NCBI GenBank assembly: GCA_964106645.2
Contig: OZ067043.1
Length of the DNA stretch: 64,000 bases
Source: Podarcis pityusensis
Lineage: Eukaryota
Direction: 5' to 3' (one strand)
The notes beneath the pieces were generated by a model. The model was not told where the DNA came from and searched no databases. It was given only the letters and a program-made list of their open reading frames with translations. Shown here in pieces: positions 1 to 64,000 of the stretch (within the stretch, counting starts at the first letter, position 1; each line of letters starts with the position of its first letter). Made by a program: the position numbers and the translations under genes.

Positions 1-346
1 CATTAGGCCTCCGGCAATATTAAAAAGTCAACTGCTAATTTAACACTATCAGAACATAATGTTTTCAGGGAGCCTGCTGATACTTGCAGCACCAGCCCAT
101 CCCAGGGCTTTGAGGTCAACTTTATGGCATGGGTAAATAACTTCCTGGAAAAACACGGAGACACTACATAGTACGGGCTTGGGCATATCGCTTAATTGAT
201 GCTGGGCTTTTAATAAACAAACAAGGAAATGAAACCATCTGGTGATGGGCAGCTGGAGCAAGTTCCTTAGTTTGGGCCAGATGTTTACAGCTATGATAAA
301 ATAAGCTCTAGAATCAGAAACGTAGCTCTGCTGGGTAAGGCTGATC

Positions 347-472
347 TCATAGAATCAGAATTGTAGAGCTGAAGGGACCCTGAGGGTCATCTAGTCCAAC
401 CCCCTGCAATGCAGAAATCTCAGCTAAGACATCCATGGCAGATGGCCATCCAACCTCTCCTTAAAAACTCCA
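347..472 (-). mobile_element. CR1 LINE 3' end within the probable SLC9A8 3' UTR or flank
   Basis: ATAGAATCAGAATTGTAGAG...GAAGGGACCCTGAGGGTCATCTAGTCCAACCCCCTGC. Confidence 0.8.
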
Positions 473-2335
473 ATGCTCATAAAGGTGCAGGGTAACAAAA
501 ACAGGTTAGGTATAGTTGTCTCCAGTTTCCATTCCCAGCTTCTGATATGTGCAGCCCAATCTTTTTCTCTGAAGTAAAGCATAAGGAGGATTTTTTGCAA
601 AAAAATACCTTAGATCTTGTGGAGGTCTTACAATTCATGGCAGGGACAGTGTGGGCTAAAGTCTGGCTGCCTTGCCATCAAGTATACAACCTCCTACAGC
701 AGTCTTGGTCAACCTGGTGCCCACCCAATGTTTTGGACTATAACTCCCATCAGGCCTGTGCTGGCTTGGGCAGATGGGATTTGTAGTCCAAAACACCTGG
801 CAGGCATCAGGTGGGCAAAGGCTGTTCTATAGTGCTCGTGAATGGTTTGGGAACACCTGACGCTGTAGTGTCACTGAAGTTAAGGCCTGATCAATAACCT
901 AGACTAAGGCTCCTGCTATATATTGTGCTCTAGGAGGCTTAGTTTGGTCAGAATCAAGTACACACCACCAGAGTTAACACTAAATACATTAATTCCTGTA
1001 AATAAGCCACCACAGAAACTAGAGGGCTGTGAAAATTTGTGTACCAGGCTTTTTAGAAACGTCTACCCATGTATTGTCTGATACCAAAGGGGTGCATTGG
1101 TTGCCAGGTGTGACACCCCACCCCCAGCTCTCCTACCCCATTAAGGCTGCTCATGGCATCAGCCGTGGAAAGGACCATCACTTAGCTTTAGAGACTCCAG
1201 CTGTCCTAGGTACCAATTTACACCTGCAAACCATCAATGGATGGACAGTTTAGAAACGCCAGATGACAATAACTGCGCCTTGCTACGGCTCCAAGCCAAC
1301 AGTGCTGATTAGGAGCCTAATCTTTTGTCATTATGGAGCTCTCCATAGTTCCACCACCCTGGTAGGTTCAAGGGGTGGCAGCCTGGGAGGGGCATATGAG
1401 GTGGCAGCTCCTGGCTGTGGAGTTCCCTCCCTAGGGAAGCAAGTCTGGCAAGTTGACTGTCTGTTTTTCATCATATGCTAACTCTCTGCCCAGGTTTATG
1501 ACACTTCAGAGGTATACATTTTAGTCCCCACCCTATTATTCAGATTATAGATTGATTTAACTGATGCTGCATTTTTACGTTGCTGTAAGCCCGCCCTAGG
1601 ACCTTATGGTGAAGAAAGGAAAGGAATGAATAATACACATGTTCTCAAGTTGCTGTTGAGAGAGAGAGAGCTGGGGATTAAATTCAAGCAAAGTTCTACA
1701 TCACAACTGCAGGGAGGGTGAAGTGTGAGTGAAGTAAAGGAGCAGGGTCAGGCCATTTCAATCTCAGAAATAAGAAAACAGCTCAACATCTTCTGAAATA
1801 CCAGAGACAATGAGGTTTTAATTAGGTGCTTTTCTTCATGCACAGTAACAGTCTTCTGGTACCATTCTTACGCCACACCCCTACCCCATAATATACTAAC
1901 AGAGCAAATATAAAGATGGACCTGAAATAATAATTTAACTTGCTCACCCCACTGACAGAAGTTCACAGTATTATTCATCATTCATTCCCACCACGAGTCA
2001 GTGTATTTGACAAAGTATAGGATAAAGTGCATTACGGGTTGTTTTTTTTGACACAGTCCTACGAAATCTCTCTAATGTACAATCATAATGGGTACAGCCC
2101 ATTTTCTCATTATTCCAAAGTAGATGGTGCTTGCTGTTCAAGGATTCGACATAACTCCCAGAGACATTTGGCATTAGAGATCGTCTTTCGTTTCAAACTA
2201 TGGTGCAACCTTTTCTTGGGAAAGGAGTTTCCGGGTGGCACTCTTACAAAGATGTATACTGAGTACACTCTGCACAGCTCAAGTACTGTCATAAATCTAA
2301 TTTTTGGTGTCATTGACGCAAGGGACTCCACCCTG

Positions 2336-2443
2336 TCACAGTAACTCCTGCTCGTCGTCTTCAGAACCGGAGGGCCCTTGTCGCACTTCTTCGTACCATT
2401 TGTTGGTGAGGGTTTTCATCTGTATGCGTCCGTGATGTAAGTC
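2336..2443 (-). CDS. SLC9A8: SLC9A8 exon 16, coding part with stop codon; the 3' UTR continues toward lower coordinates (end not determined)
   Basis: cttag|[38 protein letters not shown]. Confidence 0.96.
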   Translation of the reverse strand, partial: DLHHGRIQMKTLTNKWYEEVRQGPSGSEDDEQELL

Positions 2444-5400
2444 CTAAGGCAAAGGAACATTGCAACCGCTTAAGACAGCATTTCTATCTTTCCCTGTGTT
2501 GGAAGAACAGCCTGTGGCTGAGAAGTGCGAGTTTTGAACGTGTGGGTTCTGAACAAAGCAGGCACTGAATCTAAACCAATTATGAAAGATTTCTTTGTAT
2601 GCTACAAAATGTTGCTGTAGCTCATCCAACCACGCTGTGAAAAAGGGAGCGTAGTGGCAACATTCACACAGAATAAAGAAACTTTGCAGGTGGAAGGAGT
2701 TTCCCTGCCAGGGTCTGTCTCAGCCTGGGGAATGCCCTTTCTCTCCTGAATCCCACACCTAGCTTCTCTCTCCAGGGAGGCCTGAACGGCACCAATGCTG
2801 TCACTGTTTCAGCACCAAGCAAATATAGGTTTGTTTGTTTTTGTTTGGTGCTACCTAGATGCCTAAGAAACAATGATTGAATGTTTTTACACTAATAGTG
2901 TTTTTAATAAGTTGGGTGTGTGTTTTTACAGTATCACTATATATTTTTCTTCTAAACTGCTTCAGAACATTGCTGTGCGAAGTGATTCCTAAGAATGTGC
3001 TGGATCAGGCCAATGGCTCATCTAGTTCAGCGTTACAGCTGCCAACCAGATGCCAGTGGAAAGCCTGCAAGGTGGACATGAGCTCAACAGCACTCTGCCC
3101 ACCTGCAATTCCCAGCAAATGGTATTCAGAGGCACAATGGTCAAACCCACCTCTTGTGTGAGCCGCCTAGTGAAGAAAGGATTCAAGTATTTAACATCGA
3201 GCCACATAAATCCTTTGAGGTCCTGGCGCTTTAAGTAGTGGGCTTCATACTCTTCCTCGGTGAGTTCGGACAAGTGTTCAGATTCAATGGTGTTACCCTG
3301 GAGAGATCAGAGAAGGGAAATGAAACATCAGAATCCCAAACCATTGTTTCCTCGGTCACTTCTTAGCCTTTCCCATTCACATACTTCACTGAAGCCAATC
3401 AATACTCCCGACAGAAAGCAGCAATATAAATAATAACGATCGTTTGGGTAATGAAATGCCAATTTCCAGCAGACCATTTCAAGAATGTGGGTTCAGAGGA
3501 GGCTAAAATTGCCATGGCATTCGTCAGTCCTGTTCTGATACTGCTGATGGTTATGGCTGTGCCAAACACATGGAGAAGGAAAGCAGCAAGCGCACCTGCT
3601 AGGGACCTAGTATAGTATTTATCCAGGAAGGCCGCTTGCCTCTTTCGTGAATGAAGCCTCTAACTGAGCTTTGCCCAGTCTGGATTTGCACGAGTAGTAT
3701 CAAAGTAGATGGATGGTCAAGAAAGCCACTTCCGCCTGCAGAAGGAGGTGGTGTTGTGGGCTTCACGCCCACACCGTGCGCGCGGCGGCTGGCTCTCAGC
3801 CTCCACATGATTGAGGGAATCCCCAGCCGTGTCATCCCCTGAACAGCCAATCAGCTGGCTCAGGGGCGTGGCCTGCCCTATTTAACACAGGCCGGCCGGA
3901 GGGCGAAACCCCCTGAGCCTGAGGTCCATGCACATGCCACTAAACTGTGGCTTAGCACAACATGTAAACTAGGCTTTTAAGTGTCTTCGATGGGAGATAA
4001 TGACGTTGGAGTCACCAGTGTTTTAAGGGCCGTGGGTGCATTCGGATTTTTGAGTGAGTGATGTGGGAGCTACCTGCTATACCTGGTTCTCTCCCCCTGC
4101 CCTGGATCAGCTCCCTGCTCCCCCCTGCACACAAGAGAAAGAAAGCATACATGTGCATGTGTGTGTGAGCGCTCTTTCTCACACACTGCTCACTTTTCAA
4201 CGGATCTGGGTGAAAGTCAGATCAGGTAGAATGAACCTGGGCCTTGAAAAGCACATGGAGATGAAAGAGAAGTGGGGAAAGGACCAGTCTTCCAAATTCC
4301 TGCTTCAGTTCTAGGTGCTTTTCAGGGGAGAACAAGGTAAGCATCCTCAAGCACTGCATGATCAAGTGGGGCTGTGAGTTGGAGTGGAAAGGTGAGTTCA
4401 GAGGCTTTAGGGGCACTAGAGGAAGACTTCAAGGGCATCTCACCCATGGGAACCACATTGGAATGCCCTGTTTGACACAACACCTGGATATGGTGCAACA
4501 GACACGTAAGGCTTTATGTTCCAGTACAACTCATTTTCTCAGTAAAGCACTGGCCTGTTCTGAACACTTTGCTACCTGCTCTGTACATTGCAGAACAACA
4601 GCTTGGGTACAGCCAACTGTTTCACAGTACTTCTGGTTTGGCAAGAGAGTGGACGTAAGCAAACTTTACTCTTTGGGGAACTCTCTCTGCCTTTCTCTGA
4701 ACAGAGCCGTGCATATCCCCATTTTGAACAGCTTGCCAGTGATTTACAGCTGCCGCTTAATGGCGGAGAGGAACACCACTGTCTCCCTGAGTGATGTGTG
4801 ACTCACTATCTATGTGTTATTATCATCCACTTATATGTGACTCAGTCCACCCAGTGCTATCATGACTGCATTTCAGCAGAAATGCTATTTCACTTAAAGG
4901 AAATAACTTGCCATTAAACTTCAAGTTGTGAGTGGTATTACAAACTGGAAAAGGGCTCTGTCAAGCCCAGGATTAAAGGGCAGAGATGTTCCATGCAGAA
5001 CATTCAGGAGGCCATCAACTCCTTGGCCTGAAGGTCTGGCCTTTCCTTTAATTCGCATACAGTGACAGAAGCGGTCAGAGAGTTTGGCGAAAGTGAAGGA
5101 TCCGCCCCGCTTAAGCCTGGAAGGAAAAGGAGCTCACCATTTTTTCTGTCTTGCTGAGGTTAATGTCCTTCTTGTTCTTTCGCCGGGCTTTGGAGTCTTC
5201 AATGTCGATCAGTCTGATTAAGGGCATGGTCCCTCCTCCCAGTAACAAGATGGTGAACAGCACAATGATGATTGTCGTGGTGCCAATGAGCTGCCGCTTC
5301 TCTATCGGCTCCAAGCCCAAATGGAGGCTCAAGGCATATGGGATGGCCCCACGCAAGCCTAGATGAGCAGAGGGAAAGCCCGCAAAATAAGGAATGCAAT

Positions 5401-8400
5401 TTCTTTACCAATAGGCAGGCTTCTTAAGCTACACAAACAATTTGGTTGTTTTGCTTGTCGCTTTTAGATTGGGCACATCCCATGCCCGGCACCCTGGTTT
5501 CATCTACTGCAGCCCACAGACTTTTGACAAGGCTGCATTTGTCATCCCTTGTTACCCTTCACCCTGTTGGGGAAAAGGTTGCAGCTCAGTGGTAACATGT
5601 TTTTGCATGCAGGAGGTCTCGGGTTCAATCCCAGGCATCTCCAGACAGGCCTAGGAGGACCCCTGGCTGAAGCCCTGAGGAGCTGCTGCGAGTCAGTGCA
5701 GACATAACTGATTTACATGGACCATTGGTATAGGACAGCTTGCTATGTTCCTAGTGTCTCCTTCACAAAATGTTGGACATTTGAGTTGCCTTATGCTAAG
5801 GTCACTGGCACATCCAGCCCAGTATTGCCTACTCTGACTGGCAGTAACGCTGCCCGGAGGTCTCTGTTGGGTTTGGAACTTAACAGGTTAAGAAGTTCCC
5901 ATGATGCCTCAACATTCTGACGTCAGCTTTAGAAGCTGGGAGGAGTCTGGGAGGAGTTTCGTTTACTCTGTTCCTCTCTGGTTCTCTGAGGGAAGAGGTC
6001 GCAGTTCGTCATGGCTGCGGTGAGCCCAGGAGATTCCTGGGGAATGTCGGAATAAAGAACTGAAATGGACAAACCTGGTCTCTGTGTGTGTTTGTCTGAA
6101 GCTAAGTGAAGCTACGTGACAGTTTTCGCTGCTGTGTTCAACTCTGCTGAGGCGTGACTGGAGAGCTACTGGAGACGGAGCTGAGTGGCGCAGCTCGGAG
6201 GAAGCGCGCCGGGCATAAAGAGCTAATTGGGGACCGTAAATCAATTAGCGGGGTCACGCCAATAAATCAATCCAACAGGTTATGGGTGCTTAATCACCGA
6301 TCGTAAAAACTGTCACAGGAACGCTTTGAGGCTGCCGGAATGCGTTTGAAGTCTGCGGTCTGAAGCAGAGACGCTGGCAGGAGTTTTTGCCTGTTGCTAA
6401 GAGGCAAAAGGAGGAGCTGCGGAGCTGAAGAGCAGCTGGAAAATCGTTTCCCGACGGATGGGTGCCGGAGGAGCTTGTAATCTGTGAGTACAGCTTGGGG
6501 CCCCTTGGGAGAACGGAAGACAATGGCAGGCAGCCAGGTCTTGGAGGACATTGCGTTTGAAATGCTCACTCTAAGAAGTTGGGCAAGGGCGTAAAGTCAG
6601 CAAGGGCTGCCTGGGATGTGCTGTGAAGCTTCAGCAGGAGGCCAGAGCCCTGGAGAAAGTATTGAGAAAAGCCTAGAGATGGCTGCAGCCCCTGTTCCTG
6701 ATGTTTTAGCCTCAAGGAGTGCTAGTGAGCAGATCGGGGGGGCGAAGGATTCCAAAGGCAAGTGTAAAGGCTTGTCCACTGTGCGTGCTGGAGTGGAATG
6801 TCAACAAAGCAGGTTCCCAGAAAGCCGCAGTGGGAGCCAGGCCAGAGGGGGCGGAGCTGGCAAGGAGTGCTTTTCCGGAAGAAGGAGAAGGAGGCCGGCT
6901 GGGAGGAGCCCCGGGCAGTGTTTTTCCACTGGAGTTCGTCGTTGCTGCCCATGGAGAGCGGAGACAGCTGGGCAGGAAGGTCCCAAGGTCAACCAGCTGA
7001 GTTCCCATGGGAATCAGTCTCGGAGAGGAGGCCAGCGTGGGAACGCAAGGGAAAGACGTGGCTCAGACGCTGGGGAGGGTTGTTTTCTTATCACTGCTTC
7101 TATGGCAACTGTGAAGAACAACTCCAGCCAGGACACGGTGACGCGCTGGGTTTTGAATACTGCTGTTGGTCAGCACCTGCTAAGCGAGCCTGCTGGCGAA
7201 ATGCGGAACTGCAGGGCTGTTTCAACAGGACACAACTGTGATGTTAGCAGACGGAATGAGAAAGTCGGTTTCTGCTGTGGCTAACATGTCTTTTTCTCCT
7301 TTACAGGAGGAGCAAGAGGTCTACGTTGTGCCGGGACTGAATTGTTGTTTGTTATCTGTATCAGCTCTAATGAAGCAGGGATACAAAATTAGCTTTGAAA
7401 ATGACACCTGTTCCATTTTCAGAGGGGGGAAACAAGTGGCCAACGTGAAAAGGGGGCAGAACAATCTCTTTGTTCTGGAGTCACCTCTGGAGGGTGGTGG
7501 GAATGCTGGAAAAGCACAGGCGCAGTGTGCTAAGGTTCCCAGTCATGTGCAAAAGCTGCACAGGTGCACAAAAGGGTACAAACTCCGGAAATGTGGGAGG
7601 TCCCTAGGGTGCAGGGCATGCAAGGGTGCACAGGTACATGGTTTTCCCGGGTTTGGGAGGGTAGCCAAAGAGCCCTTTGAGCTCTTTGAGGCAGGTGGTC
7701 CAAAGGTTCAGGAAATGATCTTCTGTGGATATGATCCTGCAACCAATGGGTGGAAGTTTGCATACCCAGAGGGTGATCAAACCAAGCTGCTGGTCAGTAA
7801 GCAGGCTGAGTTCTGTGAACAGGATGGGTGTTCAAGACTCAGGGATAGTCCTGATTTTCTCTCAGAATGTCTGTCTGATTCTGAGGAGGAAAGGGAGGCA
7901 GGGTTCAGAACCCGGTGATGGGGACCAGGTCCAAGATCAGGGTTCAGGGCAGGTCTGGGCATCTCCAAAGGTTGTGAAAGGAGTGTCCAGGTGTGAGGCT
8001 TCATCTCCGGTTAGCGTAATGGAGAAAGCTCACAAACAGGGTGTCAAGTCAGAGGGGGAAGGATCTGACGGAGAAGACACAACTGCTGGCCCAAATGGGT
8101 CAGTAGGGTATCAGGTCACAAGTGCGTGGAAAAGTGTCGCACAGTGTGATTCTGGGAGTGTTGAAGGGGTTCAACAGGTGCCTGGGAAAGATGCCGGGAA
8201 GGGGCACAAGGCAAAGGGAAAGGTGTTGAACTCAAAAAGGTCTTGTCAGAATGGTTCGGCAAGAGGGGGTGTTGGGTTTGGAACTTAACAGGTTAAGAAG
8301 TTCCCATGATGCCTCAACATTCTGACGTCAGCTTTAGAAGCTGGGAGGAGTCTGGGAGGAGTTTCGTTTACTCTGTTCCTCTCTGGTTCTCTGAGGGAAG

Positions 8401-11400
8401 AGGTCGCAGTTCGTCATGGCTGCGGTGAGCCCAGGAGATTCCTGGGGAATGTCGGAATAAAGAACTGAAATGGACAAACCTGGTCTCTGTGTGTGTTTGT
8501 CTGAAGCTAAGTGAAGCTACGTGACAGTTTTCGCTGCTGTGTTCAACTCTGCTGAGGCGTGACTGGAGAGCTACTGGAGACGGAGCTGAGTGGCGCAGCT
8601 CGGAGGAAGCGCGCCGGGCATAAAGAGCTAATTGGGGACCGTAAATCAATTAGCGGGGTCACGCCAATAAATCAATCCAACAGTCTCCACCTGGAGGTTT
8701 TTCCCCATCACCTCCTACCTGGCTCCATAAACACAGTATCCACACAGCAACCTTCTACCTGGCCATTCCACTGGAGATGCCTCAGCCAGAGAACTTCGGC
8801 ATGCAAAACTTGTGCTTTGCTGCAGGCTGATGCAGGGCAGTTAAATTAGTAGCATACAAAAATAAATAAATGGAAACTGTAAACTCCTCAGGGCAGGGAC
8901 CTGTCTTTTTGCTTGCATTGCTCCATAAACGTTGATCAGTAGTACAATATGAAGAAATAACTAGGATTTTTTTTAAAAAAAGTATCAAGTAAGCCAAAAT
9001 ACTTACCACTAAACCACATGATGAACATCATTTTTGGGGTGATCTTGTGATCGCGGAAGAAATTGAGCAGGTAGGAGAGGGGGAAAATATTGACAGCTCT
9101 GCCAAAAAGCACAAGCACCTGTCAAAAGGCAAGCAAATTAGCCACTGGGCAAGGGGAAGCATTCTTTCAGGCACATCAGAGCAGTCCAAATTGTAAGTGG
9201 CTAGTGAGGACGCTCCTCAGATCAGCTGATAATCAAGAGTCACAAATAAGTCACTATACACCAGCTCTTCTGCCAGGGGTTAGTATCCAAGGAAGTGATT
9301 CCACCGGAAAAAGGATTTCTATTTTGCACAACTCCCCCTTCCTCTCCTGTCCCTGCGTATGCCCCATGCCCTCCCCAAATCTGCTCAAAAGGGTCAGGGG
9401 GAAACACAGAACAGATTTAGGGGCTGTGCGGGAAGAGGAAGAATTGCATCCATGGAAATAAGAAGCTCACTGCCCCAAATAAAGGGATAATGAAAACTAT
9501 TCCTTTAAAAAGGGGAGTGGGGTGTAGCTCATGATATAGGTTACAATAATGTGTGTGACGTATGTAAAATATTAGATGTATTTTTTTTTATTTCTCAGTT
9601 ATACCCCATCAAAAGACAACCTTCCCATATGGTCCTAAAAGTAGGTATATATATTCTTGTGTATTTGCGCGCGTACACACACAAACTTATCTGTGGAACG
9701 GTCTCCCTTGGGAGGTGGTGGACTCTCCTTCCTTGGAGGTTTTTAAGCAGAGTTTGGATGGCCATCTGTCATGGATGCTTTAGCTGAGATTCCTGCATGG
9801 CAGGGGGTTAGACTAGATGACCCCGGGGTCCCTTCCAACTCTACAATTCGAAGATCATTCATATGCTCCTCCCCCTGGCAATTCCCTGTTCAACAGTGAC
9901 AGAATAACACTCCCTGCTAGCAGCAGTCCCTGCTGTAGACTATTCTCTTTAGACTGCCCACTGAAAGCGGGGAGGGGAATCCATCATTCTGACACTCTTA
10001 ACTATTTCTGACTATGAGACAGTGCAAGCAGCCAATAATCTCCACGTTTACTTGGAAATAAAGCAGCTCTAAATAAAGAGAGACACTTCCAAGGAAATAT
10101 GCAAGGGAGCAGAGTGCATATTAAGTAATCACGACTATATATTGTCAGAGCTTAGGCAAGAGCTATGGGTTTTTTGCACAACCACTGCATAACAACATGT
10201 CGTGTTCTGAGATGTGCACCTTTTGTTTCGAAAGAGAAGCAAATGCCTAGCTCCCAAGGCCTCCAGAGAGCGAAATGGGCAGAGGCAGTACCTCTCCAAG
10301 GTAGCCATCACTGCTTTGTCGTGCTTGTGAGCTTATTATGGAGGCACCCAGCAGGCCAATGCTGGAAACAAGATGCGGGACTGGACAAGTCACAATGTCT
10401 TGCCCTTGCTGGGTGCCTGATTGCAGGGGATTTGTGCAAGGCAGGAATGTCCAAGGCTGTTCCAAGGTCCAATTCCAGGCAAGTTATTTGCTCCAATAAG
10501 GGCTCGGGGGGAAAAGCAAACCAAGGGGCAGCGCAAGGTCCATGCCCCAGGAAGCCGAGGGTCAATGAAGGGCTCAGGAAAAAGGCAAACTGAGGGGCTG
10601 TTCAGGTAAGCAGTGCGTCAAGATCAGGGACAAGATATAGTGCTAGTAGCAATGTGCTGTTCACGCTGCTCTCCCAGCCTCGTAGTGAGGCTCTTAACCC
10701 AGAGCCCCACCCTGGCTCCTGCTGCAGCCTCTTAGAGGTTGGTAAAAGAGCAGCGGCGTGTGGTGAATTTTTCCGTAGGGGAACAGTTAGGGCCAGAGGT
10801 ATCAGCTTGTGAGGGTAGAAGACATAGCTCCATCCAAATCCTCCCCCCTCCCCGAAGAGTAAATTGCAGGTTTCTGTTAGTCTGCTAAATTCTATTCTGA
10901 CAAATAGCAGTTCCATAAACTGAGGGGCCTTCAGATTATGGAACTCCCGCTCCACGGAAGTGAGGGCGGCCTCGACCAAACAAACCTTTAAGCGGACTTC
11001 AAAAACCTGTTCGTCAATCTGATCTATTCACAGAGCTCTGCTAACTCAAGAGCACAGCCACTAAAAGTCGATGAGATTTCATTAGGGCGGACATTTCTAA
11101 ATTATAAGAAAATCCCACAACTCCAGAGTGTGATTGTTAGTTTACTTAACTTTCTCAATCACCCCGTTCTTGAGACCTGCATTTCTGAACTTTTCACATA
11201 TACCCAGATAAATATACTACAAAGAGAATATATGCCAAAATCACAGACCCTTGAGAATTTTGACCAAGATAGAACTTTTGAAAAGCTCTGTCTCAGGCTT
11301 TTGACATGGTGCCCCTAAGTGCAGTCACCAAGAATGCTTTGCCATTATTCCTATTTTGCAAAAGAGAACCTTTTTTAAAAAACCAAAACAAAACACAATG

Positions 11401-14400
11401 GCTATTCAGTGGGTTCATAACTCATCAGAAAATAGAACCATTAAAATTTGGGGGTTCTTTGAAACAGCACCAAAGGAGCTCAACACAACACCTCTCTTAA
11501 AAAAAGTATGACTGTTTATCCCTTAAGAAAGTACTTACTATGCACCAGATGACAAAGGACATTTCAAACTTGTGAGGGAAGCTAAATATTGATAGGCCTA
11601 GAAATGCAAAAACGCATGTTTCTGAAAGAGAAAAAACAGAGATGAACAGTCAACCAGGCTGGATAATGCAAAACCACATGCATGACCCTTTGATGCTGCA
11701 GTTTATTAGTAGCACTGAATTACTGTGGCCTGAACGGTGTGGGGAATTCTTAAAAGGACAACTTAATACGTATGCAGCTGCATAAATGAACAGGCAGCTG
11801 GAATAGTGTTGTAAAGAGAAATGGAAAGAAGCATTCATGACACCCTGATATTTTCTATTTTCTTCTTAAAGGCTAGTGCCTTCCTAGAAGAGGAAACAGG
11901 GAGTAGGAGTTTCCTCTTCTGCTTCCTTTGCAGAAAGCTCTAAAATTGGGCTGTATCTCCTTTTATGTTCTTAAGTTGGGGGAGCATACATTGAACTGGT
12001 GAACAAAAGCAACAGCAACCCACCCCACCTAATAATTAAAGACCTTGTATGTGTATGCTACCTGTATGAAAACCGTGAGAGAGAGCAGGGACACAGCAGA
12101 GAAACAGATGAGAGCAAATGGATTATACTTTGGATGCACAAAGAGCCTTACATTAACCTAGCAGTTCGAAATCACGTCAAAGTGCAAGTAGATAAATAGG
12201 TACCACTCCGGCGGGAAGGTAAACGGCATTTCCGTACGCTGCTCTGGTTCGTCAGAAGCGGCTTAGTCATGCTGGCCACATGACCCGGAAGCTGTACGCC
12301 GGCTCCCTCGGCCAGTAAAGCGAGATAAGCGCCGCAACCCCAGAGTCGGCCACGACTGGACCTAATGGTCAGGGGTCCCTTTACCTTTAACTAGTTTATC
12401 AGGAGTAGACAACTGCATGTGCTTAGAATTAATTAATGTGTTTAGCAATTAACAATGTTGGACTAGGACCAGTGAGAAGAGGGCTCAGCCATGAAGCTCA
12501 CTAGTTGACCTCAGGCCAATCATTTGTCTCTCAGACTAACCTACCTCGCAGGGTTATTGTGAGGATAAAATAAGGAGCAGGAGGAGAACAGTGTGCACCA
12601 CCCAGAGCTCCTTGGATGAAAAGTATGACATAAATGTGATGGTGATAATAACAATAATGTAATCCCCACTTAAAATGACAGACAAAAATAGCTAAAATAA
12701 GGCAATATCAGAAAGGATGGGCTATGCAGAGAATACTTTTTTAGTCACTTTATATTCTTTTGTATTCATTTGTTACCAGGTCCCCCCCCCAAAAAAAAGT
12801 TTCTTTATATCCAAAAGCTTTTAACAGCAATGTAGGCATGTTGCATCTCCTAAATCTAAAAATAGCCTAGAGGGGGAAAGGAGTCAAAGAGATCTATTTT
12901 GTTATCAATCTTGTGGCAAGTCTTAGCCAGAGCCCGGAGGATGAGGGAGAGAAAAAGATTTACTGCACATTTTATCTTGTTTGGCAGTAAAGGTGACTTT
13001 AGACTGCTTGGCAGACTCCGTATTAGTAAGTCGGAAATGTGTGGAAGAGATACTCCCCTGGCTACAGGAACATTTCTCTCTCTGCCTATAATTCATGTCT
13101 CTGAATGGCTTTAAACGGTGGTTAGATGAATTCAGATGTGATCGTTCTGGCAGCGGCTGCTACCCAAGGTATCTTAAGTGTCCAGGTTCACAGGCAGGGG
13201 AGGCTGAGGGACAACAGCAGAGGCGAGACATCACCTCCATGCTGGCTTTCCCAGAAACATCTGGATATCCAGTGATGTCCAAGACATTGAACTAGATCAG
13301 GGATGGAGAATCTGTGACTCTTCAGATGTTACTGGACTCTGACTCCCATCATTCCTAGTCATGCTGGTGGGGGCTGATGGGAGTTGGAGTCCAACAACAT
13401 CTGGAGGGCCGCAGGTTCACATCCCTTAGATCCAGTGAGACTCTTATGATAACTTGAAACCACTGCTACTTGCTCAAGGTGGGGCACAGGGTTTTCTTCC
13501 TTGCCATTTGATCCTAACAACAAGCCTGTGAGGTAGGTTAGGATGAGAGACTGTGAGTGACTTGTTCAAGGCCACCCCTTGAGCTTCATGGCTGAGTGTG
13601 GATTTGAACCCTGGCCTCTCGAGTCCTAGTCCAGCACTCCACCCACTAGGCCACACTGCCTCTCACGCATCATGCTGTGCAGAATAACTCCTAACCACAC
13701 TGCCCTGAGCTCCATGGCAGGATACAAATGTGAGAAACAATTCCCTGGTCAGGGTTTTTTAATGTCTGATGCTCTATTGAGTTTCAGTTTGTTGGAAGCT
13801 GTCCAGTGGCTGGGGCAACTCAGTCAGATGGGCAGCATATAAATGATTAATAATAATAATAATAATAATACAGTCATACCTTGGATCCCAAACGCTTTGG
13901 TACTCAGACGTTTTGGCTTCCGAACGCCGCAAACCCGGAAGTGAGTGCTCTGGTTTGTGAACGTTCTTTGGAAGCCAAACGTCTGAAGGGGCTTCCGTGG
14001 CTTCCGAATGGCTGCAGGAGCTTCCTGCAGCCAATGAGAAGCCACGCTTTGGTTTCCGAACATTTTGGAAGTCAAACGGACTTCCAGAATGGATTCCATT
14101 TGACTTCCAATGCACGACTGTAATAATAATGGCAAGCCAGTCTATAGCTACATGAGAGCTACATGAGTGTCTGGATAATCAGGAATTGTTTGAATAGCTG
14201 AAGTTCAGATTAAGGAGACCAAGAAGAAGACAGCATATACCACACATGAAAGCAACGGTCCTCAGTGTCTGCTGCATTAGGATCTGTGTAACCGGCGAGA
14301 GGTTATGGTGAGTGTAGTGAGACATCACGATGCCAGAGAACAAGATAGCCATGATACCTGGAGAAACAACAGCACAAATCAGATAAATATTATTTCACGT

Positions 14401-17400
14401 ATCAATGCATAACCTTACAAATCTCCCTCAGCTCTTGCTCATCCCAGACCAATTAGCAAAACATCAACACTGCTCTGTGATGCAGAAAACGGAATGGGGA
14501 AAATAAATCAGGAAGTGAGCCCTACTCCACCTTTGGGTGTAAGTTGTTGCATCGACATTGTACAATTAGTTTGGCCAGCTGCCAAAGGCGCCTCAATCAT
14601 CTGGTTCAACCTGGGCAAACATAGCCAAACTTGTCACTGTCAGGCTTAAAGGACATTTTTATGAGCTCTAAAAGCACAGAAGCTCCTATATATGCAAGGG
14701 CTTCCTTATTCTTTTCAAAACTGGAGACAGCTCGGAGGATGGATGCTGATGTTTAGGCATCTTTGAGATTAATGGGAGGCAGTCCCTGCTTATGACGGAG
14801 CCTCAGGTTTGTGCTGAAGCTCCTAAAGCACTTTGGATCGGGCTACCGAGCTGCATCACCGTATGAGAGGCTGAATCCACATGTTTTCTGCCTTAGGGTT
14901 AGAAGAGCTATAAATCAAAACATCTACAGGCCAGGAAACAGCACCATCTGTCCTTCCACAGCATGCGCTGCCCAGATTTCAGGGGGGGAAGCTTACAAGA
15001 AACCAAGAAGGAAATAAAATATTTTCTGGGATAGCAGATAACACTGGACTACATACAGTCTGTGAATATACTGCTTTCATCATCAACAATATTCTCACCC
15101 TTCAATGCAGTTAGTAAGCCAGCTCAGGGGGTGGGAGGGGCGGAATCTGAAGTGGTCCCTTCAAGATGAGCACATTTATTGTGGCACAAGGTTTCCTGGG
15201 TGAAAGCCCACTGAAACTCAGAAAGCACTATTAACTTGGTACTTTCTTTAGCAAAAGCAGTTTAAAGGACTGGTGAGGTTTGGCTACAAGTTGGTTGAGC
15301 TGGAATGGAAAAGAATATGGCTCAGAGCAAGTTACTTTGAGCATTATAGCCTTGCCGGTCAGCAAAATTGGTTAGAGCATGGGGCTGATAATGCCAAGGT
15401 CACAGGTTTGATCCCCATATGGGTGCATTTTCTGGCATTGCAGGGGGTTGGACTAGATGATCCATAGGGTCCCTTCCAGCTCTGATTCTATGTACGTATA
15501 TATGTATGTAGTTTGGGACTTTGAGTCAAGGTTGGAGTCTACTATAATTACAGAAGCCCAAATTTTTTTGAGTTGATGCTTCTTAGTAACTTAGTTTTGA
15601 GAGACTATTTTTTTTAATATTTCAATTTTTAAAACAAAATTTATATAAGATTTACTGCATAACTTGTGATTTATCAAACTAAAGGCATCTTGCCAACTAT
15701 TCAGCAGGTGAGCTCATTCAAGCTTCTACGGAACTGATTTTTTAAATTTATTTTTTCAAGCAGACAGAAAAGTGGGTTGAACGTAGCTAAAGCCATGATT
15801 CTTTGGCATCCCCCCCCCAACTGTGACTGTGGTCTCAGAGGCCATCTGAAAGTACACCGAAGATCCTGAACTATGGTTTTAAAGCTAAGCCCATTGATTC
15901 AAAGTCCCTGTGTACTTTCTATGTATTCACAGAGCTGGAAGAAGCAGGCTGAGATATTTTCCAGTAGGGAAATCACCGCATGTACCATCCACAAAAGTGA
16001 GATCACACATGACACGTCACCAAACTCCACCTAGACAGCATTTGCCCAGGTCTGAGGAATTTCACTCAGATGTGCAAGTGCTTGCACAAAGGAAATGAAA
16101 AACTTCCTATGCAATCAGGACTGGGCTACAGGCACAAAAAGGGGCCAAGCCCCTGCAGCATTAGAACACAGATAGTGATCTGATAGTAGCTGACAGGCTC
16201 AGTAAACCTCAGTGTTTCCATAATCCCTTGGCTGATTTTTTTAAAATGCTCAGTTACGTAATAACTCAATTTGCCCAATGTAATTCCTAACACTTCATTA
16301 AGTGTTTATTAAATCGCTGAATGGGCTCCAAATTTCTAATTATTAATAGTTCCACGGTTTCCCAGATTTCATCTGGGATGCACTGCTACAGAAGGGTAAA
16401 CATGGGATCATCGGGGTCGCCTTAGGATGGGGAGGTTTTTAAAGAAGGCTGATCGCCGAAGAATTGATGCTTCTGAATTATGGTGCTGGAGGAGACTCTT
16501 GAGAGTCCCATGGACTGCAAGAAGATCAAAACTATCCATTCGGAAGGAAATCAGCCCTGAGTGCTCACTGGAAGGACAGATTATGAAGCTTAGGCTCCAG
16601 TACTTTGGCCACCTCATGAGAAGAGAAGACTCCCTGGAAAAGACCCTGATGTTGAGAAAGATGGAGGGCACAAGGAGAAGGGTACGACAGAGGATGAGAT
16701 GGTTGGACAGTGTTCTTGAAGCTACCAGCATGAGTTTGACCAAACTGCGGGAGGCAGTGGAAGACAGGAGTGCCTGGCGTGCTCTGGTCCATGGGGTCAC
16801 GAAGAGTCAGACACGACTAAATGACTAAACAACAACAACAGAATGGGGAAGAGCTTGAAAATCCACTCTACATTCTATGTGCCAATACACAAGTGTTGCC
16901 ATCGTAAGTGAAATGGAAGTGGCCATCAAAAGAGCTGCTTCATGTCTGCCTTAGATGAATTAGATTCACTGTGTAAGCTGTTAGCAGTCGTCCATCATGC
17001 CTCCTATGGAATCATAAAGGAACAACCAGAAAGGGAAGGAATAGGGCACCTCTTACATGTAAAGCAAGATGGATTTCAAGCTCTGATGCTTGAGATGAAT
17101 GGCAGGCAGGCTTAGATGGAACAGACACATCAGAGAGCCACCATGGTGCAGAGGTTAGAGCGTTAGACTAGGATGTGGGCAACCGGGGTTCGAATCCCCA
17201 CTCAGACATGAAGCTCCCTGGGTGAGCCTGGGCCAGTCATTGTCTCTCAGCCTAGCCTACCTCACAGGGCTGTTGAGAGGACAGAACAGAGAAAGAATTG
17301 TATGTGCCATCTTTGAGCTTCTTGGAGGAAAGATGGAAAGAAATGTAATAATAAGAACTATAAAACTTGTGGCAAATCAAATGGGAGTTTTCTTAAGTAT

Positions 17401-20400
17401 TTGCAGAAAGAATGAGGGAGAATGTTTCAAATTCTGTATGCAGAAACCACCACTATTTGACTGTAATCTTTCATACCCACCCACCTGTGAATATAATAAA
17501 TGCAAATGGACTTATGTCAAGTCACAACCCCCCAGATGCTTTAGAGGAGCACTTAGGCTCCTTACATTACGTTTCATGGTGATTAAACATGCATTTCCTT
17601 CCAAGTCTTAATTCAAGATCCCTTATTTGGTGGCGGGGGTAGGGGTGGGGAGGAGAGTAGGAATGATGTTAAAAACAGGAGATTGTGTTCCAAGTTCCAT
17701 TATATCAGACTCTGGAAAGGGACCTGGGTTTCCTGAAGCACCCTTGTTGGTGCTAATGTAGCATTAGCCTTGGGACTAATGTAACCACACGGGTTACATT
17801 ATGAGCAAAAAGTGTTGGAACTGACTACAAAGCAGGCTTAGATCCATCAATAAGGAGGGAACTTCCTCTTCTCTTCCTATAGACATGACTAAGTTCAACC
17901 AATAACTTTATTTATACAGTGGTACCTCAGGTTAAGTACTTAATTCATTCCGGAGGTCCGTTCTTAACCTGAAACTGTTCTTAACCTGAAGCACCACTTT
18001 AGCTAATGGGGCCTCCTGCTGCCGCTGCGCCGCTGGAGCACGATTTCTGTTCTCATCCTGAAGCAAAGTTCTTAACCTGAAGCACTATTTCTGGGTTAAC
18101 GGAGTCTGTAACCTGAAGTGTATGTAACCTGAAGCGTATGTAAGCTGAGGTACCACTGTACAGTGGTACCTCGGGATGCAAACGGGATCCGTTCTGGAGC
18201 CCTGTTCGCATCCAGAAGCAAACCTAACTAGCGACAGCACGTCTGCGCACGCGCGTGTCGCTTTTCACCGCTTCTGCGCATGACGTCACTTTGAGCATCT
18301 GCGCATGTGGCGAAACCCGGAAGTAACGCGCTCCGTTACTTCTGGGTTGCCACGCAGCACAACTCAAACACGCTCAACATGAAGCATATTCAACCCAAGG
18401 TATGACTGTACTACCTGAGTATCAACTTCATACGACGCATGGCTCTTGTACAGCTGTTCTTTCTTCTACCTAGAATGTACAGCCTGAGTACACATCCCAC
18501 CTTGTTCCTTCCCCTGGGTAAAAGTAACTCAGACCAACACCAGGTTTATATGCATTGGGGATTTAAACCCACTATCCATCCCCTCTCTTTCAGTCTCAGA
18601 CTGGAGGTTGGGTTCCAGGATACAAATAAACCAAGCATTAGTTTTGGTTAGGTAATACCTTCTACCCTGAGCTACTGGGGTAGAACAAAAGCATGCACTG
18701 ATCTGAAACAGTGCATTTCCCACATTGTGGAGTTTCTCTACAAAATGTACTAGAGCTCAAGCAACCTCCAGAAGTAGCAGAAGAGCTTTTTATTTGGATG
18801 CAACATAGCGGACGCAGAGTCTACTGAAGACTCTGTAGCACAAATTTGGCGCATGAGCTCTACAGCCTTTGCAGAAAATTGTGGACAAGAAATATGTCAA
18901 AGAAGCAGAAAGTTCTGACGATCCCAACAGACTGTATATCTTTTTGACAATCTGAAGAGGCCTTGGGCTTATTCGTTTTGCAATTTACCTGAGAGAGAAA
19001 TGCCTTCTGCAAGTCCGTAGGGAAGATAAGCAAAGATGATCATCATTCCAAACTCCAGGGAAGGAGTTTTCCGTAAATCAATATGCTTCAGCACGTTAAT
19101 ATCAAAGAGTTAAGCAAAATAAAAGAAAGATACGGGAGCAGGAAAATTGGATAAATACAAAAACAGTTCTTTTTTGACCAGAGGAGAACAAGAGGGCTGG
19201 TGGTGGAGGTCCCATAGTGAACCAATATATAGGAACCATGAGATATACCCTGTGCAAAGCAGAGGTCTGGTATTCTTCTCTGCATGCTGTATAGTGCAGC
19301 GGCAGGCAATGTTGTACACTCCAGATATCCAAGTCCCATCAGCCCCAGCAAACATGACCAATGATCATGGATGGTGGGAGTTGTAATCCAACACCATCTG
19401 GAGGGCACCACATAGGCTATGCCTGATATAGTTTCAAGTAGAACAATAGATGGTGTTTTCCTGCCATGTGGTGATGCTCTGTCGGAAGAATCGAATTTTA
19501 AAGGCTCCAACAAGCAGGGCAGGCCCACTCTGCATACAAATGCCTGGTTTGCACAACACACTAGGCCAAATCATGGTCTATCAACGTTGCAGAACTGTCC
19601 TGGCTCCTGGAGTGGAGCTTGCAGCCACTTTGCTCCTCACTGGTCCTTTTTGATGCCACGTGGCACTAAGCCAAGGTTTGCCCTAGCATGTTGTCCAAAC
19701 TGGGACAAGTGGCTGGCTAAGCTCTCTCCTCATTCGCCACAAGGTGAAAGCAAGGATTTGTCCATTAATTTCAGTGGATCTACTGTGAATATGACTTAGT
19801 AGGATATCCCCCTGTATTTTTCACCTTGCAAACTACACTGGAATCAGTTTAGGGAAGGACAGTATAATAAATGCTTTACCTAAATAAATAAAATTATTAG
19901 AAAGCCTGTGACCCAGAAACATGCATTTTTCATCCAAATCATTCAGCTGTATGATGGTAACAAATAATGTAAGTTGCCTTTTGCCTTAACACATTATTAT
20001 GCTCCAGAGCTAAGGTTCTACTTTTTTGAAATGGAAAAATTTAATAGAAGGGAAACTGAACTACTCGCCTCCTCATTTTTGTTCTTCAGTTCTCAGCTGT
20101 CAATGATCAAAAGATGAAAAGGTCATCTTCCCACCAACCCAGCTCAACCACAAAGGTTCAATTTAACAAAATAACCCCATTCAGTGTTTGCATTAGGAAT
20201 GACATGAAAAAGACCATTTGGCTAAAGTTTGCTTTTTTATTAAAAAAAATCTATTATTTACATTAAAAATATACTCTGCCTTTGAAATATACATGCACTG
20301 CACTATTTTGAAATCGCCAGCTTGTTTTCCATTTTTTTTCCTCCAGAAATCTTTTGAAGCTGCTTAACTGGTGTTGAATTACATACCACCTGCACTTCCC

Positions 20401-23400
20401 TGACTTTGCAAGATGAAGTCAGTTGGAGATGAAGTCAAGCACCATTAAAAACGCAAGACTATGTCAGCACAAAGGAGACACAATCTCTGCAACCCTAGAT
20501 GCGGCTCTAGTGGAGGGACTCTGGAGTTCAAGCTAGTATGGAAAGCCAATTCAGTTTTACATAAATCCTTAATGAATGAGAATGATGGCCCAACAAGCGG
20601 TATATACGTTTGGGGCTATGATGCACAATTAATCTTTCTCTTTTTCTTCCCCTCCCCCCTCCTCCTCCCCCCTCCCCAAGAGTTGAAGGACAACTTACTA
20701 AGCATTGAATCATATGAAGCTATAGTGGGAGGGGAGGAATTTCCCCAAATTGGGCAGAAGAATTTCCCCAAATTGGGCAGAAGTCGGGCAGAATCCCTAA
20801 TCTGCTTATGGGATGTTTTATACATATGAAAACTGGAGCATATGCTAACAAAAATGACCCATTACTGAAAATGGAATTACTGCATTAGGACTAGCACAGC
20901 AAACAATCAGCATATTTATACCCCTCTATTAGTATGTGTGATGAGCTATTATACAGTAGCTTATGCCTTAATGAGAGCTGCATAGAAATGCAACGGTTTA
21001 ATGCGATCCAAAATCACTGCCCACTGGCACTGCTACAATTAAAAACGAAATGGAAGAGAGGGAACAGAATGCCAACAAAAAGGCTTTTGAGGTTTTTGGG
21101 TTTTGTTTTGTTTTTTAAAAAAAGATAATCTCCGTATGAAACATGACCGAGGGTCATTATTAAAATGGAAAGGCATTCTGCTTTATGCATCTGCTTTACT
21201 TTACCTAAAAGCAAAGGATATTACTGCAGAAATAAGGCCGGTTAGAGTTCCCAGCGCTGCGGAACCAAAGAACATCTTCAGAAAGTAACCCAAGGCCTGC
21301 AGAAAAGTTTGCCATCCACTCACATCTGACGTATGTTCTCTTGTCAAGCCTTCTGCTGTGCTGGGAACAATTAAAAAAAAAAGGACAAGGAAAGAGGCTA
21401 CATATTTGAATCTTATGACTTGCAAGCTCCGCACCATTAAAAAAAAACCTCATCAACCTCTATTTCTTTGTTGAAACTGCTCTTAAAATGCTTTTACTGT
21501 GATATAACAAGTAGAATGTCAAGAGGCATTAAATCAAGTGCTGATGCAATCCCCCCCAGGGGGAAACGCAACTCTACTGAAAAAACAACAATAATCTGGA
21601 AGTCTAGCTTCGCTTTGTGTGATGCTCTTAAGCAATGGTACAAAATAAGCCAGGAAGATGCCTGCTGCAGCAAAATAGATGGGAATATGTCTAAGCAAAG
21701 AGGAGATGCACTTTTTAAGACTAAACCCACCAGCAGAAGGCCCAGACACACACACACTCTCTCTCTTTCTGTGTGTGTGTGTGTTACAATGCTGGATAGA
21801 TCCTGCCTCCTTGGAAAATATTATCTACGAAAAAAGAAGGTGCTCTTTCCTTTGATCAACAAGGCAGGTGAGAATGTGGGAGGGAAGCATTCTGTGTGTA
21901 AGCAGGGATCAAAGGGAAAAGGCAGATCAGGACATTGGAGGTGAATAAAACTGGAAGGCTGAGACCCTTGGGATTATAAACAAAGCATCAGGTCATAAAG
22001 CTAAGTACACTTAGGGAATAGGGCTATTTCATATGTTATCTGGAGGCAAAGGGGGGGTCTGACAGCAAAATGCTGCAGCCAAAAATCACAACTCCCTGAC
22101 AAGCAAAGAGGAACATTATGGCATGTACTTACTTTGTTAACACAATTGAGACAGCATCGTTGAGAATACTTTCCCCAAAGACCAACATGTTAAGCACAGG
22201 ATCCACATTGAGAGCATTAAAGATAGCAATGGTAGCTACTGGATCGACAGCGGAGATCAGGGAGCCAAAAGCAAAGCTGTACAAAAAGGAAAAAACAAAA
22301 GTGTTAGCATTGTTTTCAAACTATTTAACGCTACTGTACATGTAATAATAAGCATCGCTGAGCAGTCCTGGGATGCATCAATGGATTAAAAAAAAAAAAA
22401 TCAGTTTTAACAGGAGTGACTTTTCACACTGGAAGACAACAGCTACCAAAAACTATGTGGCAATATCCTTTTCAAAATCCTTTTGATCAATCTGTTAAGT
22501 GAAATAAACTATTACCAAATCAAATGTGTGTGTCTGTGTGTCACTTTGAACTGATTCCCACCATGCTACTAATTCAAAATGAAGGTTGTGAGCATCCTGG
22601 AGCAACCCAGTCAGATGGGTGGGGTACTACTACTACTACTACTACTACTAATAATGTTTAAGTTTTAAAGAACAGGGCACTGTTAACAAAGAAAGAAGCA
22701 GCTGGGAAAGTTCTGCTACCCATTAACTGGCCAACTCTGAGTGAAAACCAGCAGGCATTATCTCGCCAGTGATCATCATAAGCTGAGAAATCATTTACAC
22801 CTGCTTTTCAGATTTCTCAGCAGTTGCACTTCTGCTTTTGCAAGTACATATTTTTGATCAAACGTCCGTCATATTTAGCAGTAGTGGCTTGTACCCCCGG
22901 GAGGGTAGGGCAGAAGGCAAGGAGACCAACAGCAGGTGCAGCCTGAGGCAATGGCAGGCATAGCCAACTAATTCTAGTTTTGTCTCCACCCTCCTCTCTA
23001 CTGAGATCTACAAGCATAACACAGAGTTTAAGAAGGAAGAAGTTGATAGGCAGTCCTGCTCCTTGGATTGGTTGTAGGTATGAAGGCATGCAAGTGGGGG
23101 CTGGTTGAGGGTAGATCCCCCTTTCCCTAAGGGAGCAGTATTTGCAATGGTTACCCATGCCATTTCTCTTTAGACACAAAGCATCACTATTAAGTGATGC
23201 TTAATAACAAGCCAACTGAAACGTTATAATTAATACAGAACAAAGTGGTGCAGATGAAACTAAGGTGACTTCTTATCCACAATTAATAGACTGGAAGGGC
23301 TCGGTACAGAATTGTGTCCTCCTTCTCCTGCATCTCCTGCCCTCCCTGGCACAAATTTCCACATTAGCCATAGCTGAGAACTGAATCAGCATGGAATGAG

Positions 23401-26400
23401 CTGTGGTTGCAGGCAGTTGGGTTCCCACCTTTCGAGGATCTGCCAACCACTCTTCAAATAAGTACCAATTTCATCAAGAGGTATCATTTTGGAGAATCTC
23501 TTGCACAAATAATAGATAATGACACAGATTCTGCCAAAAACTTACCTGTCAGTCATGTTGAGCTTATAAATAACGTCAGCCTAGAGGGGGGAAAGCAACG
23601 AAAACAGAAAAAAGACTTTTAAAAAATTAACTTTTGTGCTTTTAAAAAACTTGTATTTTTGTGCCATGAAAGAAGCATGCGTCCTAGAAAATTCTGACAA
23701 ATGAGAACACTTACAGTTGCAGCTCATACATCCTAATTAATTTATATACTGCCATAGTGTGAAAAGCAGATTCTGTAAAAGACTGAGAACACTGAAGACT
23801 AGATAACTATTTGGCATTACAGGTTATCAGAATCTTAATTTACTGTTCAGAGAAGCATAAGGAAGCAGCACAGCTTGCTACAGCAATTTTGTTTAAAAAA
23901 TGAACCAAAACAGGATCAGGTATAGTATTAGACAGTACAGTAATCCCACAACATGCGTCTATAGCTAAAATCGTCAAAACACACTGGGTTTAATAGCAGG
24001 TGGGATTGACAAAGTCCCTTTTCCTGGACACCTGCCTCCTTTCCGCCCTGTTTAATTTTTAATTTTTTCCAATGCATAAAAGTTAAATGCTAATGAATGT
24101 GTCATGGGCTGGTTGGATTCAGAGGAATTGTGGGGGGAACCAGCTAGGGAATCCCCAAGGGAAGAAGACTCAGAGCCTGGGGTGTGGTGGTGGGATGAAG
24201 ACAAGTGGTCAGAGGGAGAAGAGGGAGAAGCCTGGGGGGAGGAGGTGTCGGAAGATGAACAGGTAACAGGGCTTAGTGAACAGGAAGAGTGTGTGGCAGA
24301 GAGAAATCCAGAATCATAAGCTGAAGCAGGAGAGGAGGAAGGCCAAGATGTAGAGATGAGTCAGGCTAGTGAGGAAGCGTGGGGGTCTCTTCCTCTTGCT
24401 GTGATCAGCTCTGCTTCCCATTGATCCCCCAGGACCAGTAGAGGCATGAAGTGAGAAGAGCAAAGATAGGCATGCCGGCACAGTCTCAGATTGCCTGGGG
24501 ACAACCCTGGAGAGGAGACTTAGGCAGCTGTGGGAAGATGGGGACCTTTAGTCTCTGCAACTGCTTCAGAAGAGCAAGGCCTACTGAAGGGACTTGCTGT
24601 GCTCATTAGACCTGGCACTGCTGTGTCGATCCTATTTTTCTAATAAAGAGTTAACTTCACCTACTCTGTGTGATTTACAGCTGGTTCGCTTCTGGCAAAG
24701 TGTTATTTTGACACCTAGAGAAGGGTTGGTGGAACATTTCCAACTTAAAAGCTATATTTCCTCTTGGCTAACCTTCTGAAGAAGGATGCAGATGGTGCTG
24801 TGGGTTAAACCACAGAGCCTAGGACTTGCCGATCAGAAGGTCAGCAGTTTGAATCCCCGTGATGGGGTGAGCTCCCATTGCTCGGCCCCTGCTCCTGCCA
24901 ACCTAGCAGTTCGAAAGCACGTCAAAGTGCAAGTAGATAAATAGGTACCGCTCCAGTGGGAAGGTAAACGACATTTCCGTGCGCTGCTATGGTTCGCCAG
25001 AACTATAGTCATGCTGGCCACATGACCCAGAAGCTGTACGCCGGCTCCCTCAGCCAATAAAGCGAGATGAGCACTGCAACCCCAGAGTCAGCCACAACTG
25101 GACCTAATGGTCAGGGGTCCCTTTACCTTCACCTTTAAGCTTCTGAGGGCTGCATGCCTATGGTGGGAGGATCCAGAGGCAAGAAGTGGGTGGAGCCAAG
25201 GGTGTGACAGAAGTTAACCATGAAAGTGCCGGGGGGGGGGGGGGAGGAGAAGACAGGCAGACAAACCCTCCATCTAGGCAAACAGGAGAATTATGCAACA
25301 TTCAAGTACACATTATTGAGGTGGACACAGAGCAGGGCCAAGGGGGCCTGGCATGAGTAGAGTCCAAAGAGCTGGATACAGAAGCCTGGAAGGATGCATT
25401 TGGCCCCTGGGCCTGAGGTTTCCCATCCCTTCCCTAGAGCACATTGCACAAAATAAGAGGGCCACAGAAGGCTATATACTGCCATCATGCTTAACAGAAA
25501 ATAGAATAAAATGTAGTATGACACAGAATCATAGAACTGTAGAGTTGGAAGGGATCCCAAGGGTCATCTAGTCCAAGCCCCTGCATTGCAGGAATCACAG
25601 CTAACATAAAATGCACCAGAGTGGGACGCTAACAGAAATAAATGGATCATAGAAGCCTATGGAGAATGAGACGGTCAAGAGATGCTTTACTGAGGTGAAT
25701 CAGAAGACCACAGAAGGACTGACCCCCCGCTGACTACAACGAATGATAAATTGCAGGGTGCGGAAATGGGCGCTGGTGGTTTTCTTGGCACATTTGGAAT
25801 CAAACTGGGCAAGACATAAGAAATCTATTAATAGATATCCTGGTATTTCCTTAAAAGGGAAGAGGAGTAGCAGCTACTGAGGGCAGGAGGGAGATTAGGG
25901 TAATAGCACTGAGGGAAGGGGCTGAAGCGTTTTGTCTACACAGTTTTCCTAAAATAAATCCTCTCTCCTGAAACTGCTATTTGCCCCATTGGGAAACATG
26001 TCTGGGTAAATGCAAGACTTAAACTTGGTATGGGACAATGAATGCGACAATGCTGTGATTGGTGAAGGGGCTCAAATGAGGAGACTAAGCTATCCACTTA
26101 GGTTACACAACACTTTTAATGAGGGACGGGGGAAGATCCGAATTAATTAAAATATATCTGCAAGGCAACAGTAAAGAGCACATTAGCTTGCAGAAGCATG
26201 AGTCGTAAGCAGAACAAGCAAATTACTTGCTCATACTTTGCAATGTTCATAATATAAGCAAGCTCTTATACAAGAAACAGATCTGAAGGGCAAAAGCAAG
26301 GAAGATGTATGACCACTTGAAAAAGCTGAGACAATGGCCTGGTTCTCCTGCAATATTAAATCGTGGTTAAAATAAGCTATGCCACTGAAATCACAAGCAC

Positions 26401-29400
26401 TATGCTCCTTCTCCACTCCTACTGGGAAAGAAGTCGTGGTCTGGCTTGTGTTACCCGAACCTTGTTTCACTCAAACTACGAGTGCTAAGTGGCTTCCCTT
26501 GTGGTCTGTTTGGGATGAAACAAACCATAATCAGAAAAAAGAATAAGCCAGATCATGCAGAGGCAGATTTAGGGGAGTGCAAAACCCGTTCAGTCGCACT
26601 GGGTGCAAAGCCTCAGGGGCACCGCAACTATGAGTTAGATTGGAGCATGAGAGGAGAGGCAGAGGGCGCTGAATTTTGTACAGCTGGTTCTTCCTGCATA
26701 AGTGCATAACCTTGCATCAGTCCCAACTGAAATTTATTTTGTTAGCTTTGGCTTACAATTGTAAATTTATAGTCATTTCATTGCAATGATTGGTTTTATT
26801 CAAGGTGTAAAATACCACATTTTTATCTTTACGGTTGTAACAGTATTTTATACATTGCCCTGGGTGCCGAAATGGCAGAAACGATATTATGATTATTATT
26901 TTTTGGCAAACACAACATGAAAGTGATATGAAAAGTTGACTTACAATGGCTCCCTTGCAAAGACTGCTGGACACATTGCAAAGTCTCTCTCTTTCTCCTC
27001 TGTGAACAATGGCCCTCTGGGATACCGTAGTCTAGGGCAGGGTTGACTTAACCATGATGCTAGGTAAGAATTCAGTCCCTGCTGCGGTGTAATTAATTAC
27101 CAGGAGTTCCCCGTGTGAAAAATTTGCTTTCTTTCCCCTTGCACTGGGATTTATTAAAAGTCTCTGCAGTTCAGAATACAGTAGCTGCTTAAAGTAGCAT
27201 AAGGCAAAGGAGCAACAACTGGGTGGTATACAACATTAGTCATACTCAGTGAAATCAATAGACTTAGGTCCACTGATTTCAGTGGGCCTACTCTGAGTAT
27301 AACTATCATCAGTTATCACCAGCTGTTTCTTCCTCATGTAAAATACCAACATGGTCAGCATGAAAAGCTGAATACAGTGGTACCTCGGGTTACAAACTTA
27401 ATTCGTTCCATAAGTCCATTCTTAACCCAAAGCGTTCTTAACCTGAGGCACACATTCCCTACATAGGCCTCCTGCGGCCCTGGAAGTGGATTGCATTCGT
27501 ATCCCGGGGCAAAGTTCGCAACCCGGGACACCTACTCCCAGGTTTGTTGAGTTCATAACCCGAAGCGTTCGTAAGCAAGACTGTTCGTAACCCGAGGTAC
27601 CACTGTACCTGTAATGTGTAAGATGGAGATGATAACTTGTTGAGGGTGCTTCTGATCAGTCAGTAGAGCATGAAACTCTTCATCTCGGGGTTGTGGGTTC
27701 GAGTCCCACATTGGGCAAAAGATTCCTGCATTACAGGGGGTTGGACTAGATGACTCTCATGGTCCCTTCCAATTCTATAATCCTATAATTCTATGAATGC
27801 CCAGGTGGGGGGTGGGGTTTGAGAGGAAAAGGAAGGGAATATTCTAATATGCCATCAAGTTACTCTAAAATTTCTGTATGCACACACCTATGAAATTTAT
27901 CTTTAAAAAAAGAATTTTTTTAAAAAAAGAATTTCCTCAGCACTTCTGGATATTTCTCCCTTGCTTTTTGCCCCGGTGGGAAGGTAGTTCTCTCGTTTCT
28001 GAATCCCTCATGTCATTCAGCTTGGCCCTATTCCTAGATCAACATCACCAAAGACACTTTGATCCTGGTACGATGCAACATTCAGTCCAAGAGGGAATGT
28101 GGATTTCTGAAGGTTGCGTCTGACATTACACTGTTCTGCTTGACAAATCAGCCAGAGTAACAGCCCAACCCTGCACCCCGAATGTCATCACAGCCAAACA
28201 CTATGCTGACCCAAGTCTGCTTGCTAGTTGTGTGTCTGAGATGCCAATCTTTCCAGCGCCACAAAGTCTCGTGTCTTCAGGCATTTCTTTCCACAATCCT
28301 GTATGTGGATTGCCCTTAGCAGAGGCCCAATATTTCACACCACAACAAACAGCATACACTCAGGCAACCTCACCTGACCCAAGAAGTAAATTCCTCCACC
28401 GACAATGAAAGCCGAAATTGCTGTCCCAATCACAGAAAACAGTGTGATGGAGCCGATGTTCTGAAAGAAGTTGCCCTAAAAACAGGTGGAGGGGAGGAAC
28501 AAACAATAGTGAGTTTAGAGAGGACTTAAATCTGGGTGAGGAATCATCTGGGTTCAGATCCGGAACCTGGAAGCTCAGCCTCTGAACGCATGAAGTAATC
28601 ATAAAGAATAATGTACTGGAGAAGCACAGAATGTGTTTGCCCATGAGTAAGTAAACAGAGCTCAGCCATGCATGGCTAGGGTTAGCAGACAGGGCTTTCA
28701 GAACCTGGGGCGCTGACTTCTAGGAAGGCCTAGCATCTCATGTTCTTAGAAGCTAATTGCAAAGTGCAGACATTTTTTCATTCTATTAGAGCAAACAAAG
28801 AACCAAGTGCTTTCACAGCTGTTTGGTTTTAAAGCTGCTGGGGCACTTACATGCCCCACCCTGATGAGAGCAATCAGTGTGCAGAAACAAGGCTTTCTCC
28901 AAGATGAAATAGATCACTGGCTGGCGGAACAGATTGTTGCCACCCACCTCGCCCAACAAACTGCCTGTGTAGCTGATGGAAGGAGGTACAATCTTGGCGC
29001 TTCCCTTCCTCAGATCAGTACTGATATGATTATTAAATGCATTTGAGCCAGATGAACCAAGACTAAGGTACTCTCTTTCCCCTACTTCAGGAAGCACTCT
29101 GGAATTCTGCCCTGTTGGAATCTTTCTTTAGTGGATCTAGTGGAATCTTGTGGACCGCAATGCTGGTATTGGGCATGGAGATAGTCAGGCCTTGCAACAA
29201 AGGACTGAACTAGAACGCTCTTTGGTTTTGACTTTTTTTTATCAAGGCATAAGTAATGAAGGCATGGTAATGAAAGATACAAGCCTCAATATTAGGATCA
29301 CCCAAGTTCTTCTCTTAAGGGCTGGTTCAAACATGTATGAATGGCCCATCACATCATTGAGGTACCATGATGAGAAATTAACATTCTGCCTTTCCCAAGA

Positions 29401-32400
29401 GTTTCCAGCACTTTAGTAGCTAAGTGATGTGTGAGCCAACCCTCAGATACACTTGACATAAAATGATGACATTTTAGTGAATATCTCCTGTCAACTCCAA
29501 TGTAGCTGTAATCACAGCACTGCCCAAAACACAAACATAGCTACAAAGGATCTACGATTTCTCACCTTGTGTAATGAATACCCAGATTCAAATATAATTG
29601 GTGGAAGTAAAAGAAGAAAAAACATATTTGGGCGAAACATTTCTTCTTCCTGTAAAATACAGTAGACAAAAAAGATATATGAGAAGGAAATTTCAAAATT
29701 TGTAATTAAAAGGATAGCACATCTGGAACAAACAAACCCAACTCCAGCTTTTTTGAAGCGTCTACCAAAATGGGAATATTTTAAGAAACAAATACACTAG
29801 GAAAGGAATTTTATATTAATCTACCTCAAAACCCACCGTAAAGGGGGCTTTAGGACAGCAAACATCCTCAGGATTACCTTTAAATTGCCTTTCATTCATC
29901 TGCTGAAAAAAGGAAGCACAATTTGAATTGCTACATCCAAATAAATAGCGAGGGAAAGCGAGCCTACTGTGCCGCAAAAAACTACATTTCACTATAGGAA
30001 ATACTGAAGCATTCTTATCTTTGGCTTTCAGAATCAGAAATGCAATCAGTAATAAGTGGAACTTTAATATGGATGTGGAACTGTGATGGGTTCTATCACT
30101 GATTGTCACAGATGCACGCTATCTACATTGACAAAGGTGGCTTCCATACTATGGAAAGTCCTCCTTCCACAGTGTGGAGGCCACAACAGGTGCAGAAATT
30201 CCAGGCAGAGATGAGATACAGGAAATACATTGTTCTTGTAGCTCAGCATCTGCACTGGTTCCTTATAGATAGTAAGCATGTTTCAAAAGGCTTGCTTTGA
30301 CCAAGAAGTCTTAAATGCCACGTTTTACAATCCACAGGTACCACCCCTTTCCTAAAGCCCAGTCATGACACATACCATCAGCTGGGAATACTCTTAATGG
30401 CATTTTATTGGTGAACTATAATGGACTATAAAGCAGCATGGTCACTTCTTGGTCCAGAGCTAAGAGATTTCCCTTTCTCTGACAAACACTAAAGAAAGAG
30501 TGTACATTCTGACCCGTTAGATTATATCTGATCTTTACTGAGCATCTGTTTGTGGGGATATTATGTAACAATGAACGTTCATCCTGATTTGCTTGCAGGG
30601 TGTTCATATGTCTTCCCTTTCATCATCCATTCATCCCACACTGTTCAAAATTTCTCCATCACCTTCCTAACCGCAAAAAGTCGATTTCTTATCTCAAGTG
30701 GATTTGTAGTGCTAGAGTGACAGAGTACTTTAATCCACTTTAATTGTTCCAGCTTTATGTGCCTGAACCACCACCCGCCACACAAAATAGCGGAGGCACC
30801 CTAAACAACTCTCTGAGGCTGCATGACCCAAGCAACAGATTCACACTCATTCTTCAGGGGCCATAGAGGTCAGTTAGTAGCAATAGATACTTCCCAGGCT
30901 GCTTCCCCTTTTTCTGCCCAAACCCACTAAGGGAAACAGCTACATAAAACACACAATTCAGTCCTCAAGTGTTTTCAGCGTTGGCTCACTAGCCCAAACA
31001 GGTAACCTAGGCACAGGTGGAGATCCCATCAGGGAGAAAGGCAATAGCAAAGGAACTAGTCAATAGAGAGGGGTCAAAAAGGAAGTCAAGAACAAGAGTC
31101 AGGTAGATACTCCATAGCTAAAATGAAGGACAAGATAGTGGCTCTAGGGCAGAGTGGGGAATCAGGGAGGGTGTAGTAAGATGTTTTGAAACTCAGAATT
31201 GTGGCTCCAGGTCAAATCCTCAAATACTAAGTTATTCAGTGATCCACAAAGCTACACAGGAAGGACTAACAGCTGCTTTTTCCTCCAAATATTGCAAATC
31301 TCTGATATTAATATAATTGATGGAGCTTAAAAGCTCACATATTGTGGGTGTTGGGGAAAAAGCTTAACTCAGACAAATTGGTTTTAAACAGTCATTTGCC
31401 ACACTTTTTGTTTTTTAAATGCTGCAAGCTGACATCAGCAAAACCATTTTGTCAATTTCTCATGGCTTTCTCCTGCATTTTATATTTACAAGTACAACAT
31501 TTGTACTGGAAATTACATAGGGCTGCAGATTTTTTAAGTGCTGACTTTTAAAGTCCGTCATTCCAATTGAATATCAGGCTTGTAAAGTGCTGATAACCCT
31601 TTTTTAAAAAAGAGCTGAACACATTTCGTGATTTGAAGTAGACCACATTTTTTATTATGATTCTTAAAAAAGAAATCTAAGCAACTAGGTATTGTTATAT
31701 AACCATTACAGGTGGGATGGGGAATTGAATCAAATGGATGGAAAAGGGGGGTATATAAAAAGATATAGTGATATAAAAAGTATAGAGAGAATTATCTCAT
31801 TGTCTAGACAGATTATTTCCTGTTTCACAGTGAAGAGCTATTTTGCACCAGGGCGGAAGTGAAAGTTGCCCATAAAAATAAACAGAGAAACCCAATACTT
31901 TAATATAGCTGGGATTAAGGACCAGGGTGTCCATCCCCACCCTAATGTCAAAAGCTCTATTATAGCACCCACCTTTTGCAATGCCCACCCCCAGGTAATT
32001 CATGAGGTGGAGACAGTAATTGCCTTTAAACACCTCTTAATCCCTTCCCAAAACCATAAAAACTGGTGGCCATCCCCACATCCTGCGGCAAGGCAATTCC
32101 ATAAAGTAATGACATCTGCCGCTCCAAGTACGATCCCCAGCACCTCCAGTTTAAAGGTCTTTCAAGGTAACAGGACCACAAAATATTTCTTGGGAGATTC
32201 TGGAGAGCTGCAGTTAGGCAAAGCGGACAACACTTAGATTAGCACTGATCTGTTTGTATGCAAACTTCCTTCCCTAGCTGTTTCTGAAACTAGACAAAAG
32301 CGGACTGGGTCAAAGCACTGTGTAACTGCAGCAGCCTGTAGTGGGGAAACGGAAGCCCAACAGATGCTCCCGAGATACAAAAAGTAGTAGTTAAAGGTAT

Positions 32401-35400
32401 AAAAGAGCATAGGGCTGGTTGGGAGCAGGCAGTACTTAAAGCAGGGATGGGGAACATTCAGCCCATGGACAAAACTTGGCCCACCAAGGCAGTTTTCCCC
32501 AAACCATGCCCAGTTGCCCCACAACTTATGACTTATGTGGCACCATACATGATGTCATGCGAAGCCGTGGCTGTTGCACAGAGAGTTCAATCCTGCTTGG
32601 TTCAGATGCACCAGCCAGTCCCGCTGGTGTGGCTGGTGTGCCCAAAACAGGTAGGGTTGAACCTAAGTGCATATGCCTTAAAGGAACATGCTGGACAGTT
32701 TTTAGCTACTGGATTTTATTTTTCATTCACTGATTCGGCTCGTTTTTAGCAGCATTTCCAGGTTGGCTAGAGATGAAGAGTGCCCAGTTAAGCTATGTCG
32801 GAACCGTAAGTGACAACTTGTGCTGCCTGCCTCCTATCCTCTCCTGCATCTGGGCAGGAGGGAGGGAGGGAGGGAGGGAGGGAGGGAGAGAGAGGAGACT
32901 GTTGAACTGCGGGAAGGAAAATGAGCTGCAACTAGAAAATTATTAGGAATGGGGCACACATCTCTCAGAGTGCTAACATCTGTGTGGCAGGGGTGAGGGT
33001 AGGTGCAGGCAACTGTATTCCCCTTTCCGAGTCCCCTGGACTAGCCCAGTGCTTCTTAAATGGTGATGCCCCAGGCAGCTGCTGCTGCTACTGCTTCTTT
33101 TGTTGGGCTGGGATGACCAGTGCAAGATTCGTCCTGCTTCAGGGATACAAAGCAAGGAACCCTAAGTGGCACTTCTTTGGCTTGCTCAAATTAAGCGCAG
33201 CATAAAAGATATGGTAAAAAAACCCAAGAAGTTTAAAATGTTGTCGGAGTACCTTCCAGTTGGCTAGCTTTTGAGCTTCTATAATTTTTATAAATGCTCC
33301 CATGAGGATACCTAAAAGGAGAGAGAGAGAAAAGCACAATATGAAACGTGAAAATCAGAGTGAACTTGACTCATCAGAGTGTTCAGGTGCTCAGTTTTGT
33401 GTGAACACAAAGATTTTTTGTGAACACAAAGATTTAGAGTGGTGTCGCCTCACCTAAAGGACAATCCTGTGCACATCGCAACTATGACTCAGCCCACCCC
33501 AGCTCCAAAACACAATTCCACAATCCAGGCAATGATAATACATTTCATGCAAATACAGTTGTACCTTGGAAGTCGAACGGAATCCATTCCAGAAGTCTGT
33601 TTGACTTCCAAAGCGTTCAGAAACCAAAGCGCTGCTTCTGACTGGCTGCAGGAAGCTCCTGCAGCCAATCAGAAGCTGCAGAAGCCCCGTTGGACGTTCG
33701 GCTTCCAGAAATAGTTTGCAAACCAAAACAGTCACTTCTGGGTTTGCGGCTTTCGGGAGCCAAAAGGATCAAGAACAAACTGTTTGAAAACATGACTATA
33801 ATAGCAAAATATAAATGGCAGCATATTGACACCATGGGGTTATTAAGTCTGCACACATAGCTTATCATCGTCCATTTCATTTAGATACCTATTTAAACTG
33901 CTTATATTAATGTATAAACATGATTCATAGACTATTATTGTTAACGTCAGCTGCCAATGGATTTTTGTTGCTGTTGTTGTTTTCAATCGACGTCAGTACA
34001 GATTCAGTGAGCTTTGCTCATTCTCCTCCCCTTTCCACCCATTTTCCTTCTCCACCTATGTTTTTAGGCAGAGTACAAAATAGCCAGGGCTCCAGGAGAT
34101 GCATAGCCTTATGGTATTCCCTGCCACCTCATATCCAGGAAATCCTTGCAACCCAGAAGTAAAAAAGGGAGGCTAAAAGGAGATCTCTTGGCCTCAGTTC
34201 CCCTATTGCAAACTTGAAACAACGACCTGGTAGCCTGACTGCAGAAAACAACCTCCTGCTTCAAAACATTTAGCGGAAGAAGAAGTCATTGTTCTACTGG
34301 ATTGGTAATGCCTTGGTTTCTCTTCCTTAATAGTTCATTCCTTCTTCCTCTAAACTCTCAAGGAAGGAACCTTCTAACTCCTCCTTCTAACTTAGTTGTT
34401 CTTAAACTTTTTTCTCTGGGCCACACTTTCAGAATAAAAATTTGCTCGCACCACACCAATTTTTCATTGATAAAAAATGCATTGGAAAACAAAAAGAAAC
34501 AACTCCTCGCAATGCTTGATTTATAATATAGAACACAACCACTCCATAATATGAACACCCAGAAAATACAAAACAATGCAACTGCATAAGAACATAACTC
34601 ATTCCCAAAATATAATTATAAATGAGCCTCTTACATGTGTACTTTACGTATGCAGACAAACTCAATGAGAGGTGTGACCTTGTTTGAGAGGTGATCTCAT
34701 TTATCTTAGGTTTAATTTGAAACAAACTCTCATATCCTCATCAACACAAAGAAGCCTCTCTCGTTTCTGAACTTTCATATTTCTGAACTATGAAAGTTGA
34801 AAACTCCTGTTCACCCACAATATGTTGGACAGAATTGCAGAATAGCCAATATTCTTGCTCTAATTTGGAAAAAATATCTATCCATACGCTGTTGTATCTG
34901 TCTGTCTGCTTGTCTGTCTAGCTACACAAAACTACACTACACAACACTATTTAAATGTTTCTTTGATTGTCCTTGAATCTTCCCACTACACTTGCCATCC
35001 CCTTCTGCCTCACCTTTTGAGAACCACTGTTCTGTGCTCGCTTCGGCAGCACATATACTAGAACCACTGTTCTAACTCAACTGAGATATCTGCAGGTCTG
35101 TCTGGCACCTATAGTTTGTACAAGATTCCGCCCTCTCCCCACATAAGTGAAATCACGTAAAGTGGGGGGCACCCTCTAATCACCGTTTTGGCCACTCTAT
35201 CTCTTCAATCCACACAGAAAATACTGTATCCCCAAATATCCACAACTAGAACTGAAGTTCTGGGGCTGACAGGAGGCTGGAGGATGCAAGGGAAAGCAGC
35301 TACTGCTGCTGAGCTACCCCGCACATCAGCTGTCAGTCGTGGAAGCTGAGCAGCATAAACAAAGCCCTGCTGCGCCTCTGGTCTCTCTGGGCTCTGGGGA

Positions 35401-38400
35401 GGGTCTTCTTGCAAGTCACGAGGTCTCTCTAGCCCTCTCCCACCATTTCCGGGTTTGAATTCAATCATTTATTTATTTCCCGACGCTGCTTGCGCACGAG
35501 GCAATCACACATAAGTGTGGGTGGGGGAATGCTTGGATTTACTTCAACACAGAAAAGCATGTGTTAGGATGCAGGAGCAATTCTTTATTCTAACTCTGGA
35601 AAATATGGTTTGAGAACTGGAAGTGAGAGTTTGGAAGGGTATTTTTTTAGAAGAGGCAGATGCCACTCTGACCCACAGAAGTGATCAAAAGAGCATCACA
35701 TGAACTGCTCCTGATGAATGTGTTGTAACGCAATATACTGTGAAAATATGAAGCTTGTTTGTCTTTCAGGGACAACCTTCTAAGTATAGGATGAACCCTT
35801 AAAAAATTGCAACGAAGGGAGAGGGGGAGAAGTGCAGCTACAAACCAAAAAGAAAGCAGTGTGTGATGCAACAGAATTTTTCTCTTAATCTTTTAAACAC
35901 AGGAATAAGAAGAAGCCCAACTTATATTTACTTGTGGAAGGCATTTCTTTTCCAGCAAGCCTTTGGGTAACTGTGTGTTCAAGACTGAGTTGTTGCATTA
36001 TTTTGTGGATTTTCATTTTAAACAGCATTTTTGTTTTAGCTGCTTATGCTGTTTGTTGTGACCCACCCTAAGATCACATGTGACGAGGCACAGGTCATAT
36101 AAATCTCACAAATAAAGAAATAGTTGAGAAGCAGAAGCTATGCAGAGCTGACTCCCACTAATTCCAGCAAAGTCATCCTTCCTCCAAGGAACATACAACC
36201 AAAACCAGCCAATCAAATGGAACAGCGTCAACTGAGCCTTCTCTAATCTGCCACTTTCCAGATATTCATAGAAACTTGGAGTCAGAAGGGACCCCTGCAA
36301 TGCAAGAACCTTTTGTCCAGTGTGGGGCTTGACAACTACCCCTTCAGTTCAGAACTGTAGGCAAGCTTTCCAGATACCTTGCAAACTTAAAACAGGTTAT
36401 GCTTACTTTGTCCTTAAAAACTGTTAACAAGGCTTTGGTCACATTTGCATTTCATAGGCTGGAAGAGAAGACCTACATTTCCAAACTTGGCAGGCCGTGT
36501 TGAACAGCTCAATCTATTTCCCACAACCCACAGTGCTGAGAAGAGTTTGCTTTCTTTCTTTTTTAATTAAGAAGTTTTATGAAATCAGAGAGATTCCAAC
36601 TGAAGAGTTTCCTAAGCGTAGAACATGATGCCCTGCAGGCATTTCCATAGAAAGCTACAAAGGTATGCATGTAAAATGGGACAGGTGAGCTTATTTTGGA
36701 ATGGGTGGAATCTCCTAGCCAGCAGGAAGGATGTGATAGAAAGCAAATCCACAGGAGAAACCAAGAATATTGCTTAAACAATAAGATTCAGCAACTGATA
36801 GGAAGGTATCTGAATACTGGCTGGCAAGCTTTTATCGAGAAACAAAACAAGAGACAACTTGTTCCAAACTATGCTTGATGTGTCACTTCTGCACTGAGTG
36901 AACTGTGGGAAATGTCATAACATAGCTGATTGCTTGAAATCTCAAGAGTGACACATTTTCCGTAACTGTTCATAATTAATGCTTTCGTTCCCCATACACA
37001 TTTTACTTTAATCTCTTATGTATTACACATTCATCTGTCGAAGAATAGAACCTGCTACATTAAGCCTGTTCAACCAATTTTCAAACCTGCTGCTAAACAC
37101 ACACACTTCAACATACCAGCTGTTATGATACCAACTTCTTTTGTAAGCTTTTCAAAATGCTCCAAAACACATTTAGCCTGGGACAGACCAGGATGTGGAT
37201 AGGAGACCAAGTGCAAATCCAACATAGGTTACCACAAATTCTGCCTCAGGCAAACATAAAAACCAGCCAATTTTTTAAAAAACCAGTAAAATCAATTAAA
37301 TACTTTCCATCAACCACATAAAAGTGGTTGTTGCTTTTTCAGAAAGAGAGACCAGCAAAATTCACAAGGCAAAGGTTCAGAAACAAGATCTGAGTGCTTA
37401 ACAATGCTCATCACAAAGGAAAGAATTAGAAGGCCCTCAGTTCTTCTCCAGCTCAGATTGGAAGCCAAATTAGAGAAGAGTTCTCAGTTTACCTCCCCAT
37501 TCAGTCCCAAAATAGCTGGTGCGGAGCAAGTAGTGGTTACTGCTGAGTAACTTCTTGCCTCAAGGAGTCTACAAACATAGGAAGCTGCCTTTTGCCCATC
37601 AAACCCAGTGTTTGTACTCCTGGGATCTCAAGCAGGATTCTGATCCATCACTTAATATCTGACCCTTTTAACTGGGTTTTAAGTGGCTGAAACTGGGACC
37701 CTCTGTATGCAATGCATGTGCTCTAGGATGGAGTTAAGGTCGCCCAGCTATCCCATCCCCCCAGCTACATTCAAAGCTGCAGTCTCTTTCAAATATCCCC
37801 ATTGATTTCAACGGGCCTTTGGACTGGCTCGTAAATAGGCTCAGCAATTTACAAATTCTGAGGGAAGCGGCTGGTTTTATTTCTGTGCTAACCCAATGTG
37901 GTCCATGAGGAACCATTCCTAGTAATATTCAGTAGTAACTGCACCATTACAGAGCACTAGAAAAATTTGCACACACAGAGGCTTAAGAGGGCAGAAGCAC
38001 AGGAGACTAATGGGATTAGCACTTCCACCACTTTGACTAGAATAGAGATCTTCAATGGTCGCCTTCTGCAATACTGCAATGGGATATCTTGAATGCAGGG
38101 GGAAAGTGTATCCAGTTGAACCAGGGCAAGCCCAAGACTATTTGCTGCCTGTGGAAAAGGACAGCGTACCACTACAGCCCCAGTCCACTTACAGAAGGCA
38201 ACCGGACTAGCAACCAGCACCAGCCCATGTGGTGGGAACTGTTTTTCCAACACTAGCTTTGCTGCTGCATACATGGATGGGGCTGGGTGGTGGCGAGGCT
38301 GGGGCTGTGTGCATGCCCCAACAGATCCAATCTCACACTCCTGCCAGTGTAACTATGCAACTCCAGCTACACCCAGCTCAGGTATGTAGTGGCGACGGTG

Positions 38401-40526
38401 GTGTTGGGATGGTGGCTCTGCCCCCAGCACGTGCACCACTAGTGCTGCCAGCTGAAACTTAATGCAACCTCCAAAATGGGATAGCATCCTCCAGCACACC
38501 TAAGGCAGCGTGCTAATTATGGTGACCAAGGATAGACCATGTGGATACACCAAGAACCTGCCCCCTGAGGCAGTCACCTCCTTCTGCCTAATGCTAGGCT
38601 GACCCTAAACTGGACCTCTTAGGATGATGGCAAAATTATAACCAGATTACCTTGCAATGTTACCAACGGTAAGGAGTTTGGGAGGAAGAAACTACAGTAG
38701 TACAAAGAAATAATAACAATAAAAAACTGGTTCTAAAACAAGCTCTTAAATCACAATGAATTTTATCCCTCGAAGGTCATGCAAATAACTTGAGAGTAGA
38801 ACGTAAGCGTTCCTGGCATGCAAATTTGGATCTCTTTGGCAGAGGGAGTTCGTAACAACCCTTATTGTGAAACAGTGGTTGGACCCGGAAGCCAAATTTC
38901 CAGTAAAGAGTTGGGAGGGAAAAGAAAAACTCATACCCTGCTTATTCAACAAGTAAACTGCTTTGAAGTCAGGATCCTGTTGATACAACACTAAAAATGT
39001 TACAACATACAGGATTCCTGAGGAAACTGAGAGGAGAACTTGCCCGAAACGTAATCCTTGCATTCCTCCCTCCAAATGAGATTGCAATCAGTATGAACAT
39101 AAGACTCCTACTGAAGGAACTTCCAGGAAAATTCGTGCAAATAAAAGTTAATAAGAAAAAGGAGAACTTGATGCTCTCACACTAAGGGAATTAAACAAAA
39201 TGCTCCTTTGTTTAGAATTAAAAGTTGCTTACATCCCGTCTTCCATATAACTGTCTATCAAGATAGTAAACTCAGCAGAATATGTCACGTCTGTTCTATA
39301 ACCACTAGATGCAAGATTCAGGTAGGTAGCCGTGTTGGTCTGATGCAGTCAAAATAAAAAAATAAAATTAAAAAATTGTCCAGTAGCACCTTAGAGGCCA
39401 ACTAAGTTTGTTCTGGCTATAAGCTTTCGTGTGCGTGCAAAATTTATACCCAGAACAAACTTAGTTTGTCTCTAAGGTGCTACTGGACAATTTTTAATTT
39501 TTTTAAATTTATTTCCACTAGATGCAAATTCAGTCTTCTGTTCTTGTTTACGGGATATGCATACTGAATTTGCAGTGCTGAATTCCTAAATTGTGCTTTT
39601 ATTAACAGATGCTCTTGAGTTGTATCTCATTGTATGTTTTTTTATATATATTGCGATCCACCCTGTGACCACATGGCAGGATAAAAAAACTCCCAAATAA
39701 ATAAATAAAATTACAATGGCACACGTTCTCACGCTTTGGAGGCATAGTCTCTCAGAAATCAGGAATGCTACACCAGCATGTCAAACCAATGGGTAAGCAG
39801 AATCCAGCTGCTGAACTTTTCAAACATATTCGCAAATGCCTCAGAGTTTGATCTGGATTTAAGATGACAATCTCTTACTCTCCAAGTGACAGAAATAGCC
39901 CTCATTACGCTACAGTGAAGATGCTTCATAATCTTGCAGTAGCTGTAAGATTTTAAGATACAAAGATTAGGTTCTCAGAGCAAGCTCAGTAGCACACACC
40001 CTTAAGGAAGAACTTCTGTATCTCGTTCCAATACCAACTACCCCAGAGTAAAATATAGTTGTGGCACCCAAGATTGACCAAGATTAAGGTGCCCCTCCTC
40101 CCCAGCTCCTAGGCACATCTCAGTTTTGTAATAAACAATTAGAGAAGTCAGCCTGAACCATTTCAGAGGTAGATTAGTAAAGCTTTAATGGACAGGTCTG
40201 GTTTCTTTAATTTTGTGCCAAATATGATCCGAAACAAGCTCTTTCATTTTGAGTCCAAAGTTAGCAGGTACATTGCATGTCATAGTGAAAGCACTTCTGC
40301 TAACCACTTCTGCTTTTCCATTTAGCAATAAAAACTGGAACAAAAACATTTCTGACCATTCGTCTATCTGGCTCAGTACTATCTACATCAAGGGCGGGCA
40401 GGAAGCAGATAAGAGATCTATTGGTAGATCTCTGGGTGATTTCCTATAGGATTTATGACTTCCAGTTTTTTAAAAAACAACAACAAATAAATCTGCCCCA
40501 CCCCCCAAAAATACTTTTTTTGCTGC

Positions 40527-40561
<35 letters not shown>

Positions 40562-43500
40562 AGAGGATGACAGCCAGGGGGCAGTAACCATATTTTTTTT
40601 ATGATGAAGGACGACAAGCTCAGCTCAGTTCTGGTACTCACAGCAAATTCATGGGCTCAGAATCCCTTAATTCTAGGTACATGTCTTTTGTACCTGCTCC
40701 CAGTTGGTAGATCTCAGGGCTTACATCCTGCAAGTCTAAATGCTGCCCACCTTGGTTCACACTGACTGGCAATGGCTCTCCAAGGTTTCACAAAGGAATC
40801 TTTCATGGCCCTATCTGAAGATACCAGGGATTGAATCTTTTTGGATTCAGCCCATGTGCTCTACCAACTGAGCTACATCCCTCCCCCTTGAGGACAGCTC
40901 CTGGAGGATAATATGGCTGGTGATATCATATGCCAATGAGAGGTTCAGCAGAACCAACAGGCATGTGCTTCCCCGTCCAGTTCCTGCATAGTTCATCCAC
41001 CTGGTCGGTCCTAAACAAACCAGAATCAGGCCTGAACTCATATAGGAAAGAATTCAGATAGTGAGCTTCATCCAAGAAAGGCAAGAGGTTGTTTGCCACG
41101 TTCCAGGACCTTAATCAAGAATAGAACAGTGGACACAGTCTGAGAATTATCTAGGGCAATGGGATCCAATAATGCCTTTTTCAACAGTGGTCTCACCACA
41201 GCCTTCACACCTCTAGGCTTTACCATCACAAGTGAACTAACTCTTCTACCCGCTGCAGTATTTTATGGTCTCCTTGCTTGTACTTTCTGTCTCTCTCTCT
41301 TTCTGTTCGTACTTTAATGGCATTTCCAAAACAGCACTCCCTTATATTATTGCTCTTTCCTAAGTGTCTCATGGCTCGTCCACAGACACTGCTAAAGTCC
41401 TATTTATCCTAAGGCTTTTGTCATTTGTTCCAGGGCCAACTCAGCATCTAATCTCCCTCTTCTTCAGACAATGTCTCGAACGTGTTCCTCAGTTCAACTT
41501 GGATGTGCTTCACAGGACATATTGTTCCCCTAGTCAGCTTCTGTGTTTCTTTGCTCCTTTCTTGTGGCATTTTTATTCTCAGTTTGGCGTTGTCTTGATG
41601 GCAGCTCCTCAATAGCATGCAATGTTTTAGTAGCATCATGATAATTAATACATGGCCTTTATGTAGTACTTAATTCCAAAGGGCTCAAAGCTTATCAAAA
41701 TTACTTACATACTAATAAGAAGCAGCACTACGACCTTGATTATTTATAAAGAGCTTAAAACTATACTGGGCCCTGTAGAATAGCTCCGTGAAAAAGCATT
41801 CCTTGCCAAAGGCTTACAACTTAACAATGCAACATAAGAACAGGGAGAGAAAAGAGCAATCTTAAGAAGAACAGCTAATAATTGCAGTTAAAAGAAGGGC
41901 TAGTTGTTTAGTGACTATTTATCTACATTAGCTCAGCAATACTTAACAACAAGCCTTAAGGCAGACTAGTGTTAACATAGCTATTTTACCCATGCTAAGG
42001 ATGGAAATGAGCTGCTGCTGAAAGGTAGGCAATAGAACCATCCCCAACCCTGTATCCTTCAAATGATTTGGATGCAAACTCCTATCATCTTCAGCCAGCA
42101 TGGCCAATGGTCAGGGATGATGAGAGCTGCAATACAACATCACCTGATGGTTGGAGACTCCTGCACTAAGGACCACAACCGGTGAGTTCATGACTGGTGT
42201 ACGATGCAACGGATGTAAGGGACTTGCAGAGCACAGTTCATGCTTTTAGCTACCAGATTTCCCTAAAAATAGCTTTCCACCTTGGATAAATCTTCCAACT
42301 TTCAGCTTGGGTAAATCATAGAATTGTAGACTTGGAAGGGACCCTGGGGATCCTTTAGTCCAACCCCCTGCAATGCAGGAAACCCAGCTAAAGCATCCAT
42401 GACAGATGGCCATCCAACCACTGCTTTAAAACCTCCCAAGAAGAAAAGCCCACAACCTCCCAAGGTAGTCTGTTCCACTGTTGAAGAGCTCTTATTGTCA
42501 GAAAATTCTTTCTGATGTTTCGTTGGAATCTCCTTTCTTGTAACTTGAAGCCATGGGTATGGGTCCTACCCTCCAGGAGAAAACAAGCTTGCTCCATCTT
42601 TCATGTGACAGCCCTTTGGATATTTGACAATGGCTACCCTATCGCCTCTCAGTCTCATTTTATCCAGGCTAAACATATCCAACTCCCTCAATTGTTCCTC
42701 ACAAGACTTGAAGGAAAAGCCATCGCTCTCTTCTCTTTTCAGTTGACAATGTAAACAAAACTTGACTTCCTCATGCAACATAAAATCCACTATAGCCTCA
42801 TTTGGACAAAATGCAAAACACCTGAACAGACCTCAAGGTGAAGCACTCCCACTTCCTTTTCCACCCCTTCAAGACACTCACGATGGGGAGATAGCTATTA
42901 TGTGATAACCCGACCAAACTGTGACCTGTGTTAACTATAGTTAAGGGATCAAATTGTGGTTTATGATCCTGTCTTCTTTGGTTAAGCCATAGCTAAGATC
43001 AAGCACAATCTGGAGACTGTCATAAAAATAAACCAAAGTTAGTTGAAACTAAGTGGAGGCTTTTGATCTCCTCTTCACAATTGTACCGGAGGAGTGAGGA
43101 CACGAGTCCAAGGCTCATTCATGTAAAACTAAACCATAGTTTAGTGTTACACATCCATACCAGATCTATGTCTATTATTCCCAATCTCTTTTCCCTGCAG
43201 GACTCCTTCTCGTGTTCTGTTACGATAGCCTACTTTCCTATTGCCTATCATTTATCGTCTTTTGCTAACTGTCAGTCACACGTTTGGAGACAGCTGCAGA
43301 ACACTTCTTCGATTCCATACCTCTTCCAAGACCTTCAGCTGAGCAATATTTTGTATACACTAACAAGTCAAGCATAACCTCCATGCATCTGCCTACAGAG
43401 AACTGTGAAATCTGGGGAGCTACACACAGTGTATCTGCTTCTGAAAGCGAGAGAGAAGCAATGGCTATATCTAGGCCAACTCCTGCCACAGGACACTATT

Positions 43501-46500
43501 AAACTGGGGGTGAAAGTTCTCTCTAAAATCAAGGAAACCTAAAAAATAAAAAAGCAAGCAAAAAAGCCCCTTATGAGCTCTTCACACCATAAATTCTTAA
43601 CTTTATGATACTGGGTCTTGTTTATAAGAACTCTGTGCCCCTGCCTGTAAATTCTGCCTTCTCTGCTTTTGTGTATTTTTTAATAATGATCTAATTCATC
43701 AGACCTCACACACAACCCGGTTGGTGCCTCTGAATTTTCTCCAGCTGCTCACATCCTTATGATAAGCATCTCCCTGGCTGTTGACACAGAGTCCATGAGA
43801 AAAGCAGATGGCTGCATGCCTGCTGCTATGGCTGCCGTTAGGAACATGGAAACTGATTTATATCAGGTCAGACTATTGGTCCTTCTAGCTCAGTATTGTC
43901 TGGCAGGTGCTCTCCATGGTTTCAGGCAAAACTCTCTCCTAGGCCAACCTGGAGATGCCGGGGATTGAACCCAAGACCTTCTGCATGCAAAGCAAATGCT
44001 CTCCCACCAAGCCACATAAAGCTTGCTGAGTGACCTTGGGCCAGTCACTGCCTCTCAGCCTAACCTACCTCACAGGGTTGTGTGGAGATTAAAGGAGGGG
44101 GGAGAACCATGTGCGCAACCTTGAGCTCCTTAGAGACAAATGGTGAGATATAAATGCAATAAACAATAAATAAACAAATTTCCCCAAGCACAGCAATGGT
44201 TGGGTCTGGAGAGAACAGATCCCCCTGCGAACTAGATTAGCTCTCAGACAAGACCTGGTTCGTTCTCTGCAAAACAGCCTGCACTGTCCCTTCTCCCTCC
44301 TTCACTGAATCAGAATGAGCACTGGAAAGAAAGGGTGTATTTTATCTGAACAATTAATAAGTACACAAGAATACAGTTCCTTTTCCCCATTGTTATGAGG
44401 TACTCACCTAAAGAAACAACAGCAACACTCTCTGGCATGAAATGCAGCCTGAATCTTATCAATAAATGCACCAATATGATGCAGATACCTGGCAGGGAAA
44501 CAAAACAACATTTAGGTACAGGATGAACAGCAGCTACACAGCACAATTCAAACAAATTGTGTGATTCCCTTTGGAAATTAAAAAAAAATGCAAAGCCAAA
44601 AAAAGATGTAGTAGCGATGGAGTTGAGAAATATCAAATACTGCCAGAACAGGGACAAGTGCATTAAAAGATGAAATAGTAGGTTTTACAGTGTTGTGCGG
44701 GTTTTTTTTATTTTTAAGAAAATCTCCTTCAGTATCCCCCAGGTGGATAGAATCATTCTTGATGACTTGATTACAAAGAACCATGCATGACAGTGCCTCC
44801 GTAACAGGGCTTTCGAGACTCAAGTGCCCTAAAAAGTCCTGATCCTAAACACATTGGCACAAATCTTAAGATAAATGAAGAAGCTTACAGAAGGCACATT
44901 TCTCTTCTCCTCTTGAAGCAACCTATGTGCCCCCAAAAGCCTCACTGGAGAGTCAGGAGAGCTCCACTAAACAATTTGGAATAAGGTGAGGGAGCTCTTT
45001 GGGGAGATGGGAAAAGGAAATATTCCTTCTATGAACTTCCTTCAGTTAACTTTTCTTAGGAGCCAGCCCGATTTTGGCCAATTATCTTCATCTCACATTG
45101 CTTAGGAAGACATCCCAACTCTCCCAAGATTGGTGACTGCAGGGGAATCAGGGGGTAGAAAACTTTCCTTTCCACTGTCTTCTGTAAAATAACTTACCTT
45201 AGGATACCAGCTGTTTACATGGCCATTAATCCAATGGATTTCAGTAGAACTTACCTTACAGGTAAAACATACTCAGATATTAAACTGATAAGAACAGATG
45301 CAACACTTGATCTTAGCCAAAAGGCCAAGAACCTCTTGATACTATCCCTATCAGTGCCGCAGAAGTGCCATTGCTGTGGTGGACTGTCCAAATCTGGTAT
45401 CTGGCATTTACAAACTGGACAAGGATAACTGGCCCACTAGTGCATTGGTCTGCAAATGGTAGTTCAGAACCCATAACCAGGTCACAGGTAGATGGATAGA
45501 AACAAAGCATTAAAAATGGCTCCCCAAATACAGATTTGGGCTGAAAGGGGTCCCATGGCTGAAAATATTGAAGACTACTACTCTGATAAGTGGGGTACAT
45601 GGGAGTGCTCAGATCCGTTCCCCCAAATCTCTCAGTTGTGATTTGGAGCAGTTATTAGGAGGAGCAGTCTTGTCCTGGCAGAACAAGAGGCTCTTGCTGC
45701 TTCTTAACGTCTTCATACCTCAGTGCAAATGAAAGTCTCTCTGCTAGTCCCTCTGTCCACTTCAAGGGGATTCTGTGAAGAGCAGAAGGCTGCTGGCAAC
45801 CATAAAAAAAATGGCTGGCTAATCCACCAAGCCAGCCTTTGCGGACTCCCCAGCCCACGTGTTTATTTTGTGCCAGCTAGTTATAGTTCTGTTGTTACGG
45901 TTGTAGTAGCTGGACAGTTAATGGCACAAAACCACTACTTGGGGTAGGGGTGGGTAGTAGCAGGTAGATGGCACTCGCAGTACTGGCTGCTTCCAGGACA
46001 GTTTTTAATACAGTCCAGATCTTAGTTTATATTAGTATATTTTGCTAGAAAAGGGAGGGAAAGAATCTTCCATCACTCCAAAGCAACCTTTTAAATTCTT
46101 TGTGATGTTTAGACTTTGAGTTGCATTATCTTCTGCCCTTTCCTTTGGCTTGGAACTTTCATTTTTATGACTACTTAAACATCAAGTTAGCCTTGGATGC
46201 AAGGCAGATGCTGGTTTCCTCTAAAGACAAAGGGCTGTTTTGCACAAACAAGGAATGTTCGTTTATTTGGAATAAAAACTATCTCAATTTTATTGCCTTC
46301 TTTTGCTTTGTTTAAAGTCTCTTGGCACTTTATCATAGGATCTGCCTCCCTGTGCTTATACAAAATGTCTATGGTATTGCAAACAAGCCTGTACTTTCTC
46401 ACACGAAGTGAATATTCTTATTACAGCAGACGTCTAAAAGATCACAGAAAACTGTCCAACGTTTGTGTTTTTCTGGAGAGGACATGCACACACACGCACA

Positions 46501-49500
46501 CTTGCAATTAATAAAGAACAACCTGAAGTTGACACGGCTCTGTTTCAGAGTGGCGTTCCCGGCAGAATGCACACACCAGGTGCCAACCTTTCCCGGTCTC
46601 CAACCAGCACACAAGGTGGAGCGCACAGGACCATCTCCACAGGTACGCTATGTAAGAACACAAGAGTCCTGAAGAATCAGCTCATCTAGTCCAACATCCC
46701 GGCCAACAAGGTAACTCCAGGAAGCTCACAAGCAAAGTATGAAGGCAGCAGTCCCTGACGCCCCAATATTCCCACCAAGTGACAGGTGTTTAGCAGGAAA
46801 CTATCTTTGCGCATGGGAGCTGCATAAAGCAGGGGTGGGGAACGTCTGTCCCATGGGCTAAATGTGGCCTTGCAACTCCTCTGTCTGTGGCCGGGTGTCC
46901 ACACACTTATCAGCAAGGGTCTTCAAAGGCAACCCTTGCCCTAAGAGATCACAACTCAGTGGCAGAACACATGGTGTGCATGCAGAAAGCCCCACATTCA
47001 GCCCTTTCTATCTCTAGTTAAAAAGATCGGGTAGCAGGTGTTGTGCTCAAGTTCAGCCAGATACCCTAGAGAACCATTGCCAAAGTAGACAATACTAGGT
47101 GTGATGGATGGCCTACGGCAGGTTCCTCTAGCCTAGTACAAATATGTTATCACCATCAATACAGAAAGGTACATGACTTTGGAGAGCGGAAAATGCCAGT
47201 TGGGCAATACTATCTCAATCTATTGCAATTAAATTTGCCAAACGCCTTCTGCATGCCCTGCAGATGTTGCAGGACTCCAACTCTCATTAGCCCTACCAGC
47301 AGGGCCAATGATCAGCGACACTGGGAGATGTAGTCCAACAACATCTGGAGGGCCTTGGGTTCTCTTTTCCCTGCTTTAGGGCAGCAGCATCTTGTCCAGC
47401 CCTCCCACTCCCTTCTGCTTAGCACAAACCTGAAGAAGAGCTCTCCAGAACTCAAAAGATTTGCTCACTACTTTGTGAGACATTTGTTGGTGCTAACAGA
47501 GCTATTCTTCTTCTGCGATGGCATGAATACTAGTGAACAAATGACTGTGGGCCCTGCAGTACCCAGAAAAGCATGACAGCGAGGATGCAATGGAAGCAGC
47601 AAAGTGTGTCTTCTTCACTGCCACTGAGCAGGCTCAATAGTGAGCATTCACTGTCATTCTATCCCAGTCTTCTGGAGTTTTCCTCACATGAATTCAAGCA
47701 GAATCCCAGTTTGTTTCATTGCCGTCAACACTGGTATATACCAACACGTCCCCCACCAAGTGGGATAGGGGCATCCATATATTCCACAGATCAACCAGGG
47801 CTTCAGCAAGACAGCCAGTCATATTATCTGGAAAAATTTCCCAAAGCCATTTGGAAACTAAACGAACCTATCAGCCTCTGAGGGCTGATCATCCTAACAG
47901 GTCCCTAATATCTCATGGGCTTGTGTAAATACAACAATCCACACAGAGAATCGCCCAGTAAATAAATAAAGCATGCAAACAAAAACCATGCAAAAACTCA
48001 AAGGAACAAAAAAGTTTACTAATGCTCCACACTGAAATAAAGCTAGTGATTGGGATGGGGAGGAGAAAAGAAAGTACTATGAGATATTTTCTCAACTATT
48101 ATTTGACTTCAGACCCTCAGAAGCAGACTAGTTTGCTTGCTTTCTAAGGATCAGAAACATAATACCAGGGACCAATTCTTGACTGGAATAGCAAACATGG
48201 AAATGAATTCTAAGTGAGGGTGGCCTGTGAACAGTGAAACAGGGGACTTGGGTAACAGAGACGTTTAGGCTACCCATGTTCCTATGTTTCCACTTGTCCA
48301 CCTGCATTTGCTCCGGCGAGCAGCCAAGAGTAACTGATCAGAAAGTCTTGGATGCACATTCACCTAATACAAGAAGACTAAAGAATATAGTCATGCCGCT
48401 TGACTGCTCCTCTTGTTGAGCTTGCACCCCAGTTTGCACTGGAAGGATAGGCTTGGCAGGTGTAGGAAGCACCAGCTTCGTGGTGAGCGCCAGCGTGGTG
48501 TGGAGGGTGGCATTGAGCACTTCGTGGGTAGCGTTTGAGAACCTGTAAGATAAAACACACCCAGGTCAGACTGAGGAGACACTCAGCTGGTTTTCCTCCA
48601 GCAGGAATCATTACTGAATGACTCACTGAAAGCTAAAAACTCATTTTCAAGTTATGCTTTCAGTTCAGCCATCCTTGATATAATAAACATGGCAAAATGG
48701 TGTTAATCCTGGTCCACATACTGAACTACCTACACTCAGCTGCACGCACTAAAAACAAGGTTAGGAACATGCGATGTTGCCTAAGACCACAGACCAGTAT
48801 TCTTCAACCATGAGTCCACCATATGTTGCCGGGCTGCGACTTCCATCATCCTGGACCACTGGCACAGCTGGATCAGATTTGTAGTCCAGTAACACCCAAG
48901 GAGCCAAGGTTGAAGAACACTGATATAGACCAGGCATAGACAAACTCTGCCCTCCAGATGTTTTGGGACTACAACTCCCATCATCCCTGGCTAACAGGAC
49001 CAATGGTCAGGGATGATGGGAGTTGTAGTCCCAAAGCATCTGGCGGGCCAAGTTTGCCTATGCCTGATATAGACAATTTGTCGATTTAGTCCACTGCTGA
49101 AGTTTCAGAGGAGGAGCAGACCTCCGAGTTTTCAGGAAAAGGTCATTCCCCGTCCGCTGCAGACACCTGAACCTTTTAACTAGACATGCCAGAGACTGAA
49201 CCTGGGATGTTATACATGCAAAGCACTATCTCTGAATTACTCTCACCCCCACCAATGATTTAGTACACAGTAAATGTTCACTGGATAAAGTTTTTTTCCC
49301 CCATTATCCCCCCCAAAATTGTGAAAATGTGGGCACCTGTCAGAGACCCTAGTGTCCTGCACTTCTGCTCTGAATGAACATGTGTCAGATGCCACAATAG
49401 AGTATTCAGTAAGAAGCTACACTGAAATTAAGTGCTCATTAAGTACATGTTCCTATATACGTGTATGTTGCCTCGGGTATGCGAGGTGACATGTTTTGCT

Positions 49501-52500
49501 GCTTTAAATTTTCTGCTGTGCAGCACTGAGCCTGCCTAGACAAAAAACAAATTAAAGATGCCAAAGGAAGACAGGGTGTGTGGATGTGGGTGTTTGTGGG
49601 TGGGCTCTCTGCTCATGAATAGTCAGCAGCTTTCAAGGATTGGCTAGTGTTCCCTGCAGGATCAGGTCCCTTTGGACAAAGAGGAGGAGGAGCTGGATCT
49701 TCACAGGAGTGGGGAGGTGATTTGGGGAAAGCTGCTGATGGAGATAGAATGTATTTCAGCAAGGTATATGGTCAGTTCTAGAAAGGCAGCCACAAAAGGA
49801 GGTAAGTGCAGAAAGAAAAGGAGTTAGCAGGGTTTGTGAAAGTGAGATATCAGGAAAGGGCCAGCTGAGGCAAGATGCAAAGCAAAACATAACAAGAACA
49901 GGCAAAAGCCAGGAGAGAGGCTACAGTAAATGCTTTGCTGCACAGAGCAAAGGCTGCCAAGAGGAAGTTTATACAGGGACAAAAAAGGGCATTCACAAAT
50001 CAAAGAGGGGAGTGGTGGAACTGGGCAAAGAGCCAGCAGAAGTAGCTGGGCCCCAGGAGGCCTGTGATTTTCCAGAGATTCAGTGCCTTATGGAGCAAGG
50101 CTTAAGCCCAACTGCACAAGGTCCAGCAACTGAGGACCATGACAGCATTTAGGGAGGAAAAGCAGGAAAGACGTTAAAAAACACAATAAACCCTGTAGCT
50201 GAGGTTATATCTGCCAGCCTTGGATGTAAAACTTCCCAGTGTGGTGCAAAAAAAACACCCACTCACAATTTGCAGAAAGCAGGTTACAGCAGAAAGCAAG
50301 CAGGAGCATTGGTGGTTGGGATGTCCCAGAATGCTTCAATTACATGGCAGTATTGTGATGAATGAGCAGCTATGCACTTTGCTTGGCACCCTTGTTCTAC
50401 TTCTTTGAGAGGGAAGAGACAACCATGTTGATCCTTGGACTTAAACCTCGTAAGAGAGGGTAGATGCCTTAGGGTACCTTCACGCAACCAGTATCTTAAA
50501 TGGCTCAGGACCACAATACATCAAAGACCACCTCTCCCCGTATAAACCAGCTCAGACTCTGTGATCATCCTCTAAGGCCCTTCTTCGTGTTCCTCCTCCA
50601 TGGGAGGACAGGAGGCTGGCAACACAAGAACGGGCCACAAGACCATGAGAACGGGCCTTTTCTGAAATGGCTCCCTGCTTGGGGAATGCCTCCCCAAGGA
50701 TGCTTATCTGGCTTCTTCATTACACATCTTTAGGTGCCAGGCAAAAGCCTTCCTCTTCAACCAGGCCTTTGGCTGATTAAAAGGGGGGGAGGTTATTGGC
50801 TTGTTTTGTTTTTATTATATACTCTGTGGTTTTCTTCTGTATTTTTATGCTGTGAACCACCCTGAGATCTTTATTATTATTTCCTGGGGTAAATCCCTCA
50901 ACAACATTTAACCCTAAAAAAACTCAACAACTTCAATCCTAAAAAAAGCTCAACAACTTAACTTTGGTTGGCTCTTTGGCTGGCCCTCACGGCCCTTCAC
51001 TTCATCAAATCTGGCCCTCTTTGAAAAAAGTTTGGACACCACTGAGCTAGGCCAAGTTGGTGAGAAATTGAGAACATGACAGTCTTGGATGACGAGGCAG
51101 GAGGGGGCGCGGAGGTGGATCATGCACTTTGTGATAATGATGACTGGGAGGGAAGGGTGGTCTTGTGCTACCTAAACAACACAGAAAGACCCCAAGGGAA
51201 CCTGAGGTCTTCTCAAAAAAGCAGAAGATAAAGGAGGTAAGAAGACATATACTTGCCAAGATGGAAATAATAGGCAATTATTGCTTGACACAATGGGCTC
51301 CTCAAAACATCCTTTTTATGCTACATCAATGTTGTTTTGTGTTTATGATGGTATTGGGGAGGTTATATATGAGTCCTCTTTCAATACTGCTTTGGGCCAG
51401 CAAATGTTTTGGGGTGGACATTCTGCTTTGTTTCCAATCAATGCATGCTCCATACTTTCCTGTTGAAATCCTGTAACTTTTTGTTCCACTTTTATTGCAC
51501 TATATATAGTACAATAATGCCCCTCCAAATGGCAATAACATAACCTTGGGGAATTATTGCAGAACAAGCAATAAGGTAGAATGGTTTGTGGACAGTCGAG
51601 TGTAAATCTATCACTAATGCAATATTATTAAATCGGTGGCATGTTGCAGAATATACCTGCAAAAACCCATCAGTCTGAAGGGGGAAAATACATGTTGAAT
51701 TATTATGGTGCAGTCATATATTCAAGTATTCAACAAGACAGGAGTATTTGGTATATTGTCATGAACATGGCAAAAACAAATAGTAGCACATGATGACAAA
51801 TGGACTCTAGCATTAGGTACTGGATTAACAGAGGACATTGACTGCAGGATATCATAAACTTTTATCTATAAAAGGTGAAAATAAATGGGATCTGAAATAA
51901 AATGTTGCAGTACATTGCACTCCTGTACAAAGTGCCAGCCAGTCAAACATGCCTTTTCCAGTATATGCCATTTCACTCTTCTTCTCCCACCTGTTTCTCA
52001 TTACAATCTATCCAACAGTTAATCAGCATTCTGTGCCGACTGTAGTGGAGTAGGGATGGGCAAAGTGCAAAGTGAATTTATTTCACAACAGGAATTATGG
52101 TGTCATATATTGAGCCACTATATGCAAAACCTCAGCATGTCACAAGCTTTTCTCAGAGAGAAACCCACCAAAAAAGCTAAGGAAACGAAGAAGTAGGTTT
52201 AGGTTGCACAGCATGCTTGCCTAAGAGTTAAACTGCCACTTTTAGTATAAAAAATGCCCAAGTCTTTTTTTTGGGGGGGGGGGGTGGCTTATAGGTATTT
52301 TTAAAATAGTTTGTGCTTCTGCAAGCTTAGGGAGGCGTTCCCCAAAGCCTGCTGATACCTCCTTTCATGTGTTTTGTGCTGTTTGGGTAATATAAGGGCC
52401 CACGCTCAAAGGAGGATAACTGGTAAAGGTAAAGGTAAAGGACCCCTGACAGTTAAGTCCAGTCGCGAACGACTCTGGGGTTGCGGTGCTCATCTCACTT

Positions 52501-55500
52501 TACTGGCTGAGGGAGCCGTTTGTCCACAGACAGTTTTTCCAGGTCATGTGGCCAGCATGACTAAGCCGCTTCTGGAGAAACCAGAGCAGCACACGGAAAC
52601 GCCGTTTACCTTCCTGCCGCAGTGGTACCTATTTATCTACTTGCACTTGACGTGCTTTCAAACTGCTAGGTTGGCAGGAGCAGGGACTGAGCAACGGGAG
52701 ATCACCCCATCGCAGGGATTCGAACCGCCGACCTTCTGATCGGCAAGCCCTAAGCTCAGTGGTTTAGACCACAGTGCCATCCGTGTCCCTGAGGATACAT
52801 GACTCATGTTTAAATGTTTTTAATTCTTTTGATACTGTTTGCATTGCTTTTGTTTTGTATTGTCTGCTGCTCTGGGCTTCTCTGGGAAGAAAGTCAGGAT
52901 AAACATAAGAGAAAATAAAATAAACCATAAATAATAAGCAAAGAAAGCTGCTGTTCCCTTTTTTATTATCTCTACAGTTTGAAAGCCTGCTTCTGAAGAC
53001 TGGGAACTCTGGACTACTCTTGCTATTTCAGGCTATTTTGCTATATTTACAAAGAATACTCATGTTTAATAAAATACATGTAGTGCTGTTTTTTGAAGAA
53101 TACTAATAAAAAGATGACCTGCTTCAAATGCTGCAGTGAGGTGCTGCTGTTCAGATTCTAGCCGCTCTGTTCCATTTCTCCTTCCCCACCACTGCTTTTC
53201 CAGGGCATTTTACCGCCAATAGTCAGTCAGAATTTTAGCACACCTAAAACTCACTGGGGTATCTTGGAGGTTCCCCCCTTTATAATTTCTCTTCCTTTAA
53301 AAGAAATGTACTTCAGCTCACTTTGGGGTTCCTCCAAACCCTCTTGTGCAGGCGTGCTGCTGCTTTGGCTACTTAAACAACAATACTCACAATCTGAACA
53401 TCAGAAAAAAGAGGAAATGATAATGCAATGTCATTAAGCAATGGCTCAACGGTGACTGTAAAACTAAGGGATCAATCTTAGAGGAAGAGGCACCAAGATG
53501 AGTGGGGTTAGGACAGAGTAAAAAAATGTACAAAAGAGGATCAAATTTATGTTGGAAATGTTGAGATACAGAGGGCTCCTTAATTCACATGTGGTGGCAA
53601 TGCAAATTTGTGGGGGGGAAATTACGGGAAATTATATACTGTATAACAAACTAAAAAAGATGTTTAAGTGCCCCCAACACCCAGAAGCATTCCTGTTAGC
53701 AATAGTAGGTGAGGAAATACCAAACGAAGTTAAAAACTTATTTCTTTATGCAACAGCAGCCACAAGACTACTGTACGCAAAAATGTGGAACGAGAAGGCT
53801 ATCCCAACAAAAGATCAATGGCTGCTTAAACTAATAGAATATGTCGAGCTAGAAAGTATGATGGACAAAATAAGAACTATAGATGGAAAGATAGTGACAA
53901 GCGAGTGGGAACAATTTGAAGGGTATTTAAAATGAAGTGGTACTACGATAAATCTACAAGCAGGGATAAATCTGTGATCAGCAGCAGGCAAAATAAAGGA
54001 TCATGAATGGAAGGAGAAAAGAACAGATAACCCATGGAGATGTGGCAAACTAATGAATCTGTAATAGGATGTCAATGAAAGATAGGTTGGGAAGTCTATT
54101 AGATCTGATAGGATGGGGAAAGGTATGTATAATGTATGCTGGAAAATGCATAACTAAAAATAAATTTAAAAAACTGATCTCACACAAGACTTCTCTGAGG
54201 TTTGCAAGCAGAGCCCTGAGGCATCCCTAGGCCCACATTCAAAGAAAATTGAGAATGATTTATGGTGCCCACATCACATCAGGTGAAGCATTATCCTGGC
54301 AGCTTGGTGAAGCTTTGCTGGAGTGGTGGGGGACGGGCACATGCTGAGGGTGGCATGTGGGGCAGGGAGAATCTTCCAAAGCTTGGCATACATTCAAATC
54401 CTACATTTGTACCTTTCTGCTAAACTATCAAGCCTGTAATCTGCCGCTTCTTCCTCTTTTTCCTGCCCAAACTCATATGCCAACCTGCCATTTGCCAACA
54501 AACTTATGAGATGTCCACACTTTCCCCAAAGACTCTTAGTAATGGCTTTGCTCACCCCTCCAGCCACAACCCGAAGGACACAACTTTGGGATGATGATTC
54601 TCTGGTCTCTTTCTTTTTCTACACTTATGTAAATCGTATCATTTATATAAAATCCTTACTGCTGTTTGATATTTGACAGCTATTTACCTAAGTCCTTTGC
54701 TGTGAATACCTTCAGAGACCCTTAATAAAAAAAGTTACAAACCATATTTTAAAAATAAAAGTTATATTTTCTTTTTCTTTCTTAAACTTGCACATTAAAT
54801 GCAAAGGAACCTCTAATGTAAAAATGAGAGAGGAGGGATAGAGTGGATTTCTGGACTACGCCACCTTAATTTACCTATCCCAGCTCAGCTGGGATCCAGT
54901 TTGCTGAGCCATGGCTGAAAAAGAAGTACTGCTTGGGAATGTGGCACGGGTGGCACCAAAGAGGGGTGACAGGCTGAATCCTATGCCTGTTTAATTTAGT
55001 CACATGACATGGCAACCCAGCGCCCAGTTAAGCCAGAAACCCAGTTAAGCCAACAAAAAGAGTGGAGTAAACTCAAACACTATTTTATAGGCTTGTTTTC
55101 CATCTGCCAGACTTAGGCCAGCTGAGCCAGCAACAGCCCTGCTCCTGAAAAGAGCTTGGATCTGGTGTACAGTGGTACCTCTGGTTACGAACTTAATTCA
55201 TTCTGGAGGTCTGTTCTTAAGCTGAAACTGTTCTTATCCTGAAGCACGCTTTCGCTAATGGGGACTCCTGCTGCGCATGCGCCTCTGGCGTGCGATTTCC
55301 ATTCGCATCCTGGGGCAAAGTTCACAACCAGGAGCAGCTACTTCCGGGTTAGCGGAGCTCGTAACCTGAAGCATTTGTAACCTGAAGTGTTCGTAACCAG
55401 AGGTACCACTGTACTTTATGCCGGCTCAATTTATACCACCAGCTGTATACAGGATTGTTCCCTTAACCACTGCTTTGTGAAACAGTTGTGAAGTGCATCA

Positions 55501-58436
55501 GTGTGTGAACTAGGTCCACAAGTCGTTGTCCCTCATCCTAACTAACCTCAAAAACCTCTAGCAAAAAGTGTGTCAACATAAAGAAATTCAAGTGGGGAGC
55601 AGCAATATTTTGCTGGGGGGGGGGGGAGGAGAGAGGAAAAACAAGTCAACTTGCTATCCCCCTTCACTTTTCTTACAGCTACTTGGCACAAGATGTACTG
55701 GTGACCATCAGTTTGGATTACTTTGAAGGATTACACAAATTAACGGAGGACAAGGCTATCAAGCCACAATGGCTAAGTTCTTTCTCTAATGTTGAAGGCA
55801 GTACACCTCTGACTATTACTTGCTAGGAATCACTGTGAGTAGAGGATGTTCGATTATAATAAGGCTTTGGCCTGATCCACCAGGGCTTTTCTTATGTTTT
55901 GATAGATTCTCTGGCTCCATATTCCTTCAGTCAGCAGCCAGTTCTCACTGTAAATGTGTTGGGCCATCCTGCAATTTACCTAATGTGCCCATCCCTTTGA
56001 GCAGATGATTTGATTAAATAGGAAGGAAGGAAGCAAACATCCTCTCCCTTCCAGTCTAAGATAGCCCCAAACCAATTCTAGGGGCTTTGCTGAGGCTGAA
56101 AAGAAGAATACAGCAAGGCAGTACAGTAGTACCTCGGGTTACATACGCTTCGGGTTACATACGCTTCAGGTTACAGACTCTGCTAACCCAGAAATATTGC
56201 TTCAGGTTAAGAACTTTGCTTCAGGATGAAAACAGAAATCGTGCTCCAGCGGTGCGGCAGCAGCGGGAGGGCCCATTAGCTAAAGTGGTGCTTCAGGTTA
56301 AGAACAATTTCAGGTTAAGTACGGACCTCCGGAACGAATTAAGTACTTAACCCGAGGTACCACTGTAATAGCTCTTTTTCAGCCTAGCAACTTGGCACGT
56401 ACTGCCTACTGGTAGACATGCCATGTGCTGATCATCTTCAGGGGCTGCAGCTGACTGCATGCAGCACAACCAACTCTGATTTCTAAAATTCTGTAGGTGG
56501 TTTGATCTGTTGGGAAGGGAGAAGTGACAGGCATCCACACTTAATTATCTCGCTTAATCACCCCAATTCTCACATACTTGCAAATCTTAGCTGAAAGCAA
56601 AGTGCTGACTGGCAGTGGTTAGCTTTATGATTTGCACCCACCCTGAGATACTAAGCTATTATAGAAAAGAACTCCAGATAAATCCATACACAGGAGGAAG
56701 TGAAGAGGAGAAACATGTCCTTGATTGCGGATCAGCTTATCTGGCATAAGTGATTTGATTTCTCAAATGACATGTACCAGCATCTGGAACTTGAGCTGGT
56801 AATACCCCCAGGGCCCCTATATGCTGACTCAGGTGTGTATTCACATGCAACACTTAAAAGCACTTTTATGAGCTATTTGTGTGCAAGCATTCAGGTTGTC
56901 AACAGAAGAATAAAAGGCGTCTCCTAAATGCATGGGAGCATGCTGCCCAAGGTAGATTTTACATTTGGACAACAGGTAAAGGGAGAGGAGGACTTTATAT
57001 GCTGCCATAAATTCCAAAGGATGGGATAGCAACCTAATGTTGATTTATTTTACATTTTTATCGCCAAGGTGCTCAATGTGGCATGTACAATTCTCCCTTA
57101 CATCCCCAATTTTCCATCCCCAGAACACCTCTGTAAAGTAGACTAGGCTGATACTATAAACTGGTTCAGATATAACCCTAGGCCAAACCATGTTTTCACA
57201 CAAATAAGCAGGTTCCTGCAGTCAAAATCCAGGCCCTGCTTCTCCTCTGGTTCTACTGCTGCTGAGCTACTCAGGACTAAACCATGATGCGGCTTAGGTA
57301 TATGTCTGAACCTTGCCTTGTTTGTCTCACTCCAGACAAATCACAAGCTGTAACCAAAGGCAGTTCTCAGCGTACTATGCATGGTTTGTCTGAGAGATAC
57401 AAATCATAAGCCTGAGTTCAGGATGCAACACTATGCCAAACCATGGTTTAGCCTTGCATAGTGTGGCCACAGAATGTCCAGCAGCCACAATCTTCACCCT
57501 GGTAACCCACATGAGTTCACACCAAACCACAGCATCCACACTTCTGTTTCTGCCATAATTTCTAGGCATAGGTCAGCGCTTTGTAGGCACGGGTCCAAAT
57601 GGTGGTTCTGTTTTTGTCCTATTGCTTTCCTCATAAAAAACTGAGGATGACCGTTTCTTCCTGTTCTGTGGTATGGAGCAGGTTTTCTCACGCACCGAGT
57701 CAAAAAACAAAACAAAAAAGCACTCAACATACGGCTCTTTAAAGCTGGCCCGTGTCTAGAAACACAGCACAAAAGGAAGTCTGGATAAGCCCTGAGTTTG
57801 CCTAGAGAAAGTGGAGAGTCAAGAAAAGAAACCCACTCTGACCCCATGCCTACAAGCTGTGCTTAGAAACTGCGGCACGAACAGCAGTCCGGATGATCCC
57901 CCAGTTAGGGCAAATGGCCTATGTGTGAACTGGGCCAGGGATTGGCCCCAGGTCACCCAATGTATTTTTCAGACCAACGATTTGAACCCTGGCTTCCTGA
58001 TTTGAACCCCAACATCCTCATTCTAACTGGAAAACGCGGCTGGTTCAGGACAGGGGGCTGAGGCAGACGAAAACAAGGGTGCGACCCGCACGTCCCCCGG
58101 GGTGGGGGGAAATTTTGACCCCCAAGGCGCTCTGCACATGCTCAGAGGCGCGTGCCCCTGGGGCGAGCAGGTCTATGAGGGCACCCGCTGAGGGGCAGGG
58201 CAGCGCCTGCCGTGGCTCTTTTCCCCTCTGCCCCGTTCAGCGCCTGCCTCGCCCGGCCCGGCCTCGCCTTCCCACGTTCCCTCTCGCCCGCATCGCCCTG
58301 GCAACCGGGGCCTCCATTCCTCCCGCCTCAGGCCTGCCGGGGATTTCCCCGCGGACGCGCCTGCCAGTCCCTCTCACGGGGCGCGCTTTCCCCCTCCCCC
58401 TCCGCAAGGAGAACCCACTCACTCCATTTCCGCCAT
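2336..58436 (-). CDS. SLC9A8: Sodium/hydrogen exchanger 8 (NHE8), complete spliced CDS, 16 coding exons, 1731 nt / 576 aa
   Basis: Exons join in frame to [22 protein letters not shown]...[19 protein letters not shown]...[12 protein letters not shown]...[15 protein letters not shown]...[20 protein letters not shown], matching the recalled vertebrate NHE8 sequence. Exon lengths 14+179+81+59+84+102+35+144+139+106+117+83+112+221+147+108 = 1731. Confidence 0.97.
3151..3297 (-). CDS. SLC9A8: SLC9A8 exon 15
   Basis: ccag|[49 protein letters not shown]|gtgggt; 147 nt. Confidence 0.96.
5138..5358 (-). CDS. SLC9A8: SLC9A8 exon 14
   Basis: ctag|[29 protein letters not shown]...[12 protein letters not shown]|gtgagc; 221 nt. 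Confidence 0.96.
5578..5753 (+). mobile_element. tRNA-derived squamate SINE
   Basis: GCTCAGTGGTA...GGTTCAATCCCAGGCATCTCCAG head and CTATGTTCCTA tail; relatives at about 43838-44015 (-), 46950-47135 (+) and 61434-61710 (+). Confidence 0.7.
5865..6277 (+). repeat. 5' LTR of the Copia element
   Basis: TG...CA termini; no mismatch to 8270-8682 seen by eye; CRE TGACGTCA 5918-5925; AATAAA 6051-6056. Confidence 0.95.
6523..7918 (+). pseudogene. Degenerate Copia gag-pol remnant: gag start, protease, GAG-pre-integrase/Zn finger and integrase C-terminal SH3-like segment; no integrase core, RT or RNase H seen
   Basis: [11 protein letters not shown] resembles the protease motif WILDSGASxHM; [26 protein letters not shown] resembles Copia VLYVPxLxxNLLSVSxL; CRACKG...RVAKEPFEL resembles the integrase Zn finger; [15 protein letters not shown]...[10 protein letters not shown] resembles CIFLGYS..KGYRL...ISRDVxFDE; frameshifted. 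Confidence 0.85.
8270..8682 (+). repeat. 3' LTR of the Copia element
   Basis: Direct repeat of 5865-6277 (the supplied 93-aa antisense ORFs are identical); preceded by the PPT. Confidence 0.95.
9007..9118 (-). CDS. SLC9A8: SLC9A8 exon 13
   Basis: gacag|[38 protein letters not shown]|gtaagt; 112 nt. Confidence 0.96.
9697..9850 (+). mobile_element. CR1 LINE 3' end
   Basis: GGAGGTTTTTAAGCAGAG...GACTAGATGACCCCGGGGTCCCTTCCAACTCTACAATTC. Confidence 0.8.
11539..11621 (-). CDS. SLC9A8: SLC9A8 exon 12
   Basis: ttcag|[28 protein letters not shown]|gtaagt; 83 nt. Confidence 0.96.
12155..12389 (+). mobile_element. Sauria SINE, 5'-truncated
   Basis: GTGCAAGTAGATAAATAGGTACC core and GGGGTCCCTTTACCTTTA tail. 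Confidence 0.85.
13871..14120. mobile_element. Tigger-like MITE inserted in a (TAA)n tract
   Basis: TA-CAGTCATACCTTGG ... GCACGACTG-TA; related to 33556-33798. Confidence 0.8.
14241..14357 (-). CDS. SLC9A8: SLC9A8 exon 11
   Basis: ccag|[40 protein letters not shown]|gtatat; 117 nt. Confidence 0.96.
15354..15492 (+). mobile_element. tRNA-derived SINE with a CR1-derived tail
   Basis: A/B-box-like head (TGGTTAGAGC...GGTTTGATCCCC) fused to GGGGGTTGGACTAGATGA...TTCTATG; a similar copy lies at about 27650-27795. Confidence 0.75.
16441..16840 (+). mobile_element. RTE-BovB LINE 3' end (5'-truncated)
   Basis: [29 protein letters not shown]...[19 protein letters not shown]...[17 protein letters not shown] followed by a (CAA)n tail. 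Confidence 0.93.
17136..17355 (+). mobile_element. MIR/CORE-type SINE
   Basis: tRNA head GGGTTCGAATCCCC and core GGCCAGTCATTGTCTCTCAGCCTAGCCTACCTCACAGGG; relatives at about 12455-12660, 13470-13670 (-) and 44020-44175. Confidence 0.7.
17917..18158. mobile_element. Tc1/mariner (pogo/Tigger-like) MITE
   Basis: TA-CAGTGGTACCTC ... GAGGTACCACTG-TA; internal TAACCTGAAG repeats. Confidence 0.88.
18161..18408. mobile_element. Second Tigger-like MITE abutting the first and sharing one TA
   Basis: CAGTGGTACCTCGG ... AAGGTATGACTG-TA. Confidence 0.8.
18989..19094 (-). CDS. SLC9A8: SLC9A8 exon 10
   Basis: ttaac|[36 protein letters not shown]|gtaaat; 106 nt. Confidence 0.95.
19095..21221 (-). other. 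SLC9A8: U12-type (minor spliceosome) AT-AC intron 9 of SLC9A8
   Basis: 5' splice site ATATCCTTT (U12 consensus), branch site TGCTTAAC at 19109-19116, terminal AC at 19095-19096; this join keeps ISAV|VLKH in frame. Confidence 0.93.
20737..20782 (+). repeat. Perfect 23-bp tandem duplication
   Basis: GAATTTCCCCAAATTGGGCAGAA x2. Confidence 0.9.
21222..21360 (-). CDS. SLC9A8: SLC9A8 exon 9 (followed by the U12 AT-AC intron)
   Basis: cccag|[47 protein letters not shown]|ATATCCTTT; 139 nt. Confidence 0.94.
22133..22276 (-). CDS. SLC9A8: SLC9A8 exon 8
   Basis: tacag|[49 protein letters not shown]|gtaagt; contains the ion-binding ND motif; 144 nt. Confidence 0.97.
22625..22654 (+). repeat. (TAC)n/(TAA)n microsatellite, probable TE tail
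   Basis: Direct reading. Confidence 0.8.
23546..23580 (-). CDS. SLC9A8: SLC9A8 exon 7
   Basis: ctctag|[13 protein letters not shown]|gtaagt; 35 nt. Confidence 0.94.
24100..24713 (+). mobile_element. Solo-LTR-like element (TGTCA...TGACA)
   Basis: 5-bp inverted termini; AATAAAGAGTTAACTTCAC poly(A) region; homologous to the minus-strand copy ending at 63829; no clear TSD. Confidence 0.7.
24784..25137 (+). mobile_element. Sauria SINE, near full length
   Basis: tRNA-like head GGTGCTGTGGGTTAAACCAC, Sauria core, (ACCTTT)n tail. Confidence 0.88.
27375..27605. mobile_element. Tigger-like MITE
   Basis: TA-CAGTGGTACCTCGGGTTAC ... GTAACCCGAGGTACCACTG-TA perfect TIR. Confidence 0.88.
28374..28475 (-). 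CDS. SLC9A8: SLC9A8 exon 6
   Basis: tttag|[34 protein letters not shown]|gtgagg; 102 nt. Confidence 0.96.
29566..29649 (-). CDS. SLC9A8: SLC9A8 exon 5
   Basis: tacag|[28 protein letters not shown]|gtgaga; 84 nt; CPA1-family LLPPII motif. Confidence 0.96.
32857..32892 (+). repeat. (GGGA)n/(GA)n microsatellite
   Basis: Direct reading. Confidence 0.85.
33253..33311 (-). CDS. SLC9A8: SLC9A8 exon 4
   Basis: tttag|[20 protein letters not shown]|gtactc; 59 nt. Confidence 0.95.
33556..33798. mobile_element. Tigger-like MITE (degenerate right end)
   Basis: TA-CAGTTGTACCTTGGAAGTC; interior is the inverse homologue of 13871-14120. Confidence 0.75.
35034..35059 (+). pseudogene. 3'-truncated U6 snRNA retrocopy (nt 1-26)
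   Basis: GTGCTCGCTTCGGCAGCACATATACT is the U6 5' end; flanked by a perfect 14-bp TSD AGAACCACTGTTCT (35020-35033 / 35060-35073). Confidence 0.92.
39315..39514. mobile_element. Penelope-like element terminus in inverted (hairpin) arrangement
   Basis: GTAGCCGTGTTGGTCTG...TCCAGTAGCACCTTAGAG motif; inverted repeat of about 55 bp; direct repeat CCACTAGATGCAA at 39302-39314 / 39515-39527. Confidence 0.75.
40527..40563 (+). repeat. (GAAA)n microsatellite
   Basis: About 9 perfect GAAA units. Confidence 0.9.
40890..41160 (-). mobile_element. L2/CR1 reverse-transcriptase remnant
   Basis: [19 protein letters not shown] resembles the RT motif LLVLLDLSAAFDTVDHxIL. Confidence 0.65.
42316..42705 (-). mobile_element. 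CR1 LINE 3' end including the ORF2 C-terminus
   Basis: Antisense [38 protein letters not shown]...LDGHLSWML plus the CR1 tail. Confidence 0.88.
44408..44488 (-). CDS. SLC9A8: SLC9A8 exon 3
   Basis: ccag|[28 protein letters not shown]|gtgagt; 81 nt. Confidence 0.96.
45273..45331 (-). pseudogene. U2 snRNA 5' fragment (about nt 6-64), pseudogene
   Basis: Reverse complement TTCTTGGCCTTTTGGCTAAGATCAAGTGTTGCATCTGTTCTTATCAGTTTAATATCTGA; 3 mismatches to recalled vertebrate U2; no Sm site or 3' half. Confidence 0.9.
48364..48542 (-). CDS. SLC9A8: SLC9A8 exon 2
   Basis: ttacag|G TTC TCA AAC ... [60 protein letters not shown]|gtgaat. Confidence 0.95.
48931..49066. mobile_element. hAT MITE (palindromic GGACTACAACTCCCATCATCC family)
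   Basis: TIR CAGGCATAGxCAAACT, 8-bp TSD ATATAGAC (48923-48930 / 49067-49074); relatives at about 700-830, 13298-13426, 19290-19425, 47240-47375, 48795-48922 and 61531-61650. Confidence 0.85.
50493..50872 (+). mobile_element. L2 LINE 3' fragment
   Basis: [22 protein letters not shown]-like translation; L2-type 3' end TGTGAACCACCCTGAGA. Confidence 0.7.
50873..51044. mobile_element. hAT (Charlie-like) transposon terminal fragment
   Basis: Ends TGGCCCTCTTTGAAAAAAGTTTGGACACCACTG; contains CTCAACAAC repeats. Confidence 0.6.
52422..52789 (-). mobile_element. Sauria SINE, full length
   Basis: (GGTAAA)n tail at the left; reverse complement of the core and tRNA-like head at the right. Confidence 0.88.
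53510..54173 (+). mobile_element. L1-clade LINE 3' fragment (ORF2 C-terminal CCHC region and 3' UTR)
   Basis: [17 protein letters not shown] zinc-knuckle remnant, then PEAFLL...[11 protein letters not shown]...QWLLKL; A-rich end at about 54170. Confidence 0.8.
55170..55411. mobile_element. Tigger-like MITE
   Basis: TA-CAGTGGTACCTCTGGTTACG ... CGTAACCAGAGGTACCACTG-TA. Confidence 0.88.
56124..56365. mobile_element. Tigger-like MITE (inverted relative to 17917-18158)
   Basis: TA-CAGTAGTACCTCGGGTTA ... TAACCCGAGGTACCACTG-TA. Confidence 0.88.
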
Positions 58437-58920
58437 TTCCTCGCTTTCTTCTCCCTCCCGGATCTTAACTGGGGAGGGAAAACTATTACCTCACCGCACA
58501 CCCCCACCCCCACCCCCACCCCGCCACCATAGAGAGCCGGGGCTAAACCGGCCGCGGCACACTTCCGGGTTCTCGCTTACGCCTCACTGGGCTTCGGACG
58601 AGGCGTTTCCATGGCAAAAGGGCGGGGTGAGTATCGAGCGAGTGAGGCGCGCGGGTTTCCTGGCAGCGGCGTCACCGTAGCGTGGTCGGCGCTCGACGTC
58701 ACAGCCGCCCTTCCGAAACGTGTCGCCCTGTTCCGCTGCGCTCGGAAAGGATGACGAGAGAAGGAGCTGCATGTGGATTCCCAGGAATGGGTGGCGCGGA
58801 CATTCCTTGTCCCGCCCTGGTCCCTTCTCCTTTCGTATCGCTTCTGTTCAGCTTATCAGCTGGGACTGCGATCCCCTAAAAATATATATTAAAAAATTCC
58901 TAGCTACGCCCACGACTGCG
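58030..58920. promoter_or_regulatory. CpG-island promoter of SLC9A8
   Basis: Sharp rise in GC and CpG around exon 1. Motifs: ETS/GABP ACTTCCGG 58561-58568, GC box GGGCGGGG about 58620-58627, RFX X-box-like 58605-58618 and 58292-58305, YY1-like AAATGGCGG over the start codon, CRE-like GACGTCA about 58696. Confidence 0.85.
58423..58436 (-). CDS. SLC9A8: SLC9A8 coding exon 1 (MAEM + GA of Glu)
   Basis: gaggaaATGGCGGAAATGGA|GTGAGT: strong Kozak context, consensus donor, phase 2 fits exon 2, lies in a CpG island. Confidence 0.85.
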
Positions 58921-61786
58921 TTGCATACATGCAGTGCATACAATACATTTTCATGATAGGAAAAAGTAGCCCTTTCCATCTTCGTCAGAATGACTTATGA
59001 CACGTGACTGTCCTCTTGAGAAGTAGAGCACAGCCACCCTAAAGGAGCCAAAAAATGGCACTCTCTCCCCATCAATCCATACATCTTTTCCAATGGCATT
59101 CAAATTATTTTGGGGCATAAGACGATAAAATATCTCATGGGCCTCATCTAAGGACCTCACGCTTCCCTGACAGTGAAAAAATACATTAATAATAAGTACA
59201 ATCGCTAAACAGCATCGTCCATGTTATCCTGAAGCAGCTGTCTGAGGGAGGCATGTCACTAGCTGGATCACTGTCTTAGGTTGCATTTAGCCATGTATCT
59301 GTACTTCCTAGGTACCCTGTTGTACCTTGTAACCTGTGCCTTGCCTGCTGTGCACCAATCAGATTTATGCCTTTGGCTGAAACAGAGCTGGGAATTTGAG
59401 TTCTTTGCCCAGCAGTGAGAGCCAGGAAGACCCTTGCAAACCTAGTAAGACACCCAGGCTTCACAGCCCTGCTCTCTCTGTATATGATGACTGAACAAGT
59501 AATCGTTGGATATGGCGGTTATTCTGTATTTTGAAAACTGGTTTGCAATGGAGCCTGTGGCTTGTCAGGGCCCCCTTCTTCATGCTAAAAAAGACATTGC
59601 TTCACTCCATGTGGTTTTGTGGTGATGTGCTTGAGACATGACTTTCTCACAGGTTTTGCTAGCAGCAAAAATTTGGTTAAGTCAGTAGAGCTGATTCGGG
59701 GACACAGGTCTCGCTGGTAACTTCCCCTCTCCTTGTATGTAGAAGCATATTGGATATTTCCTCATTTTTCAAAACCCACGCTGCAGGTATTTGATCAGCT
59801 GGCCATAAATTTTTATTTGATGGTAGCAAACTACAGAAAAAGCAGGAGATTCTTTTGGGTGTTTCTGTAAGTTTCTAATGAGCCTGGTTATAGGACATTT
59901 GATTTGAACCTTGATTTGAAAGACTTAACAGGGTGCATTTTCAAAAGTGGTGAGCACCCATATTTTTAGGCGCAGGCTAAGGAAGTTGCATGTGCTGTCT
60001 GTGTCCCAGATCTCTGTTAACCCCCTTTACAAGGGAAAGTCTTTGCATGCAAGATGCTGGTTTTCAAGCATGTCACCATGTCACCACAAAGTGTGAAGGA
60101 ACAACTTTCTGGAATGAACAGGAAGCCCGACAAGCCACAAACAGAACCCAACATGGCCTTCTCTAAAAGCTATAGAATAAAAGACTCATCGATTTTTTGT
60201 AAATGATATACAAGGCTTCTATCCTGCATTTAGTTGCAGTAAGCCCCATTTTTATATAACGGGAGTTACTTCTGGGTAGACAGGTATAGGATTGTGCTGT
60301 ATACCAGCCTTTACAGGTTGCTCTGAGGAGCTCACTACATGCTGCTGCAGACAGATGTAACTGAGCCCTGGTGCTACCTTGGGAGGGAGGAATTTAAAGC
60401 AGGGAAGCAGAAAGAGATGAAAGAGTAAGGCAGCCCCTCCACTCTAAATTTACACCTCCTTAAAGAACTGAGGTTTGGTGACATACATTTGCTTGTGATG
60501 TACATTATATAGCTGGTCTCCTGTAGGACAGAGGTGGTCAATTTCGTGCCCTCCAGATATCGTTAGACTACAACTCCCAACATCCCCAATGTTCTCACTC
60601 CAGCTTCTGCCCTTTTTGCACAGACTGTAGCCTTATGAGGCTTTGCCCTCAGGTGGGAAAAATATTGCGCCTGGGAAAGGGAAGTGGGAGTCAACAGACA
60701 CTCAAGGAATAGTTCGGAGAAAAGGCTTTTATTTCTACCATCCATGAACTGGTAGAAGTAGCAAGTGTGATAAGTCACATAAAGTATGCACGAGTTCACA
60801 ATCATGTGCACAAGCATATATACCCCTTTCCAGTTCCCTCCCCCTTTCTCCTCCCTCAGGAGTTCCTCTGAGCATGAACAGAAAGCTGTCTTGGGACTAT
60901 TGTGGACTCTTAGCACCCTTCCCAGGAAAGGGGGGGGGTGAGAAGCCAAGGAGTTTTCAGCATGTTCAGATATGTTTCAATCTCTTGTTCTGGCATGGTT
61001 CCCAGACAGAAAGTAAGTTGCAATGTGGTTCTTTAGCAAGGCCAGAAGACATGAGAAAGGCCTGAGAAACAATGGACTGTTCTCTACCTTTGTTACAGCA
61101 GAGGGGAATGTTTCTGATGCTTAGCTGCTGAGAAAATGATTTTGAGAAGCTTTGAGCCTGCTTTGGTGGGGGGGTGACTTCGGGCCTCACCTGTCCTCAC
61201 CTTCCTTCAAGACAAAACCAGCATCGTGGGAATTGTTCTCATGTAGTACAATCCCCCGCCTTGAGATGGTGTGAATTTTCCAGCTACGTGGGTGGGAACA
61301 ACTGCATATATCTTTTCCATCCATTCAGCAACCTCCCTTCAGGCATCACACCAATCAGGTCAGAGAAAGTCACATAAGTTCCCAAGTGACTTGAATATTC
61401 TACTGAACAAGATAATCCTCTAGACTAGTTTAAGGAGCCATAGCTCAGTGGTAGAACATTGGTTTTGCATACATGATGTCTCAGGTTCAATTCCCAGCAT
61501 CTCCAGGTAGGGCTGCCAGTCAGTGTAGACAACCTGGTTTTGGACTACAATTCCCATCATCACTGACCCTTGGTCCTGCTAGCTAGGGATGCTAGGGATG
61601 ATGGGAGTTGTAGTCCAGAAACTGCTGGAGACCCAGTTTGGGTAACCCTGGTGTAGACAATACTGAGCAAGGTGATCTGACTTGTTATAAGGCAGGTTAT
61701 TATGTTCCCATGAGATTGTAATCAGCCAGTTCTGAGTGGACGCACACTCAGATTTGTGGATTTGCAGATTTGTGGTGGTCCTGGAC

Positions 61787-62789
61787 CATAGCTGTCAAGC
61801 GTCCCTTATTTGAAGGGACAGTCCCTTATTCCAGCGCCATGTCCCTCTGCTGTCCCTTATTGATGGATGTCCCTTAAATGTCCCTTAAATGATATCCCTT
61901 AAATTTCAAAGGAAGCAGCTCCTCTCCCTCCCTCCCTGCTGGCCAGGGAGGACGGAGGCTCCATCTGTGTTGCTTGGCTGTGTTGCTCACCCAATAAGAA
62001 GTCTAAGAACGACTGGGGGGTGGAACTCGCATGCCTTGTGCCGATCAAATCGGCCGCGTTGCCTGGGGACTCGCCTTTGCTCAGTGCTTCCCAGCGGAGA
62101 GATGACGGTGGTTTTCCTTGAGGCTTTGTTTGGCTGCTGGCTGGGCTTTCTGCCTTTGGCTCAGAGGGGCTCAGAAGTTGAACATACCTGTGCTGAGTGC
62201 TCGGATCGGAATCGGATGGATACGTCATCAACGGCCCACTCACCCTTGCCGGCGAAAAGGTCTGTCTGGAGCGGGGGCACATGGTGGGGGAAAAGGAAAG
62301 GAGATCTTGTGGAAGGGGGGGCTTTTGAATTTGTTTTGGAGGCTCCTTCGATTGGTTTATGGGTGGGGAAAAGGAGCTGGTTGACTAAAATGGTGGGTGA
62401 CTGACGATCTCGTGGCGAGGCGGGGAGGCTGTGTGTGTGTGGCTAGTTAATGCAAGCTGAGGGGGTTTTTGAATGCTGGACGCCATTGTGTTGCACGTGC
62501 TGCTGCAAACTTTGCAGTGCAAAGCCAGGCCGGGGAGCCATCTTAAGTTGAGGCTGCATATGCCTTGTGGTGCATGTGATTCAGATTCTATTCAGTTGAA
62601 CCTCTGGTTACAAAGTTGTTTGGACAGTGTTCTCGAAGCAACCAGCATGAGTTTGACCAGACTGCAGGAGGACAGGAAGACTGGAGTGCCTGGAACAGGT
62701 GAGGCTGCAGGTCCCTTATTTTGGCTGCTGATCCCTTAATTTCAAGGCTGCTGGTCCCTTATTTTCAAATCTGTAAATTGACAGCTATG
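61787..62789. mobile_element. Non-autonomous hAT-type DNA transposon
   Basis: 12-bp TIR CATAGCTGTCAA / TTGACAGCTATG, perfect 8-bp TSD TCCTGGAC (61779-61786 / 62790-62797), subterminal GTCCCTT repeats. Confidence 0.9.
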
Positions 62790-62899
62790 TCCTGGACCCT
62801 CCTTTGTCTTTTTGGGCCCAAGAGACTTTAAGAGTGGAGAATGCTTTTCATTGACTTTGGCTGCTATACCAGCTGCAACCTCATCTGAACCAAGAGTCT

Positions 62900-63110
62900 G
62901 GCTGTGTAACAGCCTCTCAAGATAAGTGCAATGAGGTCTATATGTGGTTGCCCCTGGGGAGGAAAACAGATGCCGCAATCTGTGCAGGATGCACGAGACA
63001 GAGTTGACTGGCACTGCTGATTCAAATGCCATCTCACCGGTCTTAAAAGACCTCCACTGGATGCCTGTTTCTTTTCCTGATCCAATTTGAAGTGTTGGTG
63101 CTTACCTTGA
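62900..63110 (+). mobile_element. L2 LINE ORF2 3' fragment
   Basis: Encodes an ISPVLKDLHWMPV...QFEVLVLT-like L2 signature. Confidence 0.65.
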
Positions 63111-63113
63111 ACG

Positions 63114-63976
63114 CAGGGTTGCCATGTGCCTTACTTTACACAGACCTCTCTTTTGAAGTCCTCCGTTTGGAGGTGTTCTCTGTTTAAAGGGACCGCCCAG
63201 TCCAAATCTGGTTTAAAGGTAAGGAACCCTACCAAGGGAGAGGCCTTGACGTTGCCCATCAACAGCTAGGTCAGTGAGAAAGGAAGCAAATCCCGAATGC
63301 CAGTGAAGTTAACTCTTTATTCAAGGAAACAGAATACAACTCAGCCTAGTGGTCTCAGTAACCCTTCCCAGTAGGTCTCACTCATATGGAACAGTTGCCA
63401 GGATGGAAGGTCCCTGCCTTCTGCCACCCTTAAGGCCCCCTCCAGGACCTTTCCCAAGCAGTCTCAAACTGTGTCTGCGCACCTCCGGCCTCCTCATTAT
63501 CCTGCGTAGTCTTGGAGACTGGGGGGGGGGGAGCTTTTTGCAGCAGGAGGGGAAGACTCCCTGGATTCTTCAGCAGTCTTTGACACCCCCGCTCTTCTGC
63601 TTCAGCCTCAGAATCTGAACTCTTCCCTGTCACAGGCTCTTCCTGCTCACTAAACTCTGCTGCCCCTTCAGCTTCCAACACCTCCTCCTGCCAATCTCTT
63701 CCCTTTGACCAATCCTCTGTCTCCCACCGCCAGTCCCCTGGTTCTGAGCCTTCCTCCTCTGGGGTTTCCCTTGGGGTTTCCCTAGCTGGTGCCTCTCACT
63801 ACTCCTCTTCATCCTGCCAGTCCTTGACAGGTGATGTGCACTGGAGCTATATTTAAATTATAGTAACTATTTTTAAATTTGCGGCTATGCATATAAATTA
63901 CTCTTTGCAAATTTGTGTCATATTTTGGAGGGGAATGCAAAGCCTCTTTATTGGCAATGCATAAGTGGCCACCCTA
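63114..63976. mobile_element. hAT (Blackjack-like) non-autonomous element interrupting an L2 fragment
   Basis: Termini CAGGGTTGCCA ... TGGCCACCCTA; the flanks rejoin into an L2-like sequence (GTGCTTACCTT|AAAGCCCTAAAT). Confidence 0.6.
63181..63829 (-). mobile_element. Solo-LTR-like element of the same family as 24100-24713, nested in a hAT-like element (left boundary approximate)
   Basis: Reverse complement starts TGTCAAGGACTGG and shares CCAGCTAGGGAA, AGTGAxCAGGAAGAG, CACAGTxTxAGAxTGCxTGGG and AATAAAGAGTTAACTTCAC with the 24.1-kb copy. Confidence 0.7.
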
Positions 63977-64000
63977 CCTTAAAGCCCTAAATGACACAGG

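Follow-up and report, generated by a model that had tools for sequence, protein, structure and literature searches.

How could an LTR retrotransposon with pristine terminal signals and a wrecked gag-pol have inserted recently, and which elements could have supplied its enzymes? The question is raised by an element at positions 5860-8687 of a 64,000-nucleotide stretch of Podarcis pityusensis DNA (the window; assembly GCA_964106645.2, contig OZ067043.1).

Results

Structure and setting of the element

The element has the structure of a Ty1/copia LTR retrotransposon, with TG...CA termini on both LTRs, a 5-bp target site duplication (TSD), a primer-binding site (PBS), and a polypurine tract (PPT) (Table 1). 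The original prediction had described mismatch-free 413-bp LTRs, an intact TSD, a PBS flush against the 5′ LTR, and a PPT; all four were found, and alignment of the LTRs gave 413/413 identical positions. The PPT and LTR start resemble those of an autonomous Copia family, B (84-89% over 37-38 nt). Given the likely poly(A) signal, LTR features 3′ of position 6056 would belong to U5. Within the interior, matches to intact RVT_2-bearing Copia polyproteins are colinear with the order protease (PR), integrase (IN), reverse transcriptase (RT), and end at the RT start.

Table 1. Features of the element and its flanks, in window positions
Feature	Position	Strand	Remarks
Next Na+/H+ exchanger exon, downstream of the insertion in gene sense	5138..5359	-	Na_H_Exchanger on 11% of one cluster
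5′ TSD, GTCTC	5860..5864	+	Flank contigs of 4 runs lose the match at 5864
5′ LTR, 413 bp, same as 3′ LTR	5865..6277	+	
AATAAA followed by GT-rich tract, likely poly(A) signal	6051..6056	+	Sequence; assignment inferred
8-nt box complementary to tRNAiMet nt 1-8, likely second primer-binding site	6141..6148	+	
Same-sense copy of tRNAiMet nt 1-37	6179..6218	+	Core nt 17-31 at 6200-6214; 59 nt upstream of PBS
Short PBS for tRNAiMet 5′ half	6278..6286	+	Pairs with nt 31-39
Gag N-terminus remnant	6523..6594	+	
Open frame: Gag C-terminal remnant lacking zinc knuckle, dead protease motif	6595..7284	+	Motif at 7147-7164
Open frame: protease C-half, partial integrase zinc finger, SH3-like segment	7184..7918	+	Core deleted at 7683-7689
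Integrase-RT linker	7719..8260	+	Ends at RT/RNase H deletion point common to the RT-less clade
PPT	8261..8269	+	
3′ LTR	8270..8682	+	tRNA copy again at 8584-8623
3′ TSD, GTCTC	8683..8687	+	
Host Na+/H+ exchanger exon, upstream of the insertion in gene sense	9007..9118	-	NHE9 match, E 2e-4

The 1992-bp interior is as heavily eroded as predicted. Pfam matches were weak and confined to one of seven frames (SH3_retrovirus, E 4e-4, under the cut-off; Pol_BBD, E 0.05). The protease Asp is indeed replaced, the motif reading WVLNTA; about 540 nt of the integrase core, also called as missing, are absent, judged against the 3.3-kb copies that this LTR family also has; and, since homology to intact polyproteins stops just before RT, the element carries no intact Gag-Pol with RT and RNase H. 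The Gag zinc knuckle it lacks is present in 23/121 family copies. Among the 86 copies having the Gag ATG at 6523, the frame from it closes before 100 aa in 85. Frames of up to 676 aa exist but start off this ATG, and we rejected a functional protein since the family pN/pS is 0.79-0.83. An integrase rate ratio of 1.08 between two elements (L221 and L225) is likewise in line with no coding constraint. These data show near-neutral evolution of the family's protein sequences. Stops are under-represented (pStop/pS 0.33-0.39), a small hint of frame retention.

The family is large and young. We counted at least 245 exact PPT/LTR junctions and 490 LTR starts, a ratio of 2.0 that implies few solo LTRs. 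All 121 delimited copies (left out were 6 loci in which no pair could be delimited and 2 lacking a PPT match) have interiors of 1.4-2.2 kb and lack RT, and the element has no private substitution, bearing out the claim that coding decay predates this insertion. Several young copies share internal deletions, as expected of a non-autonomous LTR family. LTR pairs are identical in 62 of the 99 copies with perfect TSDs, with 32 inner substitutions in 39,031 bp. For the single element, LTR identity alone is a loose age bound (95% upper bound, 0.73% divergence). Alignments comprised 118 copies (L124, L133, and L165 were left out), and L061, L078, L080, L222, L227-229, L231, and L234 are partly absent from trees or rate pairs.

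Exchanger exons lie on both sides on the minus strand, placing the element in an intron and antisense to the gene. In four other sequencing runs (X15, X1, X2, and X3), the match of the flank contig ends at 5864, followed by 1034, 184, 654, and 32 further letters, respectively. The insertion thus appears to be lacking in 4/4 runs, a call that rests on contig coordinates at this one junction rather than on the letters beyond it. The suggested insertion polymorphism in SLC9A8 therefore gains a probable empty site and a Na+/H+ exchanger intron; the gene, probably SLC9A8 (NHE8), matches by sequence at the family level only. It is probable that the element is a very recent, still polymorphic non-autonomous Ty1/copia insertion lacking RT, RNase H, and the integrase core, likely copied in trans in the particles of related Copia families. 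Mobilisation in trans had been predicted, and the junction count, the RT-less interiors, and intact Copia elsewhere in the genome agree with it.

A clade of families ending before RT

Intact Copia elements in this genome have frames of 1345-1498 aa and LTR identities of 98.5-100%. The predicted autonomous helper is thus available as a class, but no sampled element (19 autonomous elements out of 2321 RT candidates) carries the LTR of our element, so the helper would be a different family. An RT-bearing parent with this LTR was also absent from 40 extra PPT-junction or related loci, the matches to an integrase patch, and 150 integrase matches. Candidate partners share parts of the termini: the 8-nt PBS core is common to families B, D, and E, the U3 end is like B, and the U5 end is like D, with none identical. 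Matches of the family to autonomous families are short (35-38 nt to B, 28-32 nt to D), the RT-less sister families have one 35-nt match to them, and no long recent patch ties the family to any of the 19 autonomous elements.

Phylogenetic analysis placed the family, as the most reduced branch, in a monophyletic RT-less clade (100/100 support) with a common end point just before RT. In the sister families, 79 of 150 integrase matches (hand count from the table) lie in stop-free frames of 900-979 aa. Integrase dN/dS is 0.23-0.52 between sister families and 0.30-0.42 within autonomous family D. The sister families thus keep Gag-PR-IN frames, which suggests that parasitism is layered.

Alternatively, the low dN/dS could be inherited from autonomous ancestors, through repeated recombination that joined the RT-deleted 3′ end to the Gag-PR-IN of autonomous relatives now lost or unsampled, with the RT-less proteins inactive. 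Consistent with this, the clade swaps modules, as its differing gag types attest, and its integrase motifs near the catalytic Glu deviate from autonomous families on a long stem branch (0.4). However, frames among the 150 nearest integrase matches never reach 1000 aa; of the matches to the integrase patch from outside the family, the best 14 end before RT without exception; and the frame is open in 79 of 150 young copies. We consider inheritance from autonomous ancestors somewhat unlikely, while giving it real weight.

tRNAiMet sequences at the PBS and in U5

As predicted, the PBS is of the half-tRNAiMet type. Its 9 nt pair perfectly with the genome's own tRNA-Met(CAT) gene, at the 3′ end of the tRNA 5′ half, as in half-tRNAiMet-primed Copia; in single copies, 23-39 nt of this half have become fixed in antisense at the PBS. 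The U5 box complementary to tRNA nt 1-8 was present in 120/121 family LTRs and 36/37 LTRs of other families, but in only 9/24 full-PBS elements. The same-sense copy aligned to the tRNA with a score of 40, compared to 26 for the best of 1000 dinucleotide shuffles. Its core occurred in 17/17 short-PBS and 0/24 full-PBS Copia elements (null, 19/386), in a set of 60 loci selected on the U5 box from which 19 without a Copia protein match (1/19 had the core) were left out; since the short-PBS families are probably one clade, this difference amounts to about one evolutionary event, not 41. The copy persists in families that differ by up to 34% in RT and have LTRs that can barely be aligned.

In the mechanism we propose, the 5′ half of tRNAiMet would prime synthesis, with the 8-9-nt PBS and the U5 box keeping it in place. 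As RNA, the same-sense copy cannot pair with the primer; its minus-strand DNA counterpart, being complementary, would fold back onto nt 1-31, the free part of the primer. Predicted primer:cDNA pairing gave z scores of -3.1 to -8.9 in 25/25 short-PBS LTRs and +0.8 to +1.9 in 5/5 full-PBS LTRs, and wobble bias towards this model was weak (9/10 vs 2/5 positions, p 0.08) under scoring that favoured the model. Judged from these patterns, the most likely function of the copy is that new cDNA captures the free part of the primer. Such fold-back could conceivably, at rather less than an even chance, lead to RNase H trimming or an RT block on the primer, with plus-strand copying ending after 8-9 nt. 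Against this step, Ty1 reportedly inherits no tRNA copy (PMC7472051), which would mean that a short PBS requires no trimming.

Could the copy instead act as a folded RNA element in cis or as a protein decoy, through a D-arm-like hairpin, by pairing with the box and PBS, or by luring a tRNA-binding host protein off the primer? A hairpin is predicted at 6184-6209, a near-constant U27-to-C change (16/19 distinct cores) strengthens cis pairing as well, this family and its sisters retain the CAU anticodon in the copy, and the HIV-1 tRNA-like element is a precedent (PMC5689005). However, predicted folds vary between families, the copy in families B and D has no anticodon, and in most families U5 pairs with the tRNA 3′ half no better than shuffles do (z +1.7 to -3.2), on which ground we also rejected a strand swap between the two. 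A folded element or decoy is therefore unlikely. It is more doubtful that the copy is left over without function from aberrant fold-back synthesis and occasionally refreshed by template switching onto co-packaged tRNA. In another family, L246 carries the whole half in antisense and, after it, a fold-back copy in sense; L146 switched template at a 12-nt match, and a few family copies are nearer the tRNA (score up to 49), all as a relic would predict; yet the core is present in 17/17 short-PBS elements, and its near-fixed departures from the tRNA would be erased by copying from tRNA.

The LTR gave no tRNA call, and one Rfam match, taken as chance. A Pol III promoter was rejected, since the B box-bearing tRNA 3′ half was not found (score 16, reached in 250/1000 shuffles); this and the 2-kb coding remnant also argue against a Cassandra-like TRIM. 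A metagenome scan for tRNA core plus PBS yielded six loci; none showed Copia homology, and we regard them as chance matches.

Copies are recombinant mosaics

Among 118 interiors, no two are within 1% of each other. Linkage (r2) was 0.19 at less than 25 bp, a level reached by 0/1000 permutations, and 0.01-0.03 beyond, being lost past about 50 bp, although the overall Spearman trend of r2 with distance was not significant (110/1000 permutations); these 118 of at least 245 copies were picked three ways by similarity, which can shape linkage. Four-gamete values were 0.8-0.88, distances between interior quarters correlated at only -0.03 to 0.22, and large indels, in partial linkage, occurred in all four combinations. 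One copy contains a 433-nt stretch 95% like a sister family, and another 178 nt at 98%. Thus, the copies are recombinant mosaics, not clones. We envisage that family RNA is co-packaged with that of other members, RT-less sisters, and an RT-bearing family (B, D, or E), and that template switching would turn each insertion into a new mosaic.

APOBEC or CpG decay was rejected as the source of diversity, since singletons show a mixed spectrum (A>G 15.5, G>A 12.5, C>T 11.4 per 100 sites) with no CpG excess. An old insertion, with later gene conversion or assembly collapse explaining LTR identity and mosaicism, is very improbable and largely refuted: mean copy-to-copy differences of 3.3% (interior) and 7.6% (LTR) speak for it, but each copy has its own LTR pair (0/6903 between-copy pairs identical) while within-copy pairs match, singletons fall on 15/88 CpG sites vs 104/894, and the site appears empty in all four runs.

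Discussion

The original account of the family stands overall, except that its copies are mosaics rather than clones; the RT-less coding sister families, recombinant mosaicism, and the tRNA copy in the LTR go beyond it. We tentatively propose, as a reading that falls somewhat short of even probability, that a squamate Copia clade swapped the full 14-nt half-tRNA PBS for a three-part system: an 8-nt PBS, a box in U5 complementary to the 5′ end of the tRNA, and a tRNA copy in the same sense, the cDNA of which captures the primer. Within this clade, a lineage parasitic for RT only, with its own Gag, protease, and integrase, would itself be parasitised by the non-coding family. If so, a vertebrate would harbour a layered parasite system that RT-based surveys miss, consisting of an RT-only parasite whose Gag-PR-IN is under selection and, below it, a non-coding family. 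How Copia holds and removes half-tRNA primers is little studied, and full-PBS and short-PBS-plus-copy families, all recently active in one genome, make the mechanism directly testable. The family also offers hundreds of young, likely polymorphic markers, whose dating can be misled by copy-to-copy divergence (3-8%) and by the last 15 nt of the LTR.

The original prediction placed Copia in some lizards; it is abundant, in 23/24 squamate species (PMC11889832). In abundance, the Copia of our genome resembles the Mtanga-clade Copia of squamates. That survey was built on RT/RNase H, leaving RT-less families outside its scope, and the term PBS does not occur in its text. Our literature search found no description of such a U5 tRNA copy; Repbase/Dfam annotations or squamate-survey supplements could already list these families.

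Like Drosophila copia, yeast Ty5, and plant Osser/Bryco, the element has an LTR-flush PBS pairing to the anticodon arm, PR-IN-RT order, and a 5-bp TSD (PMC5371799, PMC6317226). Compared to these half-tRNAiMet-primed elements, its family has a PBS of only 8-9 nt, and the excerpts of the two papers available make no mention of a U5 box for the tRNA 5′ end or a same-sense tRNA copy. Onsen also generates young insertions recombined from diverged family members (PMC5668417), whereas here recombination is deduced from standing copies of a non-autonomous family, linkage is lost within about 50 bp, and exchange crosses families. The HIV-1 tRNA-like element is also a primer tRNA mimic beside the PBS, but a structural anticodon mimic that binds LysRS, whereas the U5 copy reproduces 37 nt of the primer fragment in sequence (PMC5689005 for the HIV-1 element).

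TR-GAG, RLG_Quinta, and RLG_Sabrina are likewise non-autonomous, frame-keeping lineages that persist as families with often untraceable partners (PMC11302176, PMC13570524). They keep Gag or Gag/PR without integrase, whereas the sister families here hold Gag, PR, and integrase in one frame and miss only RT/RNase H. No selected intact Gag frame of the TR-GAG/Quinta kind was found in the family itself, given its truncated Gag and pN/pS of about 0.8; its sisters keep their frames. Thus, unlike the semi-autonomous plant elements, this family is free of any constraint and resides in a vertebrate host.

The window element, a non-autonomous Copia copy

The window element lies in an intron flanked by two Na+/H+ exchanger exons, antisense to the gene, which we take to be SLC9A8 (the sequence identifies the Na+/H+ exchanger family). 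In agreement with the original prediction, its 413-bp LTRs align with all bases equal, and the target-site duplication (TSD), a PBS flush with the 5′ LTR and a PPT are all present. The interior is eroded, as had also been claimed: it still shows traces of gag and protease, a partial integrase zinc finger, an SH3-like segment and the integrase-RT linker, its frames break near 7230 and near 7900, and similarity to this genome's intact Copia polyproteins stops immediately ahead of RT. The element's target was probably an older SINE-like repeat, with the insertion inside or beside it. Other high-copy repeats, with high depth in public-run contigs, lie directly upstream (window 5574-5745 and 5811-5845), and 5601-5623 has an inverted 23-nt match at 8786-8808. 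Taken by itself, the insertion is nothing unusual for a young non-autonomous element; what sets it apart is its cis anatomy and its clade.

Positions of element features (window coordinates) and copies with altered ends
Feature	Position or copies	Location	Detail
Element	5865-8682		two 413-bp LTRs, every base matching
Target-site duplication	both flanks of element		GTCTC
PBS	6278 (start)		
PPT	8261-8269		
Same-sense tRNA copy, nt 1-37	6179-6218	LTR	score 40 vs best 26 of 1000 shuffles
Copies with 23-39 nt tRNA half fixed at PBS	L241, L244, L245, L246, L263, L265, L274, L146	several Copia families	
Copies with last-15-nt LTR difference	L083, L092, L110, L131, L136, L140, L142, L153, L154, L169, L174 and others	3′ LTR ends	

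Size, age and decay of the family

The closest other full-length copy, among the best 40 scored of 639 candidates, was 96% identical to the window element. Exact pattern counts across the genome gave 490 LTR starts for 245 PPT/LTR junctions. Most copies therefore have both LTRs, and few solo LTRs exist. These junctions and 121 delimited copies bear out the expectation of many copies sharing the interior structure. Among loci L116, L170 and L019, two family copies are separated by 5 kb and share one orientation, and two others adjoin or sit within family-D-like Copia. A perfect 5-bp TSD flanked 99 of the 121 delimited copies, with identical LTR pairs in 62 of these. Outside the last 15 nt, LTR pairs differed by 32 substitutions in 39,031 bp; at an assumed 1-3 × 10^-9 substitutions per site per year, the mean age is 0.14-0.4 million years, and one identical LTR pair bounds age only to less than 1.2-3.6 million years. 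Better evidence of youth comes from flank contigs, which ceased matching exactly at 5864 in 4/4 runs (of 20 listed; two from organism A, one from B, one from C), with 1034, 184, 654 and 32 extra letters beyond. From these 5′ junction coordinates we read an empty site, in line with the insertion polymorphism that had been suggested as possible.

Within the last 15 nt, LTR partners differed in 17 of the 99 TSD-perfect copies (against an expectation of 1.2, and with about 3 of them artefacts of end calling), and the 3′ LTR frequently showed an identical change. These differences likely stem from the reverse-transcription start or a second RNA, not age.

Coding decay is family-wide. No window-family locus contained an RT of its own (two RT matches belong to neighbouring elements), in 85 of 86 copies the Gag ATG frame ends short of 100 aa, and protease D-S-G is present in 1 of 121. 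pN/pS was 0.79-0.83 across three reference frames; the only result pointing towards frame retention is that stop codons were scarcer than expectation (0.33-0.39). The missing RT and the absence of private changes in the window copy (median 2 per copy) uphold the claim that decay is older than the insertion.

Interiors of 118 copies, a sample chosen by similarity and covering about half of the family, differed by 3.3% on average (minimum 1.1%). At 77 clean common sites, r2 was 0.19 below 25 bp and 0.01-0.03 beyond, with four-gamete failures of 0.8-0.88; the rank trend of linkage over all distances was not significant. Distances computed from different quarters were nearly uncorrelated, and large indels occur in all four combinations, with partial linkage. 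Since LTR pairs match within copies and 0/6903 pairs match between copies, mixing most likely takes place at reverse transcription, as demonstrated for Onsen in the available text of that report (PMC5668417). Two copies carry stretches of 433 nt and 178 nt with 95-98% identity to sister families (RT-less Copia with other LTRs), which would imply shared particles.

RT-less relatives and a candidate helper

Starting from a 105-nt integrase fragment present in two copies, the search reached 3.3-kb copies that combine the window LTR with a complete integrase core, as well as 3.4-3.8-kb families whose LTRs differ and whose 913-935-aa Gag-PR-IN frames contain D-S-G and D,D,E; both groups have a common end point before RT. 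RT-less integrases form one clade (support 100/100; 14 of 33 tree rows). Among the 150 nearest integrase hits, 79 had stop-free frames of 900-979 aa by hand count and none a frame of at least 1000 aa. At least 150 RT-less Copia copies fall into several LTR families (L221-L240 and integrase hits in the assembly), and their gag types vary between families upon a common PR-IN scaffold.

Integrase dN/dS was 0.23-0.52 between sister families, 0.30-0.42 within autonomous family D and 1.08 inside the window's LTR family. From 0.23-0.52 versus 1.08, the sisters likely remained under protein selection once RT was gone, and the window family likely lost that constraint. Alternatively, the low values of the sisters could reflect import from unsampled autonomous relatives.

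An RVT_2 profile found 2321 candidates in the genome. LTR pairs were present in 19 of 20 fetched elements, which form five autonomous families, A-E. The predicted active helper stands insofar as many of the best 150 scored matches lie in intact Copia frames of 1345-1498 aa, but none of the 19 elements has the window LTR. Because family B resembles the window family at the U3 end and in two fixed 35-nt gag patches, and family D at the U5 end and in proteins, the RT donor is likely B, D or E. Many of the 150 matches sit on a 38-Mb contig (C19), possibly a W-like chromosome.

A same-sense primer copy in the LTR

Against one tRNA-Met(CAT) gene of this genome, the PBS is complementary to nt 31-39, the predicted half-molecule type described for copia and Ty5 (PMC5371799, PMC6317226, as far as their available text goes). 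Antisense tRNA of 23-39 nt fixed at the PBS in single copies shows that the 5′ half gets copied; one such copy bears a fold-back inverted duplication. Several tRNA-Met(CAT) genes, including one whose D-loop is variant, occur in tRNA gene clusters at L242:983-2546 and on contig C13 (44.39-44.88 Mb).

The LTR also carries a same-sense copy of the tRNA 5′ half; the tRNA 3′ half and antisense controls matched the LTR at chance level. Families B, D and E and the RT-less families have this copy and a PBS of 8-10 nt (short), while families A and C have a 14-nt (full) PBS and lack the copy. In two fresh samples of elements with Copia protein downstream, the core of the copy (nt 17-31) was present in 17/17 short-PBS versus 0/24 full-PBS elements (null 19/386). 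An 8-nt LTR box complementary to tRNA nt 1-8 occurred in 120/121 family LTRs, 36/37 others and 9/24 full-PBS elements. RT identity to family D was 66-78% in copy-bearing families versus 43-51% in the rest, and by this measure the former probably make up one clade; 17/17 versus 0/24 would therefore represent one origin, with the copy kept over deep divergence while LTRs barely align.

How might the copy act? As same-sense RNA it would be unable to bind the primer, and minus-strand DNA made from it could pair with the primer; primer:cDNA pairing gave z of -3.1 to -8.9 in 25/25 short-PBS LTRs. Fold-back on the primer would let RNase H trim it, or block RT on it, and plus-strand copying would then end at the short PBS. 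We favour this halting model, tentatively and at somewhat below even chance. Read-through of at least 14 nt of primer in 2/121 family copies, and beyond 14 nt in 3/24 full-PBS elements with a protein hit, faintly hints at trimming, a comparison confounded by family. The copy may instead be a cis structure or protein decoy, for which the HIV-1 TLE is a precedent in the text available (PMC5689005), or a refreshed relic. As Ty1 reportedly passes on a PBS that is its own in both strands (PMC7472051), primer trimming is not necessarily needed.

Comparison with known elements

There are known precedents for non-autonomous LTR families, for recombination and for half-tRNA priming, and squamates are described as rich in Copia (PMC11889832, available text). 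Searches of the freely accessible article literature turned up neither a sense-orientation copy of the primer within a Copia U5 nor a vertebrate clade of RT-less elements with Gag-PR-IN. Known semi-autonomous elements, as the accessible parts of two reports describe them, retain Gag or Gag/PR without integrase (PMC11302176, PMC13570524); unlike these, the RT-less sister families also keep integrase.
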